Source: Vermamoeba vermiformis (taxonomy: Eukaryota). Taken from it: a stretch of DNA of 64,000 nucleotides. The notes beneath the pieces are model-generated. The model did no database searches, was not told the DNA's origin, and saw only the letters and a list, made by a program, of their open reading frames with translations. This document shows positions 1 to 64,000 of this stretch, piece by piece. Within the stretch, counting starts at the first letter, position 1, and the number at the start of each line of letters is the position of its first letter. The stretch covers positions 62,001 through 126,000 of the forward strand of contig JBEWZL010000053.1 in the NCBI GenBank assembly GCA_045837725.1, written 5' to 3'. The position numbers were made by a program, and so were the translations under genes.

Positions 1-1529
1 ACGTCGGAAAAAACAGTGGCATCGTAAGTCAGATCTAAATCAATTATTCAACGTGCAAATATTAATTTTATGCTTCAAATTTCTGTCTATGATAAATTTA
101 AATAATATCACGAGAATTAATGGCTTAGTGATGAACTTCTTATCATCCTTATCTGCGTAGTATGAATAAGATTGATTTTAATATGATTCTAATTTGCCAA
201 TTACAAATTCATAGTACTTCATATTATTAACTCATAGCAACATATTTAATAACGTATTTTACGTGGTTTTAGTTCTTCGCATTCCATCAGTCCAGTACGT
301 GCTTGGGCAATCTCTTAGGCGCTGTTCTATTAAGCAGTGGAGGCGTTAGCAATGTCGTATTGTTCATTATATTCACTGTTATTGGCATATTTGGTGTTGC
401 TGTATTCTTAGCGCTAAGGTAAGCACTTGGAAAATATTCTTTGCTTGGATCGAGATCGCTAACTTTCCAAATTTAGAAATCCGCCGCAGACCTCCGAAGA
501 GATCGCACTGCGCGCTGAAAATGCTAAGCAGCCGTTGTCTTATCGATTGTTCAAGGCATTTACTATGTTCAAAGACAAACGATTTTTGATTTTGGTTCCG
601 TTCATCATTTACAGCGGCATGAGGTACGAATAACGATATCGATTACCAAATAAGGAAATATTCATATTAATGTCTATATGTAGTCAAGGATATATCTACG
701 GAACATTTGCTACGGAGCTTGGAAAGTTTTGGTTGGGTTGGGTCATGGCCTCTTTTGGCGCGTCAAATGCTCTTTGTACGTACTTCCGATTGACATTTTG
801 ACACGTGTCATCGCTCATGCTCGGCACCGACGCCTTTCTCTAATACTTTTCCATATTAATAGGCTCGACTATGGTTGGCAAAATCCTCAGCAAGATCGGC
901 TGCAAAGGCACCATTACTTTATCGACGGTGTGCTTCCTTATTTGCAGTATTACGATGGCTGCAACACCGACTGAAGTCTTGCAACAAAATTACGGTGTTT
1001 TGTTCATGTGCGCCATTTTCTTAGGTACGTACAAGTTATTCGGTGGAGCTGGGTCTCTCGAAATTTCAACATTTGTATACAATGAGGTTAAATCTTTAAT
1101 GTACTAATATGATTATGATTATCAGGTGCGGCAGATGCAGGCTATAATACGACAATTTACGCGATCTGGGGCGCGTACTGGCCAAAAACAATTGAAATGG
1201 CATTTGGAGGCTTTAGATTTATTCAAGGCTCAGCTATTGCACTATTTTTGGGCATAGGACCGGTAGTTAACTTGACGCAAGCCACAGTGCTTATCGTCGT
1301 GTTTATCTTCGCCGGATTGACTGCCGTCCTAATCTGCGATCGAATTATTCAGCCTATGGATATTAAGCCTGGTCAAGAGGATCATAACGAAGTTAATTTT
1401 ACTACGAGCACCCATACAGAAGTCGCTTCTGCTTTGGAGAATGGCGATCATTACACGAATGGAACGGATGTGGATGACATGAGATCCGTTCCTCTCGACG
1501 ACAACTCACCTGTTACTGGAGCAGCCTAA
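1..1529 (+). CDS. UNC-93-like MFS membrane protein (5' part outside window; multi-exon)
   Basis: Spliced exons give VGKNSGI|FFAFHQSSTCLGNLLG...MFKDKRFLILVPFIIYSGM|SQGYIYGTF...AFGGFRFIQG. These motifs are typical of the UNC93 family. Several hydrophobic helices; stop at 1527-1529. Confidence 0.75.
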
Positions 1530-1754
1530 TATCCTTGGCATCAGTATGTCAATTTCTACGAATGTAAATAGCCTATTTATTTGCGGAAACGTTTTGTGCG
1601 CCATCGCCAAATTGCACGAGAATTCATTTTATTGCAATTATTCTCCTAGAATTCTTTCAATCATCACGCAATATCACGCGGTATCGAAACGACAAATAGT
1701 GAATCGAATATCGCGAAAGTCTATTTTGAAGTTCATTTGGATCAAGGAACAACG

Positions 1755-3117
1755 ATGGCGACTAAAAGAAAGCACGAAGACGACTCAATTGCTGGACGAT
1801 TGACTAAACGTCTTAAGACTGATACTATCGAAGCTGAGCGTAAGTTATGCATTTACCAGATATTTATTCTGAGAAATTCTTATCGTTTTTTTATTTCAAT
1901 TACAGAAAAGCTTGATGAGGTCTGGAAGAACCTCAATGACCAACTCGGAGCTATCCAATACCCTGCTGTCACCGAGGAAGAGGTCGATCAATGGGAAATG
2001 AAGGTCAAAGAAGCGCTCGATAAGTACAAGCGCTTCGATCGACTTCGCTACAAGTTTCCTGCGCAGCTTCGCGAATATCTCAAGCTTACCGGCAAAGCAT
2101 TGAAGGACTACACCGACCATTCGCCAAGAAAGGACCTGCTTACGAGTTTTTACGGCAAATTCATCGCAGATTTCGATCGAATGCTCGATCTAACGAAAGA
2201 AAGCGTAGAAGACACTACTGAAAGTGGAGAACATACGGAGACTAAGAAAGATGGCCAAAGAGTATATTGGGTACGTATACTTCACGATTTACAGCAGATC
2301 TAACCGAAATTTTAGTTCTGCATCTACGGCGAGAGCGAAGAGTACTCGATCTTGGTCAATTGTGACTCGCAAGATGAAGAAAACTTCGGAGGAGTCTACT
2401 GCGTTATCTCTGGTGAAGTCAATGACGATGGAACTGAAAAAATCATCAAGCTCGCCGCAAATTTGGCCGACTTCTTCAATTTGTTGATCACATCCATGAA
2501 GTACGAAGCTTTCCCCGGATTCTTGAAGCCATCAAAGTATGAATATACCATATTTATCACATCTATAGCGATCTGATAACATAATTAGGCTTGTTGAGTG
2601 GATCAAGGGCGAGTTCGGTCACGAATGCGAGATCGATACTTTCAAGGACAATTCTTGGAAGCTAATCGACGCAACCACCCGCTCTAAGCCTATTAGAGAA
2701 CTCATAGAGAGCGAGAAAGGCACAGTTTACGTTCCAATTTATCTTAGTGGCGGATCCGAAACCGAAGCTGTTTTGACGAAGGACTCGTACGGCGAATTAA
2801 TGCTCCGAATTGCTAAAACTCCTGAAGAAGATAACACTCATGTTACTTATGATAAGACTAAGCCCATTTTATTTATTGTCAACAAACTGACCGGTAAGAT
2901 CTGCTCACTAGAAATTCTAGTAACTGAACCGTTTTTCCTTCCAGGAATGGGTTATATGGGCACTCTCAATGACGCTAAGAAGTATATCGAATCTGGTGGC
3001 ACCAATGCGTTCCATACATTCATCGAGTATAAAGCACTCAACGACATTCTAGGCGACAAAACGGATCGCGTTAAAATTGACCTATTCTGGCTCAAAGCTG
3101 ATACGCAACAGTCTTAA
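1755..3117 (+). CDS. SUKH/SMI1-KNR4-fold protein with N-terminal bipartite NLS-like segment (paralog A, 4 exons)
   Basis: YPAVTEEEVDQWE...KFPAQLREYL and ILVNCDS...FGGVY...LAANLADFFNLL fit the SMI1/KNR4 pattern. KRK..KRLK at the N-terminus. GT-AG introns at about 1840-1905, 2271-2315 and 2538-2588 keep the frame. Confidence 0.65.
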
Positions 3118-3281
3118 ATTTCCAGATTATAGACCTATATAAAGTTGATAGATAAATAAAAGATTTCTTTAACAATAAGCGATCCCGAAACCATTTTTTG
3201 GCAAGCACAAGTTGAGTAACACAAAAGGGCTGCATTAGCCTTTTATTACATACAAATTAATAGTTGCTTGGCTTCTCTTTA

Positions 3282-5123
3282 ATGGTAAGTCTAAAGCAAC
3301 TCCAGAAACAGATATACCACAAAACGTCAAATCTGGATGCGACGAAAGTGAATAAGCAAGAGAATAAATAAATAAATTAAACCTATCGATTTTTAATATT
3401 AAAATATTATTTAAATAGGAAGAGCTTCCGTTAGAAATACAAAAACAAATTGCGGTGTTTGCCTGTGACTCAGCACGACGATGCCTTCGCTTAGCAAGCA
3501 TGAAATGGTTCAAAATAGTCGATTATAGGGATTTTAATATTTATTTAACGAAAAAAGCAGATTGGCAGCAGATCGTTGATAGATTCGAAACTTACACCAA
3601 TTTAATTTCACTCAGCCTCAAGAAAAATGTTATGCAATGCCCACACGATATATTCGCACATTTAACACGCTTGACAAATATGTCTAGCTTCGATATTGAC
3701 CAAATACAGTCATCAGCGTCATTTTCTGACTGGATGAAGCTCACCGCAATGACCAATCTGAAATTTATCTCCAATGATTTCCGCGATATGCCATTTAATA
3801 TTTGGAAACAATTAACGCAACTAGAAGCGTTTGAATCATTCTATCAACTTCAAGTACCATTCAACGAGATCACAGATGCAACTTCGTGCCTGACGAACCT
3901 TCAAAAATTAACCCTATGTACGGACTCACAAATTAATTTCCCTTTTGCTAACGTGGGTAACTCAAACTTGACATATTTGCACTTGCTGGCTCACAAAACG
4001 GTAGAATGGACCAATGAAGACTTGCAACGATTTTCTAACGTTAAGCAATTCTTTTTCAACGAAACAAATCTGTCAAAAATGAAATCTCTTTCACTCGACG
4101 CCATGACAGCACTAGAAGAACTCAGTACATCGTTTTTTATCGAGTCCGTCAACTCAACAAGGTTGACTGCCTTGCGCCACATTACTCTCAATCAAATAGA
4201 CGAGTCTTTGTTTCCAAAATTGGGCAATCTCAAAAGCCTCAGTCTTCAGACGGTACATGATCACTCAGAATGTTTGACGGCATTAACACAATTGGAAGAA
4301 TTTTCGATTGGTGCGACTTCGACAAAACAAAAACTTGCCATATTAGGCAATATCTTGTCAACCAACTTGTTAAGTCTTGAAGTTTCGTTAGCTTACAGCA
4401 CAATTGACTTTGGCTACTTGACTCAGCTCACATCACTTCAGCATCTCACTTTGTACCATACTTTGTGTGATGACATCATCACAGTATTGACTAATTTGGA
4501 AAAGCTCAATTATTCAACTAACAATTTGGAAACAAGTGACGTGTCATTGGTAAAATGTTTGCCGACACTGACCAAATTGCGAGAGTTACACTACTTGCCA
4601 AATATAGCAACAGACATCTCAATTGACCTATCACCACTAACAAATTTGGAACGGTTAGACCTTGAAGTTGATTCTGCAGTTTATTTTGGCCTCAGTCAAC
4701 TCACCAAATTAACATATCTAGCACTTAGTGCCCAAAAACAAGACCAATTTGCAATCGTTCAAGAGATTTCAGTTTTGACCAATCTGCAAACATTATCATG
4801 CAAATTAGATGCAAATTTAGACTACAGAGTGTTGACAGCTATGACTAATTTGAAGAATTTGACAGTACATCATTTCAACAATGAAGAAGATGTGCTGTAC
4901 TTAACAACTCTACGACTTACACACCTAGTTACACTAAAAGGACTTGGTGTTAATGGAGTATCATCTCACTAGATTGACTTCATTGCAAGACATTTTATTG
5001 CGAGACTCCAACTTGGCTCCTAAGTCATTACACGAGAAGCTGCCAAATCTGCGGCATTGCACTATTTATGCTGCTCAAAGAAAGGCTCAATCGAAAAAAC
5101 AGAGGAAGAGGTTTTCCTCTTGA
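3282..5123 (+). CDS. F-box/LRR protein (ATG-only first exon; one +1 frameshift near 4960)
   Basis: ATG|gtaagt at 3282 and intron 3285-3418, then EELPLEIQKQIAVF..RCLRLASMKW (F-box-like). Many LT.LT.L..L leucine-rich repeats follow. The LRR pattern resumes in the +1 frame after about 4960 and ends at TGA 5121-5123. Confidence 0.75.
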
Positions 5124-5296
5124 TGAATTTGAATAAACGTACGAAGAAACGAACTTTGCAAAGCACACGTGGCGAACAAAACAGCTGCGACAATCGAGCC
5201 GCTTTTTTGCAAGCAAGATATCTGGTAAGTCACAATTGACCAAGATCAAGTACTCTTCACACTCGCTGTAGATGCAGAACTAAAACTTTGGTTAAT

Positions 5297-5363
5297 GAAG
5301 GACTTGTACGGTGAATGAATGCTTCGAATTGCTAAAACTCCCGAAGAAGACAACACGCATGTT
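5297..5363 (+). pseudogene. Degenerate fragment of a third SUKH-family copy (matches 2778-2844)
   Basis: 67 bp aligns to 2778-2844 with 7 mismatches and no gaps. TTA>TGA creates a stop. Confidence 0.85.
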
Positions 5364-5430
5364 TTTTCGTTAATAAATTTTATTCTACACCAAAACACTT
5401 TAGTAGGGTCACTTAGCTCTCTTTCCTGCT

Positions 5431-5905
5431 TTACTTCTTATTCAGAGGATTGAAAGAAGGAAATCTTTGATGCTGCTCGAAACATTCTGCGCTGCAATAG
5501 TACGCTGACTGACATCCCGGGCAAGCAAAAAAGAGTCCCGTCTTGTCACTTTCTACTCTCGTGCAGCAATGACAAATCTTCTTGAAATGAAGCACTTCAA
5601 AGCATTTTTCATTCGTGAGTTTTAAAGCAGGTCGGTTATCGAGTGCAATCCGAACATACGGGTTGTGCAAACGGATCCATTGGCCAACTTTCACGTGGAT
5701 CATGCTAACTTCATAGATTAGCACTCTGAAGGTATCGCCTGGTTTGCCGTTAAAAAAACAATCTTTAAACAATCGATTCTTACCTTTCTTGTCTTCAAAA
5801 ACGGTCTCTATTCCAACTTTCTCAGGCGGGGCGAGAATTAGGCAGTCAATATAACCCTCGTAGATTCGCTTTGAATTAAGTCTTCCAAAAATACTCTTTG
5901 ACGCT
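5431..5905 (-). pseudogene. MYND zinc-finger protein remnant or partial gene
   Basis: CHCC...FACPGCQSAYYCSAECFEQH is MYND-like. It is preceded by ETVFEDKKG|DTFRVLIY...LHNPYVRIALD, resembling the segment seen in some TPR/SET proteins. The upstream frame has many stops and no clear start. Confidence 0.55.
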
Positions 5906-6919
5906 TAGCATGATCCGGTTGCCGTTTATGCTCAATGTCTTGAAGCTATTCATCCCATCTCCCTAAAGATATTTTTAACTAACGTCACGAGGTTAATTGA
6001 TTCTACGTCAAGGACTGACAAGGCGGATTCAATGTGCACTTTCAGGATCATTTTAGAGAATAGTCCGCTACCTCGTTCTCCTCGTACTCGACGTAAATAA
6101 CAGTCTTTTCAGCTTCTATTCAATAAGCTTTCATCTCGACCATACTCCGGCACGCTAATAGATCAGATGGAAAACGGCGAACCCCCCCCCCCCGGCCAAC
6201 CGCCCACCACCGTCGCAAGGAAGCTATTGCAAATCGCATACTTCCCCATTCTCAACGCACTCACTCGCCGTCAACAACCCCACAACGACACGGATCGAGA
6301 CAGCCAGCACGCACGCGAATTCCCCCACCATAAAAAAAAATTTGATAACCACCCGAGGATTATGCGAATTTAAGAATACTTTTTTCCTCCATTGACGCCG
6401 CTTTGATTATACCATTCAAAGCATGTTTACATTTATGAATCAACGCAGCACAGCAAATATTAGTTTTGAACGCGCCCCGGATGCACTGGGAATTTAATGA
6501 CGGGAGAAGCGCGGCTTTCGATGAGTAAAATATATTTGATTCTCGCGTCATAATTTGTACGCGGAGTGGAGCCAGGAAGAGAAAGGGAAGAAAAAGGGGG
6601 GAGAGGGAAGGAAGCAGCCTAGCCGTGATGCTAGTTTTGCTCCTGGAAACTGAGCGCGAACAAACTCTCTCGCTTGCGAATATCAAATTGATCGAATCTT
6701 GCATTGCTCATGGAACATGGAGTCCGTTTGATGAAGCGGAAAGAAAACAGCTGTTGCTTTTTGCGCAAAGGAGAAAACATTCAGCAATTCTAGATATCTT
6801 GACCCGAAAATAAAATTCTGGCAGCATGTAGCAAATTAATGGAAATTTCGTTGTTTTAGAAGTAAAGTTACTATCATTGGTTTTTTTTTTAGTTTGATTC
6901 ATATCCTCGGTCTTGAAAA

Positions 6920-9080
6920 ATGACAAGCACAACAAAACGAAAACAATCGGATCTCGCGGATCTACCAGAACTCGTTCCGCCTTCTAAAAAGCAAAAGATT
7001 GACACCTCCGATGGTAAGTCTGTAAATATTGCTTGTAAACTAATTATGAAATCGCAGGCAAGATAAAGAAATTGTGGCATAAAATCGCAGATCGATGTAA
7101 GGGACTAGAATTTGAGCCTGCATCTGACGAGCAAATTGACTCGTGGGAAAATTCACTAAGAAGAAAGATAAACAAGCACTTCAAGCAGTTTGACGCGAAG
7201 AAGCTCAAATTTCCTGATGAATTAAGAACCTTATGGAAGATCTGCGGCAATGGCGCCCGTCATTTTGCTCGAGAATTTGAGAATACTCATTACAATATGC
7301 TTCAAGAATTTTCTAATTTTATTGGAGATGGTGCGAGTCACGTACAAGCATACACATCCGACATAAATTTGATGGGCGGAAACCACAATTTCGAAAACGG
7401 CGATGACTTTCAAGTAGTAAGAACACCTTATTGGGTAAGCAATAATAGTCCTTCAATATCTATCACATTATTGCTGTAAAATAACAAAGGTGGATCTGAC
7501 CCAAATTTCATTGGCCTAGGCAAAATTCGGTGAAGAAGGAGAATTTTGTGAAATGTTTATCTATTGCGATGCTACGAGCGGTAATTACGGCGCAATTCAT
7601 CGCTTTAACTACGAATTGCAAGAAACAGTCTTTGTTTGCGATTCTTTGGCGACGTACTTGGAGCACCTTGGCAACTATCTGAACGACGTGCTAATTTTTG
7701 AAAATTTCTCGCGAGAAGTCTTAGTACGGTAAGTCACAAGGCCTATTCATTTTTAAACTTATAGTGTTAAAACTCTAATTATCAAAGGCGATTTATCGGC
7801 GCTAAGAACGGGGTTGTCAAAATTGCCGGGGAATTTGACACGTGTCATAGTTCAAGCTGGAATCGTGTCAAACTCGGAGACAGGCCATTAGAAGACGCGT
7901 TGAAAGTGGCAAAAGGCACGTCGTTCATTAAAATCAGCACGTGTTTGCAAAAACTTGGTCCCAATACTCCAGTCGCCAGCATCGAAGACTACAAGATGAT
8001 CTTGCAAAACTTCTCGCCCGATCTCGATCAATATCTCGAGCTGTATCCGGAACAAAACAGCAGCTCGTTGAAAACCAACATCATATCGCCAGCCAGCGAA
8101 CAACAGAAACAAGACTCGTTCACGCCTATTACCGAGACCAAAAAAACAGCTCCAAAGCTGACTGACGCGCATTGGACTCAACATCGCAAACGTGTACGAG
8201 CGAAGCTGACTGATGTGTTCAGGCGTGTCAACAAGTCAAAGTTGACAGATGTCAAAGACGCGAGTGACGCGCACATTAGAAAACTCGCCAAAGAGATTGA
8301 AGCAGCGCTCGTGAACAAAGTACCACGTGAAAAGTACTTACCGGAGTTCCGCGCATTAGTCTCTAGTTTGCCGAAGAACCTCTCGCTCTGTAGCCAGTTG
8401 TTGAACGGAAAACTCAGCGCTGAAGAGCTCGTCAAGATGGACAACGATCAATTGGCACCAGAGGCGTTGAGAGAACTGCGAGCCAAGCATCAGAATCAAT
8501 TGCCCATCGGTGTCAGAGACGAGACGGTGGTCGTAACAGGCGATGACCAAACGATGGACAAAACGACTGTCGAGCATCACTCCAAAGTCCTGGACACGCA
8601 GAACGATCGCATGACTGAAGAACGAAGAATGAGTTCGTTAGCGGATGTCAATAGAGAAGAAAATCTGATGGATCCAAATACCATTGCCTCTGGCGTGCCT
8701 GAAGAGCCGCCGCTTGACGAGAAAGAAGTGACCGTTGATTCTCCGACCAGCATTGAAAAGCAGTACCCTAAAGAACGAATTCAGCCCGAAACTGATAAAA
8801 TGTTTTTCATTAGAAATCATTATTCAGGTAAAGATTTTTTTCTTACCGTGAAAAATTCGCGAGATATTTTTAACATTTTTTCACAACAGGACTTGGCGTC
8901 GAGTGCAACTGGGCTGAACTGAAAGATGCATACGCCTGGGTCGAGAATGATGCAGCCTTTGATGTCTACATTAAGTACGAGAAGTTAAAAGAAATGACGG
9001 GTGAAAAGATCGGCAAAATTAACGCGAAGCATTTCTGGATCAACAACACTCAAACGACTGGAATTATGGAACAGTCCTAA
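6920..9080 (+). CDS. SUKH/SMI1-KNR4 protein with inserted TFIIS central-like domain (paralog B, 5 exons)
   Basis: SUKH-like: FEPASDEQIDSWE...LKFPDELRTLW and MFIYCDATSGNYGAIH...CDSLATYLEHL. TFIIS_M-like: RKRVRAKL...LAKEIEAAL...EFRALVSSLPKNLSLCSQLLNGKLSAEELVKMDNDQLAPEALR. NLS-like KRK..PPSKKQK. Confidence 0.7.
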
Positions 9081-9159
9081 ATAGAACATTGTGTCAAACC
9101 CATTTTAAAAAGAAATAAAATATAGCATTAGAATTGATCATAAGAATTCCCGTTAGTTT

Positions 9160-11666
9160 TTACTGCTCGACGTTCATTCGTTCGCGGATCTTGACCGTCA
9201 AAAACAAGTGCACCTTCTTATTGAAATACTTCGATAAATCTTCACGCGCTTCTTGTGATATCGCTGCAATAACAGAGGCACCAGATCCAACGAGAATTCG
9301 CTGCGAAAAAGTAAGTCAGATCTGGGATGCAAAAAAAATAAGGCAAAATAGTACTAAGGAGATTAAAAAGCAAAAAAGATAAGAGCACAACACCTCCGAT
9401 TCCCAGGTAGTCTCCTGCCCCAGTACTAAGAAGGCCTGAACAAGCTTAACTTCGCTGATCGGACGGGAAGCGGTGCATTCTTGTTAGTGTGGTCGTGCCC
9501 GAGACGCTTTGCAACGTCATACTCGGGTCACTACTTACAGGCCTAACAAAAATGCACGCACTTCACATCCGTAATGATTGATCTAATTATATTGGTTTGA
9601 GTGCAATACTAACCTTATGAGCATTCTTCGTAACAAAAATGACTTGATCGATGCGCAAATCTCCGTTCTTGCACGGCGTAAATCCGACGTTTTCTTGTCT
9701 AGTCTGGTACGGAATTTCTTTGTTGGTTCGCTTGAAAATTTTTTCACGGACAATTTCTTCGATGATTTGCAAATCAGCCAAAGATGATTTCTAGAAATAT
9801 ATAGTTAGTAAAATAGACTTATTTAAATGCCCAAATCTTACGTATTCTTTCGGGAAGAGCCATTCACGAGGTTCGGCCTTTGTCATCAAATATTCCTAAA
9901 AAGGAAATCAGATCGAGATCTGCGCTTGATTTCGTGTTAATAGCGTACCTTTAACTCCTCAGTATTCTTTCCGTTCTTAGCTGAGACTAAAAATATCCTC
10001 TTGAAGATTGTATGCAAATTGGGGAACCTGTGTTCAAATCGACCGACAATTCTGGCTCTATCGTCTGCGTCATCTGCCAAATCAACCTAAAAACATAATT
10101 TCCTAAGTATAATATATTTTACTAAATTATGTAGAATTTTTGCGTTCGGGGTAGAAAAATTTTGATCGAGGGTTAGGGTTTGAAAATTGAAATTCCTTTA
10201 GCCTACCTTATTTAACACTAATATATAATCCAACGGTACTGGCTCGACATCTTCATGCTCTACAAGTGGTTCATAATCTTGATCTTCCTCAGGCAACTCG
10301 TCATCGCCGATCTCGATCTCAACGGATTTGATCAGATCTGCTTCCATCTCTTTTTTGGATTTTTTCTTCGAATTCATTTTCTGTTTCATTTCTTTTAATA
10401 ATTTTTCTTGCTCGATTTTTTCAGCCTCTTTGTTCTTTCTGTACTCTTCTAAATCCTTTTGAAATTGTTTTTGTCTTCTTTCAATACCGACAATAATATT
10501 CTGCAAATCAATATCGATTGTTTTAACCGCATCTACCACGAGCATAACTACATAAATAGCAAATTAATAAATTTTCTTTCAAGGTAGATCCGGATCGACT
10601 TACCGAAGTCGCACTCATCAGTAGCGTTCCAAGCCGCAGTTACAATTTGGGAGTTAATCCTAATGCATATTTAACATCTTTTGCATAATAAAATTGATAA
10701 ATTGAACGCGCTTACTTTTTTCTCATTCGTGTGCTAACGATTCCAGGAGTATCGGTAAAAATCTTCAAGAGACGTTAGAACTACCAATTAATTATTATAC
10801 TACCATAACTTACGAGTTGTGTGTCACCAGTAGTTGCAATACCATATAAATTTGTTCGCGTAGTTTGTGCTTTTGGAGAAACAGCCGTGATCTAAAAATT
10901 ATTTCAAATATTAGTCGCTTCCCTTCAAAAATAGTACTAGCGCAATGATATTAATTACATATTACTTTTATATTACGAAACATATTACGTACTTTGGCTC
11001 CAACAATTCTGTTCACGAGGGTTGACTTTCCCGCATTTGGAGCACCAATAACGGCAATATTTAAGGACTTGGGATTCTCAGGCTGTTCTGGGGATTTCAC
11101 TGGAAGCATTTTTTGATTGATTCCTATTTAAAAATATGTTTAGAAGGGCTCCTGTCTGGATGAGGATCGCGATCCAAAAAACGCGTGAAAATAATTCACC
11201 AAAATTTAAATAAAATATTACACTCCCATATTTATCGTTAATGATTATTCAGTAATTGAATAGCGTCGTATGAATACGAATTAGAATTACCTGCTTCTTT
11301 TATTTGCCAGCTCAACGGCGATCGCATAAATTTTCTTCGTTCTTTTTCTTCCTTTTGTCGCTTCTTTTGCAATTCTTCCTCCATTAGTCTAATTTTCTCG
11401 GCCTCTTCAGCTTTTTTCGCCTCCTCGGACTTTGGGAAAACATATTTTTTCATGATCGAATAAGATCTTGACGTTCGTAAACGTAGTTGATTATTTCTGG
11501 TTGCGTGATATATAGAAAAAATTCCAGTATTATTCCTGACTATAAATAAAAATATTTAATAAACATGGAGTGAACTCAGATCGTTCCGTCTGTACTTACC
11601 TGCAGGACTCACAGATCGCGCGCAGGCTCGCGTACAATAAATCAAGTATTTACACAACGTCGCCAT
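9160..11666 (-). CDS. ERAL1: Era-family GTPase (ERAL1-like, probably mitochondrial), multi-exon
   Basis: IAVIGAPNAGKSTLVN, TAVSPKAQTTR, FTDTPG, LVLNKV, EIVREKIF..EIPY and a KH-like tail RILVGSGA..KVHLFLTVK. The basic N-terminus resembles a transit peptide. Confidence 0.9.
9365..9377 (-). terminator. RNA polymerase III oligo-T terminator of the 5S gene
   Basis: TTTTTTGCTTTTT on the minus strand just after the 5S 3' end. Confidence 0.8.
9381..9500 (-). rRNA. 5S ribosomal RNA gene within the last intron (9301-9613) of Era
   Basis: Minus strand GGGCACGACCACACTAACAAGAATGCACCGCTTCCCGTCCGATCAGCGAAGTTAAGC...TTAGTACTGGGGCAGGAGACTACCTGGGAATC...GTTGTGCTC. About 119-120 nt with conserved eukaryotic 5S motifs. 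The 5' and 3' ends pair as helix I. Confidence 0.95.
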
Positions 11667-11794
11667 TGCACTCCTTTTCGAATATAAAAATGATTGGCGT
11701 AGTTTTATTTTGAAATTTTTATTTTATTGTCACAACATTAACAACGACACTGCAGTGCCAAATAAATACTATATTATATATTATAACAGCGCTG

Positions 11795-14116
11795 TTAAGT
11801 CGCTTTTACATCTCCGATCTGAGTAGGTTGCAAAAAGTTATGAACATAGTGATGACCGGCAGTTTCAGGCTTAGATAAAATCAATATCAAATACTTTTCC
11901 AATTCTTGTAACATTTGATCCTTTTCTTTTTTCTTCTTCACGCTTCCTTCATTCGGACCCAACGCTCCTTTCTTCTTTAATCGTTTATCTAACTCTTCAA
12001 ACTGTGCAACTCTGCAAACAAACCATTAGTTAAACATGCTATAGTAATAAATAAATCGTATTAAATATCCTAACAACGGTCAGGATGAGATCGGCATCCG
12101 GATCGGATTTAAAAAAAAAGATTCGGGCTTACCTCCTGAAAACAGCCCAATTCTTGCCTCCTTGCGCAACAGCGATTTTATACAATGTAACTTTCTTGCT
12201 CGTATCAATAGCGTCTGCTCGGTCTTCGTATGAGATGATCGTTGCTTGGTACATACTTCCGTCATAGTTAGTAGACTCGGCTAAAATAGTATTGAGTGAC
12301 ATTCGGTTCTATAATGATAAGACCGTCAGCTACTATACATATTGCTATATTAAGAACCGTTTAAATACTCACGTCTTTGTTTTTGATGCCCGGAGGAGGT
12401 GGTGGCACGTTGACTTTCTGGATCGGCTTCACAGCTGGTTGTTTGCCGAAACTGCTGCCCGTCAGCACGACTTCACCTTCCTTTTTAGGAATAAGTTCTT
12501 CTTTCGTCTTTGAAGGCGCAGGAGGCGGTGTTTGTTTTGAGGGCGGTGGTGGCGGTGCAGTATTGACAGTGGTTGTAGGAGCGGCTGTCGGTCGTGTCGG
12601 AGGTGGCGGCGTTGTGTTATTGACAGCTGGAGTGACCGCGGGACGTGTCGGAGGTGAAGGCGTTACGTAGTTATTGGTGGAAGGCGTTGAGATCGGTGAA
12701 GCGTTACGCGGTGAAGTGCTCATCTGCGGCGAAGTGCCAGGTGAAGGCTCGTTGTAGTTCTTTTGAATGTGCTCGAGAATTCGATTCGTCGTCACGTCTT
12801 TGTTGCCTGAGCTCGACGAAGGACTAGTTGAGAGCGGCTTCGGAGATTTCGGTGATTCAGACGCGGGTGTTGACGTCTTTGCCGGAGCGTTTTTATCAAT
12901 GAGCCAACCTCCGCCGACGAGCTTAGCCTTCAATTTATCTTTCAAACTCTTTTTCTTCTTTTCTTCTTTCGCTGGTTGTGGCGGTGCAGCAGGAATTGCA
13001 AATTGACTCGGCGAACTATTGTACACTGGCGATGATGCTTGTGGTGCGGTACTATAACTGCTAGTAGTTGTATTGATAGGTGTTGGTGCTGATCGTGGGG
13101 GTGACCAAGGTTGCGGGGCTGAAACTTCGACTGTTTGTGTTTGTTGTTGATTCCAGCCATTGCTAGCGCCATTATTGCCTCGCGGTGATGTTTTTAATCC
13201 GTCATTTGAGGTATTTAAAGCTGGCCTTCCTGGAATTGGTGGTGGGGGAGCGGCTCCTAAAAAATGAATAATTAATATATAATGCTTGAAAAAAAGCATT
13301 AAAATATATTCCAGTAATATTATTTACAAATTTGGTATAATTAAGTCGCTGAAATTGGTTTTTGGACGCATCACGGAGCGACAAGTTCGAGGTTGAAATT
13401 TTGTACGAAAAAACGTAACGAATTAAAATTATAATTAAATAACTGATTGATCAGCCATATTAACTTACTTCGCTTAGGTAAACCTGGAGCGGGTCCTGAA
13501 TCGACTCCTCCGCTGTTAGCAAGGCCAGGTCTGGGTTCGCCACAAGCAGGGCAGAATTTCGCATTAGGAAGGTACACTTGACCGCATGAGCATGCGTTAG
13601 CGGGTGCCGCGGCTAATAACAATAATAAATCGTTAATAATACATTAATGGAGCTTATTTATTGAGCAATGGTTAATAAAAGAGAATTGAATTTTCTTGAA
13701 GGATTTTAAGCTAATTTTTTCCTTAAAATCATTATATTATTTTAATTACGTACCAACTGTATTCTTTTCTCCGCAATGTACGCAGAATTTCCAATCAGGC
13801 TTATCGTTTTTTCCTCCACATCCACCGCAGAAATTATTGCCTGAATTAAATGATTAAATCCATGCAGTAAATACTAATAAATTATAAATATTATTTTGCT
13901 GTCCGATAAATCGATTCGGACTTATCAGATATAAACGTCAAACTACTCGAAATTTCTAGCCCAGTGATTTAGATGCGGAACATGGAGGTGTACTCCGCTG
14001 ATATAGCTTGCGGTTATAAATATGAATATTATTAACATACCGTTTCCTTTGCTAGTGCCGCATTCCGCACAAAATTGGCCGACGACTTCGACACCACAGT
14101 TTTTGCAGTACGCCAT
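11795..14116 (-). CDS. Zinc-ribbon repeats + Pro-rich region + C-terminal PX domain adaptor
   Basis: Three exons encode CxxC..FCxxCG zinc ribbons, followed by a long PPPP/PxxP region. The C-terminus YKIAVAQGGKNWAVFRR|VAQFEELDKRL...LEKYLILILSKP...VHNFL is PX-like. Confidence 0.75.
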
Positions 14117-14717
14117 CTGGATGTGCTTGCAGTCTGAAAATAATACGCATAAATTAGTTACTTATGACTTTTTTAATTATTGATAAATAAAAATTATACA
14201 GAGGGAAATGTGTAACGTGGACAGATTTGATCTGAATTGGGAAAGCAATTTAAATGTAAAATTCGCGCAGAAAATATCATAAAGAATTTGGCAATATCCT
14301 ATACTATTTAAATATACTCAAGCTAGTAATAAAAAGGGTTCCCTTTTGGTGCGGGGGCTGCATCCGCTTTTCATTAATTAATTAACGACGCGACTACATC
14401 GATATTTAAATTTGATAATTATCCTAACGATTAAGCATAACAATGTGTATCAATATGAGTGACAATGGTCAATTCCAATACTTTACCTACGAACAGCTAG
14501 TCTTCGAAATTTACACGAGGCGTCAGATGCACACAGGATCCGCTTGATTTATGTGCGTCAATCGATAAAATATAAATACAGTGAAAATGTTGCAGTTTTC
14601 GAAAATTATCTCGCAGTTTTCACGAACCAGAGCACAACGAGGGCGATCAGGTAACCCTGGGATTAAAAATAAAATCTTTTCGACAACTGTCAATCCCGCT
14701 TTATTACGTTTGATAAC

Positions 14718-15664
14718 ATGGCCGATACACAACAATTAGCAGCTTTAATTAAAGCGTGCGACTTCGCTGCCAAGAAGCATCGCAGTCAAAAGCGCAAAGA
14801 TGGATTAGGTAAGAAAAGTGAAATCTGAGCAAACTTTATTAATAAGAGGGTAGGAACTCCTTATATTAACCATCCACTGGGCGTTGCAAACATGATTGCC
14901 CAAATTGGCGGCGTTAGCGAGCTGGATGTGCTTCAGGCTGCCGTTTTACACGAGTAAGCAAACAAAAATATTTTAAATAAATTTAGAAAATTACCTGCGT
15001 TATATTATATATATTTCTTTTACCGTATAATGTAATCAAGTCTAATTTGGCGGAATAAATGGATCACAAACTGAAATTTTTTCTTCGCAGCACTGTAGAA
15101 GACACAGGAACTCTTCCCGAAGAGATCGAAAAGGAATTTGGTGCTAATATTCGCTCGATAGTGGCCGAGGTATCCGACGATAAGTCCCTATCAAAAGTAG
15201 AACGCAAAAAGCACCAGGTTGAGGCTGCATCTCACAAAAGCCGCCAAGCCAAACTCGTTAAACTCGGCGACAAGCTATACAACTGCCGCGACTTATTAAG
15301 TACTCCGCCACCCGATTGGTAAGCATTATCTAAGTACTACACGAGCAAATTTTTTTGTCGAAGTACCGATGAGATTCACTACAAAAACACCCGTCCGCGA
15401 CTTCACCTGAAATCAATGCTACATATATGTTACTTATACTGACTTATATCCTTTAGGCCCCTTGAACAAATTCAAGGATACTTTGTTTGGTCTAAGGCGG
15501 TCATTAACCAAATCCGAGGCACTAACAAAGGTCTCGAGGACGCTCTAGACCAAGTCTTCGCATCAAGTTTTACTTGGAATGGCAACAAGTACCCGTGTGT
15601 ACCTGAAGGCGATTTACAACAGCATCTTGAAAAGTACTACAGTGCGATCGAAGGCAAAAAATAG
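14718..15664 (+). CDS. HDDC3: HD-domain (p)ppGpp/NADPH hydrolase MESH1 homolog
   Basis: KACDFAAKKHRSQKRKD..TPYINHPLGVA, AAVLHD|TVEDT, IVAEVSDDKSL.K.ERK, KLVKLGDKLYNCRDL, YFVWSKAV. Confidence 0.92.
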
Positions 15665-15885
15665 AGAGCTCTAGAGCGGTTGTAATTTGTCTATATTATT
15701 GTAAGTATAGATACATTGTTTTTTTTTTAAATAAACAAAATTATGCTCATAAATAATCCGTTCGGTTAAGAAAAGATCATTACGAAAAAAGCCGTTACGT
15801 GTACAATTTTTTTATACACATCTGAAATTTAACCACAACTCGATATTAACAAACTTTACTTTGGCAATAGTACATAGATCAGATA

Positions 15886-18435
15886 ATGACTACAAAACAC
15901 AACGCAAGTAAGTCCCAAACTTGCTCACATTTGGAATTCCACCTGAAGATTAATTTAACTTACCACAAAAATTCCAAAAAAAGTACTAATTTATCTCATA
16001 TACGCAGGTGATTATTACAAGTCGCTGTTGGACTTCAGTTCATTTTTCAACAACCCGAGTTTTTGCGATCTCGTGGTTCACACCTCCAAAGATCCTTCAG
16101 CAGCAAAAATATTCTGCCATAAATTCGTAATTAAAGCCGTGGGTCCAAATTTATACGAAGCGTTGATGCAGAACAAAATTGAATCTGAAGCGGATGTGGA
16201 TCATGTTTTGATTGTGCCAGAGTTACAAAACAAAGATGAAGCAGCGAAGTTGTTCTTCAACATCATATACGATGATTCTATAGTCGAGAAAACCATTGAA
16301 GCTCAATTGGTCGAGCTAAACGAAACTTTTAAGGTACGTGATCTCGTCTTGGAAATTAAATTTGTTAATTTGCCTACTTTTAGATATATTCCATGTGGGA
16401 TCTAAGCAGAGCAGTACAAACAAAAAGCAGACTCGCTAAGAGTCCTTTCGGCGAGGCCATTAGAAAATCTCACTCCGAAATTGAATTGTGCCAACGACTT
16501 GAGCGATTTTACGATTTATTTGGATCAAGAAAAGAAGTCATTTTTAAAAACTCATCGAATCATTCTGCAAAAAGGTAATTACTATAATACCCTATTTATT
16601 AACTAATCAGATAACCAGCGTCAATGTATTACTCTGGCTTTTTCAATTCCGGCATGAAAGAATCGAATTCTCGCGAGTCGATTATATCGTTAGACGCCGA
16701 TATTAAGCACGAAGAATTTTGCCAATTAATGCAAAAGTTAATGGAATTCGCTTATTCGGGTAAGTAACAGAAAAAAATCCTTCATTGCCAAAAAAGGAAA
16801 TTGACCAGATCTGTTTCAGAATCTCCCATCACTCAAGATACATTTGAGAATATGACGCCAGACGTTCTATTCGGAGTATCAATGCTTGCAACAAAGTACC
16901 TTTTCAACGGCATCCAGCAGCAGTTCGCAGCGTTCATTGAATCGACGAAAGAGTACCCTGAATACATTCTACCGGCCATTAAATACAATGATGCGAATGC
17001 TATGGTCATTGCTACTGAAGCGTTGTTGCGCAACATCACCGAGATCAAGGTAAGCATTACAAAATTGCAGATCCCAATTACCTACTTTCCATAAACCTTG
17101 ATTTTTTGTCTGATTAAGTGCTAATCACGTGATTTTTATAGTTTGAAATGATTCCCGTTGATTTTCTGCAAAACGTCAGAGTGGGTGAGGGCGGCAATAT
17201 TTTCCACGCAATTTTGTCGCACAAGATGCAAGGAACTTTGTCGCCGCTACATCAAGTTCAAACTTTGCTAAAGATGGTAAGGATGTCACGTGTCAAATAT
17301 AGTCGTTCCGATGTACTAATTAGGAAATCCTTGTTCATTTCGTAGTTCGGTGAAAACTCTCCAATTACGTTGACGACGAAAGACGATGAAGGAAACAACT
17401 GCCTGCACTTCATTTGCAAGAATTCTCCAAACTTATTCTCCGAGGTCGTGGATCTGATGATCGCTCAAAAAGTGGATCTGAACGACCAAAACAACGAAGG
17501 CGACACCGCTTTGAATGTAAGCCATATTCTGATATACAATACTATAGGTTAATTTACTAATCAACTTTAAATGTAGTTGGCTTTGAAGAGCTTGTACGGC
17601 AATGAAACTGCTTCACCAGCTTTTCACGTTGGAAAACTTTCCAACACCGTGACGCAAGCGCCATTGACCGTAGTTGACAAGTTAATAGGCGCAAGTGCAA
17701 AGGTATATATAGACTATACTATATAGTATAGTGCCATCGATCGATTCTAACTTAAATTTGAATTTTAGGTGGATCTCGAAACCGATCAACATTTGCAGCT
17801 ATTTTTAGCTCACATGTGCCACTTCGAAAATGGTCGAAGTTATGCAGTGTGGAAAATAATTGAAGGATTGTTGGACACAGTGTCAAAAGAACGAGTGACA
17901 AAGTGCATTTCACGACGAGACGTTATGACCTGTTTGGCCAATGCATTCACTAGACCCATTGAGTATCTCTTCCGCAAGCTCAAAATTGAAATTTCAATCG
18001 AAGTCAAGCAGAGCTCTAAGACGAAGAAAGAAAAATTGATCCAAGTCAAATCCATTGATCTGGAGAAAATTGAAATCAGAGAGGTAATAACGATATCCGT
18101 CATTATTATAATACCTGCATTCTAACTGATAGTTATTAATAGAACATCTATGAACTTGCCAAGATGAAAGTGACCCGTAAAACCGAGATCACAAATCCGC
18201 ACCACAATTGGGAAGCATTTGAAGGGTTTGACGTCAGACGTTGGAATTCGTAAGTCTCGGTTTAAGGCTTATTATATAATTATATTGCTAATTAGCACCT
18301 ATTATAGATAATATGTACTTCGAGCCTAACGAAGATGCGCACACGCTCATTGCTGGACTGGTGTATCATGTCGCGGGAGCAAAACAAGTGCAAGAAACAA
18401 AGACTAACAAATCTCCGCTCAAATTTTGGAAATAA
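15886..18435 (+). CDS. Tandem BTB/POZ + ankyrin-repeat protein (one +1 frameshift near 16404)
   Basis: FFNNPSFCDLVV..IFCHKFVI; second BTB LSDFTIYL..KTHRIIL..FFNSGMKES; ankyrin KDDEGNNCLHFIC..DLNDQNNEGDTAL. Confidence 0.8.
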
Positions 18436-18555
18436 AAGTGCTTGTAGTGTTTAGTATGATATGCAAGACTGGTCTTTAAATTATTCGGTTAAAATAAAAA
18501 GATTTACACGACGTTATTTTTTTATTTTCGAATTACAGAAGGATAATTGATAGTC

Positions 18556-18786
18556 ATGGAAAAGAAACTGAATAGAATTATTCAAAAACATCAAGACTCG
18601 GAGGAAATCCCTCCCCAGCTGCTACACGATCTAGATTCGCGGCCTTTGCCTGACATACTCGACAATTACAAACTAGAAGAAGAATTTACTCGCCCGGTAT
18701 TTAAAAAGAGAAATAATTCCAAAACCATTCCTCTACTTATAGTTGTAGTGATATTGGGCTTGATTATTGCCAGAATTTTGATGTAA
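18556..18786 (+). CDS. Possible small tail-anchored membrane protein
   Basis: 76-codon ORF ending in a hydrophobic helix (IPLLIVVVILGLIIARILM), followed by AATAAA. No recognised family. Confidence 0.35.
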   Translation: MEKKLNRIIQKHQDSEEIPPQLLHDLDSRPLPDILDNYKLEEEFTRPVFKKRNNSKTIPLLIVVVILGLIIARILM

Positions 18787-19065
18787 AATAAATAAAAAAT
18801 TCAAGAACGTGAAAAAATAGACGAACCTACTCGCTTTCCTAACTCGAACGAGATTTTTGTACAATATGAATTAAAGTATAACCCCCCCCAAACGCCAGAA
18901 GACGCTCCCTGAAGCGCGCCGAGCCGCATAATAAGTCAAAAACGAAGACGCGATTGAAAATAACGTTTAAACGTTTACGGGGGATTTGAGCCCGGTTAAC
19001 AATAAAAATAAATTATTTATATTTTATTGAAATTTAGGATTTAAGATCTGACCACTAATCTTCTG

Positions 19066-22000
19066 TTACTTTATTTTAAACTCGGTTTCGTACATTGCCT
19101 CTAATCTATCAATAATAATTTGAATTGGCAATCTTTGGCTAGGTTCTTGCTGCCAACAACCGCCAATCAGATCCGCGTAGTCTGAAGGACATCCAGCAGG
19201 AATTACTTCGCGATTGCCGTCGAGAACGAATTTAGTCACGTCCCATATATGGTTAAATGCTGAATATGGCTCTTTTTGCGTGACCAAGACCCACAAAAGT
19301 ACTCCAAAGCTGTAAATGTCTGCTGCCTTATCGTACCGCTTCTTCTTTAATATTTCTGGGGCCATATAAATAGGAGTGCCAACATTTTTGGTGTAACTTT
19401 CAATTTTGTCTTCGTAGATCTGCCTCGCACTGCCAAAGTCACTCAACCGAATCAACAATGGCGAGTTTACGTCCGTTGACTCGATTAATACGTTTTCGGG
19501 CTTAATATCGCGATGCAATACGTTATTTTTGTGCAAAAACTGAATTGCTTTCGCGATCTCCAATGCGATCCGTAACTTTGTGCCGTACGGAATTTTTTTC
19601 TGCATCCACTTTTCTAAACTTCCATTAGGCATGAACTTTGTAACTATTGCCAACTTTCCAGGAAGATTAGAAGCACCAACAAATGGCACTATTCCTTCGT
19701 ACTTTAGCGTCGACAACAAGTGGATCTCGCGGTCAAATTCTTCGAGGGTCTTCGCATCCACGAACTCTTGAGCTCGGAGCATCTTTACTGCAACATCTTC
19801 TCCTCGATATTTGCCTCGATATACTACGCCAAAGCCACCTTCTCCAATTGGCGCTGATTCTTTATCGATTTCATCAATATCGATCCACACTGAAGGACTT
19901 GAAACTAGGTTGCACGAGAGGTAAAAATGTTTGGCAAGCTGAGGCAATTCAACGCCAATGAGGGCACTAACATTCGTCGTAATATTCATCTTCACCTTAA
20001 TTTGAACTGTCTGATCGTTGTCGCTGTCTTCTACGTTGATCAATTTTGACTTTTTAGTCTTTCGTTTGCTGTCCAATAACAAATGTTTAGGTTCCACAAC
20101 CAACTCACATTTGGGACTAATAGGCGGATGAAACACGATAACACAAGGGTTATCCGTTCCGAACTTCATCAATGGCACTGATTCGTTGATATTTGTATTG
20201 GGCTTCAGTTTGAACGACGCCAATGCAGATCCGATGCCTCCGCGCCATTCAATTGCCACGGTGTCTGTATACTCCTCGCCAACTGTCAAACTATCAGCTG
20301 CTCCAAAGTCAATGGAAGTCTTGGACAGCGCGAACGGCAGCTTGTTAACATTGCATAACTTTGAGTCTTCTGGCGGCATCCAAGGCCTTAGTAACGGGTA
20401 CTTAATATCGTCAACGCCGTAAGTGGCCTTTGAGAACGACATGTTTCGTCGTTGGTTGATTTGACGGCGTACAAAAACAACCACTGCCACGGCAATTGCG
20501 ATGGTCAGAAGAGCAACTGGGCCAACTATGAGAGCTGTCTGAGTATCTGACAATCGCACAGTGACCTTCACTTCATCGCTCTTTGTTTCGCCTGCCGGGT
20601 TGGACAAAAGCACGCTGTATCGATTTCCTTGCATTGCCAACGAAGCCTCAAACTGCAGCGTTTTTCCGATCTCCTACAAATGACTTGTTAACTAACTCCT
20701 ACCCGCCGTTAACGCGTTTTACTTACGCCTTCAATCTTTTCGCCGTTCTTGAACCATTGGTAAGATAGCCTTAGTGTCGGGTTTGCAAGTGCAGTGATTG
20801 TAGCAATTTGTCCAGACTTGACATCAGGTGCCTGCAGCGGTTGTTGAAGCACAGGTGCACCAAGCAGAATGACACTTGCGACGAATGTGCTCACTCGTGA
20901 TGAAGCGTAGCTGATCACAATTGAATATTGGCCGCTAAATTTTTCCGTAACATTCGTAATCTCAAGCGTTGTTCCGGTAGCGCCTGCCAAATTTGGTCAA
21001 TAATCAAGTTAAAAAATATGAATATAGAACTTACTGTTAAATAATACAGATTGATTGATGTACCATGAAATAGCAAAAGTGCTGTCATTGAGCTTCGTAT
21101 TCAAGCTCACGGAAAGTGTCACATTGTCACCTGCAAACACTTCGATGTTGGACACTTGTGGCGTGTTGATGGTCAACGCAGCGATTGATAGTTGGAACTT
21201 ATAAGGCCCCGCAGTGCCCGCAGCATTATGTAACAAAAGGTGATACATTCCGTTGTCTTCATTCGTCGTCTTTGCAATGGAAAGTTGACCTATTGTCGTG
21301 TTCATGAACCACTCGCCATGTCGTCGCCACTCGTAGACTAGATCATATCCAGTAGCCTCTACCGTGATATTCAAGCTAGAGTCGGATAGTGCCTCGTAGA
21401 TTGTCTCCAACGGGCGAGTAAGTTTGGGTGCTGTAATAACAAAAAGTCGGGTGCTCGTCGTTGCCGTGCCTGCGGGATTGGTCACCACAACTTTAACGAC
21501 AGAACTGTTGAATTGAGTTGATATCGACAAGGTCAATTGTGATGAGTTACTGTTTGGTTGAAGTTTGTCGTCAATGTACCACTCGTAGCTTGCAACATCA
21601 CCACGAACGTGAACTTCAAATGTATATGGCTTTTGCTCTATGACCATAGTTTGAGTTGGAAATTCATCGACAAGTGGCACGGCGCTAATTTCGACACTAA
21701 CGTTCTTGCCTAGGACAGTTCCTGAAGGATTGGAGACTTGCGGCATGACGAAAAAATCTTGCGTGATGTTCGTGACGGTGAGAATTGATGAATTATACGT
21801 AGATTCGATGGCGCTGGTTAATCCAGGTGGCATGTTCCAGTCAAAATTCAAGCGTTCACCAGTGGCCTGCACGCTGAAAACAATACTTTGGCCAACGAAA
21901 TAATTCACCGCTGGAGTGTCAGGTGTTTGTTGGACGATAGTTGGTGCTGGCTGTAACGCAAAGGTGAAGTTCACCGATGACCCAAAGTTGACATTGTAAG

Positions 22001-24007
22001 CCTCGCCTGTGATAACTGTGCCGTTCTCGTTTGCTTGAAGTGGCCACAATTTAAATGTCGGTGTGTCCACGTTGCTAATTGGCTTTGAATTGTCGTACCA
22101 TCTATATTGCACGTCTCTTCCAGTTGCGTTGATGTACAAAGTAGGTACGTCATTGACGAAGTATAAAAGTGCCGATGGGGAATGGTCGACAATTGTCGGA
22201 GCTGGCTCCGGGTACACGTGAACAATCGGACTGAGAGCACCTCCAGAAGGGTTTGACGCTCGCATTTGATAGGTCGCTGGTGCCAAGCTGTCATTGAGTT
22301 GAACACCCCATGTCGGACTCTGAGTAGACTGTGATACTATCACGCCGTTTCGTAGCCAACTGTACCACAATCCTTCGCCTCGGACGAGTCCAGTCATGTT
22401 GATATATGTTCTCTCATTACGCAACAAATACATGTCAGGGAACGACGTCACGGTGAACCAGGGCTTCGGCTTAATGACCAAAATAAAGGGCTTCGACAGC
22501 GCGAATCCGTTCGGGTTGGACACATTTGCGACGATTTCCGAAGAGTTCAGTGAAAACGAGCTTGCAGTGATTTGTATTGTCTGTTGGCCAGTGAGGCTTG
22601 GCTGTGCTTGTCCATTGATCAGCCATTCATATTGAAGTCGAACACCGGTCGCTGCGACAGAGTAAGTTACGCTCTCGTTCAAGAAAATAGAGCCTGTAGA
22701 TGCACTTGCACTCTTAATCACTGGTGCAGGATACGCAGTGACAATGCTCGGGGTTGAATTCAACACGAATCCGTCACCGCTGACACTCACGGTGTACGCA
22801 ACTCCGTTGTCTGTCATTGAGAACGGTGGGATGGTGTAGTTCGCGGTTGTTGCACCTGGTATTGGCTCGCCATTTTTGAACCACTGATACGAGACTGAAA
22901 TATCACCCTCTGTAGACTATGTATTAGTGACAAGCCAAACAAGCTACACTGTATATTACGTACTTAGCACGCCAACGGAGAGGTCGGAGGTGTCACCAAC
23001 AAACATGTGCACGGTACTCGGAGGATTCTCCGATATGACGAAGGGCTTGTCACTGATGAGAACAGTGCGTGAAGCGAGACCAGCTGGGCACAGGTAGTCT
23101 ATTTTTACAGTATACTGGCCGTAATCTTGGGCTGTAAGGCCTGAAAAGTACAAATAGGACATGTCTGACAGGATCGTGGTCGAGTTGCCTTTGTACCAAG
23201 CGAATTTTAAAGTTCCCTTGTAGGCCACGTCGATCAATAGTGTCAAGGGCTTGCCAACTGTAGCTTGAATGAAGGGCTTGAATTTGTTGACCTTTAACTC
23301 GGGACACGAGGCCAACATAGCTTTGCCGGTGGTTCTTGTCGTGCCACATTTGTCGGTGATTTTCACTGAATAATAGCCAAGGTCTTCTCTCGTTACTGCG
23401 GCCATTTTGTACTTCCACTCTGTTGCTCCTGGTACTGGCTCGTCACTGTGCAGCCATTGATAGGTCAGTTCAGTGCCGGTTGCGTTCACTGAAAACTCTG
23501 CTGGATCTCCGACTTGTTGCACCCAAGCTTCTTTAGGAGATGAAAGTATTGAAAATGTTGAACAAAAATTCGTCGTGAAGTTCTTGGAATACGCATATTT
23601 GACGATACCACAGTTGTCATCGTGGTTGTAATAACTGAGCCTGAAGTTGCCACCTGGAATTGCATCGAGCGAGGCTTGCCATTTGTAGCTTAGTTTACCA
23701 ACTACTCCTACTATTTGTTTGCAAATTCCGCCATCGAGAGGGCACCAAGAAATTACGACCGTAGTTGAAGAGCATCCGTTTTTTGTGAAGAACCAACTCA
23801 ATGTAACTGTTTGACTCGCACGCAAGGGACCTCCATCGGGGTCGGTTTGAAAATATTCAAGCCCACTGTCTCCTTGGCCTATTTATCCGGATAATTAATT
23901 AATTATGTATTTTTAAAGCTCAATCCAAATCCTTGCTTACCATTACTGCTGTAAAATATCGTACATAATATAAATAAAATTGTAATGCACTTCATTAATT
24001 TAATCAT
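19066..24007 (-). CDS. Single-pass receptor kinase (TKL group) with about 11 Ig-like repeats
   Basis: Signal-peptide exon; repeats of F.V.ATG..L.Y.W..NG...Y.V...N..G; TM helix ALIVGPVALLTIAIAVAVVVFV; kinase motifs GEGGFG, VAVK, HRDIKPEN, DFG, GTPIYMAPE. Confidence 0.9.
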
Positions 24008-24432
24008 CTGGTATTATGTTGTTCATATTGATGAAGATAACTTGAATGACATAATTCACACTGACGGATTAGAAGCTTCCAGGCGGTTGATTATTTTCTA
24101 ATTATAATGCCCGTAAAATGACGATTGAAGAATATTTGGCATCCCATATTGTCCAGAGCTGAAGTTAAAAAGTTGCTTGAAGACAAGATCTGTTGCATTA
24201 TTCGTTTACGACAAACCTCTACGAAGATTGACCAAAATTTAGAAGGCTCTTCTGTGGTTGATTTATTTCGGCGTCGTCATGCTCGATACTGAAAAAAGTG
24301 AGCACACAAAACCAGTTTTTTAAATTTTGGTATTGCGCGCCATTTCTGCTTTTGATGCTCAACGGCAAAACACGAAGGAAACAGTCCCATGACGCAAAAA
24401 TAATCGAAAGAAATTACATAACACTGCTGGAA

Positions 24433-27400
24433 ATGAACCTTGGCTCATCCCCGCTTTCAAACATTACAAACACTGTAGATGCCAGGCAGAGCACCCAAAA
24501 AATGCAAGTAAATAATAACAAACGGCAACTATCGTTGGATGGGTTTTTGGTAAACAAGAAGCAAAAAACAGGGGCAGATGAGAATGTTTTGTTGTCTCCT
24601 GACACAAAAGACAAGGTAAAAATAATTTCTAATTGAACAATTTATTGTTGATCATGCAAACATCCCCGTGCTTTGTTCAACCTCTTATATTTTAATTAAA
24701 TTCAGGTCAATAAAATCCGAGAAATTATGCCCGAGTTGCCTACACAAAAAGTCGTTGCTGCGCTAAAGAGAAGCAACTCTAATATTGAAGCAGCGACCAT
24801 TGATTTATTAGATGATATTTCATTCCCTGGAAAGGACGTAGAAACCTCTTTTGAGAGTGTAAATGCAGTGGATCTGTCTAACGATCACGATCTCTCAGAT
24901 CCCGTAATCGACGAACGCAATTCGGTGAATAAGGTACAAACTATATCAATGCATACTTATAGATTTTTAATATTGGCGTTAGTTGGTCCAACAAGTCAAA
25001 GAGCTCGTTCCTCAAGCCCCACTCGAAAGAATTCGTGGAGCGTTGGATGCGTGCCAGAATAACATTGAAGAAGCAGTTGATTTGTTACTAGACATCAAGT
25101 CATATAACCCGCGCGAAAAGAAAACCGTCGAACCGATTGACAAACGTGCCTGGGACAACGCAGAAGTGATAGATCTAACTAGCCCTCAACAACCCCTAAA
25201 ACTCAGCCAAAAGATTGTAGTACCTAATTCACCTCTGATTAAACCGAGGACATACCATATATGGAAGTGATGAAGCCGAAGAAGACAATAACATTGATGA
25301 GGAAGACGAACAAGATCGAGATCTGTTCGCGGACGATTTTGAAGATGAAGTAGTAATGTACAGTCCACCAGCTAATAACAAGACTTTCAATAAGAAGCCT
25401 GAAATTAATACAAAACGACGATTAATCGTTGAAGAAGAGGATGACGACTCGTTGTCCGAAATTGATGAAAATTACATTGGGTAAGCAAAGAATAGTACCT
25501 ATCTTAATATATTAACCATGAATAGACATATCCCCGGGCTCAATTTGGCCACAAATAAAGAATATGAAGGAGAGTACCAATTAAAGAACATGTTGGCGAG
25601 GTTACTCGAAGCACAAGATCTGGCCGAGTTAGCTGAAACACCAGCCGATCTTAAAGTTGATTTATATGATTATCAAAAACAAGGCTTGGCTTGGCTATTA
25701 AAACGAGAAAAGTCTCATCCGTCAGGTGGCATTCTTGCGGATCAAATGGGTCTTGGAAAGACGGTGTAAGTCTGACGTTGACTTTTTTTTTGACGATTTT
25801 CTAATTCTATATAGCCAATTAATATCGCTTATTTTGGCTAATCGCCCACAAATCGACAACACAACTTGGATCTCGATAAAAAGGAGTAGTGGAAGCTTCG
25901 AAGTAGCGGGCAGAAAGAAATTGAATAACGATAGAAAAGCCACGCTGATAGTTTGTCCTACGTCATGCGTGAATCAATGGTACAAAGAAGTCACTTCAAA
26001 AACACGAACAGGAGCTTTGTAAGTAGCTCCCCAAATGAACCTTGCCTAAAGTCCGATCTAACCACCAATTTCCTTTTTTAGAACTGCTAGAATTCATTAC
26101 GGAAATACGAGAGTGAAAAAAGCGGAACAATTGTGTCAATATGATGTGGTGATTACTACGTACGGAGTGGTGGCGAACGAAAGTCCGGAAGATCCGGCTA
26201 AATGGGGTCCAACAAGGCTCGTGAAATGGTTTAGAATTATATTAGACGAGGCTCATAATGTGCGCAATCAGAATACAAAGTCTTTTAAGAGCTGTTATAA
26301 CCTCGACAGCCAGATGCGCTGGTGTGTAACAGGTACACAGATCTCGAGATGCAAAATATTTTCAACACTCGCTTATTATTCCATAATCTAGGAACGCCTA
26401 TTCAAAACAAGATTGAAGATCTGCAAAGTTTAATGAAAATTATTCGCTACGAGTACGGTGATATAAATAATTGGAAAGCGTCGATCGGATCAAAAGACGG
26501 ACACAAGCGCGTTCAAGTAAGCCACTAATCCGTGCTATATATTGAGCTAATAATTATCTAGGGCATATTATCGCCGATTTTGCTTTGTCGTACCAAAAAT
26601 ACGAAATTCCTTGGCAAACCCATCATTGAACTGCCTGCAAGAAATGTTGTCATTCGCGAAATCGAGCTTGCCGATACAGTACGAACATTATATATATATA
26701 TTCTGAGTATTAATACCATATTAATTCAGTTGTTGTAGGAAGGAGTTGAGTATAAGCAGCTGGAGGAACAATCCAAGAACAAGTTCAACGATTATTTGCG
26801 CGCTGGTCTCGTTAAAAACTTCCAAAATGTGCTTACGCTGCTATTAAGATTACGACAAATGTGCGATCATCCGTATTTGGTTAAGCGAAATTTACTCAGC
26901 TCATCTGGATCTGATCTCAGCCAGAAAAACGTTGACTCCGACATTTGCTCAATATGTAAGGACAATGAACATCCTTATTCTCGTATATTAATATGGGTAG
27001 GTTTTGATGTCCCTGAAGAACCGACGTACACGCCTTGCGGTCACTTATTCTGCAAGCAATGTTTGTACGGCGAATTCGAAAAAGACATTGATGCGTACGA
27101 ACAAACTCTGTGCCCAACTTGTAAAACCTTTGTGGTAAGTAGATATAGGTCGTAATAGACCCGTTTTAATGAATAATTTAGACCGAAGATAAATTGCTAT
27201 CACCTACGAAAAAGAAGCAGATCAGCAAAACTAGCCATTTGAATCAAAGCACTAAAATTAGAGTATGTTAAATATGTTAGATGTACTACAACACTAATAT
27301 TAATAGGCCTTAATGGAAGAGTTGAACAAAGCGAAGAAAACCGATCCGAAATTCAAGGCTATTATTTTCAGTCAATGGACTTCGTGAGCATAATCTTACA

Positions 27401-27981
27401 TATAGTAAACGAGTGCAATATTAACATTACTTTTCAGAATGTTGGATCTGGTCGAGGCAGTACTGAACGAGAATAAGTGGAAGTACGGCAGGCTCGATGG
27501 CGAGATGCTGCTTAATCACCGAACAGCTGAACTGGAGAGATTTAAAAAGACGAGTGATTGTAACTTGCTGCTAATGTCGCTGAAAGTTGGTGGTGTTGGA
27601 TTGAACGTAACTGAAGCCAATTACGTGTACTTGTTGGATCCGTGGTGGAATCGTAAGAAATCAGTTCATTGCCTAATATCCGTATTTACCGTTATATATT
27701 AGCTGCTATTGAGGAACAAGCCATTGACAGAGTTCATCGTGTTGGCCAAAAGAAGCCAGTACACGTCGTTCGATTTATTATCAAAGTAAGCCAAATAACA
27801 TTATTTTCCCATGAATGTATGTCCAATTACGCGTATTAATTAATGAATGTAGGATTCGGTTGAAAAGAGAATCTTGGCGCTGCAAGAAAAGAAAAGGGCG
27901 ATCGCGGATGGAGCGTTAGGAGCGTCTCAATCGAGCGCTAGCAGATTAACTGAGCGAGACTTGATGGAGTTGTTCGCTTAG
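24433..27981 (+). CDS. SNF2 helicase with internal RING (Rad5/16-Ris1/Uls1 class) and N-terminal CUE-like repeats (one +1 frameshift near 25245)
   Basis: [90 protein letters not shown]. Confidence 0.9.
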
Positions 27982-28139
27982 AGGCACATCACTTCATGTA
28001 AATAAATTCAGACTTGCTATCTCTCAACCCAACTAAGACCACGTGACAATCCAAAAATGGAAACAATCACTTTTTGCTCGGATTTCTGTCATACCATTAT
28101 TTTCAACGATAACGACCGAGTCCACAAGCGGTATTAATC

Positions 28140-29131
28140 ATGCATAAAAGTATTTTTGTCTTGTCGGTCGTTTTGTTTTTTATGACCCTTTACCAACCCG
28201 CTGTCGGCGGTTTTACGGCTTCAATCAATTATTCTGACGACAATTGCACTATACCCATTGGAAGATTTATTGCAAGTACCACATAATTTTTAAACTTGCC
28301 CTTCTTTTGTTCGGATTCAAATCCAAAATTATTTATAAATTGTCTTTGTCTTGACCGTAAATTAATTATTTAAATAATAGTCAGGTGGAACATCGTGCCC
28401 TGCTAAAAGAAATATTGAACAAACCGACTGTTTACCTGTGCCAGGAAGTCCTAATTTTTATCGAGAGGATGCAATTACGTTTTGTAATGATACAAAACCC
28501 CCTGCAGCCCCTGAAGGCTGGTATTCCATATATTTGTACTTCGGCTTAAATACATGCACTAGTACCAAAGTAGTGAATTTGATTCAAAGTAAGCTGAAAC
28601 GATCTTCTCGCTTTGGCGATTTTTAACTCTTTTTAGTCAGCCAAATAAGCAGCGAGATTAGAATGATGGCCAATATTCTTAGCCTTGGTCTTCAGCCATG
28701 GAATGTATCAGGAGCTTGTAACAATGAGACCGGAGTAATTACCGCAAAAGCTTGCGCTAATCTGGGTGGCTATAACTTCTGTCCTTCTGGCGACTTTTCT
28801 TCTGAATGCACCTATAACAGTAATTATCAAGCAGCTGGATATCAACTTGGCTGCGACGCTAATTCAGGTAACGCTTCAAAATTTAAAAATTGACACTTTG
28901 GATCCAAAATTTGCTCTCTTCTCTATCAGCTCAGGCATACCAATGCCAATACCAGTGAATATGCGTAATAATTTTACAATTTTAGTGCCTGTTGCTCCGC
29001 CAGTATCCCCACCAACAGCCGTTCCTCAATCTGTCCCTTCGATGCCTTCTTCTTCGTTGCAAAATTCAGGCGCTAAATTAACGAGCTATATGGCTGCAGC
29101 TTTTATAATGGCTGTACTAATCCAAATATAA
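28140..29131 (+). CDS. Cys-rich secreted, probably GPI-anchored surface protein
   Basis: N-terminal signal peptide, Cys-rich body, Pro/Ser linker (VAPPVSPPTAVPQSVPS) and hydrophobic C-terminus (AAAFIMAVLIQI). Confidence 0.6.
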
Positions 29132-29387
29132 TAATGCCCTCGTCAGGTCGAAAATGTTCAGCAAAGACCAAACGTTGTTAGGTAATAAAGAATAGTTGAA
29201 TACTAGTATTACAGTATTGCAATACTAGAAGTAGAAATAATAATACTGCCAAAAAAAAGTGAGCGGAAACGTGGTTGTGGTGATCTTACAAATTTCTGGC
29301 GGTTTTGCGCACGTGCTCGAGTCTTCGGCCATAAAGACACAACTGGCCGGTCAGTTTTTGGTTTTTATTCTCAAAAAGAGGCCAGAA

Positions 29388-31461
29388 ATGGACCTCTCAT
29401 CACTTGAAAATGAATTGAAGAGTCTCGAAGAGCTGCACAACCAAGGATGGGTAGGTGAAACTGAGTACATCCGCCGAAAAGAAGAGCTCATTGCGGCCAT
29501 CGAGCTTGCTAAATTGGACGATAGCAGCGATGATGAAAACGCAGAAGATAATCAAATTTTGAACGAGCCAAATGAAGAACCGGATGCATTAAATTTAGAA
29601 AATCATAAGAACGAACAAATTACTAATACCAACGATGAAAATAATTACCAAAATAATTATCAAGAATTATCATCCACAAATAAACCAGATCCGGTGGCAA
29701 CAAAACCGAATCAAGTAAAACAGGTTCCCGCTGCAAAAGAGAAAAATGAATCAATTGAAGAGGACGAAGAAATCGATCCTTATGATATGGACACAAAGTA
29801 TGATCCTGTGGAAGAGGAAAGAAAAAAACGAGAGGTAAGATCTTGTCACACGAGTACCGACGATACATTGCCTAACGTTCTAATGCAGAAAAAATCCGGC
29901 GTTAAAGAGTATGCCACTTACAAAGAATATTTACAACACAATCCTCCACAAGAACATTTGCGAGAGGACGCTGAGGAACCCGTTGTTGCACGATCCCACG
30001 CTGATTCTGCACCAAGTACAACTTCTGTCCGCAGTCGCGGTGGCCGAGTAATGGTCCGCGCACCTCGCGGTCAACCAACGTAAGTAATTTGGCCACAAAA
30101 TAATCATCTGAAGCTAACCGTAACCGCTCCAAACAGCGTCGTCAAGGAAGTTGAAAAGCCGCTCGAACGAAAGCCACAACCTGTAAATAGAACACCAAAA
30201 TCAACACCCACAAAACAACCCGTGAAAAAGAATTTATTCTCGTATTTGGACGAAGAGACCCTCGAGCCAAAAAAGACTGAGGAAAGTACTGAACCCAAGG
30301 TTGAAGACTTTAACGCAAACGCTCGTGCATCCATCTTCGCTACAGAGGATCTCGTCGCACAAAACAACAACACAAAGCACGATGAAGCGCTCGAGAGTCA
30401 ACCAAAACAAAAATCCAAGGCAGAAAAAGATAAGCCAGTTGTATATATTAGTGATCGTGAATCGGACGATAGTGCATTCTACGACACGATCAAGGGACCT
30501 GATACACCTACTCAAGACATTCAAGCCACTTGGGAGAAGTAAGTACCGAGATTTTGCTCGAAAAGTTTACTAATGACTGGCGTCTAGGTTACAATTAGAA
30601 TACGCTTCCAAGTTAGTTTTGAAGAATAAAGAAGAGTGGGTCGTGTCAAGAAAGAGTCCTCTATGCAATATCAAGTATGTCGGTGGATTTGACATCTCAT
30701 TCCCCAAAGGAAACAAAATTGACGCGTGCGTGTGCTTGGCGGTAGTTCGCTACTCGGACCAACGAGTAAGTCTCCCCTTTTGATGTCGTATTTCAAGTCC
30801 TAACATGTTGTAGGTCGTGTTTGCTGCCTATAAAATGATCAAGCTTAAGCTGCCTTACATTCCTGGCTTGTTAAACTTCCGCGAAGTCCCGCATTACATC
30901 ACACTTTTGAACGAAATCAAGAATCATCCTGATTACAAACAGTACATACCCGACATTATTATGGTCGACGGCAATGGTATCTTGCATACCCGAGGTTAGT
31001 TTATTTAACAACTGGTTATTAGTACCGTAGACTAATGTAAATAGGTTGTGGCGCCGCGTGTCAACTTGGATACTTGGCCGACATTCCTTGTCTCGGAGTT
31101 GCGAAGAAATTGCTTACAGTCGACGGTATTACATTAAAACAAATCGATCAACAGTTTGCCAAAGAAGGTGGCAAGTTCGCGAAGATCATTGGCATCATCC
31201 GGAAAACTTCACGGAATGGCAAGTTGGCACGAGGAAAGAACCGTTGAATAATGAATTAATACCCACCTTTACTAGGCATTTAAAGCTACTCCTCGAGATG
31301 ATGTATTATTCGTGTCTTGTGGCCACCTGATCGATATGGATACGACAGCAGCGTTGGTCGAACAATGCACTTTGATCGGATCCCCCGAGCCAGTCAAGCA
31401 AGCAGATCTTTTATCGCGGCAATATATTAAGGACCATTTTCAAATAAAAGAGCAGCCTTAG
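29388..31461 (+). CDS. ENDOV: Endonuclease V with long N-terminal extension (one +1 frameshift near 31194)
   Basis: YVGGFDISF, LPYIPGLLNFRE, IMVDGNGILH.RG, GAACQLG..DIPCLGVAK, FVSCGH, PEPVKQADL. Confidence 0.9.
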
Positions 31462-31664
31462 TTTCCAGAAGTCTCCGAAGCACGGCACATTCCAAAAAAC
31501 GGAAGCTTGGAATTTTCCCTTTTATGGAAATTTGACCGAAGCAAAAAGTCACGCTCCGTCTCCCCCACTCAAAAACTATTTATTCGCAAGAGACAAACAC
31601 CAAACTGTTCAAGTCACTTACCACAACAACACTACTCTTAGTACTTTTCTTAGTAACAATCACA

Positions 31665-32517
31665 ATGACCTCTGCAGTTCAACAAGCTACATTCGGAGGC
31701 GGATGCTTCTGGGGCATGGAAAAGTTTTTTAGAAAGGAATTTCCTAAATTAAAGTCAATAGCCGTCGGATATATGGGCGGAAGCAAGAAAAATCCCACTT
31801 ACAACGTAAGTTTAGTCGCAAAGACGAAAACAAATCTGCGTGCCCTAAAATCATTTACAATTTATTACGTGGTGCGAGTGAATAATTAATACTGTGTTCG
31901 GTAATTAAATATTAATCGGCATTTAGCGAAATATAAACTTTCACATTTGGACGCTGTAATATCTCTTTGACTTATTTTTAAGTTTCTGTTGTTGTATCCG
32001 TCTTCAAACTTACTTACACTGGTCTTTTAGGATGTTTGCGATGGTGACACAGGCCATGCCGAAGTCATACACGTTGAATTTGACCCTGCTGATGTTAAAT
32101 ACCACGATTTATTGACTTTGTTCTTCCGCATGCACAATCCCACCACCCTGAACAGACAAGGCAATGATACGGGTAAGTGCACGATAAAGCAACCATAATT
32201 ACACGAGAAAAAAATATTTTTAGTGTTATACCTTGGTTCCTTATTTACCGGGCGATAGTCACCCAATCCCTTTTGCTCAATCTGACTAACCTTGCTTCGT
32301 AGGAACACAATATCGATCAGTTATTTTCTACCACTCGAAGGATCAAAAGGAAGAGGCTAAGAAATTTATGTCTGACCTGGAGCAGTCTAAAAAATTCAAA
32401 GATCCGCTCGTGACCACACTGGAAAAAGCAGGAACTTTCTACACCGCTGAGGATTATCACCAACGCTACCTTGAAAAGAATCCCGGTGGCTACTGCAACC
32501 ATAGGTTCTACTGGTAG
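31665..32517 (+). CDS. msrA: Peptide methionine sulfoxide reductase A (Cys type)
   Basis: [69 protein letters not shown]. Confidence 0.95.
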
Positions 32518-32819
32518 ACGGTTTGGTTGGCAAGCACCACTTTCTTACTGAAGATTCGAATGCGAGGAGCAAATCTGCAATAACTTGTATAGGTACCGGA
32601 ATATTAAACGGTTGTAATTAGATGTTAATACAAATAGTGTGAGTCATCTGTGGTGTTCTAGTTCTTATCGATTGTTCTAGAAATATTTGTAACGGTTAGT
32701 TTTTAACTCGCGTCAAGTTGACATGTTTCTCTCGCGTAATTTCGAAATTGTAATTGATTATTCAAATTGATGTATAGAACACGATGTATAGATTTTATAG
32801 GAGGTAGAATCGCAGCACT

Positions 32820-36999
<4,180 letters not shown>

Positions 37000-37135
37000 T
37001 TTTATCTTAAGATTGTAGTATCCTGTACATAGTTAAAAGTTTTGGTTGCATAGCGGTTTCCTAGATCTGCCAAATGTCACAAATGTCATAACCGTCACCG
37101 GCAAAAAGCATGTTCTATTAATTTCGATTTCGTTC

Positions 37136-40100
37136 ATGCGCACCACAATTATCATCGCTCTCTTATTTAGTGTGCTCTGCTTCAGTAATGCGCAAAATAT
37201 TGAGGTAGTAACGGAAGAGCTGTGCTCGCCAAATAAGCTTGATGAAACCTTTACTTGGTAAGTAAACAAATTGTATATTAATTAGAATTATATCGTGTCG
37301 TTATTTCATTTTGTTATGGATCCAAATTTAACAAAATCTAGATCTTTGCTGGAAAACAATATTTAATTGTTCTAATGCCGTAGGTGCATGAATGGAGCGC
37401 TTAATAGAATTCCCTATCGGTTAAACTACCCTTGGGAGTATGCTAACATTACAAAACCAATTTGCGAACAAAGCGGACCGACTGCTGGCCGTCTGTATGA
37501 TGATTGTTACGTAAGAAAATACTCAAATTATTCATTTATATTTTTAAAATATTAATTAATGGCAATGACCCCCAGGCAATAGAAAAAGTGGCTTTTGGCG
37601 AGCTAGAAAATGCTAGCATGCCAAATAACGAGTTTAAAACAGCAAGATTATTATTTATTTTGACGACTAGTCATCAAGTTATAATTAAAGAGTTAAACAC
37701 GGAGTTGGTGAGTTAAGATCCTAAATTGAAAAACGGATTGGCTTTACTCCGTTTCTTCAACCGTTCAAACCCAATAATAATGTTTCAAATTACTAGGATA
37801 TTTTTAGAAAGACCTTAAAAGGCACGACAGACTTTCACAATGATGGAATGTTCTCGATCCAGCTTGGTTCACAAAAAGTCGCTTTAATTTTTAGCGATTA
37901 TGATACCGGAACGAATATAGTATGGATAGTATATTCTGATTGGATATACAAAGAGTATATATGTAAGAAATCGATGCAGAATCAAAAAGAACTGGTTAAT
38001 CTTACTGAGCTATTTTTAGGGACAATTCCAGCGGATCAAGGATGCTCTCCGATAATTATATCAACAACTGCGTTTGTTATTAACGTTGATACAAGTATGT
38101 CATTTATTTATTATTATGTTCTGAGGTCTAATTTATTATTAATTTTCATTGAACGAACAGTTGACATTGTCAATTCAGTGAAACAGTGCGGAAGAAGTTA
38201 TTTATATTTCAGCAAGAAAATTAACGGCGAAATAACGTATTACAAAAGAATTCTGATTGAAAATGACGATGCTAATAGCGCAGTCCGAGTGAAACATATT
38301 CAATATCCGCATCAAACAGGATCTATTGATTATATAGTCCTGCATGATGCTAGTCGTGTTCATATACTAGCACATAACGATCTCGAACAAGGTACGTGTG
38401 ACTTCGGAAATTAATAGATTTGACACGTGTCATCGAAAATGTCACTTGCTAATGCGATTATTTGTAGTCGATTCTATTGATTGGAGAGATCCTGGACGAT
38501 TAACGACATTCTTTGCAATTACGGAGAATGAAGAAGGAGAAAAAATTACAAATTTATCACCGTTAGTGTTACCAACACAATCAGGCTTGAACGTACGTTC
38601 AAATTAATCCTCGTCATTCTTTCTTTCAAAATTCTAAGCACAATTCCTAGAATTTTTGGCTTGCTATTGGCTATACTAACAGCCGTGCAATCAATTCACT
38701 GAAACTCGTTTTGTTGGCTGATTTCAACCAGCTGGATCCAAGTCGTGTTCACATCAATAACCCCGCTGGAAAGTAAGTAGTACATAATAACTATTATGAG
38801 TCCTAAGAGTTCATTTTAGATCTGCTCCATGCGCAAATCCAAACTTCTATCGAACCCCTGATCATCGCTGTCAACTGCGCTTTTCGTACAGCCACAGCAT
38901 TAACATTGCCAATGATGCGAAGGTACTTTCAATATTAAAATATATCAGTTTAATAAGGGCTATTAATGACTGGTTTACAGATTGAAGAAGTGATCGCCAG
39001 AAATATCAGACCTGTTGAATTAATCGGTAGTCGCGAGACGAGTCCAAATCTTGGCTTGGCACTTTTTCACGACCGCATGAAATCGAACGCGTCTTATACG
39101 GCGATATTTATAGCTGCTGGTCGAAGACTATGGGTCCTTGGTCTATCCGAGAAACAATTCGAGGTACGGATCTACTACCTACTCCCAAGTCCCAGTACTT
39201 ATCATATTATAGAATGATTATGGAGGTAGCATCATGTTTGACGAGATGATTACGTTCTTGTACATTGGAAAGATCAACAGTTTGGCTGTGAGTGAGAACG
39301 GAATGCACGTGTTCAGCTCGATGAGCAGATCCAACTACGAATTGCAATCGATGACACGAACGGCTGAAGCATGCAAGATGGTCTATGTGTGGCATAATCA
39401 AACAGATAATAATCATCTGTATCAAATGTATTGGGACGGCGATATTAGTTTCGACTGCTACAGAGCAAAGTAAGCGGAAAAATTCGTAGCTACCTCTTAA
39501 CTTAATTTTTTTTTCACTATAGAGAGGTCAATCTCAACGAATTCCTTCAATATGCCTCGCTGTGTCCTTCACTCGGCGCTTATTGCTATTCCTTCTCGTC
39601 TAATGTGTTTCGAGGAGTCAATCCAGGCTATTACACAGTCAATTCTTATCAAGAGGTATGACGAGCTCTACTAAGAGTTAATAGTGCCCGACGAGTACTA
39701 ACGTCTCGCTAGCTTGTTGTGTGATCCAGGCAGCTACTGTCCCGGTGGGTTGGGCATGAAGTTGCCATGTCCAGCTGGCTATCAATGTCCGAGTAAGACT
39801 TCCTTTAGCTTCAATAAGATGAGCCTTATTTCTAACGCGTTATTCTGGTAGCTACCGGTCTTACAGCGCCATTGATATGTCCTGCAAGTTCAGCAAAGTC
39901 TCGTACGTGTTATATTCCTGGCAGTGTTCGTCCACGAGATTGTACCGACGGCAATGTAAGAGATGATCATTTTACGGCAAGCGTATCCAATACTAACCGA
40001 CTGTTATATTAGGTCTGTATCACGGCTTATACTACGCCTATCCCAGCTCCTCCTGGCTATTACACAGCAACACTATTGGAGCGGTAAGTGAAGATGTTAA

Positions 40101-43100
40101 TACAAGTGAAAGTTGTACTCATGTTGAGCAGTCGGGAGTACCATGGTTTGTTTAAGCGGTGCGCACTTGGCGAGTACTGTCCTTTGGCTCGTTCAGTGTA
40201 CCAGACTCGTTTGTGTCCGGAGAACAGCTACTGTCTCACTCCCGAGGTTTTGTTGCCGAATGAGTGCCCGTGCGAGGTAGAATACGACAAAGATCATCAT
40301 GTAACGGGACGTCATTGGTACGTGTCACATCGTCATGTGGCCCAACCACTAACACTTCAATAGTTCTTACTGCCCTGGTGGCCAATTTGCACCGGATGAT
40401 TGTCCTGCAGGATTTTATTGCGACACTCCTTTGAGTAAAGTTCAATGTCAACCCAGTAAGCAAAAAAAAATTATGAAAAAAATGCAATGCTATTGGCTAA
40501 CCGAGCTCATTTTAGCTACTTATTGTCCAAATGGAACAAAAATTCCGTTGCTATGCCCGCCCGGAAATTATTGTCCGAGACCTGACATTAAAATCACATG
40601 TCCTGAAGGAAACTTCTGCCCTATTGGCAGCATAACTTTTACTAGTAAGTTTTATTTAATACAATCGAATACAATAACTCACGCATTTCCTTTTTAGGTT
40701 GTTCGCCATTTGCGTCTTGTCCTGAAGGAACACAAGACCAAAATGGACTCGAAGTAGTGATATTTTCAGCTATTATTGCTGTCGTTACAGTTGGAGCCTG
40801 GTTCGGTGTCAAGAAATGGAAGGTTTATAAAAAGAAGCAAGCTGAGAACCGTGTGGCAGCGTTGAAAGAAACGAGTGACAAATTGACGACAGTTTTCAAA
40901 GAAAAGACGTTCAAAGTCAACATTGCGTTTAAAAACTTGGCGCTGTCGTTGAACAAAGGCACCAAAAAGAAAATTATCAGCGAGACGACAGGTGTCATTC
41001 GTGCCAGCAAATTGACCGCTATTTTGGGACCTTCGGGCGCCGGAAAAACTGCCTTTTTAGTACGTTAAGCTTTATAAATCACAGCAAGCCCGAGACCTAA
41101 TTTCCATATTAGGAAACACTAGCTGGCAAGGCTCATTACGGAGAGATGCAGGGCGATGTTTTTATTAACGGCGTGTCGTGCCACATTCACCATTTGAAGC
41201 GGTTGTTGGGCTACGTGCCTCCCGATGTACGACTCATTTTGCCATTTAAATCTCCAATACTAACGCTATGATGATTAGGACATTATGCACCATGACTTGA
41301 CTGTGAAACGTGCGTAAAAATTGTGACCGTTAACGAGGTACTAACGTTATTTTTAGAGGTGTTACGATTCTCCGCGGACCTCAGATTGCCTCGTACAACT
41401 TCAAGCAAACAAAAAGACGAAATCGTCAACTCGATCATCAAATTGTTGCGCTTGACAGGTACGTTGTATGTGCTTACCAATGAGGCTATGTGCCTAACTT
41501 GTGATTTGTTTAGATGTTCAAGATGAGCTCATTGGCAATGTGAGTAATCGAGGAATTTCCGGCGGTCAACGCAAACGAGTGAACATTGGTGTCGAGCTCG
41601 TGGCAGACCCGACAATTCTATTTTTAGACGAGCCAACTTCAGGTCTTGATAGCAATAACGGCATGGAAGTCGTGAAAATGTTAAAGAAAATTTCTCGTCT
41701 GGGCCTGACAGTCCTTGCAATTATTCATCAGCCGTAAGTAACCTAATATAGATTGCTATAGTATTGTTTTTAACGTATTATAGTCGCTATGACATATTCT
41801 CTATGTTCGATGAAGTCATTTTGTTCGGACGAGGTGGACGGATCTTGTACATGGGTCCATCGAAAGAAGTATTGCCGTACTTTAAGAACCTTGGATACGA
41901 ATGTCCGACGCACCAAAACCCTGCAGGTATGATCTAATAGCTAAATAAGGAAAACAGGAGTGAGTGACACCTGTCAAAATCTTTCACGCTAATTTTGCTT
42001 GACACGTGTCATTTCGATGTTTGTAACAATCAATCTAATCTTTTATGTTTGCAGATTTTGTGTTAGATGTCATTTGCGGTGAAGTTAAAGCCAAGGCAAA
42101 AGCACCCGTAGATCTGTTATCAGCGTGGAAAGATCACTTCGAAAAAGAATTCGACGAGAAGTACAAGCCGTTCTTCCCTTTGCCTAATGAAGTAATTTAT
42201 GAAAATAACGGCAATAATAACGACAGCAGAATTTCATTGAACGACGGATTTATTGGGTAAGCCAAATATCAAAAAAAAGCCTTCATGTTTCTTGAAGCCA
42301 ATGCAAGATGGACCTTCCTAATATGGTAATTTTGTTTTAGGGACAACAACAGCCAAGAAATGACGTCGTATCGATTACTGGGCTCATCGACGGAGGAGCT
42401 CACTAAGCCAGCAGTTAAATATAACAAGGCTAAGCCTCCCAAAAGACAAGCAGCTTCGTTCTTTAGACAAATTTGGTTGTTTGGATTCAGGTACATTTCC
42501 TTTTTAGGAAATCTCTTATTTATTTTTGCACAAGTTATCAATATATTTCTAATATAACAATAATTTATTCATTATATAATTATGATTTGTTTCTAATGTT
42601 GATATTTATATTAGGTTTTTCTTGCAGCAAGCCAAAGACATCTTCACGCTGATCACAGATGTGCTGTTGGTCCTGATCAGCGCACTCATGTTTGGTCTAC
42701 TATTTAGACACGCCAATTACATCGGTCCTCCACCTGAAGAAACGTGTCAGTCATTGATTAACAAGGACTTTGTCGAGCGATGTCTATATCCGCTTGCAGA
42801 TCCATATCGTAAGTAGCAAAAAATTTGAATCATTTTACCAGGAAGACAGGAGATATACAGATAATGAAAACGGGTTTGCTATTTTTGGATCAGTCACGTG
42901 ATCTAACGGACATAATTTTTGCAGCACAACTGGCGCTATTGACAGGCATCGGTCTCGCTCTTCCAGCAGCAGTCGCAGCCATCAGAATTTTCTCGCCAGA
43001 AAAGCGAATTTATTTCCGCGAAGCAAGTGCTGGTGGATCAACAATAGCATATTTCATCGGAAAAGGTAAGTTCTATTTTCAGCTTCAACTAGATAAGGGA

Positions 43101-43682
43101 TCTAATTTTTGGGTTTAGATCTGGCGTTTTTACCGTGGTGTCTAGCGTTGCCATTACTATATTTGGCTGTTTGGAGCTCATTGGTCAGCTACCGTGGAAA
43201 TTTTGGCTGGTATTATATGATCTACGTGCTCATTTATTGGATCTCAGTGTCAATCGGAGAAATTGGTGGCATTGCTTTAAAAGCAAAACTTACATCAATT
43301 TTCACTGTCGTTGCTATTTTTGTCATGGCTATGTTTGCAGGTATGCATTATCAACTTGACATTTTTTGACACGTGTCATCGCAATTTTTTCACGGATTAG
43401 TCTAACGTTAATTTTTCAGGCGTTCTTCCGTCAAACAGAGAAATCGAAAGCCTAGGAGAAGTTTATTATGGATCTTTTTTCAGATACTCGACTGAAGCAT
43501 TTTACGTGACCGAGATCCAAAAATGGCAATCGATTTACGATGTTGAATCTGGTCTTAAGCTTTATCGCTTCAATATCGATAATTATGAACGAAATATGGT
43601 CATATTAGTTTGTTACGGTCTTGGCCTACGAATTATTGCTTGTGTTTTAATGCTAGTTTTGAATAGAGACAAAAAACGCTAA
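37136..43682 (+). CDS. ABCG half-transporter with large Cys-rich extracellular N-terminus
   Basis: Signal peptide; CP.G.YCP repeats; TM helix; Walker A GPSGAGKT; signature ISGGQRKRV; Walker B LFLDEPTSGLD; IHQP; C-terminal TM domain with YFREASAG and LNRDKKR end. Confidence 0.9.
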
Positions 43683-43906
43683 GCAAGTTTATTAAATGTA
43701 GTAATAAAAATTTAAAAAGAAAATTAGTACTGAATTTTGTTGCAAAGTTTGGATCGGCCTTGGTCGGCGGAGCCTAATTCGAACTCTTAGTACGTATTTG
43801 ATTGTTTGACCTACGCATTTTGAAGGAGAGAGCTTTTTTTTTAGGTGGTAAATCAATAAAGTTTTACTAACGAGCAAACTTAGTTACCGCTTATTTAAGA
43901 AGTATA

Positions 43907-46900
43907 TTAATTATTGACATTAGAGATAGTTTTCAAATAATAAGCCGTCACATGTTGAACTATTTTCAGCACTGTCAATTCGTCATCAATAATTCGACTC
44001 AAACTGGACTTGGTTAGCAGTGGCAAACTGTCATAAATTATTCCAGCATTAATTAACGCTGTTTCTGCTTTCGTGACTTGTTCAGCTGTCAAATTGCACT
44101 TCGTCAAAAATTCTTTCACGTTGGTACCGAAGAATTCTACGAGCATTTGATCTCGCGCTTGATTCATCATTAGCTTAATATCAACATTATTATTATTGTT
44201 ATTAGCTTCAATAGGCGCGATTCGAACTTCTGCAAGTGGTTCTGAAGAAAAAATTAAATTGAAATTCCAAGAAATAAAAATTGATTTGCAATGCTGTACG
44301 TACCGAGTTGCAGTTTGTATGGCGCTGAAGGATTCGTACTAACAATAATATGCGTGGGTAGAAAGTGAACGCTCTTAATGTTGTATTGTGCCAGGGCAGT
44401 GGGTGATCTTGGTAAGAACAACGCTGAGCCCCAATAATAAAATCGTCCTTGGTCATCAATGGCTGCTGACACTGATCTGTTCGCGAATACTCGTACGAAT
44501 TTAACTCCTGGGCACTGATTGGCTGATTCGAGCTCCGTGTCTTCGGTCAAAAATTTCATCGTCTCGGCTTTTGTAACGTCGTTAGTATTTCCTTTTTTGG
44601 AAGGTGACGAGATCTTACCGTGTCCGTATCCGAGCGATCCATTGGAGTTCATTCCTAATCCAGCAATTTTTCCCGATTCAGACACGAACAAATGGTGATT
44701 GGATCCAGCCGCAATGTCGATAATTTTCTCGTTTTTGAACGTCAATTTGATGCCTGTAACACACTTGGGATTTTTCGAGTCTTCATATGTTTCTCCGTAG
44801 TAAAGAGCATAGCCTGTGGTGTGTAATTAACATGATATATTTTCACGGAAAAATCCAATTACCTTTTTCGGTCAGTAAGCACAGGCCATAGGCGGAGGCG
44901 CAGATAGATACCACTCTTTCCTTATTAGGAAGGTCCAAAGGCGTGAAAGTTTTGAGGACTTGATCGGACCAAGGAATTGTGCCACTTAACAGGACTTCGC
45001 CTTTTATGGTCAATGCGGCCATGAAATTTGTTCCACCGCACGCGTCAAATATTTTGACACCTGTCAATGATGCCACAGCTCTTGGGACTGTCAGCGTATC
45101 TTCCGAGCCATGACCATTGGCGTAGTTTTTGCCATAGCCCTATTCTTATTGTTAACTATGCTAGGCTTTTACTGATAGATGCTTACCCAAGTGTACAACT
45201 GACGATTTTTCGTTAAGCCAATGAAGCTAAATATCTCTACGAAACTACAAAAAGAGTGTAAATGACAGGTGTCAAAGTGTCAAAAAGTCAAAAGGTTGTT
45301 GATAGCTTACGTGTAGCCTGATCTGAAGAGTTCAAAGTGGGTTGATTTTATCGAAACAAAGTCTTTGCCCTTCAGCACGGCACTGATGCCTTCATCTGAT
45401 GACCGGAGAAATATTGGAATTTCTCCATCAGCCAATAATAAGCCTCCTCGACCACCGATCGCAGCTCCGTTAATTTCTACAAAAATACTTAGTTTTCCAG
45501 CTAAACTATATAATTAAATGTACCTCGACCCAAGAGCTTATATTCAATGGCAAGCTTGCGAGACGATAATTCGATGCTGAAATTATCAATGGCTGAAGGA
45601 AGGTTAGTCAGCTAGATTAGAAGTACTACAACTACTAGAAGAATATTCTTGTAAAAATGAACTTACGAGGAGTATCAGGAGCAGTAACTAGGAATCCAAA
45701 TAAGCGCAAGTTTGTGGTAAAAGATCCATCTGCAACATCCAAATAGTATTGGCCCGGCTTGGCTAGTTTGGTCGGTGGAATTGACATTTCGCCCGTGACA
45801 CTTGGCACGAGATACGTTTCAACCTCAATGAGCTTTGAGACCTCATGCACGTAGTTGTCATCACTCGGGGACAACAGACGAATTTTGTAAGGTCGTTTTG
45901 CGATGTCAATTCCTTCCCACGAGAACTTCAGAGTGGTGCCAAGTGCCACTTGGTCGGGCACGAACAACCGTGGCACGGGAAATTTCAACTTGAGTAAGTC
46001 ATCGGCCTCCATATTAACGTAGATAGTTACGCCAGTTTGGTTGTCGTTCAATAGGACTTTGTTGAGCCATTGTTGCGTGACCGGATCTGACAACGGTTTG
46101 TCACCGAGTTCAGCGTGCAATAGCTTGAAAGCTAATTGCTGGTTAATGTTCATGCTGCTGGCATTCAAATGTTCCTCCCACACTAATGACATGGCATAGG
46201 GATAGTCGGCCCCGAATAGCCGGCTAAATTAACACAAGTCATTAGTAAGCACTCACTGACACACTTGCAACGAAAATTCATTTGGTGACACATGTCACTT
46301 TTGCAAGTCAAACTTACGATCTCGCGTCAGAGTCTCCAGGGAACTCGAGAGTTTTCCACGTGTTAAAATAAGCGGCAGCAAGGTCCTTCAAATCAACGAC
46401 AGTCTTGCTATTGTCTTTCAGGTACTTTATGCAATTATTCAAGAAGAATAAGAGCATCGGGTGATGCGTTTGGTTGACGATAAGTGCGTGGAACATCAGT
46501 CCACCAGCTCCTTTTGCCGCCGGCGAGAACAACCTAGTATCGAGATCAGGCTATCTTTAAAGTATTAACTGGGCGTGAAATTTACCTGTCAATGAGTCCC
46601 AGGCCAATCAGGTGATAGTCCAGGGCCTTCTGAGTGTTTCCGAGCTTTTCTTCGACCATGCCAAATGACAGCATGAGCGACAAAAAGGCCTCAACAGGCA
46701 CCTCTCGAATGATGTACAATAGCTCATTAGCAAGAACTAAATGAGATTTTGCTTCTTCCAATCGGTTTTCATTGACATAGAAGCTTGCCAGCTCGGTCAC
46801 GCTCAACGCACATTCAACGTGATTGTTGCCGTAGAAATTTTTCACGACTTTCTGCTTCTCTTTTTTGGATTGAAGAAGGTATTCAACTGTGTTTTGTTGT

Positions 46901-49900
46901 GGAATATCATTCAGCAAGAATTTGACGTGTTGATCGATCAATTGATTGAATTCTTTTGGTGATCCAAATTTCAATCCTTTCAACGAGCTGTCAATTGATA
47001 AAATGTCATCGACTTTGAATGGTTCTTTTGCTTCCAAGAATTTTTTGTCGTAGATGATTTGTTTGTGAATTTCTTCGCTGAGTTTAACTCCGATGTGTTT
47101 CAACAACCCAAACAGCAACGGCACATTGCTAATAAAAACCCTATATATTCGTTAGTTTAGAAGTATCTAGGATGATTGCTGCTTACCTTAAAGGGATTTT
47201 TGAGCTTTTGATTGATTTTCGAAGTCAGATATTGACCGAATTTCATCTCCATGAGAAGATAAATCAACTTGTTCCAAAATAATTCCGAGTGCGGAGAATT
47301 TCCTAGCGCAATGTTAAGATACTTCACAATGATCTTCTGACAATGACCGTCTTCGCGAGTTTTCATCATTCTTAACTTGCGCTTCATGAAATTTTTGAGC
47401 GTGCGTGCCACCATCTCTGTCATAATCACGCTACGAACGGTTAGTTCAGTGAACGCTATTTCCTTTTATGGTATGCTTACCCCGCCAGTCTCGAGTCATC
47501 TGCACAATAGTTTAATAACAGGCCTAAATAGCGCACATTGACACCGTGTTGATGCATCGCGTCAACGAGACCACTGCCGGACGATACGACCAGTTCGCCT
47601 TTCAGCAATTTATCGGAAAACCTGAATCAAAAGTGTCAATAAGCATTACTTAAGTCGGAGACCTTTAAACTTACGTTCGAATCACGTTGTCGCGAAGGTA
47701 TCTCGTGGCTTCAATGATCTCAGCGTTGTTTTCTTTGGCATCGTGTTTACCAAATCCTGAAAACTGTGGCACATGACTAAGCGACTGTATGTATATTAAA
47801 ATAATGCACGTTACTTACAGCATCGGAGCTCAGTGGTTTTGAATACTTCTTGACGAACTCAGGTCGAAGCTGGTTATACAAGAAACGGCCTTGAAATCTG
47901 CAAATAATTTGAGTTTTTGTGTGTAAAACGTTGTAGTCGCGTACCCGTAGATGAACACGGCTTTGCCTTTAATAGGAAATCCGGCTATGATTGAAGCAAA
48001 TTCGTTCATCGGTTCGTTTTCCAATTCTTTTTGATCCTGAAACAAATTCAATGAGCGAACACTATTCAACTGCCTTACTACGATAATAGGGTCAAAAATC
48101 CTACACCAAAGTACACGACACCCTCACTGAGGACTGACGAAGCCTTTTCGAGCGATTGACCTGTCAAACTTCGTCAGATCCGTCATTTCTTAAACGCTTA
48201 TAAGTAGTGTACCTAGCATTACTGAAAGTTTTGAAATTTCAAGATCGAATTTCTCGATGTTGTCGCCCTTCGCTGGCAGTAGCATTGCAGGCAGGAAACT
48301 GACTGGGTGCTCAGGAGGCCATACGCGTGCAGTGTCCAATACCTGCAAGAGTTGTTAATTATTGAATACTTTGTGGTTATATTAAGATAACTTACGTAAT
48401 AATTGTTATCGTGAGCCGCGTGCACTTCGATGTCTACAAGAATTGTCAGATCTAACCAAATGTTTTTATTGTGCCTTACCTATCGGTGAGTGAATGGTAA
48501 CGAGATTATCAGTGACGCGATGAGGCTTAATATTGAGATGTTTGGCAGCGTCTTCCATCGCTTTGTTGACAAGTGGGTTTGACATCATGACAGTTTTGCC
48601 TCCATCCGCTGACAGCAATTTAAAGTTAGCAAGACCTGCAATTTATTTCATGTTTAATACCTGAGCCATATATTAAAGTGTCCTTATCGATGGGCAGTAC
48701 CGTTGTCGCAGCTAGTCTGTAACCCCTGTCAAAGTGTCAGATCTGCGTCCCCGAAGAAAATTATACATACTTGTAGTCCAATAAGCACATTAATGGAATG
48801 CGTAAGCCATGAACGACTTTTTGAGCGTCCAAATAAGCGTCTAATCCGAGCAATTCCATATTGGCTAATGGTGATAATTTTAGTTCCCAAAGGCACGTGA
48901 TTTCTTCGAAGAATGGTACCTGCTTTCATTGCAAACTCGGTACCGCCATACAGGTGATATATATCAAGTGCGAATTTGAAAAAGATATTATTGACCAAGT
49001 ACTTTTCGCCACCTGCAGAAAGTTACGATTAAATGCCGAAAAATAAAGCGTTACCTCTATTTTGTCCAAATACCTGCAATTCCACCGACGTTAACAGGAG
49101 GATAGGTCTTATTGATGGTAGACTTTCCGACTTCGTTAATAATGACTTTGCCTATTCTTGACACTTCGCTGGTGAATTCCTGCACAAAAATTTGGATCTG
49201 CTTGGCACGATCCAATCGCTCCAAAGTTGATTGCGTGGGTAACGATATTAAGGTTTGAAATTCAACGTTCCAATCGCGACTATTTTGGTGGATAAGCGGC
49301 GCAGAGACTGCTCTTGACGGAATCTTGTCAGATCTGAAACGTTTCATTAATAAACAAATTAAAATCTGACACCAATATTACTTACTGCTCTTTATCTTGA
49401 TATAAATCGCCATATGAATCATGGCTAGCCTCATCGTTGGTGATGTAGATACTGCTTGAAGATTCCTGACGTTGTAATTCGGGTGGATCCTCTTTGTTAT
49501 TGTGTTCGATTGGGTCATAATTATCATTGACATATCTATTAATTTGCGGAGATGAAGAATTGGAATTTGCAAGCTGCTCAAAGGTTTTAATTCGATCTGC
49601 TATTTTTGGCCGAGATTGCGTTTTGACTGGCGCATCTTTTTCACCATAAGAATTATAACCGTAATGTGACTCATATTTTTGTTGATTATTGGAATATTCT
49701 TCAATCGCTTGGCTGCTGCCGGTTGGATCTTCTTCATTATTGTCGCTTGACTGAGCGTACGCGCCTTTGAATAAAAATGCGGGCTCTGTTTCTTCTTTGT
49801 ATTCATCTATACTATATTTGTACGAGTTTGATTCGTCCTTAGCATTCGGGGTAGCCTCGGAATCCTCATCCAAAAATATTTCAAAAACAGGATCCGATGA

Positions 49901-49909
49901 CCGCTCCAT
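43907..49909 (-). CDS. Clu-domain protein with TPR-like, RCC1-like and C-terminal SAM-like regions (paralog 1)
   Basis: RDWNVEFQ, VGGIAG, IFFKFALD...AMKAA, LIYGSADGG, DIEVH, VLDTARVWPPE, HGVNVRYLG, TEMVARTLK; RCC1-like IAAGSNHHLF, GMNSNGSLG. Confidence 0.8.
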
Positions 49910-50169
49910 CTTTTATCTATGTTGTTCGTATCTTCATAACTATAATTATTAAGATATTCAAACATAAATTTTTGAAGTTGTGCACGAAAAATCAAGGGCA
50001 GAAAAACCGCACACTAACGGAAGAGATTATTGCGGGTTGTAAGCGCAGTCAACGCAAAGAGAATGGATCCGAAGAAATACGAACGTTCGGGAACAACGGA
50101 TCCGTTTTTGATCGTGATGCGCGCAGTAGCAAACGAAGTTTAAACTACGAGCAACAAGAGTAGTTTAAT

Positions 50170-53100
50170 ATGGAGTCATTTTATTTAGAAGAGAAGTGCA
50201 CAGCTTGCGGCACAGCCTCGAATTGTTTTTTCAGATGCGTTCAATGTCCAGTGCAATACGGTAATTTTATGATTTATAAAAAATGTTAAATATACACATT
50301 ATAATAATTAGCATCTGAATTTATTAATAAAATAATTTTTAGGGCAACAGATGGTGCTCTGCAAGAGTTGCGAGCAAAAAGTCGCGCTTTACCATTTTTG
50401 GGACCACACATTTGCAAGCGTAAAACGATGGCCGCTAAAAACAGAGGCGCTCGATAAAATATTTGCAAATCCAGATCTCCAACGTGCGTATTTTAAAAAT
50501 GATTTTGTGATCCGTTTTTGTTTTTAATTAAAATATGCCTTAGAATTTAAGACAATAACAACGGCCGATCATGGCATAAGATGCACTTCATGCTGTCGAG
50601 ATATAGAAGGCGTTAGATACCGATTAGCAAATCCTAAAGAAGACGTCATCGATTATTGTTCATTATGCTTCAAATTGTTACGAAAGATTCAAAGCGATGG
50701 TGTATGGCTCAAAATACGATCTATATTCGAAGTGGAACAAAGCGCAGCCGAAGAAGAACAAATTCTGGTACGAGATCTGAGATCTGCTGCAGTTGCCCGA
50801 ATCTTATTAATTAACCTTTGTATAGCCAAGTCCACGAAGGCCTCAAGAGAGGGCGAGCAAAGGATACCAATCGGAGGTCTCTTCCGTCGAAACAAGCGAT
50901 GACGAATCATTCGGAGAATTTAAAACTGTGCAAACGTCTCAAAATGTCAAGCAAGAGCGGAGAAAATCTTACTATTTGCCGGACAATAGCTATAAGAACC
51001 CTAATCATGGTTTCTATGCTCCTGATACTACGTATGGAAGTCCTGTGACAGCATCATTGCCCGTGCCTCCAGTTACATTGCCACCGAAATCTCCGCCAGC
51101 AGTCAGACGAACAAAGACAGCTGGAGTCTCACCGTACATTAAGGCAGTGATGCATACAGCGATGGAAAAGACGATGATATCGAGTTTAGACGAGCACTCT
51201 TATCGTGGCAGTGACGACGGTTTGTCAGGCCTTGAGCATCCTCAACAATTTTCAAGCTTGAATGACAGCGAAAAAGTTGGCTTGCAAATGACACAGTCAA
51301 TTTACAGGCCGTTCAATGCCGAAGAATCAGACGAAGAACCGGAAAAGTCCGTGAGCGATGATTCCTCGTCAGATGGATCATTCGAGTCTATTGAAACGGT
51401 TCAGTCACGACCTGAGTCTATTTACGATACAGCAAATATGGGTGCGGAAGATTGGAACATGAAATTTCAAGTGATTTTGGACATGCCGCAAGATACCACC
51501 GAAGAAAAATTAGAGCGTGCACGACAATTATACAAGTTGACGCAGTCTTTCATTGCTACAGCTACGAGAATTGCAAGTACTATCATTAAAGAGATTGGCT
51601 TGTTACCTCCAATGAAGACGATTAAACCAAAGGCATTTGGTGGTTTGGCTGGTGGTGAAAAAGTACTAAGGAATCACGGAATACCTGTTCTAAACCGTTC
51701 TAACATTGAAATTTAGTTCGCCGAAGAAGGTATTTTCTTCAAGCTAGTACGCGATGCTTATGGAATTTACGGTGACGATCAATTTGCATTCAAAACCGCT
51801 GCTCATGAGGTACTTCTTGCGACCATTTTTTTGTTAAAATATTAACGATAATATTCAGCTCAACGGCTTGAAAGCATACTATCGAACGGGTATTAAGGAG
51901 TTGCATTATCCGTTCATGTTAGTAATCGATCAGCGCGGTTTTCGAATCATCGCAACTACCAGACTTCCGATCAACAAGGAGACCCTGAAATATGGCAGTG
52001 GTGATGGCGGTCAAACTATTCATAAGGACGACAAGAGGTTGAATCGACTTATGAAACGTGCCGCTAAAATCATCAATATCAAAGGTCACGTGGTACGTGT
52101 CAACTATGGTACTCAAAGCAATCACTAAATTTTCGTAGGTTGGAATGTCAGATCACAAGAAGAAAATTTATGGACCCGTTGACATTGAAGCACACAAGGG
52201 ACAAGATGGACGTTATTACATCATTGATACTGCTCGAGTTTTCCCGCCAGAACCACCACAAACGAATCGCGTTGGCCTGTTCATTCCATCGCACGAACGA
52301 GACCCTAAAGAGATGTGGGAGCCTTTACCACCGATGTATCATATGCCTGCATTCACAGCGCAACATTACATGGAGTCAATTGAAAAACAACTGCGATCGG
52401 AAGACGAGGCAACTGATGAAGCAGAAGTTGAACGAGTTGAATTTGTTGATGGCACGCTGTATTACTTGAAGTATAAGAACAGAAAGGCGCCTATCAATAT
52501 TCGCGCATCAACGTTGATTGGAAGGATTATCGAAGGTCACGCTATTTTGGTGTTCAAGATTGGCCGATCAGTTTTCTTATACAACCTATTAAGGTAAATA
52601 ACAACAACTTTTTTCGCTCTACAGTGGAAAACTAACGCAAATCCATCTAGATTTTCCTACGTAAAGAAGCTCGAAAAACCCTTGTCAAGCGATGCCTTAA
52701 CACCTTTTGGCAAGCACAATGCCGATGTAAATCGTGCTGAAGTTGAAGATGCATACTACCAATTGATCGGCACTGATATTCCTGCTTTTGTGGAATCGTT
52801 GCAAGAATCGTCAGAATGTTTTATTCGAGGAGAATTGATTCGCAGCATTCACGACTTTGGAATCAATATGAGATACATCGGTCTCGTGCGATCACTTATC
52901 AAGAAGCGAGACTATTATCAAATCACATTTGCTCAGTGAAATGATTACACGCGTCACCAAGAACTATGTCAGATCAAGACTGCGTGCTGCTTCAACGAGC
53001 CACAAGAGCGCTATTCACATCGTGTTGCACCACTTCAATTTGTTGCTCGGATCAAGCCAGGCTTCAACTTTCTTCTGGCACTTCTTCATTAAGGCGCAAA

Positions 53101-56100
53101 TCGAAGCAAAGTTTGGTCGTTACGGAGAAGCATTGAACACTGATGAGCTCAAAACTGAATGCGATCCACGTGACAGTATCAATAAGCTTGTGTTTGTTCC
53201 AGTTGTTGCAACGACAGCTTGGAGTAGAATTCACTGAAGAAGCTCAAGTAAGACCTTTATCATTACCGATAATGCTGGTTCTAACAATATTTTGCAGATG
53301 AGAATCTTCAGAAACCCTAACATTTTAAAGACCAAGCACCCGTTCGTAAAGACAGATATCGCGTCATTGACAGTTAGCTTCAAGCACTTATTTGCCCCTG
53401 AACTCCGGCAACAAATTGTTAACTACGTTTCAGTTCAGTGCGGCGAAGACTACGACAAGTCACGCAAAATGTTGACAGATATCTTTGGTGAAGGTAGTAT
53501 TGAAGTTGCAAATGTGTTCATCTCTGAAGCGTACGCACTTCACTTGCAAGGCAAATACGAGAATGTTAGAGCTCTTGTTAACAAGGTACTTGTTCTTGAT
53601 GTGTTTTATTTGTATCTAACTTATCGTAGGCCTTTGGAATCTTCTCGGATAAACCATGCACGTGCCCGTTAGAAATTACAATTAAAGGATTCTACTTGCG
53701 TGCTTGTGCTGCTCAACACTTCAATGAAGATAAAGAAATCATTGAAGCGAATTTGCGTGCAGCTTATGACGGCTTGGTCTTGCTGACTGGTTCAACGTAA
53801 GTCCATCTCAGTGCATTTCGAGATAAATTTAACTAATCTCCGAGCAAAGTTACGAGAAAGACGATGGTGTCTACGCGTATGAAATGGACCGTCCTTTTGC
53901 TCTGCTGATTCTGAACAAATTGGCCATTCTATTGAACGAGCAGAAGAGAATATTTGAGAGCTGGGCTATTTCACTGAAGTTCATTTTCGTTTGGAACAAC
54001 TTCTCGTTCCCGGGAACTGTTCTCGATTGCAAAGAAACATTCGACAATGAAATTCCGTTGCCGTTCATCTACATTTATGAACGAAGTAGGATTCTTGGAG
54101 ATTCAGCGAATGTTGTGCAAGCCTTTGATATCGACAAGTTAATCAATAACTTGATCAACGCGGTGCCTCAAGACTCAGACAAAATATTTGCTTGGAAAAA
54201 TCACGGTAAGAGCTGACATTCGTACAGCTGCATGTTAAACGTACTTAACGATTGTTCTTTAGTGCATATGGTTGGTTTGTCATCGATCAGTGGTTTCTGC
54301 TTGCCACCTAGAGTGCTCGAAGAATACATTGAACAAAAGCAATATCAATCGGAGATTTACACGGTGCTCGGAGATCAACTTACCGAACGATTTAACTTCC
54401 CAACAATTCAAGGCCCATCTTTATTGTGCGAACAGCCTTCGTTAAATTTGTCGGTCAGATTGTTGATCAGCCCTTCGACACTCGAATTGTCATCTGATAG
54501 TGAATTGTATCTTGCAGTTCTGCGGCAAGATCAACTTGTAAGTCAAAAATAAGGTTTTAACGAACTAACATTTCACTTTTAGCCGAAGCAATCAACAGTG
54601 GTACCGTTCCAAGCCATCGTGGCCAAGCAAAGAATAGCTCAATTAAATCACGCTCCATTGGTCACCTTCAAGGACCTGTCATTGCATCCTGGCGCGTACT
54701 CGTACAATTTGATCACAACGACAACGAACAAGAACTTGCTCGCGTTCAGCATTGTACCTGATGTTTGGGGTCCTACCCTTCATATCATTAGATCAAGTAA
54801 GTTGTTGCCTTAACTTTCCAAGAAATGTTCTGACGGTCAATAATAGATAATGGTTTGAATGTTTGCACGATGGATCTGGATCTCGACAGATTGAACGATG
54901 ATATCAACTGCACGGATGAAAAAGTCACGTGTTTGGACATGTGGGACAATATCCTGGTTGCTACAAAGACGGGCGTTGTCTTTGAAAAAGTCTCACCTAA
55001 AGACGCTGCGAAATTGAGCGAGCGTGAAAAATTGACCGAGAAATATGGCTGGCGAAGATTGAAGTCGTTTGGTAGTTGGAAAGTTGTGCAAGTATGCTGC
55101 TCTGACAACCATCAAATCTTATTGACGAGCACTAAAGAAGTATTTTCATGGGTACGTAACTTTACGTCAACAAAAATTCTCAGAATTTTAATTCAATCTC
55201 TCATTAGGGTTGTGGCGATTACGGCCAATTAGGCCACGGTGATGCAGTTAGTCGAGAATCACCAAGATTGATTGAAAGATTAAAACGAGCCAAGATCAAG
55301 TTTGTTAGTTGCGGTCACAATCGATCATTCGCCATTGATGAAGAAAACAGACTTTATCAGTGGGGCATTGACTTCAAATTCTTGCCAGAACTTCATCCTT
55401 TCTTCAACAAGAACAATATTGGCATCGTGGAAGTTTGTTCGACGCCTGCCCTGCCACCACCAGAACAACTCGCACATTTGCCTGAAGTCTGGAAACAATG
55501 CATTTGTGTTTATATTTCCGACACGGGCGAAGCCTATTGGTACGCAGGGTAAGTTCAATTTTCACGTAATTTTTATGAGATTTTTCTGACCAATATTTTT
55601 TCGCGTAGAAAATCCAAATCCGCGACAGGCAACTTAGAAGTTATGGAGCCTCAAGATGAGTTCATTATCAAAGTCAGCATTGGTTATAGTCACGTAGTGT
55701 TCTTGAATAATCTGGGAGAAGTCTACGCGAGGTACCACAAACTCTCAAAAAATATGACTTGCGTGGGCTAATCGTAAATTTTCTATAGTGGTGAGTGCGA
55801 TAAAGGCCAGTTGGCTCTTACAGCGGCAGAGTTGTACAAATACACCGACAATCCATCAGATCTATCGGAATACTCCGACACTCTGTCGCCTCCAAAAATC
55901 GCTGTCAAGGTACCAATGCCGGGCAATAAAAAGGCCGTCAAAGTTATGGCTTCAGGATTCAGATCTTATGCACTGTTAGAAGACGGCACTCTTGTCAAAT
56001 GGGGACAGTAAGGATTCTATTACCATATATAGAAACAGATACTAATCTCCTCCAAAAGTGATGTCGTGCGACCTCGACCAGTTGTTGAATTCCAAAATTT

Positions 56101-56893
56101 CTCCGTGGCTGACTTCAGTATTGGTCCTCATGGTCTTATTGCAACTATTGGTGAACCTGTAAGTGATAATAAGCTATTAATAAGACTGTCAAGGTTAACG
56201 CGAAAAAATAGGAAAAAATATCGCAACATGACAAAGAGAAGAAAAAGATCAAAAAGATGAGCTTCTTGAAGCAAGAGTCCAAACCAGCCTTGTCGCCACA
56301 AGAAATCAAAATTCACAGCATTTCATTGACACCTGTGCCCGTGTACAGCTCGTGGGGAGATTTCCTTCAAACTTGCGGATTTGACATGAAAACTTTGTCC
56401 GAGTATTTGCAGAAGTTCAACAAGGTCAAGTTTGACACGAATAGAATCAAAGTGATTGACAGCAATATTTTGGATAAGATTGGCGTTGTTGACATCAATC
56501 ACCAACTTGACAATTTTAGAAAAAATCGAGCACATTAAACAACTCGAAACAACGCACGTGCTCGAAACAAAGTTGAATAAGTTAATTTCAGCGTTGAATG
56601 ACGAAGCTAAACGAAGACACGAAGGAAGTTTGTTGTCGAGTAGCGGCGGATCTACTGGATCTTTGCCATCGAGTTTAAATATGTTGCAGCCATCAAGTTC
56701 TAGCACTGATTTGACGAGTGGACTGAAATCTCCGTTGAATAGAAGCAATAAGGATAATAACACGACCAGTAGCAACAGTAACTTGAGCACGCCACCGCAG
56801 AATAATAGCAACAACAATGGTGGCGGTCATAGTAGTCGTGGTCACTCACGTAATTCGAGCACTGGTGGCATGACCTTGAATATGATTGTATAA
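50170..56893 (+). CDS. ZZ-like zinc fingers + Clu domain + RCC1-like + SAM-like protein (paralog 2; three +1 frameshifts)
   Basis: CTAC...FRCVQC...LCKSCE and HGIRCTSC..GVRYR; DWNMKFQ, FGGLAGGEK, LKYGSGDGG, DIEAH.G.DGRYYIIDTARVFPPE, GINMRYIG; RCC1 GCGDYGQLGHG; SAM-like LDKIGVVDINHQ. Confidence 0.8.
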
Positions 56894-56963
56894 TACTAAA
56901 GACTATTTATTTTTAAATAATCTTTCTGCCCTTTATTTACAACTTCGCAATAAGTTCACCTTT

Positions 56964-59364
56964 TTATTGCACGATGCAACGTCTTTTTTTGCCTGCGTAA
57001 GGGTAATTAGCAGTTGTAAGTAATTGACAACAGAATGTACCTTTCTTTCCAACAGTAGCCTTCCATTCATCGTACAACTGATGGTACTCTGCGCCAGGCC
57101 ACTGACCACGCAGCACTTCTTCACGATTGCCTAATGTCATGTCATTTTTGAACCACGACTTGTCACTGATGGTGTCAAAGTTTACTTGCATCCACCAAAT
57201 ACAATAGGCCCTCAGTTGTTGCAACTCGAGCTCTTCAGCCAGGGTCAGTACTTCGAGCACGAATCCGTGTGCATCGCTCTTGTCTTCGTCTTGCACCAAG
57301 TCGCGCAAGTGACACGCACAGTGCGATGCGTATTCTTTTAGGTTCATCTAAAGTGCGGTGTAAGATTAAAACCGAGAATAGATTCGAAACAAACCTTGAC
57401 GAGTTTTGGCAGAATTTCCAACGAATACGAAGGAGGCTTGTTACTGAAGTACACAGTGCAAGTGTACAAGAATCGTTTCACTGCTTCGAATTCCATGTCG
57501 GTCATGTCAACTTTAATTGTGTTGTTTTGTTCACTATCGGCCAGAATTGCACCAAAATGATCACTTCCTGCCACGAGCAGTGCCTACACAATCATCAAAA
57601 TGTTAATTTAATCTACGATAAAAATGCATACGAGTCTCTTTAATGTTACCTTGGGGCAGTACTCTCGTTTCTGGGTCGGAAGTTCAATGCAGACGTCTGC
57701 AAACGGTGGAAAAGGCGATCTATTGTTGTTATTATTGTTTTTTTTTCATCGTCACTACTTTGAGCCAATGACAACAAGAATCTATTTCGCTCATCTGGCG
57801 TGAAGCGAGGATAACGTTGGAAGAATGTTAGGGCCTCTTGAACAGCTGAATCTGAAAACTCTTGTGATGATGGAGGCGATGCTGCGGATAAGTCAGTTAG
57901 TTTTGAGGTAAAAATCAATTCTTTATCACTGTAATGAAGGAACGCACCAGTGTAGCACGACTTAAGTACGACCAAGAACGCTTCATATGAAAAATTATTG
58001 ACATCAATCGTCACGTGCCCTTCTCGTTGCCAATCTGTTGCTTGATTCTGTTCAGCAGGAAGAGTGTTGTTCGTCATTGTGAACATCGGAGGCAGTTCCG
58101 TTGATCTGGTGACGAAGATCTTCTGAAACATGGGACTTGAGGCACTTAACACCACTTTGTGAGCGAATAGCTCTCTGTAGCGATATGAGTTACCAGTTTA
58201 AATCAGTTGTACTGAGTGAAATCCCATCGAAATTTCAACTTTGATAGGCCTATGAACGTACTTGTCCTGCACTCGGAAAGTGACATCCGAGAACTGTTTG
58301 TTGTTCACCAATGAAGCAAATCGAGCATCAGTGAAGGTGAGAGGAGACACAACAGGTGGTTCTGGTTTTTTTGGCGGTAGTGGGGCTGGTTCTTTAATCG
58401 CTTTTGGATTGATAACCGCTCGAACTGCCGTGTCAAAAACGTGCTTCAAATTGTGCTGCGTTAGCGCTGAACTATTCATTCAATATTCGTCAGTAAAATT
58501 GTCAATGAGCATAGTAAAGGTCGTACCATTCAACGTAAGTCACTGCGCCAATTTGACGAGCTAATTGTAGTCCTTCTTCGGGTGTAACTGGATCCGGTCC
58601 CAAGTCGTCTATTTTGCCGAACAATGTCGATGGAAAGTCTCTCAAATCAATTTTGGTGCCTACAAGGATAAACGGTATGCCAGGACAGTGATGATGGATC
58701 TCAGGAATCCACTAAAAAACTATTTTTAGAATTGCTGCATCGAATCCGTCAAAAAATTACCTTCAAAGTAATATTTCTGAAGCTTTGTCGCGAGTTAACG
58801 GCGAAGCAGACCCAAAAAACATCTGCAGGCATTAATTTTACACGAGATGACAAAAGAAGAAGATGTTAGCGCTTACTAGTTTGCGGATACGCGAGAGGAC
58901 GAAGTCGATCTGGCAAATTCAGTTACAATAAGAACCCTTAAAGCTATCAAAATAATATTACCATAGTCTTCGGATCCTGCCGTATCCCACAGCCCTAAGC
59001 TAACGTTCCTGCCGTCCACCATAACCTTTTCTTTTTGAATTAGTTAAAGCGCTTCGTATTCGTAACAATTTATTGATTAAAAATGTAGAATACTTACTGT
59101 TGGGTTAAAATTGTCGAAAACCTATTCAATTAATTAATAAACTAAAACTCTTAATTAAATAAATTTTGGATTCGCTTACGGTGGGTATGTACTCTGAAGG
59201 GAAAGGAGTTCGATGTATACGCAATAAGCACACAAGTCTAAAATACCAATATTAATTGCGATTATTAGCGAATAAGCAATTTTACGGCAGATCGCTAGCA
59301 GATCCTCCTCCATTACCTTTCCAACCCCCGTATCTCCAACAACTACAAGCTTAAGGTTCTGCAT
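56964..59364 (-). CDS. RhoBTB/RacA-like protein: Rac GTPase + Pro-rich + two BTB + CaaX
   Basis: LKLVVVGDTGVGK|TC, YIPT|VFDNF, LGLWDTAGSEDY|DRLRPLAYPQT, WIPEIHHHCP, VGTKIDLR; BTB FSDVTFRV, AHKVVLSASS.MF; ends KKRRCIVQ. Confidence 0.88.
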
Positions 59365-59891
59365 TATTTATGTATATTCCATTAAACAAATTCGAAATTA
59401 TTAATCTCAAGAAAAAATTTCGTTCAGCTAATTGCCGGCGTGCACAATCCTGTCACTTGTCATAATATTATCAATCATGTCAGGAATATTTTTGGAAAGT
59501 CGTAGCGTTACAGTGCTCATTATGTAAATATGCTTAAGCACTAGTATAGTTAAGAGATTGGATTTTCAACCAGGGTTCTTTCGGCCTCTTTGGATCTGCT
59601 TCGCGAAGACGAATCGCCCAAGCAAAAGCACACAACCGCCGCCGTGCGAAGCGGGAGTAGCATCAGTTTTGGGTGAGGGTGGTAAGGGTAGTACGGTTTG
59701 GGAGGGACAGAAATGCGCGGGGCGGGGAGTGACGGGAGATGGCTCGGCACTTTATCGCTCTTGGAAGTCGGAATGGCATGCCAGTCAGTACTGGGATCCG
59801 GCTCAAAAAAATTTATTAATCTTCTTAAAGGTTCGGGTTTATTTACAAGTTTAACTATCAGATTGTATGGTCTATAGTATATATTCACAAT

Positions 59892-61008
59892 TTAGCTAAT
59901 ATTACAGGTGCAACACGATCGGCTGTTGTTGCGATTGTACTGCTCAAAGTTGGCGCGAAAGTTATCGTTTTGCAAGTCACTGTTTGAGATTGGTTTCGGT
60001 GTCTTGGCGAACCACTTCTTTGGCTGGTCATCTGGCAGTCTATTTAATATAATCGGCGTTAGTTTAATTAGTCTCGAAATTGAACCGATCCGAATCTAGC
60101 GTTGAAACCAAAAATAACGTTATCTTAATTATTATTGTACGATTCATGCCATAAATGGAAATAATATTATTGGACAGATAAATAGGCAAATAATTATTAG
60201 TTCTCTTTCGAGCTTGACTTCTCAAATAGAAAAATTATGGATTAGATCCGCCTTTAAAAATGCATGCAGAGTAATGTTGCGAATTAAATCACCTTAAATA
60301 TGCATAGTACTATATTAGATTACTATTTTAACGTACCCTAATTGGTCTAACACTTCTTTTCGCAACATTTCTCGATAGGCTTCTGCTCGTTGGCTTGAAT
60401 ACCGGTCTAAGAGTGTGGCCGGCTTTAAATCTAAATACTCTCGTGCCCTTTTGTTACCACCTAATTTCATATGCGTAGCAAACTTCTCTGTCCATTTATC
60501 TAAAGACACGGATCTGATCGGAAAAAATCAGAAAAATGGGAATTAATTTAGATTAATTGTTAATTAGTACCTTACGAAGCTAATATGCGTACCAAAGCCT
60601 ATAATTATAATTATAACGTTAATCTTCCGTTACAATGCGATTTGTAAAAATCAGATTATTACGGATTCCAGATCTCGCATTGATTGTTTAATTACCTCGA
60701 TGTTTGCCGGCACAATTTAAGCATATAAATATTCCATATGTTACTGAGACCCATTGAGCAGGTAACGCACCGCAATCAAAACAGTGCTAAAATTAGAAAC
60801 ACATTAATTAGAAAAAAATGCTAATAATTAGCATTGATATATGCAATAAAATCAGTAAATAATTATTATATAATAATTGCCCCTGTGGGAAATTTAATTT
60901 GGCTATTTGATGCATCTGGCACAAAAAAGTGAAAAATCAGGGCGTTATCATTACCTTATTATCTTCCTCGTTAGCTAATTGTTCGACTAATTTCTCCCAA
61001 GGATCCAT
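59892..61008 (-). CDS. Short ArfGAP-domain protein ending in a CaaX-like motif
   Basis: [52 protein letters not shown]; the last exon ends SCCTCNIS*. Confidence 0.88.
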
Positions 61009-61300
61009 ATTATAATTTGTCCTGTTTTAATATATGTGTGGTCCGCGAATCTTTGTGACACAAAAAATGAAACGTGATCTTCTAACGATTTTTCGCCAGT
61101 CGTGTCACGCGCCGCTGAAATTGGCCTAAGACATTTCGAAATATTAAATTATTTATTTATTGAGTTGATAACAACGGTTCCGACGGACTTGAATTGATCT
61201 GTTAACCCGGATTTTCGCTCCATGGCCACGGATTTGAATAGCAGAGTCTGAAATAATTGTATTTAGTATCAAATAGCTGTATTATATATTTATAGTGATT

Positions 61301-63512
61301 ATGGAAGATATATCCGCGGAAAAAACGCTGCTGCAATCAACGACTAACGAACATCCACCGCCCAATCCACCAACACAAGTTTCCCAAAGGAAAAAAATAA
61401 TTAAATTAATATTTGGCATTATATGTATGATAGGAATAGTTGTAGGATGGGTAAGAACAATTACGTTCGTTATTAAAATTTAATTTTTGGATCACGCGCC
61501 CAGAAAATAATGCAATTAATTCTGTTTATATCGAATATGCCCTGATCATATTATTAATAGGTTGGTGGAGCATTTATAACTCAAATCATCGAGAAAAAAT
61601 CGTTCGATAAGCCAATGTTCATTTTCTATTGGAACACCAACTTTTTTATTCTCTGCGGCATCGTGCAAATTGCTGTCGATGTATACAAATACACTAAACA
61701 TGGTAAGTATAATTACATTTATATTATTAGTCCTTTTCTGTTGATTTGATCCGAAAAACTTCGATCCGGATTCATTTTGCTAAATTAGTTGCTTTTTAGG
61801 AAGGAAACTACCAGTATACTATAAATGGACTTTAAAATCAGATTCATACGAAAAAATGGTCAATCTAAACGAAGAGCCTGAAAATCAAAAAGTAACGAAA
61901 GATCTGACATTGCTACGCCTATTTTTATCTTGCTTAGTATTAACTGTAATGTGGGTCAGTTCAGGTACGCAATTAATTACTAAAATATTCATAAACGACA
62001 CCTAATAAGGTTATTTTTTTAAGGTTACATGTGGTTCGTTGGATTAAGTTTGACTTCAGTTTCGAATAGCAGCGCCATTTATCAATGCGCGTCATTCTTT
62101 GTGTTTATATTCTCATTTTTGTTCCTAAACGAAAAGGTACGATTATACTCACTCGTAATAACGAATAATATAAAACTTTATTACTGGAACTGTGTAGATG
62201 AAGAAAATTACCCACAAGTGGTTCCCCCCCCCGATTTTAACCCCTTCTTAAAATTTTTTTTTAATCATTTGAACCAAAGAATTTTTCGACATCCGAGAAT
62301 CTGAATCCAAATTTTTAAACAAATGGACTAATTTTAGCGATTTTAAATCCTAATATTTACTTTTTAGGCAAATTTATCAAAAACATTAGCGGTCTTAGTT
62401 TCCATGGCCGGAGTATTTCTGATTTCTTACGTGGGTGCATCCAGTACAAAATCGGAAGAATTTCCTCGCGAACTAGAAGGCAATATTTATATGCTCGGCT
62501 CTGCATTTACATGGGGATTGTACGAAGTATTTTACAAGAAATTCATTGGTGACGCTAAACTGGACGTAAGTACATTCTCTTTCGATTTTGATCAAATTTT
62601 CGAAAAGGCAACCTTTTGACACGTGTCAAACGAAACTTTGCAAACATTTTTCGTTTAGAACGTGATAAATTTGAGAAATTTGTTCGGTTATTGTTCGATT
62701 CTAAATCTGCAAGCAGAAGATATTTTTTTTGGCACCGTGAAAAATATTATTAAAGTTGACACGTGTCATTTTTCTTTATACCCAATTTAGGCAATTGATG
62801 ATTAACAGAAACAAAATGTCGCCGAAAAATAATCCGAAGCGATCGAGCAGTGAGCGTAAAATATTTTTCTAATTAATTTTTTTTATTTTTTCACAGGTGG
62901 TGAATATGTACATGATGGTGATGGGTCTTATTAACGTGTTCTTATTGTGGCCTATTCTCGTCATACTGCACTACACGGGCATCGAAACTTTTGAATTCCC
63001 TTCGTTTGACTTGACAATGTGGCTCTTATTCAACGCAGCTGTGGGTCTCACTTTGAACTACTTAATTATGCTCTCCATCGCACTAACGTCACCGCTATTT
63101 ACGCGCATTGGTGAAATGTGCACCATTCCTGGCTCCATGCTCGTGGATCTCGTCATTCTCAAACAGATCTTCCCTGTCAGTTGGTACTTTGGTACGCACT
63201 AACAAGCACCATTTTCTATTTTATCGTTGTTAATATAATTATAATACTTTAATCTTTTTTTGAAATTTTTGCCACCGCGTAAAAGTTAAATTTTCGATGC
63301 AAACATTTGAATGGTAAAATTAAGGAAATTAATTCTTAATATTCTTGTTAGGTGCTCTAATGGTGATTGGTGGATTTGTGTTACTAAATGTAGCATATGT
63401 CTATGAGACTAAGCACGAGAAGAAAGACCCGAACGACGCGTCGACGTTGTGGGAGAAAATTTGGTGCAAATCGTGTCAAATTCATTGGAAAAAACGAAGG
63501 CGGCAGAATTAA
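61301..63512 (+). CDS. SLC35F-like drug/metabolite (DMT) transporter
   Basis: GWVGG.FITQ..FDKPMFIFY, YMWFVGLSLTSVSNSSAI, FVFIFSFLFLNEK, WGLYEVFYKK, LHYTGIETFEFP, IALTSPLF..IG..TIP. Confidence 0.85.
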
Positions 63513-63845
63513 AAAAGCATTAATAATATAACGATTCTGATTCACTAATATATTAATAGTATTAATAGTTAGTTTAGCTTTTCCCGCGTGGAATGGAACC
63601 GGTCAAAAAGAAAGTTGTTCAAAAAATTGACTTTATATTTTACAAGATTTAAATATGAGTATCAATATGGTATGTATGATTTACAACGAGGGTTTTTGTT
63701 GTATATACATGCTACTTGGCTAACAAGTAATGTTTTTGATATGTACTACGTTTTACTGGAAGAAAACACATCTGTTGCGATAAATAATTGTTTAATAAAA
63801 CTAAAATTACAAATTCGATGGATTACAAGCGACACGAGGCCTATC

Positions 63846-64000
63846 TTATATTTCAGGAGCAGGCTTATCATTTTGCAAATAGTGTTGCAATCTGCCTTCA
63901 AGCTCGAAGATTTTGTTCTTCAAGGTCATGTTCTCGTGGAAGGTTTTCTCGTACATGTCGCGGTAGTCTTCCTTTGTCGTCTCTCGCAGCTTCTTATTTT
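63846..64000 (-). CDS. 3' end of a coiled-coil protein (partial)
   Basis: Open frame NKKLRETTKEDYRDMYEKTFHENMTLKNKIFELEGRLQHYLQNDKPAPEI*. Confidence 0.55.
   Translation of the reverse strand, partial: NKKLRETTKEDYRDMYEKTFHENMTLKNKIFELEGRLQHYLQNDKPAPEI

Follow-up and report, generated by a model that had tools for sequence, protein, structure and literature searches.

A full-length 5S rRNA gene in the final intron of a gene for an Era-type GTPase of Vermamoeba vermiformis, probably a chance landing of a dispersed 5S unit

The window (the whole stretch of 64,000 nucleotides of Vermamoeba vermiformis DNA that was analysed) carries on its minus strand, at 9160..11453, a gene for an Era-type GTPase of 441 amino acids in 10 exons. 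The model was built from coordinates, Pfam matches and the homologue P0001. Exons 1-5 are located at 11453-11291, 11123-10993, 10891-10814, 10762-10716 and 10659-10604, exons 6-10 at 10547-10207, 10086-9949, 9895-9842, 9790-9614 and 9300-9160 (stop included). The gene thus begins one exon further 5' (11453..11291, followed by the intron 11290..11124) than would be concluded from the ATG at 11109. It encodes a protein colinear to P0001 (437 amino acids, named 'GTP-binding protein Era' by JGI), and 372 of 441 aligned columns are identical. An N-terminal TRAFAC GTPase domain is identified by MMR_HSR1, which matches an early exon with E 7.9e-7, and by the motifs GAPNAGKS, DTPG, NKVD and SAK in the translation, corresponding to G1, G3, G4 and G5. 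The last exon matches KH_2, a type-2 KH domain (E 6.5e-7, profile positions 38-76 of 78); the first part of this domain would be encoded by the penultimate exon, on the other side of the intron with the 5S gene. RNA from X5 and X23 backs the splicing of introns 1-6, either through joints or through loose ends, and no reads or contigs of the RNA sets X21, X23 and X5 lie over introns 7-9 or the last exon. The genome is compact and intron-rich; introns account for 22-37% of the genes examined. The distance from the Era stop (9160) to the coding sequence of the opposite-strand neighbour, the end of which is unmapped, looks short.

The 5S gene is hosted by intron 9, the last of nine introns (9301..9613, minus strand; phase 0; GT at 9613-9612, AG at 9302-9301). 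Its length of 313 nt had been described in the original prediction as several times that of its neighbours. We measured a length 5.6-fold the median and 1.9-fold the maximum of the other eight introns (167, 101, 51, 56, 56, 120, 53 and 51 nt). The flanking exons join into an uninterrupted protein, and the residues on both sides of the junction, KNAHK and RILVG, are identical in P0001. Removal of the GT..AG segment restores the frame colinear with the homologue, as expected of a spliceosomal GT-AG intron, and homology suggests that intron 9 is spliced in the organism. A branch-point-like CTGAC (9315..9319, minus strand) is found 12 nt 5' of the AG of the 3' splice site; its A at 9316 may serve as branch nucleotide. 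The 5S unit described below is situated between the donor and this motif, and about 141 nt of the intron are left when the 172 nt of the unit are subtracted.

The whole window was searched with Rfam cmscan. The only match, at the gathering threshold as well as at E<=1, was RF00001 (5S_rRNA) at 9500..9382 on the minus strand with 101.8 bits (E 3.9e-21; gathering threshold 38 bits). It is untruncated and spans model positions 1-120 of 120. The gene comprises 120 nt (9381..9500, minus strand); the Rfam alignment stops at 9382. A full-length 5S sequence in sense orientation within the Era intron, both on the minus strand, was hence confirmed by the Infernal comparison that had been proposed for it. 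The minimum free energy (MFE) fold has the 5S shape of three helical arms, with helix I closing and the arms II-III and IV-V. The centroid fold retains helix I only, the arms II-V being gone. The predicted oligo-T terminator is present as well: 3' of the 5S sequence there are two T-runs on the minus strand (9365..9377), T6 at 9377..9372, beginning 4 nt past the 5S end, and T5 at 9369..9365. These runs are presumed to terminate Pol III. Loose ends in the RNA and in X1, a DNA run with the same species label, start at 9373/9372/9365/9364, which marks the end of the likeness to other 5S copies. Further downstream, a 12-nt match to 5S nt 68-79 (9361..9350) is identical at 11 of 12 positions; it is weak (shuffle p about 0.04). 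Every reading frame of the 5S sequence hits a stop within 24 codons. The 64-kb window contains no tRNA genes, and a blastn-short search of it with the 172-nt unit gave, besides the antisense fragment described below, only chance words of 10-12 nt.

With the 30-nt start of the 5S sequence as query, two metagenome contigs were matched, and no viral and no prokaryote-genome contigs. The only two further 5S loci found are L001 and L002. Their comparison with the window and with the loose ends reveals a repeated unit of about 172 nt, in which 36 nt with a conserved box precede the 5S sequence and T-runs follow it. The upstream region (9501..9536, minus strand) is common to the loose-end consensuses of RNA and DNA runs, L001 and L002. 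It comprises the box AAGTAGTGACCC at 9536..9525 (-36..-25), the block CGTTGCAAA at 9516..9508 and GCGTCTC at 9507..9501. The block was found in the loose-end consensuses and in both further loci. The box also occurs 5' of the 5S gene in L001 and twice in L002, and has one exact copy in the 64-kb window. Past 9538 the depth of X1 is back at the single-copy level. The box, or the upstream region, may act as a promoter. The position of the box differs in L001 (-79..-66, versus -36..-25 in the window), which weakens a strict promoter reading. Each unit appears self-sufficient, with the conserved box at about -36..-23, a short conserved block at about -16..-1, the 5S gene including the internal control region, and a T-run terminator.

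A second 5S sequence is present in the same intron. At 9543..9571 (minus strand) local alignment detected an antisense 5S fragment, forming the inverted repeat I1. It agrees with the reverse complement of 5S nt 14-41 in 24 of 29 columns with one gap, a score reached by 0 of 500 shuffles. We regard this relic as older than the sense copy. In the MFE fold of the intron the upstream relic pairs with the 5' half of the 5S sequence and is therefore predicted to block the 5S fold within the pre-mRNA. The structure prediction thus speaks against an Era pre-mRNA carrying a 5S-like fold, as had been supposed. An 11-nt repeat is also common to the penultimate Era exon (repeat at 9631-9641) and the relic (repeat at 9544-9554), which explains nothing.

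No target-site duplication flanks the 5S unit; the direct repeats in 9250-9660 are internal or exonic only. This bears on the question of how the unit arrived. 5S-derived SINEs and retropseudogenes are known, for instance SINE3 of zebrafish and similar elements, and like these the present copies are 5S-related, numerous, scattered and often in introns. High copy number and dispersal would suit a retroposed 5S pseudogene or a SINE copy. Unlike SINE3-type elements, however, the window copy is a complete 5S gene, the non-transcribed 36 nt upstream of +1 are common to the copies, and the unit ends in T-runs without an A-rich or LINE-like tail and without a flanking direct repeat. Furthermore, the truncated copy of L002 has lost its 3' part and kept the 5' part with the box. 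Retroposition is disfavoured by these features, and we consider it very improbable.

The depth of X1 indicates how many related copies exist. Summed word depth reached 106771 in the bin 9385-9461, compared to 85-175 in most unique bins of the Era gene, and dropped to 138 at 9539-9615 and to 104 at 9231-9307. Over the 5S sequence it is thus about 1000 times that of the flanks; as summed contig depth does not equal copy number, this factor is no exact count. The flanks of the other copies are mutually unlike: their downstream loose-end consensuses agree only to 0.53-0.67, an estimate of diversity based on 24 partly placed contigs of 590. Taken together, high depth and disagreeing flanks identify a very large, dispersed 5S family of roughly several hundred up to a thousand copies. 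This is in agreement with the idea of a mobile or dispersed 5S insertion, as is the absence of 5S from the corresponding intron of a relative (see below). The first contig record of X1 (depth 104; 9051-9394) runs from the 3' UTR through the last exon and the 3' part of the intron into the 5S gene. Since this contig differs from the window in places of its own, it provides a second data set for the 3' junction. In unique parts, the reads of the RNA runs each show about 5 differences from the window, and the runs may originate from another strain. In the poly(A)-type cDNA runs, 5S reads extending into unlike flanks account for a share of 0.80-0.81 of the placed reads.

The window copy is distinguished by a private substitution at 9417 (minus strand): it has C at 5S nt 84, where the RNA and DNA reads give U for almost every other copy. 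All 106 RNA reads had another letter at this position (41+37 in X21, 15+13 in X23). The same applies to 102048.8 of 102090.4 in X1 depth, of which about 41.6 carries C84, and to the one X5 contig at this site (0 of 1 with C84). The 5S gene of L001 has U84. With C84 the U84-A93 pair of helix IV becomes a C.A mismatch and is lost in the dot-bracket structure. The MFE is -36.9 kcal/mol, compared to -41.6 kcal/mol for the L001 copy, i.e. 4.7 kcal/mol weaker, and the Rfam score is 101.8 instead of 104.7 bits. The window gene thus equals the expressed 5S RNA at 119 of 120 positions and is not identical to it because of nt 84. We take this nucleotide to lie within box C of the 5S internal promoter, the placement being adopted from Xenopus work.

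These differences raise the question of a silent pseudogene, in which C84 (box C or helix IV), the inverted relic or the passage of Pol II stops Pol III and leaves mere passenger DNA. The broken helix IV pair, its energetic cost, a centroid without arms II-V, the lower Rfam score and the absence of C84 from the RNA data agree with this. On the other hand, only one change in 120 nt was found, and the copy retains an intact box, -16..-1 block and T6 terminator. As the family has about 1000 copies, even a fully active copy would yield only about 0.1 of the 106 reads; zero C84 reads are therefore uninformative on activity. A silent copy that differs from the expressed 5S had been named in the original prediction as the mark of a pseudogene. 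The difference from the expressed majority was found at nt 84, whereas for silence 0 of 106 reads has no power. We consider a pseudogene possible, but doubtful. The copy has a T-run terminator and an upstream element in common with other copies, as an expressed gene should. Pol III can probably still transcribe it, starting at +1 (9500) and ending in the T6 run. It can supply at most a tiny fraction of the cellular 5S rRNA.

In L001 the host gene codes for aminopeptidase P. Its Peptidase_M24 profile is followed to position 96 of 208, and then a GTAAGT donor, a tRNA-Ile gene and a full 5S gene follow on the same strand. The tRNA gene has its own T-run, and 256 nt separate it from the 5S gene. 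In L002 the host is a PIP5K gene, with the profile followed to 188 of 288, then a GTAAGC donor and a 3'-truncated 5S gene with the box. At both loci the downstream exon is off the contig and the intronic position is deduced from the donor side. The window, L001 and L002 all have their 5S unit in sense orientation in an apparent intron. The Era intron was also compared with that of a relative. Amino acids 1-56 of its protein P0002 match the penultimate Era exon and amino acids 84-130 the last exon in a shifted frame, with 27 codons between. The intron at the same position has 79 nt and cannot hold a 5S gene. The insertion is thus lineage-specific and the arrangement is not conserved.

A coupling between 5S output and a ribosome-biogenesis gene was put forward in the original prediction. 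It would mean that 5S RNA is released from the Era intron or that the Pol III unit inside the intron regulates Era. The ribosome-related host gene and the common strand speak for it, and Pol III complexes can impede Pol II. Yet the other hosts, aminopeptidase P and PIP5K, are unrelated to Era, the relative does without the 5S gene, and one of about 1000 copies cannot set the 5S supply. The unit has its own box and terminator, common to copies elsewhere, and structure prediction gives the intron RNA no 5S fold. Besides, in eukaryotes the homologues of Era generally act on the small subunits of organellar ribosomes, and 5S rRNA belongs to the cytosolic large subunit. No evidence of coupling was found in the window, L001, L002 or the relative. 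We regard coupling as extremely improbable. A scatter of 5S copies over the genome had itself been said to reduce the link to chance, and such a scatter is what unrelated hosts and heterogeneous flanks reveal. The association of 5S and Era is most likely accidental.

We therefore favour the following reading as the probable one: the window copy is a near-consensus member of the large dispersed 5S family, inserted in a pre-existing Era intron, and the choice of the host was accidental. The copy looks recently inserted. One 172-nt unit would have entered the existing last intron at the DNA level, later than the split from the relative with the 79-nt orthologous intron. As the unit lies 3' of the splice donor and 5' of the branch-point region, the intron would have remained removable. 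In this account Pol III activity of the window copy, the promoter box, insertion at the DNA level and continued splicing are all presumed steps.

Random placement does not strongly predict three of three sense-intronic loci, which counts against an accidental landing. The Era intron might instead be an instance of a genome-wide rule, by which 5S units are preferentially or systematically located in spliceosomal introns in sense orientation. Such a preference could come from targeted insertion into transcribed introns, or from selection (co-directional Pol II and Pol III, open chromatin). At three of three loci the 5S gene is on the coding strand, 3' of a splice donor that cuts off a protein domain before its end, and the tRNA-Ile gene of L001 is co-oriented, too. 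The older antisense fragment in the Era intron suggests repeated hits, and the cDNA reads that run from 5S into unlike flanks look as if many copies were part of pre-mRNAs. However, n is 3 with two of the introns apparent only, and in a compact, intron-rich genome many tolerated sites are introns anyway. The chance of three sense-intronic loci of three, guessed at a few per cent, is a rough, uncalculated figure. The antisense relic shows that the orientation has exceptions. Reads of more than 120 nt must take in flanks anyway, and carried-over DNA would be another possible source of them. We consider a general rule unlikely. The same holds for the far-reaching form of it, in which the roughly thousand-copy family would largely reside, co-oriented, inside spliceosomal introns of ordinary protein-coding genes.

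The reading of an accidental landing can be related to known systems. Dispersed 5S families also exist in Neurospora, Schizosaccharomyces and Acanthamoeba, and tRNA genes occur in Caenorhabditis introns. For Yarrowia lipolytica a report describes 108 full-length dispersed 5S copies and eight relics, 48 of the copies adjoining tRNA genes (PMC2566860). Many unlinked copies outside the rDNA, relics and small Pol III units are common to both organisms, and a tRNA gene is near the L001 copy. In contrast, the apparent copy number here, which is no exact count, is about ten times higher, the 5S gene of L001 is not fused to its tRNA gene in a dicistronic unit, and all three readable copies are located in apparent introns. 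Intronic Pol III units nested in human Pol II genes are described in another report (PMC3509611). The human and Caenorhabditis cases resemble the present one in an autonomous unit within a spliceosomal intron and a functionally unrelated host gene; the nested gene differs in being 5S rather than tRNA, SINE or snRNA-like. Box C/D and H/ACA snoRNAs are intron-encoded and processed from the host pre-mRNA (PMC2566860). They are similar in sense orientation and ribosome-related host genes. The 5S unit differs by its own conserved upstream box and terminator and by its predicted pairing with the antisense relic, which would trap it in a hairpin in the pre-mRNA. A literature search, with subscription journals mostly outside its scope, found no account of an Era intron with a 5S gene inside, nor of systematically intronic 5S genes.

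As a single case the Era intron carries little weight, since scattered 5S genes and intron-nested Pol III genes are both already known. The apparently unusually large dispersed 5S family with its sharply conserved box offers a handle on a Pol III type 1 promoter in a non-model organism. If the units were mostly intronic and co-oriented, a cassette of box, 5S gene and T-run would spread at the DNA level into transcribed introns. Same-strand overlap of Pol II and Pol III would be routine at hundreds of genes, and the Era intron, which contains both a complete sense copy and the older antisense fragment, would have been hit repeatedly. Should the sense-intronic pattern hold genome-wide, Vermamoeba vermiformis would provide a natural system for template sharing by Pol II and Pol III and for the spread of an rRNA gene cassette.

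The predicted complete 5S rRNA gene inside an intron of an Era-type GTPase gene, together with its coordinates, was confirmed. In the 64-kb window Rfam covariance models (curated threshold and E ≤ 1) detected a single RNA gene, 5S rRNA (RF00001) at 9500..9382 on the minus strand, with 101.8 bits (gathering threshold 38), E 3.9e-21 and all 120 of 120 model positions matched. No tRNA genes were found in the window with ARAGORN. The intron has GT (9613-9612) and AG (9302-9301) ends on the minus strand, and a T6 run (9377..9372, minus strand), the presumed terminator, lies four bases beyond the 5S end. Elsewhere in the window, large open frames (19066-23882, minus strand) combine several immunoglobulin/PKD-like domains with a protein kinase domain downstream of them, an architecture like that of receptor kinases.

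Joining the exons by their coordinates gave an open reading frame. MMR_HSR1 (Pfam) was matched on a single exon (E 7.9e-7) and KH_2 on the last exon (E 6.5e-7, profile positions 38-76 of 78); the GTPase motifs GAPNAGKS, DTPG, NKVD and SAK are present in the translation. Querying a protein collection with exon 8 (9790-9614), which precedes the 5S-bearing intron, yielded two proteins among 16 candidates. One of them, P0001 (437 aa, JGI name 'GTP-binding protein Era'), originates from a contig of 1858 nt, which is too short for such an intron load; thus, P0001 is a spliced or intronless form. Its comparison brought out an additional 5' exon. The best model comprises 10 exons (11453..9160) and 441 aa, colinear with P0001 and identical in 372 of 441 alignment columns. 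Between the G3 and G4 motifs the GTPase domain contains about 90 inserted residues rich in lysine and glutamate (exon 6, 10207-10547), and the protein has a charged, K/E-rich N-terminal extension; P0001 has both features, and, judged by eye only, the N-terminus is unlike a typical mitochondrial presequence.

The nine introns measure 167, 101, 51, 56, 56, 120, 53, 51 and 313 nt. Introns 3-6 appear as joints in RNA (contigs of run X5, reads of run X23), and for introns 1 and 2 loose ends of 9 letters match the adjacent exon. RNA coverage stops short of introns 7-9, with zero depth on exon 9 (9300-9160) in the RNA runs X21, X23 and X5. The residues of the KNAHK|RILVG junction over the 5S intron are the same in P0001, and this homology and the near-identity of exon 9 to P0001 suggest that the intron is spliced out. 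Intron 6 carries two telomere-like units (AACCCTAACCCT, minus strand) at 10169-10180. At 11065-11224 two contigs of the DNA run X1 of near-equal depth (67.6 and 68), one with 6 differences, suggest two diverged haplotypes or copies in the X1 sample.

X1 carries the same species label, and its depth is uniform across exons and introns. Its summed word depth reached 106771 in the bin 9385-9461 versus 85-175 in most unique gene bins; outside the 5S unit it was 138 (9539-9615) and 104 (9231-9307). Summed word depth is not equal to copy number, and loosely read it indicates several hundred to about a thousand 5S copies. The likeness of other copies to the window ends upstream at 9536, 9515 or 9504-9500 and downstream at 9373/9372 or 9365/9364, which delimits a repeated unit of about 172 nt. 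Downstream loose-end consensuses agreed only to 0.53-0.67; hence the flanks differ among copies, as judged from 24 partly aligned contigs out of 590 (X1) and RNA reads. This points to dispersed copies, not one tandem array, and a single copy per 64-kb window is compatible with the density so implied. The junction of the Era intron with the 5S 3' end is backed by a second data set, since one X1 contig spans 9051-9394 with small differences of its own from the window.

Upstream of other copies, GTGACCCGA and CGTTGCAAA were found within 30 letters, positioned as in the window; this consensus was supported by 18 reads of X21 (agreement 0.96) and 9 reads of X23 (0.93). The conserved box lies at 9536..9525 (-36..-25), its only exact copy in the window. 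A query with the first 30 nt of the 5S identified two metagenome contigs. The first, L001, contains a full 5S (131..13, minus strand, 104.7 bits) accompanied by the box AAGTAGTGACCCGA at -79..-66, and about 15 nt just before +1 are similar to those of the window. The second, L002 (region 1154-1400), has two boxes at about -36 and then a 5S ending after about 50 nt; about 56 nt are duplicated in tandem there, comprising the box and 5S nt 1-6. The L002 copy is a 3'-truncated relic that retained its box. We infer that the box is a 5S-specific upstream promoter element, with its displaced position in L001 as a caveat. The box (9525-9536) is also partly complementary to the 5S region -3..+10 (9491-9503), with pairing of CCCGAG/CUCGGG and adjacent bases in the intron fold; this may be coincidence, because the CCC of the box varies in other copies.

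The L001 host gene encodes aminopeptidase P; AMP_N is followed by Peptidase_M24, of whose 208 profile positions only those up to 96 are reached before a GTAAGT donor (569..564, minus strand) at the exon end. One apparent intron (L001:1-720, minus strand) holds two Pol III genes, tRNA-Ile(AAT) (461..388, minus strand) with its own T-run and, 256 nt beyond it, the co-oriented 5S. In L002 the host is PIP5K, reached to profile position 188 of 288; its exon ends at a GTAAGC donor, and both the box and the truncated 5S lie downstream of it in the same orientation. All three 5S units are thus sense-oriented in apparent introns, with the downstream exon absent from the L001 and L002 contigs. Introns make up 22-37% of the genes seen, and the gap from Era to its convergent neighbour looks short; in such a compact genome many tolerated insertion sites are introns. 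With n = 3 this is a lead, not a finding, and we consider a general sense-intronic placement rather improbable.

A relative supplies the second Era homologue, P0002, a gene call of 134 aa from a Logan contig of 1035 nt. P0002 shows 91% identity to exon 8 and translates straight across the orthologous intron, residues 1-56 corresponding to exon 8 and 84-130 to exon 9 in a shifted frame. The 27 codons between them give an intron of 79 nt, which has no room for the 120-nt 5S. An old intron received the 5S later or, less simply, the relative lost it; the insertion was probably fairly recent. A meaningful link to Era, as originally proposed, was not borne out: the other two loci lie in unrelated host genes, so that the choice of Era looks accidental. 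Scattered copies, under which the link would be chance, are supported by the high depth, the unlike flanks and these hosts. A functional link is not supported, and the host gene is incidental. 5S-derived SINEs exist; here the untranscribed upstream sequence common to the copies, the truncated L002 copy retaining its 5' side, the absence of a tail and the lack of a target-site duplication around the 5S unit speak against retroposition or a SINE origin.

The Era-intron copy has C at window position 9417 (5S nt 84), which we take to be the box C position. U was found there in 106 of 106 RNA reads (X21 41+37, X23 15+13), in the single X5 contig, in L001 and in 102048.8 of 102090.4 X1 depth units. 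C84 is private to this locus and predicted to be mildly damaging: the U84-A93 pair of helix IV is lost, the minimum free energy is -36.9 versus -41.6 kcal/mol, and only helix I survives in the centroid structure. Such damage would fit a silent pseudogene, which we regard as possible, if rather doubtful. The zero C84 count has no power, because one active copy among about 1000 would be expected to contribute only about 0.1 of 106 reads; in unique regions, moreover, reads of the RNA runs each depart from the window at several letters, and these runs may represent another strain. Box, proximal block, remaining 5S and terminator are intact, and we lean towards a copy that is still transcribable with a negligible contribution. 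A few X21 reads connect 5S parts (9380-9468) via an 18-T run (plus-strand letters), which may reflect oligoadenylation of 5S fragments or an artefact of the library.

Upstream of the 5S unit, 9571..9543 aligns in reverse complement to 5S nt 14-41 (24 of 29 columns matching, one gap), a score reached in 0 of 500 shuffles. This antisense relic is probably a second, older 5S fragment. The 313-nt intron folds at -95.8 kcal/mol (z -3.87; 0 of 100 shuffles equally stable); a long imperfect hairpin joins the 5' half of the 5S to the relic and the box region, leaving the 5S arms unformed. Pol II would transcribe the relic ahead of the 5S, so its transcript is predicted to lack the 5S-like fold previously proposed for the Era pre-mRNA. 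A Pol III transcript from 9500, without the relic, is predicted to fold normally.

tRNA genes occur in nematode introns. In human, intronic Pol III units are described in PMC3509611. A dispersed 5S family including relics, as observed here, is already known, for example from Yarrowia lipolytica, for which PMC2566860 gives 108 copies, 48 lying beside tRNA genes, and eight relics. Full-text searching of the literature, of partial coverage, brought up nothing on an Era intron that contains a 5S gene, or on any lineage whose 5S genes are mainly intronic. The Era-intron 5S is of an ordinary kind, a scattered 5S copy nested in an intron; the point worth following is the genome-wide context of the 5S genes in this organism.
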